Positions 1 through 32,000 of a stretch of 32,000 nucleotides of DNA are shown piece by piece; position 1 is the first letter of the stretch; every line of letters begins with the position of its first letter. The notes beneath the pieces were generated by a model. It had not been told where the DNA came from. It made no database searches and worked only from the letters and a program-made list of their open reading frames with translations. The position numbers and the translations under genes were made by a program. The stretch covers positions 30,001 to 62,000 of the forward strand of contig NZ_QLIR01000003.1 in assembly GCF_003428155.1 (NCBI RefSeq), given 5' to 3'. Source of the stretch: Fastidiosibacter lacustris. Its GTDB lineage: Bacteria > Pseudomonadota > Gammaproteobacteria > Francisellales > Francisellaceae.

Positions 1-9331: not shown

Positions 9332-10687
9332 ATGATTACGAATGAATATGTATTTGGTTGTAAGTATTATCCTTGCAATAACCGTAAAGTATTAACTTAT
9401 CTTAAAAACAAGTATAAAGGTCAATCAGGATTATATTTAAAAAAGCAACAGCAGTTTGTTGTTGCACCTAAAGGTGGAAAAATTATTATGACGGCCTTAT
9501 TGGCTTCACATTATAAGCATTTACTGATTGTGAGTGACCAAGTACCTGACATAGAGAATGATCAAGAATCAATTTGGATATGCCTTATCATCGCAGGTAA
9601 AGTATTGTCAATAGGGTCAAGTATTCCCTCATCAAATAAGAGTATTGATGCGGATGATATTGAATGTTCTGGCGATTTCTTTATGGAACCTGATTCCATA
9701 TCTGATTTCTTACCTCACATTATACATTATATAAAGAGCCTAGAAATATCTAATTTTAAAACTGTTATAGATATACGAGATCCTCAAAAATTAGCACAAC
9801 TGGGTGTGAGTAATGATGATTTAACTTCTAATTTATCTATGAGTAAACTCTTGAATGATATAAATCAGTGGAAGTCTTCAAGTAAAAATAAATACACATC
9901 GCATCTTATAAAACAAGAAAAGTCTAAGTTTGTAAAGTTCGTATTACCGATTACTTTTTTAGCTGTTTCATATTATGTGTATACATTATATGTAAAATAT
10001 GAAAATGAGCGCTTAGCTGAGATTGAAAGACAAAAACTTTTAGTTTTGAAAAAAGAGCAAGAAGCAAAAGAGCAGATAAGGCAATACAATCTTTTTATAG
10101 AACATCTGAATAAAGATATTGCTTATTATAATCTTTCGACTCTGATAGAAAGTTTACCAAAATTTGTATACTTGTCTGCAGGATGGTACTTAAGTAGTGT
10201 TGTTTTAAAGAAACCAAATTTCAAAACATATTCATTATTGTATAATAGAGAAGATTATTCAGGATTAGATTATGGTATCAAACTTTCTGAGGCGTTAGGT
10301 GCAATAAATAGGACACAATCACCAGATAATAGTCAAATTCTATTGGACATACTTGTGCAGAATAAAGTAGAGAGTTACAACCTAACAAAAGAAATGTTTG
10401 AAAACGTTACTGAGCGACAAATTCATTTAAATGATCTCATAACACAAATCCAAATTTCCAAACTTAGCTTTAGTATTTCACCAACTAAGCAAAAAGAACA
10501 AAACCGTTATTATAAAGAAGCATTGCTATTTAATGTTACAGGCAACTCCAAACTTGACTTATTAAAGCTACGACAAATATTGTCATCGAAGTACTTCGTT
10601 ATGTTTGATGGTATTAAAATTGAGTTCAATCCAAATGAAATTTCAGTAATTAATTCATTTACTTTCCAAGGAGTTATTTATGTTTAA
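9332..10687 (+). CDS. pilO: PilO-position bitopic inner-membrane assembly protein (cytoplasmic N-domain, one TM segment, coiled coil)
   Basis: ATG lies 1 nt after the secretin stop. Single TM segment FVLPITFLAVSYYVYTLYV followed by a charged coiled-coil stretch. About 450 aa in the PilO slot. Assigned by synteny. Confidence 0.5.
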   Translation: MITNEYVFGCKYYPCNNRKVLTYLKNKYKGQSGLYLKKQQQFVVAPKGGKIIMTALLASHYKHLLIVSDQVPDIENDQESIWICLIIAGKVLSIGSSIPSSNKSIDADDIECSGDFFMEPDSISDFLPHIIHYIKSLEISNFKTVIDIRDPQKLAQLGVSNDDLTSNLSMSKLLNDINQWKSSSKNKYTSHLIKQEKSKFVKFVLPITFLAVSYYVYTLYVKYENERLAEIERQKLLVLKKEQEAKEQIRQYNLFIEHLNKDIAYYNLSTLIESLPKFVYLSAGWYLSSVVLKKPNFKTYSLLYNREDYSGLDYGIKLSEALGAINRTQSPDNSQILLDILVQNKVESYNLTKEMFENVTERQIHLNDLITQIQISKLSFSISPTKQKEQNRYYKEALLFNVTGNSKLDLLKLRQILSSKYFVMFDGIKIEFNPNEISVINSFTFQGVIYV

Positions 10688-11153
10688 GAAAAAACCTGTT
10701 GCTAGTATCTTATTGCTATCTACAGTCATTTTAGGCAATGCAAGTTCAACGCAAGAAGATATAGATTTTGATATTCAAAATCAAGTTATTCAAACTATTG
10801 GGCGATACAATCTTGAAACTCAGCTTGCTAAAGCAAAAACTGAGCTTTTTAGCCAAAAATTAAAACAAGAGCAAGTATCATCACAGTTAAAAAGTGCATC
10901 AACAACCATAGATCCATTCAAGAAAGAAGAAAAAAATCTGTATTCAGTACAAAAAATTTATGGTCTAGATGGTAACATGGTCGCATTAGTGGAGTTTCAT
11001 GACAGAATAGTTCCTGTTAAAGAAGGAGATATTATAGGCTCGGTAAAAATTAAAAAAATACAACCGGGATACGTAGTGCTGAGCGTTGGTAATGCGGAAG
11101 AGGAAAAAATAATTTATTTAGAACGGCAGTCTAAACCAGGTAATCAATTATGA
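10680..11153 (+). CDS. pilP: PilP-position small exported pilus-assembly protein
   Basis: Overlaps the upstream gene by 8 nt. Has a signal peptide. The C-terminal beta-rich block GDIIGSVKIKKIQPGYVVLSVG is like PilP/GspC-type domains. Assigned by synteny. Confidence 0.5.
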   Translation: MFKKKPVASILLLSTVILGNASSTQEDIDFDIQNQVIQTIGRYNLETQLAKAKTELFSQKLKQEQVSSQLKSASTTIDPFKKEEKNLYSVQKIYGLDGNMVALVEFHDRIVPVKEGDIIGSVKIKKIQPGYVVLSVGNAEEEKIIYLERQSKPGNQL

Positions 11154-12817
11154 TTATTCAAGAGTATAATGACTTGGCTGTAAAACCCAAACATATGTTG
11201 TTCTCAGAAATAATATCTGAGACAAATAAACGTAAGTTTGGCATATATACAACAAACCAGAATAAATTATTAGTTCTGATCAATAAAGATCACAGGCATG
11301 ATCAAAGTCTGTTAGAGCATATATCAGAATTGCGATTAAAGGCAATGAAGAGTGAGAATTTGGATAAGTCTATAACGATCACCGTTACAGAAAGTATTCT
11401 TGCTGAGGCAAATAAAAAATCTATTGATGAACGCGTTTATTCAAGCCAGAAGCTTGTTCGTGACTTTGATCATATTTTACAAGCTGCGATTCAACGTGGC
11501 GTGACAGATATTCACATCATCGTTACACCGTTAAAAGGATATGTTAAATTCAGACAATTTCGTGAATTATATGTATATCACACTTATGATCCAGAGTATA
11601 TGCACTCTTTAGTGAGTGCAATTTATAACGCTAAAGGAGAAGAGAGATCAAAGGATACAGAATTTAAACCTGAGGCGATACAACAGACTGTTATCGAGCG
11701 GTATATTGATCACAAAAGATATCGTATTCGTTTCGCTTCGCTTAATATTGAATCATCTGAAGGAGTTGTCGGTGATAATCAGGTTCGCTCATCTTACTTT
11801 ATTGCGATGAGAATATTACCAACAGAACAGCAGAGCATTAAAAGCTTAAAAGAACTTGGCTATAGTAACAAGCAGATAGAAAGACTTGAACATGCAATGA
11901 TAGCCGATTCTGGTTTGATTTTAACGGCTGGTGAGGTGAACTCAGGTAAATCGACTATGCAAGCGGCGATGCTGAAAAAAATACGTGCACTTTTTCCAAG
12001 CAAGAACATTGTCGAAGTCGGTTCACCAATTGAGTATAGTATTGAAGGTATTATACAACACCCAATTCACACAACGGTTGAAATGAGTGAGGCTGAGATG
12101 ACATTGGCGTATAGCCGTGCAATGGCACAGTTTTTGAGATCAGATGCTGAAATATTCTGTATTAATGAGATTAGAAACAAAGATACAGCCATTTTTACCC
12201 AAAGTGCGGTGCAAAGTGGCCACTTATTTATATCAACCATACACGCCCAAAGTGCACTACATATTATCAATAGGTTGGTTTCTTTGAATCTTGATCGCGA
12301 GATTTTATGCTCTCCCGGTTTTATCAGGTTACTTATTCATCAATCACTTGTTGCTATAGTCTGCAAACACTGTGCTATGAGTTATAAAGATGCAATACAA
12401 CTTGATAATTTTCAAGCTATTCTTGGTAGACTACACAAGATGTGTGAAATATATGGATTACATGAATCATCTCTTGAAAACCTAAAATTTAGAAATGGTA
12501 ACGGTTGTGAGCACTGCCATAAAGGGGTAGCTGGATTAACCGTTGTTGCCGAGATGGTTATGCCTACGGGTAAATTACTGACACTTCTTAACGACAATAA
12601 ATTCATTGATGCTTATTTATGTTGGCGGCATTCAGGGGAAAGAACATTGAAAGAAGATGCGATTCTAAAAGTGTTGAAGGGTCTTGTGTGTCCGACTTCT
12701 TTGGAACAAAGACTAGGTGCTATAGATGATACGCAAATGCTTGATTTATTAGATAGTCAGTTTATAAAAACAATTTTATATGATGCTGATATTAAGGAGT
12801 CATATAATGTTGTCTAA
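11150..12817 (+). CDS. pilQ: GspE/PilB-family hexameric secretion ATPase (R64 PilQ-like pilus assembly ATPase)
   Basis: ATGA overlap with the upstream gene. Walker A GEVNSGKST, Walker B-like AEIFCINEIRN, His box GHLFISTIHAQSA, and the tetracysteine pair CKHC...CEHC. Confidence 0.88.
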   Translation: MIIQEYNDLAVKPKHMLFSEIISETNKRKFGIYTTNQNKLLVLINKDHRHDQSLLEHISELRLKAMKSENLDKSITITVTESILAEANKKSIDERVYSSQKLVRDFDHILQAAIQRGVTDIHIIVTPLKGYVKFRQFRELYVYHTYDPEYMHSLVSAIYNAKGEERSKDTEFKPEAIQQTVIERYIDHKRYRIRFASLNIESSEGVVGDNQVRSSYFIAMRILPTEQQSIKSLKELGYSNKQIERLEHAMIADSGLILTAGEVNSGKSTMQAAMLKKIRALFPSKNIVEVGSPIEYSIEGIIQHPIHTTVEMSEAEMTLAYSRAMAQFLRSDAEIFCINEIRNKDTAIFTQSAVQSGHLFISTIHAQSALHIINRLVSLNLDREILCSPGFIRLLIHQSLVAIVCKHCAMSYKDAIQLDNFQAILGRLHKMCEIYGLHESSLENLKFRNGNGCEHCHKGVAGLTVVAEMVMPTGKLLTLLNDNKFIDAYLCWRHSGERTLKEDAILKVLKGLVCPTSLEQRLGAIDDTQMLDLLDSQFIKTILYDADIKESYNVV

Positions 12818-13949
12818 AATAACTAAATTAACTCAACGGCTTCAAACGGGATATCAAGCTATAGATGTCAGTAATGATTCTTTATATCCCAAAACAAAAG
12901 TTTATTTCTTAAAAATACAGCTATCGTCAACTAAGCGTATTGAGATTTATCAGACACTTGAAATGTTGATTAAAGTTGGTAGTTTTAACAATGCCTTAGA
13001 GCAAATTATCAGCTCTTATACCAAACATGCCAGAGCATTTCTAGAACCCAAGCAAGTGATTATAGATGTTTTAAAAGATGTCCAATATCGCCACGCTTCA
13101 TTGGGACTCAGTGCGGTAGAGGCTTTGTCACTTTATATTCCAAAGAGTGAGCAAATTATATTAAGCTCAAGTGACCAGATTACGTCAGAAGTATTGCAAA
13201 ATGTGATAGCAATCTCAAAGAGTTTAAATACATTAACACAAAAAATTTGGTCCAAGATGATCTATCCAATTATTTATATCTTTGGAATATTTGGCATGAT
13301 GTTTATTGTTCAGATTGGTTTAGTTCCGGTTATCGAATCTGCGGATGCAAGCAAAATAAGTAGCTCGACAAAAGCACTATTAATCATAAGTGAATGGTTT
13401 GTCAACTATTTCTTATGGATAGTGGCAACCTTATTGGCTTTGTTTGTTGCTATTTTTGTTAGTTTACCCAATTTAATCGGTTTAATACGTTTTAAGGTGC
13501 TTGACTATATTCCGCCATTTACGTTATACAAAAAAATATGCAGCATTCGTTTTATGATTTCCTTATCTCGCTTGCTGGGTACAAGTGGTGGGACACAAGC
13601 AAAGCCATTATCTTTAGCATTACGCAAAATTCAAAGCAATGCCAACAGGTATCTCAACATTTACCTGGAAAGACAGAAGCAATATCTTGCCGATGGATTA
13701 AGTGCAGGGGATATATTGGTGAAATCAAATATATTCCACCGTGAGTTGGCAACTTTGATTGAAATGTACGCAAAATCAAATCAGTTAGAGCGGGGACTAC
13801 ACATGATGGGTAATGAGTATTTTGAACAACAACTAGGGAGTATTGAAAGATCATTTAGTATCATTAATTTTATGTTTTTGCTTATGACAGGCGGTTTTAT
13901 TGTCTGGTTCTTAAGTGCAATGTTATCAGTTACCAGCTTATTTAGATAA
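12807..13949 (+). CDS. pilR: GspF/PilC-like polytopic inner-membrane platform protein (R64 PilR-like)
   Basis: AAGGAG lies 7 nt upstream of ATG 12807, and the gene overlaps the ATPase stop. Cytoplasmic helical regions alternate with hydrophobic segments (IYPIIYIFGIFGMMFIVQIGLV, LWIVATLLALFVAIFVSL, FMFLLMTGGFIVWFLSAML). It sits in the platform-protein slot after the ATPase. Confidence 0.68.
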   Translation: MLSKITKLTQRLQTGYQAIDVSNDSLYPKTKVYFLKIQLSSTKRIEIYQTLEMLIKVGSFNNALEQIISSYTKHARAFLEPKQVIIDVLKDVQYRHASLGLSAVEALSLYIPKSEQIILSSSDQITSEVLQNVIAISKSLNTLTQKIWSKMIYPIIYIFGIFGMMFIVQIGLVPVIESADASKISSSTKALLIISEWFVNYFLWIVATLLALFVAIFVSLPNLIGLIRFKVLDYIPPFTLYKKICSIRFMISLSRLLGTSGGTQAKPLSLALRKIQSNANRYLNIYLERQKQYLADGLSAGDILVKSNIFHRELATLIEMYAKSNQLERGLHMMGNEYFEQQLGSIERSFSIINFMFLLMTGGFIVWFLSAMLSVTSLFR

Positions 13950-13980
13950 ACGAAAATATTAACCCACGGAGGAAATAACA

Positions 13981-14553
13981 ATGAAATATATTAATCAACA
14001 ACAAACTCAGCATATCAATCTTAAAAAGCAGCGTGGAATCACCATGGTGGAATTGTTAATCGGTATCTCGGTGATTGCTATTATTGCCGTATTGATTTTA
14101 ACTTATGCATCAGGTCTATGGTCAGATGTAAAAGTTAAACAAACTAAGGATGCGGTAAGTACCATGTCCTCTAAATTAGTTGGAATATATGCTGCAACAA
14201 CCCCAGGATCAGCTGGAAGGTATGATGGTATCTCTACTGCCGATGCGTTTGACCTTGTTCCAAGCAATCTAATAAGGGGTACTGGTACTAATAGAGCGAT
14301 TATTACGCCATGGACATCGACTATTTCTACTTCTGAAATAACGGTTGCTCCATATAATAGCAATATCCAATTTGGAATTACTTTAACAGACATCCCTGCT
14401 AAAGCGTGTCGTGATATAGGTGCAGATTATCTGGGTGGTTATGCAGATGAGGTATTAGTTGGGACTGAAAAAGTTACTAAGGTATCAGAGTTAACTGCAA
14501 AGTGTAATGGTAATGATAATGGTAATGGAACTTTAGTGCTGGTATTCAGTTAA
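13981..14553 (+). CDS. pilS: Type IVb major prepilin (R64 PilS-like)
   Basis: RBS ggagg. 19-aa basic leader MKYINQQQTQHINLKKQRG followed by ITMVELLIGISVIAIIAVLIL (Glu at +5, non-Phe at +1, as in type IVb pilins). C-terminal Cys pair (AKACRD...TAKCNG) consistent with a D-region disulfide. Confidence 0.8.
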   Translation: MKYINQQQTQHINLKKQRGITMVELLIGISVIAIIAVLILTYASGLWSDVKVKQTKDAVSTMSSKLVGIYAATTPGSAGRYDGISTADAFDLVPSNLIRGTGTNRAIITPWTSTISTSEITVAPYNSNIQFGITLTDIPAKACRDIGADYLGGYADEVLVGTEKVTKVSELTAKCNGNDNGNGTLVLVFS

Positions 14554-14559
14554 AATATT

Positions 14560-16023
14560 ATGAAAAAGCGTATATCTCAACAAAGTGGTTTTGTGATTGT
14601 GCCACTCTTAATTGCAGTGGCTGTCGTTGGTATTCTTTCCATTATGTATTACTGGAAGGTACAAGATGATCATAAAAAATTTGAAGCACAAATGCTTGGT
14701 AATCAGATAGCAGAATATATATCGGCTGTTATTGGTAAAGTTTCAGGAGATCGAGCTTTAGCAGATGATACTTACACAGGATTTGATTGGCTTAAGGCAA
14801 CAAATTGTAATGATCCTTTAGATCCTTCAACGGTTCCTGGCTACTTGACCTGTACTTTCTCAATTCATTCAAGATTACTTGGCAATCAAACTGAAAATAA
14901 TTTTCAAGTTATAGTAGATCCAGTCACTGAATCTCTTAACAACAATCCTACTGCACGCAGAAAGATTACTATTACATTGCCTACAGTACGCGAGCCAAAT
15001 GGTGGAGGCATTTCCATTTCACCCTACCTTGGTTCGGTTGTTTTTAATACAGCAAGAGCTCGTTATGGTGTGGGAACAAGTATGACCAATATTGAAGAAA
15101 CAGGGCACCCAGGAGCCAGTAAGCCTTCGATTGGGAATATGCCTGTTTATCATGGTATCGCTGAGTTTAAGTATAACAAAGCCACCGCACAAATAGAGGT
15201 CGAAAGTTTTGTTACCAATACAGATGGTATTTGGCTGCAAATTGATGGTACCAACTCTATGGTGGCAGACATTAGTTATAACAAACCGGCAAGTAACATA
15301 GAACAAACTTTCAGAAAACGAGGTATTGTTAATATTTCACGTATTGAAAACTTTAATAAGGAGGATGCGAATGAGCAGGAGGCACTTGATAAGCAAGGTC
15401 CATCAGTATCAGGTTATATCGGAACTAAAGATGAGCTAGAAGATTCAATGCGAATCAATGCTTCTAAAGAAATCTATATTGGTAATCAGGTAAAGGGGCT
15501 TCATGAGAAAACCACGAATGTGCATATTTATGATATGTATTTAGGCGCTATTTCTGAAAATCAAACTTTAGGGGATATGTTTAAAAATCAAGCCCCTACT
15601 TGTAAAACGCTTATAAACGATGGTCAGGTGATAACTACAAGAGGATCGAGTTATTACATGGATATGGAAGTTAAGTTTGGACCTAGTGGAAAGTCATATG
15701 TGGAAGTTTTTGGCTCTGCAAGACATGATGGTGATTATAACAATATTGCATTTCTTGAAGTTAGAACAACTAATAACTATACTGCATACCAAACAAATGA
15801 ATCTGCAGAATGGCATGGTGGAGTTATCGTGATTGCAGCAGTTATCAATTATCCTACTGGTTTTCATAAAGGAGGAATAACAATAAATCATAAAGACCTT
15901 TTTACTACTAGAATACCAAATAGCTCAGGTACGGAGCGAATTACGTTTACTACTCCTGGGGGAAGTCATATTGGTGGACTTAAAGCGATTGGAAATATTT
16001 ATTACTGTTCGATACCGTACTAG
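14560..16023 (+). CDS. pilV: PilV-like large minor pilin / putative tip adhesin, copy 1
   Basis: Begins 6 nt after pilS. Prepilin-like N-terminus MKKRISQQSG-FVIVPLLIAVAVVGIL. At 487 aa it is like R64 PilV. Paralogous to the next gene over about the first 340 aa. Confidence 0.62.
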   Translation: MKKRISQQSGFVIVPLLIAVAVVGILSIMYYWKVQDDHKKFEAQMLGNQIAEYISAVIGKVSGDRALADDTYTGFDWLKATNCNDPLDPSTVPGYLTCTFSIHSRLLGNQTENNFQVIVDPVTESLNNNPTARRKITITLPTVREPNGGGISISPYLGSVVFNTARARYGVGTSMTNIEETGHPGASKPSIGNMPVYHGIAEFKYNKATAQIEVESFVTNTDGIWLQIDGTNSMVADISYNKPASNIEQTFRKRGIVNISRIENFNKEDANEQEALDKQGPSVSGYIGTKDELEDSMRINASKEIYIGNQVKGLHEKTTNVHIYDMYLGAISENQTLGDMFKNQAPTCKTLINDGQVITTRGSSYYMDMEVKFGPSGKSYVEVFGSARHDGDYNNIAFLEVRTTNNYTAYQTNESAEWHGGVIVIAAVINYPTGFHKGGITINHKDLFTTRIPNSSGTERITFTTPGGSHIGGLKAIGNIYYCSIPY

Positions 16024-17503
16024 CTTGTTAAGCCAGCAAGGCTTTTCAATCTTTTCACTTCTTATTACTGTTTTGATTATGGGCATTCTTTTGTCTGGCT
16101 ATTACTGGAAAGTGCAAGATGATCAAAAGGGCATCGAAGCGAATACGTTAGGAAACCAGATTGCTGATTATGTGTCTGCCGTGATAGCCCGTGTTTCTCA
16201 AGATAGAAATCTTGATACCAATATCATATATTCAGGGTTTGGCTGGCTTAAGGCAGCTACATGCAATAGCGATGGCAGCGGTAACCCGCATGGTGGCTAT
16301 TTGCCGTGTGGTTATAAGATCAACTCGCGTTTATTAGGTGATCAAAGCGAATTAGATTTTACAGTGACTCTGACTGATTTTGTTGATCACTTGAATAATA
16401 ATCCAACGGCGCGCAGGCAAATTATGATTAGTATTCCTCAGATATATGAAACTAATCGTATAGATCTTTCAGCGCATTTGGGTGCGGTAGTGTTTAATAC
16501 GGCAAAGGCACGCTATGGACTTGGCACCCATATGACGAATATTAATGACACACATCTCCCAGGTCCAAGCATTCGTTCTGCGGCAAATGTAGCCACTCAT
16601 CATGGTATTGCAGATTTTAAATATAATAAAGAGACTGCAAAAATCGTCGTTGAAGCACTTGTTACCAATACTGATGGTATTTGGTTACAGATTGATGGTT
16701 CTAATTCTATGGTGGCAGATATCAGTTATAACAAACCCAATCCTCTAATAGAACATACTTTTAGTAAAAGAGGTATTGTTAATGTGGCAAGGGTAGAAAA
16801 TTTTAATGAAGTTGATAAAAAAATACAGGAATCATTAGATAAATTTGGACCCTATTTTTCAGGTTATACCGGGGATAAAACTAAAACATCGCTTGAAAAC
16901 TCGATGCGAATCAATGCCTCTAATAATATCTATTTAGGCAATCAGCATCGTGGTTTAAATCAAAAAAAGACGAATATTCACGTTTATGATCTCAACCTAG
17001 GCAGTATGGGAGGAGAGAATCTTCATGCACTTTTTAAAGGAACAACACCGGTTTGTAGAGAAATGCCTACTTTTCCGATTACTTTACCAGTATTGCTGCC
17101 AACAGGACCAAATGGTAAGGTGTTTGTGGTTTTTTCAGGTACGATTCGGCATTTATCTACGGCTTTTAGTGCATCTGCGACGTTATCGATGGTAGAAAAT
17201 ACAAGTATAAAGCCTGTCAATACTTATTCATCACCAGCAGTATTAAGTCCAGTACCACCAGTGCCTGGATTAGAGCTATTTCCAAATACAATCACTGTTT
17301 TTCATATGATGACATTGGATAAGCTAACCAAACCATTCGAGGCTTTAGAACTATTGATTGATAACAACTTAATTAATAATAGCAATTTAGTAGCTGACTA
17401 TTTTAAGAATATAAATGTTGCCTTATGGCTTCCTGTAATGTTTCCAATGCTAAATATGATCCCTGTCCCTGGAAGTTTTAGATATTGTTACACATCCCAT
17501 TAA
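15971..17503 (+). CDS. pilV: PilV-like large minor pilin / putative tip adhesin, copy 2, with an unrelated C-terminal domain
   Basis: ...LLSQQG-FSIFSLLITVLIMGIL followed by long colinear similarity to copy 1 (YYWKVQDD, LGNQIA.Y.SAVI, NNNPTARR, VVFNTA.ARYG, VTNTDGIWLQIDG.NSMVADISYNKP, SMRINAS). The start is uncertain: TTG 15971 or GTG 15974 after gggggaag (overlaps copy 1 by about 50 nt), or TTG 16025 just after the copy 1 stop. Confidence 0.58.
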   Translation: MVDLKRLEIFITVRYRTSLLSQQGFSIFSLLITVLIMGILLSGYYWKVQDDQKGIEANTLGNQIADYVSAVIARVSQDRNLDTNIIYSGFGWLKAATCNSDGSGNPHGGYLPCGYKINSRLLGDQSELDFTVTLTDFVDHLNNNPTARRQIMISIPQIYETNRIDLSAHLGAVVFNTAKARYGLGTHMTNINDTHLPGPSIRSAANVATHHGIADFKYNKETAKIVVEALVTNTDGIWLQIDGSNSMVADISYNKPNPLIEHTFSKRGIVNVARVENFNEVDKKIQESLDKFGPYFSGYTGDKTKTSLENSMRINASNNIYLGNQHRGLNQKKTNIHVYDLNLGSMGGENLHALFKGTTPVCREMPTFPITLPVLLPTGPNGKVFVVFSGTIRHLSTAFSASATLSMVENTSIKPVNTYSSPAVLSPVPPVPGLELFPNTITVFHMMTLDKLTKPFEALELLIDNNLINNSNLVADYFKNINVALWLPVMFPMLNMIPVPGSFRYCYTSH

Positions 17504-17619
17504 AGGTATAAAAATGAAGGTTTTGGCTTCTTAGGAAAAGTGTGTTATAAGTGCTACAAATTTAAGTTTGTGAATGATTAAAACAAAAATAATAACAGCA
17601 GAGAAAGGAGATTTTAAAA

Positions 17620-18789
17620 GTGTCAAAACTAAAAATAAAAATGAAAACTACCATGCAAATGATGTTTTGTATTTTTCTTATTTTACCTTTCAATACCAGC
17701 ATGGCATCGTTGAGTGCTATTCCAACCGTTATTGTTGTACCTCAACCGATACAGCTGAATGCAAAAAGTTGGGTGTTAATGGACTTTGAAACAGGTGAAA
17801 TTATCAGTGAATTTAATATGAATGAACAACGTGCTCCAGCAAGCTTAACTAAAATTATGACGGCTTATGTGATTGCAAGTGAAATTCAACAAGATGCTTT
17901 AAAGCTGGATCAAAAAATCATAATCAGCAAACATGCTTCACAAAAGGGCGGCTCTAAAATGTTTATTAGAGATGGGGAGCAGATTACGGTTGAAAACTTG
18001 TTACGTGGAATGATGATTCAGTCAGGGAATGATGCCAGTGTTGCATTAGCCGAGTTTGTAGCAGGGTCGAGTGAGAACTTTGCTTTCATCATGAATAAAG
18101 TGGCAAAAGCTCTAGGGTTGAAAAATACCAATTTTGTTAATCCTGATGGTTTGCCGGCTGAAAATGAGCATAGTAGTGCATTTGATATGGCAGTGTTGAC
18201 TCGAGCATTTATCTATAATTACCCTGCGATTTACAAGTTGTATTCAGAAACCTCCTTTTCGTATAATAACATCACTCAACCAAACCGTAATCGTTTGTTA
18301 AAAAACTATGAAGGCACGGATGGAGTTAAGACAGGTTATACCAATAAAGCCGCTTATAATATCGTTGTATCGGCCAAACGTGATCAACAAAGACTTATCG
18401 GTGTAGTGATGGGGGCCCCCAGTGCATCGATTCGTGAAGCTGAAGCACAAAAACTTTTAAATTTTGGTTTCAGCAAATATACCAATTACACGGTTGCTAT
18501 TTCAGGCGATACGATGGAAATTGATGCAAAAAATATTATTAATGCCAAAAATAATCAAGTTCTAAAGCTTCAAACGCAAGAAACCATTACAAAAACTATT
18601 CCTAAGTCATTTGTGCCTCATATTAACAAAAAAATTATTCTGCTACCTGGATTGAAAGCACCTATTCAAAAAAATCAAAAAGTGGGTAGTCTCCACGTTA
18701 CTGCTGGTGATCACGTTATTACCGATATAGCGCTTTATGCTAGCAATGATCTAGCTGAGAAGAACTTTTTTAATAGATTATTTAGTTGA
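17620..18789 (+). CDS. D-alanyl-D-alanine carboxypeptidase, PBP5/6 family (peptidase S11)
   Basis: aaaggag lies 9 nt upstream of GTG 17620. Has a signal peptide. Carries all three active-site motifs: SLTK (SxxK), SGN (SxN) and KTG. Confidence 0.88.
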   Translation: MSKLKIKMKTTMQMMFCIFLILPFNTSMASLSAIPTVIVVPQPIQLNAKSWVLMDFETGEIISEFNMNEQRAPASLTKIMTAYVIASEIQQDALKLDQKIIISKHASQKGGSKMFIRDGEQITVENLLRGMMIQSGNDASVALAEFVAGSSENFAFIMNKVAKALGLKNTNFVNPDGLPAENEHSSAFDMAVLTRAFIYNYPAIYKLYSETSFSYNNITQPNRNRLLKNYEGTDGVKTGYTNKAAYNIVVSAKRDQQRLIGVVMGAPSASIREAEAQKLLNFGFSKYTNYTVAISGDTMEIDAKNIINAKNNQVLKLQTQETITKTIPKSFVPHINKKIILLPGLKAPIQKNQKVGSLHVTAGDHVITDIALYASNDLAEKNFFNRLFS

Positions 18790-18882
18790 TGCTTTTCCTA
18801 GTTTAATGGTGTGAACTTGTTTTAGAAAAACTTTCTAAGACGGTCGTGGGTATATTTAAATAAAATAGTGCAGTTATTTCTA

Positions 18883-18910
18883 TTAAGCTAAGAGCTTAAG
18901 TTCTTGTTTT
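18883..18910 (+). terminator. Possible rho-independent terminator after the carboxypeptidase gene
   Basis: ttaagct-aag-agcttaa (7-bp stem, 3-nt loop) followed by gttcttgtttt. The stem is AT-rich, so the structure is weak. Confidence 0.3.
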
Positions 18911-18925
18911 GTATTGCTTAAGGCA

Positions 18926-19651
18926 TTACTTTAGCAGCTGTAATAGCGATTGCAGATAGCTGAAGAAGGCTTTAGGTATATAGATGTGCATATGCTTTTC
19001 GACAACTAAATATTCAAGTAATTTATTTTTTTTACCGAGAAAGTTGTATTTCGTTTTAACATTATAAATAACATCATCAATTGTGCGGGAGCTAAGTTGA
19101 AGAAAAAATCCGACTTGTTTAGAGGTATAGCCAAGTGATAATAAATAAACTATTTCAAATTCACGTGCACTGAGTATATCGAATGTGTTGACGATGGCTA
19201 GGGAGTTTTGACCCAAATTTCCTTTATGTGAACAAAGTGGCAATAAAGATAATCTAATAGAGAGTTCAATCAACTGTTGACTATTGTTTGGCTGCCAGCC
19301 GTAAAAATTAGTGCCAATAACGTTACCATTATCTAATTTTGGTAGATTAATGCTATATATTGCGGTCAATCTATTGTTGAAGTAATGTACATCTAACATT
19401 TCAAGCGGTTTTTGGGTTGTTTCAATAAGGCGTTCTAAAAAGGCAAATTGATCCCCGTATTCGCTTATTCCATTTGGTAAAACCTCATCAGATTGTCCAA
19501 TAATGGATTCATCTACCCCAAGGAGCTGAAAAAAACTATCAGAACAACTTATATACCTTGAATTTTGGTCTCTACTATTAAGATAAATCTCTTTATTTTT
19601 CGGTAGAATAAGAGGTTTATCGTTAACCCAAATAACATTGCTATTAGGCAT
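18926..19651 (-). CDS. PAS-like sensor / LuxR (GerE)-type HTH transcriptional regulator
   Basis: SD aaagga. C-terminal LSAREFEIVYLLSLGYTSKQVGFFLQLSSRTIDDVIYNVKTKYN is a LuxR-type HTH. The N-terminal YISCSDSFFQLLGVDESIIGQSDEVLP is PAS-like. Confidence 0.78.
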   Translation of the reverse strand: MPNSNVIWVNDKPLILPKNKEIYLNSRDQNSRYISCSDSFFQLLGVDESIIGQSDEVLPNGISEYGDQFAFLERLIETTQKPLEMLDVHYFNNRLTAIYSINLPKLDNGNVIGTNFYGWQPNNSQQLIELSIRLSLLPLCSHKGNLGQNSLAIVNTFDILSAREFEIVYLLSLGYTSKQVGFFLQLSSRTIDDVIYNVKTKYNFLGKKNKLLEYLVVEKHMHIYIPKAFFSYLQSLLQLLK

Positions 19652-19926
19652 AGTTTTATCCTTTGCGTTTACAATTTATTAATATTTAAACGATTGAAAA
19701 TCACTATTTTTATGGGGATTTACAATCCGGGCGAAGTATAGCAAATGAGTCGAAAATATAAAACTTATTATGCATTATTTTTGTTCGAAAATAAGACAAT
19801 ATAGTCTTATCTTATAAAGTTAGAAGTAATTCAAATTTATCATTATTTACTTTCTATAATTGAGGCTTTTTTCGGAGTAAATTGCAAAAATCAATTTACA
19901 ATAGGTATAAACAAATTCACTATTTT

Positions 19927-19954
19927 CTTGAAAAAAATTTTCTAATCCACACTT
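19927..19954 (+). promoter_or_regulatory. Putative sigma-32 heat-shock promoter for clpB
   Basis: CTTGAAA, then 13 nt, then CCACACTT, compared with the consensus CTTGAAA-N13-15-CCCCATnT. It lies about 130 nt upstream of the clpB ATG. Confidence 0.35.
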
Positions 19955-20084
19955 GATTAGGCATTGAAATTTCATAACGTCTATAAGTGATAAGCATGAT
20001 GCCTATCTATAGTAAAATAAGGATAGCTCAAGTTGACTTCCCATGTTTTGAAATGATTAGTGTAATAAAAAAAGAGAGTAAAAA

Positions 20085-22685
20085 ATGAAAGCAGAAAAAT
20101 TTACCCATAAGTTACAAGAAGCGCTCAATGAAGCACAAAGTTTAGCGATTAGTAAAAGTCATACTATGCTTGAACCTGTGCATGTTTTAAAAGCATTGCT
20201 TGATCAGGAAGGTGAAATGATTCCCTCTATTATTACTCAAGCAGGTGGTAATTTAAGTGCGCTTAATAGTGAGTTGCGTAATGCCTTAGGTAGCCTTGCC
20301 AGCAGTGGTGCCGCAAGTCAAATCGGAGCCTCTAATAGCCTTATTAGAATATTACAACAAATGGAAAAAATGACACTTGAGAAGAAAGATGAATTTATTT
20401 CTAGTGATTTATTTCTAATCGCAGGTTTTAGTGATAGTACACTAAGTAAAATTTTCAAGGCAGCTAATTTAACAAAAGAGGCTATCGAGGCTGCTGTTGA
20501 TAGGGTAAGAGGTGGTGCGCGTGTTGAAAGTCAAAATGCCGAAGATATGCAAGGTGCGTTAAAAAAATATACAATCGATTTAACTGAACGCGCGCGTCAA
20601 GGGAAAATTGATCCTGTGATTGGGCGAGATGATGAGATTCGGCGTACGATTCAAGTATTACAACGACGCACTAAAAATAATCCGGTTTTGATTGGGCGAC
20701 CTGGTGTGGGGAAAACCGCAATTGTAGAAGGCTTAGCGCAACGTATTGTGAACAATGAAGTGCCTGAGGGTATTCGCAATAAACGCATTTTATCTTTGGA
20801 CTTAGGTGCTTTGTTAGCAGGTGCTAAATTTAGAGGGGATTTTGAAGAGCGTTTGAAGGCTGTCCTTAAAGAACTTGCCAAACAAGAGGGTAGTGTGATT
20901 TTGTTTATTGATGAACTACACACTATGGTTGGAGCAGGTAAAGCAGAAGGTTCAATGGATGCCGGTAATATGTTGAAACCCGCACTTGCTCGTGGAGAAT
21001 TAAAGTGTGTGGGTGCAACAACGCTTGATGAATATCGTGAGCATGTTGAGAAAGATCCTGCATTGGAGCGTCGTTTCCAAAAAGTGTTAGTAGATGAACC
21101 GACGGTAGAAGACACGATTGCTATTTTGCGTGGTTTGAAAGAACGTTACGAAGTCCATCATGGTGTGGATATCACTGATCCTGCAATTGTTGCAGCTGCC
21201 ACTTTATCACATCGTTATATTAGTGATAGACAACTACCAGATAAAGCAATTGATTTAATGGATGAAGCAGCCAGCCAAATTCGAATGGAGATTGATTCAC
21301 GACCTGAGGAAATGGAAAAACTCTATCGACGTATTATTCAACTGAAAATGCAGCGTGAGCAATTAAAGAAAGAAAAAGACGAAGCAACCAGAAAACGCTT
21401 AGATGTATTAGAGGAAGAAATCAAGGCATTAGAGAAAGAATATTCAGGCTTTGAAGAAATTTGGAAATCCGAAAAGGCACAAATGCAAGGGTCACAAAAA
21501 TTAAAAGAGCAGCTTGATCAGTCTAAAATTGAATTGGAAGCAGCTAAACGTGTTGGTGATTTGTCTAAAATGGCTGAGTTGCAATATGGACTTATTCCAC
21601 AGTTAGAAGAACAAATTAAGTCCCTTGCCAGTTCTGATCCAATTAAAACGAAGTTAGTGCGTACTCAAGTAACTGAAAATGAAATTGCAGAAGTGGTTTC
21701 AAAATCAACAGGTATTCCTGTGAGTAAGATGATGGAAGGGGAGCGCGAAAAGTTATTGCATATGGAGGAGTTTTTAGCTAAACGCGTGATTGGTCAAAAA
21801 GAAGCGATTGTTGCAGTGTCTAATGCTATTAGACGTGCACGTTCTGGTTTATCTGATCCTAATCGCCCAACTGGATCATTTTTATTTTTAGGACCAACAG
21901 GTGTGGGTAAAACAGAGCTAACTAAGGCGCTTTCTGAGTTTATGTTTGACAGCGAAGATGTTATGCTTCGAATCGATATGTCAGAGTTTATGGAGAAACA
22001 TTCGGTTGCACGTCTAATTGGAGCACCCCCAGGATATGTGGGTTACGAGCAAGGTGGTTATTTAACTGAGCATATTCGTCGTAAACCTTATTCGGTAATT
22101 TTACTTGATGAGGTTGAAAAAGCGCATCCAGATGTATTTAATATTTTGTTGCAAATTTTAGATGATGGACGCTTAACCGATAGTCATGGGCGCACAGTTG
22201 ATTTTAAAAATACCGTACTTATTATGACGTCTAATTTAGGTTCACATTTGATTCAGGAAAAACTACAAATCGAAGGTTATGATAAGGTCAAAGAGCAAGT
22301 CATACAGATTGTTTTACAGCACTTTAGACCTGAATTTATCAATCGTATTGATGAAACAGTTGTGTTTGAACCATTGAATAAAGAAATGATTAAAGAAATT
22401 GCTGAAATTCAAATCAACCGTGTGCGTAAACGTTTGCAAGATCGCGAGCTTAAACTTGATATTTCACCTTATGCAATGGATGAGTTGGCTGATCATGGTT
22501 TTGATCCAGTATTTGGTGCAAGACCTTTGAAGCGAGCAATTCAACATTATATTGAGAATCCGCTTGCTACTTATCTATTAGAAGGAAGATATGTTACAGG
22601 TGATACGATTCAGGTCAATATCGAAAACGATGGTTTTGTATTTTCTAAGAAGGTTGAAAAAATTGTTGATAGTGCAGCAAGATAA
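20085..22685 (+). CDS. clpB: ClpB disaggregase chaperone (AAA+ class I)
   Basis: Two Walker A boxes ([16 protein letters not shown]), a long middle coiled coil, and conserved blocks [30 protein letters not shown]. Confidence 0.97.
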
Positions 22686-22703
22686 ATGGTACTAAAATGC
22701 AAA

Positions 22704-23450
22704 TTAAATTAACTCAAAGGACTTATTAGTCTCAAATGATGTATTACTTTCAAGTGCAATTTCGATCATTTTGGTTAATGCCATTTGACGTTCTTGGCTC
22801 GTGGTTACTTCTTTTGTAATAAAAGAATCTGAAACCGTGAGTAAGCATGCAGCCTTTTTACCATAAGCTTGTGCATTAGCAAATAATGCGACTGATTCCA
22901 TTTCAACTGCTTTACAACCTTGTTCGGCGTGTATTTTTATATACTCATTAAATTCTTTTCGATAAAACACATCAGTACAGTGTACTTTAGCAGAGATGAT
23001 AGGGATTTGTAATTGTTTAGCCGTTTCTGAAATATGTTTGGTTAATATTTCATTAGGTTTGATATTACGTGTTTTTTGACCTGTCACGATTTCAATATAA
23101 TCAGATTCGCAATAAGCTTCTGTTACTAAAACCACATCATATACATTAATTTCAGGAACGTATGAGCCGCAAGAACCAATGCGAATAATATTATCAACAT
23201 CATAGTGATTGAACAGCTCAGCAGTGTAAATGCCGGCACTAGGGATACCCATGCCATGTGCCATCACACTTACTTTCTTGCCTTTGTATGTCCCTGTATA
23301 GGCAAACATATTGCGTACAGTGTTAATGAGCTTAGCATCTTCTAAATAGTTTTCGGCAATAAGTTTTGCTCGAAGTGGATCACCTGGCATGATAACGGTT
23401 TTAGCAAATAAGTTTTTGTCGGTGACTTCAATATGGGGCGTTGGAATCAT
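22704..23450 (-). CDS. deoD: Purine nucleoside phosphorylase, DeoD type
   Basis: TPHI...MPGDPLRAKLIAENYLEDAKLINTVRNMFAYTGTYKGKKVSVMAHGMGIPSAGIY aligns closely with E. coli DeoD as I recall it. Confidence 0.9.
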   Translation of the reverse strand: MIPTPHIEVTDKNLFAKTVIMPGDPLRAKLIAENYLEDAKLINTVRNMFAYTGTYKGKKVSVMAHGMGIPSAGIYTAELFNHYDVDNIIRIGSCGSYVPEINVYDVVLVTEAYCESDYIEIVTGQKTRNIKPNEILTKHISETAKQLQIPIISAKVHCTDVFYRKEFNEYIKIHAEQGCKAVEMESVALFANAQAYGKKAACLLTVSDSFITKEVTTSQERQMALTKMIEIALESNTSFETNKSFELI

Positions 23451-23734
23451 TTTATGTCCTTAGCTATACAGTAAATTAATGAACGCCATTGTAATCCTTT
23501 CAACTGCAATAGACAAATTATAATAGCTTATCGCACTGGAAACGTTATTAAAAAATGAAAGTGAATGAAAACAATAAAGTGGTTCGTAATGGATATATAA
23601 ATACTGTTTAGCATGAAGGAGAAAAATTAAAATTATAAGGTATTTTTGTAGAAAATATAATTTTTTAGTGAAATCTGCTAGTGAGTTGTAATAGTATTAC
23701 TTGGTTAAGTAATAAAATAAATGGGAGATGATGT

Positions 23735-25183
23735 ATGAAAGTTCACAAGGTGGGGTTATTTTCAGCTATTGCAATTCCTGTTACATCAATGGTTGGTTCA
23801 GGTTGGCTCTTTAGCGCACAATTAAACGCCCAGCTTGCTGGGAATTATGCTTTTATTGCATGGGTAATTGCAGCTTTTATTGCAATTATCGTTGGACTTT
23901 GCTTTGCTAAGTTATGCGCACTTTATCCAGAGAGAGGACTAAATGCTAAGTGTGTTTCATTGAGTCATGGTAAAGACTTTGGTATGGTGTTTGCATTTGC
24001 AATTTGGTTTGGTTTGTTAGCGATGATTCCAACCGAAGCACAAGCCACTGTACAATATTTAAGTCCATTTGTTGAGTTTACTACTTTATATCAAGGTGAG
24101 AGTCTGACCTGGTCAGGTAAGATTTTTGCCGTAATCATTTTAGGGATATATTTCATTGTTAATTATTTTGGGATTAAGTTATTAGCATATGTAAATAACG
24201 TATCAACTATTTTTAAAATTAGCATTCCGACGTTGACGATTATTGTATTGCTTGTTGCTCATTTTGATAGCACTAATTTAACCTTAGCAGTAAATGATTA
24301 TGCTGCAAGCTCGATTAAAACAGCTTTGATCGGAGCTGGTCTTGTTTATGCTTTTAACGGTTTTCAGGTAGTAGCATCGTTTGCCAGTGAAATTAAAAAC
24401 CCAACGCGTAACATTCCATTGGCAATTATTATTTCTGTTGCTGCAACTTTAGTGTTGTATATATTATTACAATTTACATTTATGACAGCGTTACCACATG
24501 ATGTGGCAGCAAAGGGCTGGACGTCACTGAATTTCTCAAGCCCTCTTGTCAATTTAACCATTTTGCTAGGGCTAAATTTTTTAACGGTATTGTTAATCGC
24601 TGATTCAATCGTAAGTCCATCGATAACAGGTTTAACTTACTTAGGTTCTTGTTCAAGAATGCTTTATGCTATGGCAGAAAAAGGACAAATGCCACACTGG
24701 ATCGCAAAATTATGTCCCGTTCACCATTTATCAAAGCGTTCGCTATTACTCAATTTTATAATTGGGATTATCATTTTATTAAATTCAGCAAGTTGGGCAT
24801 CGCTGATGGTGATTACAACTGCCTTTAATGTCTTAGGTTATATGGGTGCACCTATTTCCTTGGCGGTACTGGGAAGTAAAAAAACGTCAACTAGGCTGAT
24901 GACTTTATTTGTATTTATTGTTTTGTCTTTACTGTTGACAACCTTGTCGATAAAAGATTTTTGGTTAAGTAATCTAGCCATTACCGTGATGATGGTGATT
25001 TACGCAATATTGCAATTTAAGCAAGGTGGATTTAACTGGTATGGATTAACATTTGTGATCTTTTTATGGTTACTGATGCTAGTAGCAAGTTCTGTAATAT
25101 TAACGATTATTTTGGCGATCATATTTTTTGTTATTATTACCAGCCCACAATTTATCAATAGATTAGGACATAAAGTTGTCTGA
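23735..25183 (+). CDS. APC-superfamily amino acid permease
   Basis: About 12 hydrophobic segments. N-terminal AIAIPVTSMVGSGWLF and FASEIKNPTRNIPLAII are typical amino-acid permease signatures. Confidence 0.72.
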   Translation: MKVHKVGLFSAIAIPVTSMVGSGWLFSAQLNAQLAGNYAFIAWVIAAFIAIIVGLCFAKLCALYPERGLNAKCVSLSHGKDFGMVFAFAIWFGLLAMIPTEAQATVQYLSPFVEFTTLYQGESLTWSGKIFAVIILGIYFIVNYFGIKLLAYVNNVSTIFKISIPTLTIIVLLVAHFDSTNLTLAVNDYAASSIKTALIGAGLVYAFNGFQVVASFASEIKNPTRNIPLAIIISVAATLVLYILLQFTFMTALPHDVAAKGWTSLNFSSPLVNLTILLGLNFLTVLLIADSIVSPSITGLTYLGSCSRMLYAMAEKGQMPHWIAKLCPVHHLSKRSLLLNFIIGIIILLNSASWASLMVITTAFNVLGYMGAPISLAVLGSKKTSTRLMTLFVFIVLSLLLTTLSIKDFWLSNLAITVMMVIYAILQFKQGGFNWYGLTFVIFLWLLMLVASSVILTIILAIIFFVIITSPQFINRLGHKVV

Positions 25184-25185
25184 TC

Positions 25186-26142
<957 letters not shown>

Positions 26143-26393
26143 TTACATACTCCTAAATTAACCTAATAATGAGGCATTGAAACAGTGTTCTTTTTTATAC
26201 CTAAAACGCGTTACATAGTAAACGTAAAGTTTGCGAGAATCCAGAGAGCCATTGCAAATCATTTACAGTCGAATGATATCCCTTGCAACAAACATCAATT
26301 TTAGCCATTTTGTTCAAATGCTCCCTCTAGTCCATTTTTTAGAATACTATAATCTACAGTTATAAATGCTGAAAGAGAATGTTACCCTGTGGA

Positions 26394-27272
26394 TTATACA
26401 TTTATGCTTTTTCGGTAAAGCTTAAAGATAATCGAAAGTGTCAAAATGAGAGCAAATAGAGTTGCAAAGATACCATCGACCATGATTGCCCTAATATCAC
26501 CAGCGAAAACAAGCTCAAAAATAAATGCCATAAGTGGTGTAAAGCCCATAGCAATAGAATGAATATTTGGTCCAACTTTGGCGATGGATATTTGTGAACA
26601 GTAAATAGGAATAATTAAACTAATTAAGCTAAGCGCTAATGTTAACCATAAAACTTTGTCATCAATCAATGTCAGTTCACCATGGGTTGCACTCCAAATA
26701 AATGGGATTAAAAACAGTAAGATGTAGCGTGAAGCTAGAATTTCGCTGGCAGAAAAAGACAATAAATTCATCTGGTAAGATAGGTGTGAATATAGATACA
26801 TAGTAACACCAACAATAAGTGTACCGATCAGAAGAAATGCAAATTCATTCCATGAATAAACATTGGTGAGCGTCACATAAAACGCGGTGATAATCAGAAA
26901 TAGCAATAGTGTAAAGAGTAAATCGCTTTTGTCTTTCTTTTTCCGCCAAAGCATGTAAGAACCGATAACAGAGGGGAAAGCCGTGGCAAAAAACATAAGT
27001 AATGCAGGGCTGTAATATACGGGAATTATAAAGCTCATTAACCACATGAGTAGAAAAATAAAGATTACTTGCAGGTAGAGATTTTTATGTTGCCATAGTT
27101 TTTTGTAAAGTGAAACAAGCGTTTTATAAGATACTAAATGAAAAAAGACAAGTGCATATAGACTGCTTAGAGTGATCATTAAGCCCACTGGAATTTCGTT
27201 TCCTACGTTGTGTATCAGGCTTACTGAGGCGCCGTTTATGATAATAAAGGCGATGGTAAAAAAATATTTCAT
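26394..27272 (-). CDS. DMT/EamA-like ~10-TM membrane protein (putative exporter), translationally coupled to the ATP-grasp gene
   Basis: ATG 27272 lies 1 nt after the ATP-grasp TAA (taaAATG arrangement). The protein is two-fold repeated and very hydrophobic. The tracked TTG start at 27311 would overlap the upstream gene by 38 nt. Confidence 0.5.
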   Translation of the reverse strand: MKYFFTIAFIIINGASVSLIHNVGNEIPVGLMITLSSLYALVFFHLVSYKTLVSLYKKLWQHKNLYLQVIFIFLLMWLMSFIIPVYYSPALLMFFATAFPSVIGSYMLWRKKKDKSDLLFTLLLFLIITAFYVTLTNVYSWNEFAFLLIGTLIVGVTMYLYSHLSYQMNLLSFSASEILASRYILLFLIPFIWSATHGELTLIDDKVLWLTLALSLISLIIPIYCSQISIAKVGPNIHSIAMGFTPLMAFIFELVFAGDIRAIMVDGIFATLFALILTLSIIFKLYRKSINV

Positions 27273-27273
27273 T

Positions 27274-28461
27274 TTATAAGATATCCATATCCAGTAAGAT
27301 TGAAGTTTCATGTTCTAGCACATCAAAAGAAGAATGTGCCAGAAGTACCAGTGAACGAATGTCGGTTAAATCAGGGGTCCTGGAGAGATCGAGAGGCTCT
27401 TGCGTGAACGTTACATGACTGTGGTAACTCGCAAACTGTGAAAAATCTATTGTTTTGTGAGTATATAAGCATAGCGTGCGTACATAATGACAAGACAGAT
27501 TCAAGTCACTGGTCTTGGGTTCATCTCCTCTTAAGTAATGCACAAGCATCATATCTTGTGTATTTAGTCCCTGGGCTTTTGTCATCTTATTTAAGAAGCC
27601 AGAAGCACCACTGATTCTTGGATTTAATTCAATTAATCTGAACTCACCGTTTTCAAGATGAAATAGTTCGGTATGAGCAAAGCCATTTTGATAATCACAA
27701 GCATTTAGGACATTTTCCACAAAACTTATCACTTGATTTCTAAGCCCATGATCATATATTGGCTCTATGGTTCGATATACAGGGCTGCCTAGATAGTAGT
27801 TCTTGCGGTAGGTGAATATATTACTGATGTAGTGTCTTCCTTTCACTGAGAAAGAGTCTATAACCACCTCCTTTCCTTCTATATATTCTTGAATCAGATA
27901 ATGGTGGATAGGGTCAAAGTTGACCATTTTAGGACTTGATTTTAGTTTTTCTATCAATTCTTCATAAGTCTTTGCCATGAATATACCAATAGATCCTCCA
28001 CCGTTAGCAGGTTTGGCAAATACAGGATAATTAAAGGGTATAACCGCTTCATATTCGGGTATGGTGCAATCAAATAACATTTGTTGAATGGCTGGCATGC
28101 CTGATGCTGCCATTGCTTGTTGCTGTAAAAATTTGCTTTCCCGTAAATGCAAAGATTCCAGTTTATTGGCTGTGTTCGGTGTTAGCCTTCGTGCTAATTC
28201 CTCGGCAAAAGGTAAATGCTGGTCACATCCATTTAGTACGAAATCAATGCGAAAGTTCTGAAGTGCCTCTATTGCAGTATCCACATTCTGTTCCCCATGC
28301 AAATGAATCTGACGGTCGAATAAATGTGCAGCAGGTTGATTGAATGCAGCTATATTACTCATGTCCGAAAATAAAGCGATGGAGTAAATCCCTTGTTCCT
28401 TTAAAGCTGTGGATAAATAACCTGCGGAATGAATAGGGTCGATGATCAGTAATGTTTTCAT
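27274..28461 (-). CDS. ATP-grasp superfamily carboxylate-amine ligase (L-amino-acid-ligase-like)
   Basis: Rossmann-like N-domain MKTLLIIDPIHSAGYL, then PVFAKPANGGGSIGI, LIQEYIEGKEVVIDSF and HTELFHLENGEFRLIELNPRISGASG, which are typical ATP-grasp Mg/ATP-binding blocks. Confidence 0.8.
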   Translation of the reverse strand: MKTLLIIDPIHSAGYLSTALKEQGIYSIALFSDMSNIAAFNQPAAHLFDRQIHLHGEQNVDTAIEALQNFRIDFVLNGCDQHLPFAEELARRLTPNTANKLESLHLRESKFLQQQAMAASGMPAIQQMLFDCTIPEYEAVIPFNYPVFAKPANGGGSIGIFMAKTYEELIEKLKSSPKMVNFDPIHHYLIQEYIEGKEVVIDSFSVKGRHYISNIFTYRKNYYLGSPVYRTIEPIYDHGLRNQVISFVENVLNACDYQNGFAHTELFHLENGEFRLIELNPRISGASGFLNKMTKAQGLNTQDMMLVHYLRGDEPKTSDLNLSCHYVRTLCLYTHKTIDFSQFASYHSHVTFTQEPLDLSRTPDLTDIRSLVLLAHSSFDVLEHETSILLDMDIL

Positions 28462-28655
28462 ATTTTTATATCCTATATATCCATTTAATTATGATAACTT
28501 TTTGTGCACCTTGTGCCGATATTTCTTGATACAGCAAAAAGTCAAATTTCAGTCGATCACAATTTTGTTTCAAGTGTTACATGAGAACTCTTGGGTGCTA
28601 CGCCGTAATAAATGGCGAGTAATCATAGAAAAACTCACTACGGTGTTTGTCTAGA

Positions 28656-28841
<186 letters not shown>

Positions 28842-28996
28842 ATGCTTGATGATTATTGCAACCAATTTTATTTAGATATTAATAAATTGTATCCTTTTGT
28901 GTATTTTGGATGGATTATAATAATCTCTCTAAAAGAGGTTAAGTGGACTCCATAAGGAGAACAAAGCTTATTTCATTAGAAATATATAAAGATATT

Positions 28997-29027
28997 AAAA
29001 CTTTGCATCACAGTAATGCAAAGTTTT
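28997..29027. repeat. Perfect 12-bp inverted repeat with a 7-nt spacer in the divergent intergenic region; it could be an operator or a bidirectional hairpin
   Basis: aaaactttgcat-cacagta-atgcaaagtttt. A palindromic tttgcaaa half-site follows at 29034-29041. Confidence 0.9.
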
Positions 29028-29100
29028 AAAGTGTTTGCAAAGTTAATAACCTTCAGTATAGTGAGCGTCATTATGAGCTTTAATCAATAAGTTTTAAACG

Positions 29101-29787
29101 ATGAAAATAGCCATTTTAGGTGCAATGGAAGCCGAAATCACACCTATTTTAACAGCGGTAGATAAGTATGAAGTAACAGAATATGCCAATAATAAATATT
29201 ACTTTAGTCAATATGCCGGACATGAGCTTATTCTAGCTTATAGTAAGATTGGTAAAGTGTTTTCAGCATTAAGTGCAACTATTATGATTGAGCGCTTTGG
29301 TGCTCAGATGCTATTGTTTTCAGGTGTAGCAGGTGGAGCTGCAACAGATATTCAAGTTGGAGATTTAGTCGTTGCCACTCAAACTGCACAGCATGATATT
29401 GATATTTCTGCCTTTGGGAGAAAAAGAGGCGAGATTCCTGGAAATGAGGTTTTTATTTCCACTTGTGATAATTTAAAAACAAAGCTAGAACAAGTCGCGC
29501 AAATGCTAAGTATTGAACTAAAACAAGGCATTATTGTAACAGGAGATCAATTTATCCATAATGCTCAGCACAAGATCGATATCGCCAAGCACTTTGGTGC
29601 GCATGCGATTGAAATGGAGGGGGCGAGTGTAAATTTAGTGTGTCGTGAGCTTAGCACACCATGTTTAATTTTGCGTGCTATTTCGGATACAGCAGATGGG
29701 CAGGCAGTTGATGATTTTCCTAAATTCGTTGCAATGGCTGCGGAGCGTTCAGCGAAGTTAATCTTGTCTTTAGTGGAGTCCATTTAG
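29101..29787 (+). CDS. mtnN: 5'-methylthioadenosine/S-adenosylhomocysteine nucleosidase
   Basis: MKIAILGAMEAEI..., SGVAGG, GDQF, and AIEMEGASV...RAISDTAD are colinear with E. coli Pfs. Confidence 0.9.
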   Translation: MKIAILGAMEAEITPILTAVDKYEVTEYANNKYYFSQYAGHELILAYSKIGKVFSALSATIMIERFGAQMLLFSGVAGGAATDIQVGDLVVATQTAQHDIDISAFGRKRGEIPGNEVFISTCDNLKTKLEQVAQMLSIELKQGIIVTGDQFIHNAQHKIDIAKHFGAHAIEMEGASVNLVCRELSTPCLILRAISDTADGQAVDDFPKFVAMAAERSAKLILSLVESI

Positions 29788-30383
29788 TTTAAATTTACCA
29801 TAATACTGTTATGGATTTTATCAATTTGAGGAAGAAGCAAGCTAATCTCATGATCGTTTTCGATGATAAAATCACTAAACTTACGCCGTTCATCATCGCT
29901 TATTTGACTATTAATCATTAAAATTGTATTTTTCTTTGTTTGCTTGTCTCTTGCCATTATCCTTTGAACCTTTATTTCAAAGGGAGCACAAACACAAATG
30001 ACCTTTTTAAGGTAAGAATAATTGCTTAAAGTCGATTGAGTTAATAAAGGGATGTCAACAATTGTATAAGCTGATTGACTTAGTTTAAGCGCATCTTCAA
30101 TTTGCTTTCGAATAATTGGGTGCATGAGGTTGTTTAGCCATAAACGATCTTTAGCATTAAGACTTATGATTTTTCTTAACGCTAAACGATTTACCTTCAT
30201 GTTATTTTGGACGACGTTTTTGCCAAAATGCTGATAAATTGCTTCGATAACATGAGGTAGTTCAATTGTTTTCTTGGCATATTGGTCAGCACAAATTACC
30301 TCAATATGGTAACGTTGAGCAAAAAGTGAAGCGACAGTAGTTTTTCCACTACCAATTCCACCGGTAAGTGCGACAGGATACAT
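29784..30383 (-). CDS. coaE: Dephospho-CoA kinase
   Basis: P-loop VALTGGIGSGKTTV lies immediately after ATG 30383. The tracked TTG start at 30437 adds an atypical 18-aa extension. Confidence 0.85.
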   Translation of the reverse strand: MYPVALTGGIGSGKTTVASLFAQRYHIEVICADQYAKKTIELPHVIEAIYQHFGKNVVQNNMKVNRLALRKIISLNAKDRLWLNNLMHPIIRKQIEDALKLSQSAYTIVDIPLLTQSTLSNYSYLKKVICVCAPFEIKVQRIMARDKQTKKNTILMINSQISDDERRKFSDFIIENDHEISLLLPQIDKIHNSIMVNLN

Positions 30384-30469
30384 GTTTTTTTGGTGTACCT
30401 TGGGTTTGTTTCTTGATAGGATAACGACGTTTGCCAAATATTTGTAGCTAAACAGTTAATGGAGTTGCT

Positions 30470-31432
30470 ATGCAAAACATGTTACCTTGTTCTAATCTCG
30501 CTTCAGCTAAGCATTTAATCAGTATTAAAAATTTAGATCGACAGGCACTTGATCATTTAATGTGTTTAGCCAAAGAAGCCTATCATGGAAAGCTTCAAGG
30601 GAGTTTAAAGGATAAGATTATTGCCAGTTGTTTTTTTGAAGCCTCGACTCGCACGCGCTTATCATTTGAAGCAGCAATTCACCGTTTAGGCGCAAGTGTC
30701 ATAGGTTTTTCTGACGCGCAGAGCACATCATTTGCACAAAAAGGAGAGTCATTAACTGATACGATTCATATGTTAAATGGTTATGCTGATGCAATTATCA
30801 TGCGCCATTTTGAAGTAGGAAGTGCTGAACGTGCAGCAGCTGTTTCTGCCATTCCTATTGTTAATGCGGGAGATGGAGCAAATGAGCATCCTTCTCAAAC
30901 GTTACTCGATTTATTTACAATTGAACAGAAGTTCAACAAGATAGATGGTATTAAAATAGCAATGGTAGGGGATTTACGCTATGGTCGAACTGTACACTCA
31001 CTAAGTTATGCGTTAATGAATTACCTAGATGTTACAATTTACTACGTTGCGCCAAAGGCTTTACAGATTCCAGATGAAATTTTGATAAAACTTAAACAAA
31101 AGAATGTTACTGTTACTTGTATAGAGAAGTTGGAACAAGTATTGGGTTTGATAGATGTATTATATATGACTCGACTACAAAAAGAGCGTTTTACTGGAAA
31201 CGAACAGCATAAGCTGGAGTACGTGATAACAGCTCAAATGCTAAAAAAACAAGCACGCAATAAGATGATCGTCATGCACCCTTTACCACGCATTCACGAG
31301 GTTTGTACTTCTGTTGATGCAACCAAATATGCCTGGTATTTTCAGCAGGCCAAAAATGGTGTATATATGCGCCAAGCGATCTTATACAATTTGTTTTTTA
31401 ATTCATTTATTGCAAACCATAAAGCTTGTTAG
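30470..31432 (+). CDS. pyrB: Aspartate carbamoyltransferase catalytic subunit
   Basis: SCFFEASTRTRLSFE, HPSQTLLDLFTI, GDLRYGRTVHS, HPLPR, YFQQAKNG. No pyrI follows. Confidence 0.95.
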   Translation: MQNMLPCSNLASAKHLISIKNLDRQALDHLMCLAKEAYHGKLQGSLKDKIIASCFFEASTRTRLSFEAAIHRLGASVIGFSDAQSTSFAQKGESLTDTIHMLNGYADAIIMRHFEVGSAERAAAVSAIPIVNAGDGANEHPSQTLLDLFTIEQKFNKIDGIKIAMVGDLRYGRTVHSLSYALMNYLDVTIYYVAPKALQIPDEILIKLKQKNVTVTCIEKLEQVLGLIDVLYMTRLQKERFTGNEQHKLEYVITAQMLKKQARNKMIVMHPLPRIHEVCTSVDATKYAWYFQQAKNGVYMRQAILYNLFFNSFIANHKAC

Positions 31433-31513
31433 TAATGAATACAAAACTTATTTTCCTTCGACCTCTGCAAGAGGTAGGATAAGGCGTAATCCAACCTAAT
31501 TTTGATATCGTTA

Positions 31514-31804
31514 CTAGCTATAGGATGCAAAACGACTCACCTGCCAGCTGCGCGATAAAAAATTATCTATTGTAAGGCTTTTCTTTAAAAAGCTTTTGCT
31601 TTGTGCAAGCATAGGTGTGGGGTCTGTATGGTAAAAGTTAAAGTTATATTTACGAGCAATACGTCTTAAATTACTAACGCTGCAATCTAATACTTTAGCA
31701 ATTTGATGAGGTTGCATCTTTTGCTCAATACAGCGTTGAAAAAATTCCAAAATTGAGCAATTGTAATGTAGTGCGATTTTTGTCTCAACCGTAATTTTTT
31801 TCAT
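31514..31804 (-). CDS. Small hypothetical protein with a probable helix-turn-helix
   Basis: MQPHQIAKVLDCSVSNLRRIARKYN resembles an HTH. I do not recognise a family. Confidence 0.4.
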   Translation of the reverse strand: MKKITVETKIALHYNCSILEFFQRCIEQKMQPHQIAKVLDCSVSNLRRIARKYNFNFYHTDPTPMLAQSKSFLKKSLTIDNFLSRSWQVSRFASYS

Positions 31805-32000
31805 TAATTTACTCCCTATTCTTAAATCCTTACTTTATATTTTTTTGGCTTGATTTGATTTAAAAGCCAGCTTGGCGAAATAGCTTTTCCTTATAACTCG
31901 TTATCATATAAGTCCGTATTCAGTAGACAGCTTATTTTTCCTTTGAACACATGGTTTAAGCGTTTGGTAGCCTTTTGCTTAAGTTAGTTTGCAAGCCAAT

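Follow-up and report, generated by a model that had tools for sequence, protein, structure and literature searches.

The pilus operon of Fastidiosibacter lacustris ends with two large, adjacent genes of one type, and the question raised by this locus is whether they encode, in fixed form, the kind of alternative tip-pilin ends that IncI plasmids obtain by DNA inversion in pilV. F. lacustris is a lake bacterium and a little-studied relative of Francisella-like bacteria. We analysed 32,000 nt of its genome (GCF_003428155.1, NZ_QLIR01000003.1, positions 30,001 to 62,000, forward strand; hereafter, the window), and all coordinates below are counted from the first nucleotide of the window. The two genes (copy 1 and copy 2) form the 3'-terminal pair of a chromosomal type IVb pilus operon of the R64/PAPI-1 style, and they occupy the slot expected from the R64 order (TcpQ-domain protein, secretin, PilO, PilP, ATPase, PilR, PilS, copy 1, copy 2), as assigned with Pfam and NCBIfam. 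The upstream pilus gene order is the same in seven related loci. The genes concerned are as follows.

6081 to 13949, plus strand: upstream pilus machinery (372-aa ORF, TcpQ-domain protein, secretin, PilO-like protein, PilP, PilQ ATPase and PilR platform protein; Pfam and NCBIfam)
13981 to 14553, plus strand: pilS-type major pilin, 190 aa, prepilin motif G/ITMVE (the slash marks the cleavage site) including Glu5 (Pfam PilS, 2.8e-06; N_methyl, 1.2e-05; Bundlin, 0.0015; TIGR02532)
14560 to 16023, plus strand: copy 1, large minor pilin in the PilV position, 487 aa (ORF), 100% identical to "hypothetical protein [Fastidiosibacter lacustris]"
15971 to 17503, plus strand: copy 2, paralogous large minor pilin, 510 aa from TTG 15971 or 509 aa from GTG 15974 (ORF, BLASTP)

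Equivalents of pilT and pilU are absent from the operon, which contains no minor pilins other than copies 1 and 2. An A24 prepilin peptidase was not matched in the Pfam scans of window ORFs of at least 100 aa, including the ORF at 22704-23450 (this ORF and the other annotated ones were assigned to other families or to none), and none was found by phmmer with two A24 queries. Promoter and terminator scans gave matches not above those in shuffled sequence. No tRNA was found, and thus no island boundary is obvious. A StcE/TagA-type mucinase adjoins the pilus system. We consider it rather probable that copies 1 and 2 are two fixed, co-transcribed PilV-type tip pilins with different binding ends in this operon; the evidence, and the other explanations in order of their strength, are given below.

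The earlier note on this DNA described two colinear, homologous ORFs, and this was confirmed by BLASTP (53% identity over 395 columns, E 1e-136; copy 1 aa 2-389, copy 2 aa 16-394). Over codons 8-347, dN and dS between the copies were 0.37 and 1.9, respectively, and this ratio (dN/dS ~0.19) indicates that the N-terminal body is under purifying selection. The parts of the proteins referred to in the comparison of the two ends are as follows.

14806 to 14853, plus strand: Cys83...Cys98 pair in the pilin domain of copy 1 (counterparts in copy 2, Cys98 and Cys113; invariant columns in alignments A1, A3 and A5)
15601 to 16008, plus strand: Cys-bracketed C-terminal module of copy 1, Cys348-Cys483 (sequence; AF2)
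15679 to 15726, plus strand: motif GPSGKSYVEVFGSARH of copy 1, common to copy 2, with the family-wide TGxxGK strand (shuffle test, alignments)
15727 to 16020, plus strand: distal 98 aa of copy 1, without similarity to copy 2 or to other proteins found (shuffle test)
17054 to 17488, plus strand: Cys-bracketed C-terminal module of copy 2, Cys362-Cys506 (sequence)
17105 to 17152, plus strand: motif GPNGKVFVVFSGTIRH of copy 2 (shuffle test)
17153 to 17500, plus strand: distal 116 aa of copy 2, rich in Pro, Leu and Asn, without detectable homologue

The homology had been thought to end at the first Cys of each module. It extends about 40 aa further, through the GPxGK...RH motif, and the part of the claim that stands is that the distal ~100 aa have no detectable similarity. 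Identity between the copies drops from 0.60 to 0.16 across about 45 codons and then partly reappears in the 16-aa motif, which is the only significant similarity from the first Cys to the end (local score z=4.0, reached by 7 of 2,000 shuffles). The distal 98 aa of copy 1 and 116 aa of copy 2 were no closer to each other than shuffled sequences (local z=-0.9; global z=1.4, reached by 200 of 2,000), and this alignment check for homologous C-termini therefore favoured the earlier reading. However, to call the C-termini unrelated as a whole is too strong, because the family as a whole conserves both edge strands of the module (first, TGxxGK; last, G-aromatic-C/S-Y); within each module, which is ~140-150 aa long, the interior is unique to its copy. 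A search of 5.8 billion proteins found only the two copies themselves, no relative matched the distal 98 aa of copy 1, and the database search with the C-terminus of copy 2 gave no matches; both C-termini were also compared with all collected relatives, with no credible match. The end of copy 1 is rich in Gly and Thr.

Both Cys pairs are present as described earlier. In copy 1, the first Cys (Cys348, nt 15601-15603) follows ...FKNQAPT and the last (Cys483) lies in the terminal IYYCSIPY; in copy 2, the first (Cys362, nt 17054-17056) follows ...FKGTTPV and the last (Cys506) lies in FRYCYTSH. The bracket probably corresponds to a real disulfide, in view of Cys parity and co-occurrence in the family: no C-terminal Cys occurs there without an upstream partner in the module. 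The module has no Cys in three members (Fangia L001, L011 and P0005), and P0004 has a local CxxC only and no terminal Cys. In the AF2 models, the N-terminal domain had high pLDDT in both copies; in copy 1, most blocks of 10 residues were confident as far as residue ~220. For the module of copy 1, about 10 beta strands were predicted at low confidence (pLDDT 34-77); for copy 2, residues 377-498 had pLDDT <50, so that no confident model of its module was obtained, and no fold match was significant. Foldseek against PDB gave nothing at E<0.01. Against viral structures it gave a few matches (E 4e-4 to 1e-3, TM-scores of 0.22 or less), which, as the query was a low-confidence model, are hints only; with the same kind of query, the copy 1 module gave weak, below-significance matches to jelly-roll, TNF/C1q and phage tail-fibre structures.

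How the two ends came to differ was considered next to their coding state. A frameshift as the source of the divergence was rejected, as the other frames are rich in stops and no cross-frame match was found with tblastn or blastn. Both ends are coding, with host-like codon usage, each in its own frame, and a 149-codon open frame such as the tail of copy 2 has a chance probability of ~8e-6 at the local base composition. GC, GC3 and codon usage are native in both ends, and a recent foreign acquisition of the ends is thus not supported. Cassette replacement, in which non-homologous recombination would have brought new module interiors in between conserved edge strands, with no divergence in place from one ancestral module, is a possibility that we regard as doubtful. 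It would account for the statistically unrelated distal parts, for their composition (Pro/Leu-rich in copy 2 versus Gly/Thr-rich in copy 1) and for the prediction of beta strands in copy 1 and of nothing in copy 2. Moreover, domain mosaicism does occur in the family, as relatives carry quite different C-terminal domains: 4 of 59 have a phage tail collar domain, and there are IncI1 PilV-like ends on the family N-terminal domain in L026 and L027. On the other hand, the fading of identity shows no sharp junction, both module edges and the Cys pair are kept, the nucleotide composition and codon usage noted above are those of the host, and a donor sequence is absent from all databases searched. We therefore prefer the reading that the two ends would have arisen by gene duplication and divergence of the module interior.

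Both copies have the features of a class III signal peptide (basic leader, Gly at -1 and hydrophobic alpha1 helix). Neither matched Pfam N_methyl, which 36 of 59 relatives do, and the family profile matched pilin N-termini in PDB at E 0.002-0.02. The leaders and the putative ribosome-binding site of copy 2 are as follows.

14560 to 14589, plus strand: leader MKKRISQQSG of copy 1, predicted cleavage after Gly10 (alignment with QxG/FxLxE family members)
15958 to 15965, plus strand: Shine-Dalgarno-like GGGGGAAG within copy 1 at its 3' end, 5 nt upstream of TTG 15971 and 8 nt upstream of GTG 15974 (anti-SD duplex)
15971 to 16042, plus strand: predicted leader MVDLKRLEIFITVRYRTSLLSQQG of copy 2, long and basic as in family relatives and type IVb prepilins (alignment)

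The prepilin segment of copy 1 is MKKRISQQSG/FVIVPLLIAVAVVG, with a predicted mature N-terminus of FVIVP, and that of copy 2 is ...RYRTSLLSQQG/FSIFSLLITVLIMG, with FSIFS. The alpha1 helix was placed by AF2 at residues 13-63 in copy 1 and 25-77 in copy 2, in the latter case from Phe25, next to the predicted cleavage site after Gly24. The Glu at position +5 of the mature protein is absent from both (Pro in copy 1 and Ser in copy 2). It is also missing in the closest relatives (Fangia, Cysteiniphilum, P0003-P0007) and is kept in more distant ones (P0008-P0010 and the A5 clade). Loss of Glu5 is known from tip pseudopilins, among them GspK, which occupies the first (tip) position.

This raises the alternative that the two proteins are minor pilins for assembly or retraction, that is, initiators like TcpB (Vibrio cholerae TCP) and CofB (ETEC CFA/III), or docking platforms for a secreted partner, and that the copies differ mechanically. 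TcpB and CofB are tip-located minor pilins of several hundred residues; both keep Glu5 and are single-copy. Like the F. lacustris proteins, which are about the same size, they combine a pilin domain with beta-rich C-terminal domains, whereas F. lacustris has a Glu5-less pair. Neither TcpB nor CofB shares its operon with a second type of minor pilin (PMC5207764, PMC7248040), and the same holds for copies 1 and 2; the missing Glu5 would fit a pilus-priming subunit. However, no sequence match to TcpB or CofB and no fold match to their solved structures was found, receptor-binding proteins typically show the pattern seen across this family, in which the body is conserved and the Cys-stapled ends are hypervariable, and relatives carry PilV-type adhesin ends. 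We judge a purely mechanical role unlikely; priming and adhesion are not mutually exclusive. For the reading as tip pilins with different binding ends, the same lack of Glu5 in both copies would confine them to the tip position.

The start of copy 2 bears both on this reading and on whether the gene is alive. Copy 1 starts with an ATG 7 nt past the pilS stop codon, in the frame shared with pilS, without an SD site as judged by anti-SD pairing. When read from TTG 15971, copy 2 has its first 53 nt in common with copy 1. Of the two candidates proposed earlier, the start within this overlap, behind gggggaag, turned out to be the best one: the anti-SD duplex there has -8.4 kcal/mol (compare pilS, -9.5; pilP, -8.0; dacA, -8.7), versus +0.3 at TTG 16025 and +0.6 at ATG 16079. 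Contrary to the earlier statement that copy 2 has no ATG, the in-frame ATG at 16079 does exist and was used by NCBI (474 aa); it lies inside the hydrophobic helix, and its use drops the prepilin motif. Thus, TTG 15971 or GTG 15974 is the most likely start of copy 2, and the NCBI start is a probable mis-annotation.

The absence of an ATG ahead of the helix and the truncated NCBI model could also be read as signs that copy 2 is a decaying duplicate, unexpressed or non-functional, whose C-terminus is drifting; its poorly predicted C-terminal structure (pLDDT <50), its end without homologue and its unusual composition would agree with this. We consider decay improbable. The 510-codon frame is intact, including the open tail mentioned above; codon usage is positive in the reading frame only; the body shows the low dN/dS given above; copy 2 has retained the G/F motif, both Cys residues of the N-terminal domain, the motifs at the module edges and the Cys near its end; and the SD is strong and at the right spacing. 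As the start of copy 2 and its SD lie inside copy 1, the two tip-pilin genes would be co-transcribed and are probably translationally linked.

The relation to PilV, assumed in the earlier note, holds in part. The slot after pilS and an N-terminal domain common to Shufflon_N-positive relatives support it; Pfam PF04917 (Shufflon_N) and NCBIfam PilV (pilus tip adhesin) gave no match at E<=0.01 with either copy, and direct homology to IncI1 PilV (reference, pJIE139) was not found (family profile, hhalign probability 1.3%). Shufflon_N gave a weak match in only 2 of 59 relatives and NCBIfam PilV in none of the 59. However, the close clade (alignment A3) and the Shufflon_N-positive relatives (A5) matched at a hhalign probability of 99.9% (E 6.5e-37, 228 columns, copy 1 aa 2-267). 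Seven of the 10 A5 relatives reach the Shufflon_N gathering score, with an eighth just below, and their C-terminal halves, variable end included, are 33-44% identical to IncI1 PilV (E down to 3e-32). An annotated pilV on plasmid pBASL58 was also matched by tblastn (E 1e-3). By these comparisons, the F. lacustris proteins are homologous to PilV transitively, and for the N-terminal domain (to aa ~267) only.

A classical shufflon was rejected: neither the window nor any of 40 related loci yielded an Rci homologue, no sfx-like inverted repeats, exact or near-exact, were present, and no minus-strand cassettes appeared among the ORFs and other frames. Since neither an Rci-type recombinase nor sfx-like repeats were found, the variants are fixed genes, as had been suggested. 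A frozen shufflon whose recombinase was lost, which might be thought of because classical PilV genes carry shufflons (PMC9045228, PMC5430464; the L004 annotation), is highly improbable, as both genes are full-length, on the same strand and each with its own N-terminal body, which means duplication and not inverted 3' cassettes, and as every inverted repeat between 13000 and 19000 is imperfect and of a kind expected by chance.

Tandem arrays of this PilV-type family occur in 9 of about 36 distinct loci (about a quarter), and no description of tandem type IVb pilV paralogues was found in the literature searched. One such locus (L008) has a tandem pair in the identical operon slot, on a conjugative element with TrbI, a coupling protein and a MobA relaxase; the Fangia homologue adjoins DotI/DotH/TrbI conjugation genes, and P0003 (L005) adjoins PAPI-1/ICEclc-type transfer (DUF) genes. 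The F. lacustris pair itself was found in one genome only. We infer an adhesin role for both of its proteins, and likewise the parallel to recipient specificity; on these points, the earlier note overstated the case. The operon is chromosomal, and no conjugation (tra) genes were found within the window.

Under the proposal of two fixed tip pilins, copy 2 would be translated from TTG 15971 or GTG 15974 via the SD within copy 1, and both copies would be processed by a prepilin peptidase encoded elsewhere. Lacking Glu5, they would occupy only the first (tip) position of the pilus, as for GspK, and each would display its disulfide-stapled C-terminal module there as a binding surface. With such modules presented at the tip, each pilus made by the cell would have one of two fixed specificities, or its tip would be a mixed complex. 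This would equal the result of the Rci-driven shuffling of PilV C-termini in IncI plasmids, and the pilus would probably gain two fixed binding specificities without a DNA-inversion switch.

One of the closest known systems is PilV, the thin-pilus tip adhesin of IncI1/IncI2 plasmids (R64, TP114; also Salmonella Typhi SPI-7 pilV/rci). Its gene likewise closes a type IVb operon that runs from pilL to pilS, and the protein, a large minor pilin, joins a constant body to an alternative end of ~100 aa at the C-terminus; the Shufflon_N C-terminal half and IncI1-like ends are also found on relatives of the F. lacustris family. It differs in that F. lacustris has no Shufflon_N or NCBIfam PilV match, recombinase, inverted cassettes or Glu5; that in F. 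lacustris each of the two variants has a complete gene of its own, both on the same strand, at a chromosomal locus with no tra genes in view; and that IncI1 PilV has a 2+2 Cys pattern versus the single Cys pair around the whole F. lacustris module. PilV variants of TP114 set the recipient range (PMC9045228), and recipient LPS is the ligand both for the last ~97 aa of PAPI-1 PilV2 and for the C-terminal segments of R64 PilV (PMC5297154). PilV2 of Pseudomonas aeruginosa PAPI-1 is, by description, also a minor pilin that is fixed, with no shufflon, and a related pil cluster ends with it; it is a single gene, whereas F. lacustris has two paralogues with different ends. Phage tail fibre paralogues and duplicated adhesin tips share a conserved attachment body, a divergent distal module and adjacent paralogues, by analogy only; the fold matches were below significance and came from a low-confidence model of copy 1.

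A wider reading may be put forward tentatively, although we would not call it likely: that recombinase-free tandem arrays of two to three PilV-type genes, every one with a Cys-stapled binding module of its own, are a widespread, undescribed alternative to the shufflon, that the F. lacustris system came from a conjugative element and was domesticated as a colonisation pilus on the chromosome, and that its two binding modules have folds absent from databases. PilV-type tip pilins decide which surfaces or cells a type IVb pilus grips and, on plasmids, which recipients mate. The present locus, together with about a quarter of its relatives, suggests a second route to several specificities besides the textbook one of the shufflon, by complete tandem paralogues, which would allow simultaneous display instead of clonally alternating display. 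It also defines a PilV-related N-terminal domain family that is missed by the current Pfam and NCBIfam models, and its two orphan Cys-bracketed modules are candidates for new adhesin folds.

The two PilV-like paralogues, copy 1 and copy 2, are the last genes of a single same-strand gene string, and the features concerned are as follows.

186-1562 and 1510-2184, overlapping NHL-repeat ORFs, which may be one gene broken by a frameshift or a sequencing error
2190-5357, M66 metallopeptidase, StcE/TagA-like mucinase, 1055 aa (Peptidase_M66, 3e-46; TagA lipoprotein domain, 1e-24), ~700 nt ahead of the type IVb pilus operon
6081-17503, gene string (pilus operon)
gene 1 of the string, 372-aa ORF
gene 2, TcpQ-domain protein
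gene 3, secretin
gene 4, PilO-like ORF
gene 5, PilP (TIGR03021)
gene 6, T2SSE ATPase
gene 7, T2SSF platform protein
gene 8, PilS-type major pilin with G|ITMVE
gene 9, 14560-16023, plus strand, copy 1, 487 aa
gene 10, 15971-17503, plus strand, copy 2, 510 aa
18926-19651, minus strand, LuxR/GerE-type regulator, convergent with the operon and ~1.4 kb downstream of it, past dacA

The gene order is that of the type IVb operons of R64 and PAPI-1. Unlike R64, however, the Fastidiosibacter lacustris operon and those of its close relatives have no equivalents of pilT (lytic transglycosylase) and pilU (A24 prepilin peptidase), and the whole window yielded no A24 peptidase. In more distant relatives (loci L033-L043), a second, short PilT-like ATPase lies between pilS and the PilV-like gene. 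The operon is flanked by ordinary chromosomal genes (upstream, the M66 peptidase and the NHL-repeat ORFs; downstream, PBP5/DacA, the LuxR-type regulator, ClpB and metabolic genes). The G+C content is ~35% throughout the window, which contains neither conjugation genes nor a recombinase, and no tRNA genes were detected there by a tRNA scan. Copy 1 was 100% identical to a 'hypothetical protein' of F. lacustris (Gammaproteobacteria, Thiotrichales, Fastidiosibacteraceae). In the Vibrio cholerae pathogenicity island, tagA is located close to the tcp genes. The M66 peptidase gene upstream of the F. lacustris operon resembles this arrangement and may mark a colonisation island.

The two proteins were aligned by BLASTP with 53% identity over 395 columns (E 1e-136), up to residue 389 of copy 1 and residue 394 of copy 2. 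The earlier note had described homologous bodies followed by C-termini without detectable similarity, and the Cys-containing motifs that it quoted were all present. The division into body and end stood, but similarity recurs past the first Cys of the C-terminal module (Cys348-Cys483 in copy 1, Cys362-Cys506 in copy 2): from this Cys to the end (140 versus 149 aa), the local score (z = 4.0, reached by 7 of 2000 shuffles) was owed entirely to a 16-aa motif, GPSGKSYVEVFGSARH in copy 1 and GPNGKVFVVFSGTIRH in copy 2. For the segments that remain past this motif (98 and 116 aa), the scores were those of shuffled sequence (2000 shuffles; local z = -0.9, global z = 1.4). In a sliding window, amino-acid identity dropped gradually (0.60, 0.41, 0.27 and 0.16) between residues ~300 and ~345 of copy 1 and was in part regained at the motif; thus there is no sharp junction between body and end. 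An origin of the divergent ends by frameshift was rejected, since both 3' regions are stop-rich in the other two frames, and no cross-frame or DNA similarity was found past the motif in either 3' region with tblastn and blastn. Both ends have the character of native coding sequence: only in the reading frame was the log-odds codon score positive, GC3 was 0.18-0.28 as in pilS, and the chance probability of an open 149-codon frame was ~8e-6. For codons 8-347, dN was 0.37 and dS ~1.9 (saturated) between the copies, which indicates purifying selection on both bodies.

In the alignment of 12 family sequences, two strands of the module were conserved, the one that follows the first Cys (consensus TGxxGK...G) and the last one (G-aromatic-C/S-Y-x-P); the modules of the two copies thus have a common frame, although their interiors do not align. 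The Cys pair of the N-terminal domain (Cys83 and Cys98 in copy 1) was present in every member, while the module contained 0, 2 or 4 Cys. A Cys 3-12 residues from the C-terminus was always accompanied by an upstream module Cys (copy 1, copy 2 and the related proteins P0003, P0006-P0010 and P0012), three members (Fangia L001, L011 and P0005) had no module Cys, and P0004 had a local CxxC only. This paired behaviour across the family backs the proposed disulfide bracket, a predicted bond that would close the module. IncI1 PilV and the more distant, Shufflon_N-positive clade have a 2+2 Cys pattern, unlike the module of the F. lacustris family.

In-frame start candidates for copy 2 were TTG 15971, GTG 15974, TTG 15989, TTG 16025, TTG 16073 and ATG 16079; an in-frame ATG does therefore exist, although the earlier note gave this gene no ATG start. 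Of the two starts then considered, the one overlapping copy 1 was favoured over TTG 16025. The Shine-Dalgarno-like GGGGGAAG (15958-15965) precedes only 15971 and 15974, and its anti-SD pairing (-8.4 kcal/mol) is on a par with the best of the window (pilS, -9.5; dacA, -8.7; pilP, -8.0), whereas the pairing was ~0 for TTG 16025 and ATG 16079. The start at 15971 gives copy 2 a 24-aa basic leader resembling those of its relatives. A protein begun at the NCBI start, internal ATG 16079 (474 aa), lacks the G|F site as well as 12 conserved-helix residues, and this start is probably mis-called. Because copy 2, read from its favoured start, shares 53 nt with copy 1, copy 1 starts two codons past the pilS stop in the same frame, and no promoter or terminator signal above chance was found between the genes, pilS, copy 1 and copy 2 are likely to be co-transcribed and translationally linked.

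That these are fixed genes and not a classical shufflon, as first proposed, was borne out. All inverted repeats in 13000-19000 were imperfect (at most 89% complementary, at most 41 nt) and of the kind expected by chance, and no homologues of Rci, PilU or PilT were found in the window or in 40 related loci with phmmer, using the proteins of the IncI1 plasmid pJIE139 as queries; the pilus operon of pJIE139 itself carries shufflon ORFs and rci. When family genes were counted per locus with the family HMM, tandem arrays were present in 9 of ~36 distinct loci (the window, L008, L012 with three copies, L013, L016, L019/L021, L026, L027 and L036). In L008 (GCA_024208055.1, JAMBMW010000014.1; 10001-13047), the pair P0006 (480 aa) and P0012 (529 aa) occupies exactly the same slot after pilS; the two are 37% identical and both lack Glu5. 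This pair is independent and lies within a conjugative element. In most arrays the C-terminal ends can still be aligned (41-78% identity over the last 130 aa). Homology ends short of the C-terminus in L016 and between copies 2 and 3 of L012, and the last 130 aa are without similarity in the L019 and L021 pairs, of which the L019 ORFs run off the contig. Tandem arrays are thus a recurrent pattern, and the F. lacustris pair belongs to its divergent extreme. In L012 (metagenome contig Ga0213822_1000129; 2590-12430), the three PilV-like genes in tandem have directly behind them a second tandem set, three paralogues of another family (527-552 aa, 25-34% mutual identity, no Pfam match), and this 3+3 arrangement could represent cognate partner pairs. 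A paper on tandem type IVb pilV paralogues was not found in the literature collection searched, which is weak negative evidence.

Neither copy matched Pfam or NCBIfam models, and a search of 5.8 billion clustered proteins found nothing besides the two copies themselves. When 1.84 billion representatives were searched exhaustively with a profile, 75 relatives were obtained at E<1e-3 (13 below 1e-10). Among the 59 examined, 36 had the prepilin N_methyl motif, two weakly matched Shufflon_N, four ended in a phage tail collar domain, and none matched NCBIfam PilV. Against PDB sequences, the family profile matched type IV pilin N-termini only (E 0.002-0.02). AF2 models built on the 59-sequence alignment (mean pLDDT 68.7 and 64.6) each contained a long alpha1 helix predicted with confidence (residues 13-63 of copy 1; residues 25-77 of copy 2, beginning exactly past the predicted cleavage Gly24) and an alpha/beta N-terminal domain confident to ~residue 220. 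The module was beta-rich with low confidence in copy 1 (pLDDT 34-77) and unpredicted in copy 2 (pLDDT below 50). Foldseek gave no PDB match at E<0.01; the best weak matches (lambda gpJ fibre, TNF/C1q-like jelly rolls), and those to tail fibres and C1q-domain proteins in a viral structure library, are hints only. By these comparisons, the copies are a remote subfamily that escapes current models, with orphan C-terminal modules.

Direct comparison of a bona fide IncI1 PilV, that of pJIE139, with the F. lacustris family was negative by BLASTP and hhalign (probability 1.3%). Among 72,556 plasmids, tblastn gave one match, the annotated pilV of Pseudomonas plasmid pBASL58 (E 1e-3, copy 1 aa 74-321). 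This record (L003, 11795-13110) has a separate CDS of 43 aa, labelled 'prepilin-type N-terminal', ahead of the 314-aa pilV, and the match already begins before the start given for pilV; in the record, this gene is apparently split or frameshifted. A metagenome scan gave 33 loci, of which the family members matched the close-clade profile over the first ~250 residues (E 1e-19 to 1e-39). Of 10 of their proteins tested, seven reached the Shufflon_N gathering score and an eighth fell just below, all via the second half of the model, and their C-terminal halves matched IncI1 PilV residues 264-476, including the shufflon-variable end (at most 44% identity, E 3e-32). Since the close-clade alignment matched that of the Shufflon_N-positive clade by hhalign (probability 99.9%, E 6.5e-37, copy 1 residues 2-267), a pilin-type body is common to the F. 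lacustris copies and one PilV clade. The tie of the N-terminal domain to PilV, as judged from these profiles, is indirect yet solid, and genomic context agrees with it: close relatives are encoded in the corresponding slot behind pilS, in operons that have an identical gene order. Conjugation genes adjoin the operons of Fangia hongkongensis (DotI/DotH/TrbI), L005 (PAPI-1/ICEclc-type DUF genes) and L008 (TrbI, coupling protein, MobA relaxase). In L026 (2710-5941) and L027 (5668-9118), tandem pairs without an Rci homologue within ~5 kb join an F. lacustris-family N-terminal domain to a C-terminal half that is 33-44% identical to IncI1 PilV and includes the shufflon-variable end, a sequence arrangement that shows domain mosaicism among PilV-like proteins. 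The homology demonstrated between the F. lacustris copies and PilV covers the pilin-type body, and their last ~220 residues lie outside it.

The locus thus contains two intact paralogues under selection, with a shared body and Cys-bracketed ends of unique interior; their pilin-type N-termini lack Glu5, they occupy the PilV slot of the operon, and an inversion system is absent. The earlier observation is confirmed with these refinements, and the reading as PilV-like adhesins in two fixed genes is supported in part, by the slot and the missing inversion system; the PilV homology demonstrated stops at the body. Both copies would be processed by a prepilin peptidase encoded elsewhere. GspK-type pseudopilins, which lack Glu5, prime the pilus and take the tip position; as Glu5 is likewise absent here, each copy would only prime a pilus and then stay at its tip. 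In PAPI-1 PilV2, the C-terminal ~97 aa bind LPS, as do the PilV segments of R64 (PMC5297154), and TP114 PilV variants affect recipient range (PMC9045228). By analogy with these proteins, the module would be the binding surface, and two fixed genes would provide two specificities simultaneously. The best description of the locus is a set of PilV-type tip pilins for which tandem duplication, in place of a shufflon, was the route to diversity. Because the operon is chromosomal and adjoins the StcE/TagA-like M66 peptidase, we speculate that the target of the pilus may be a host or a surface instead of a mating partner.
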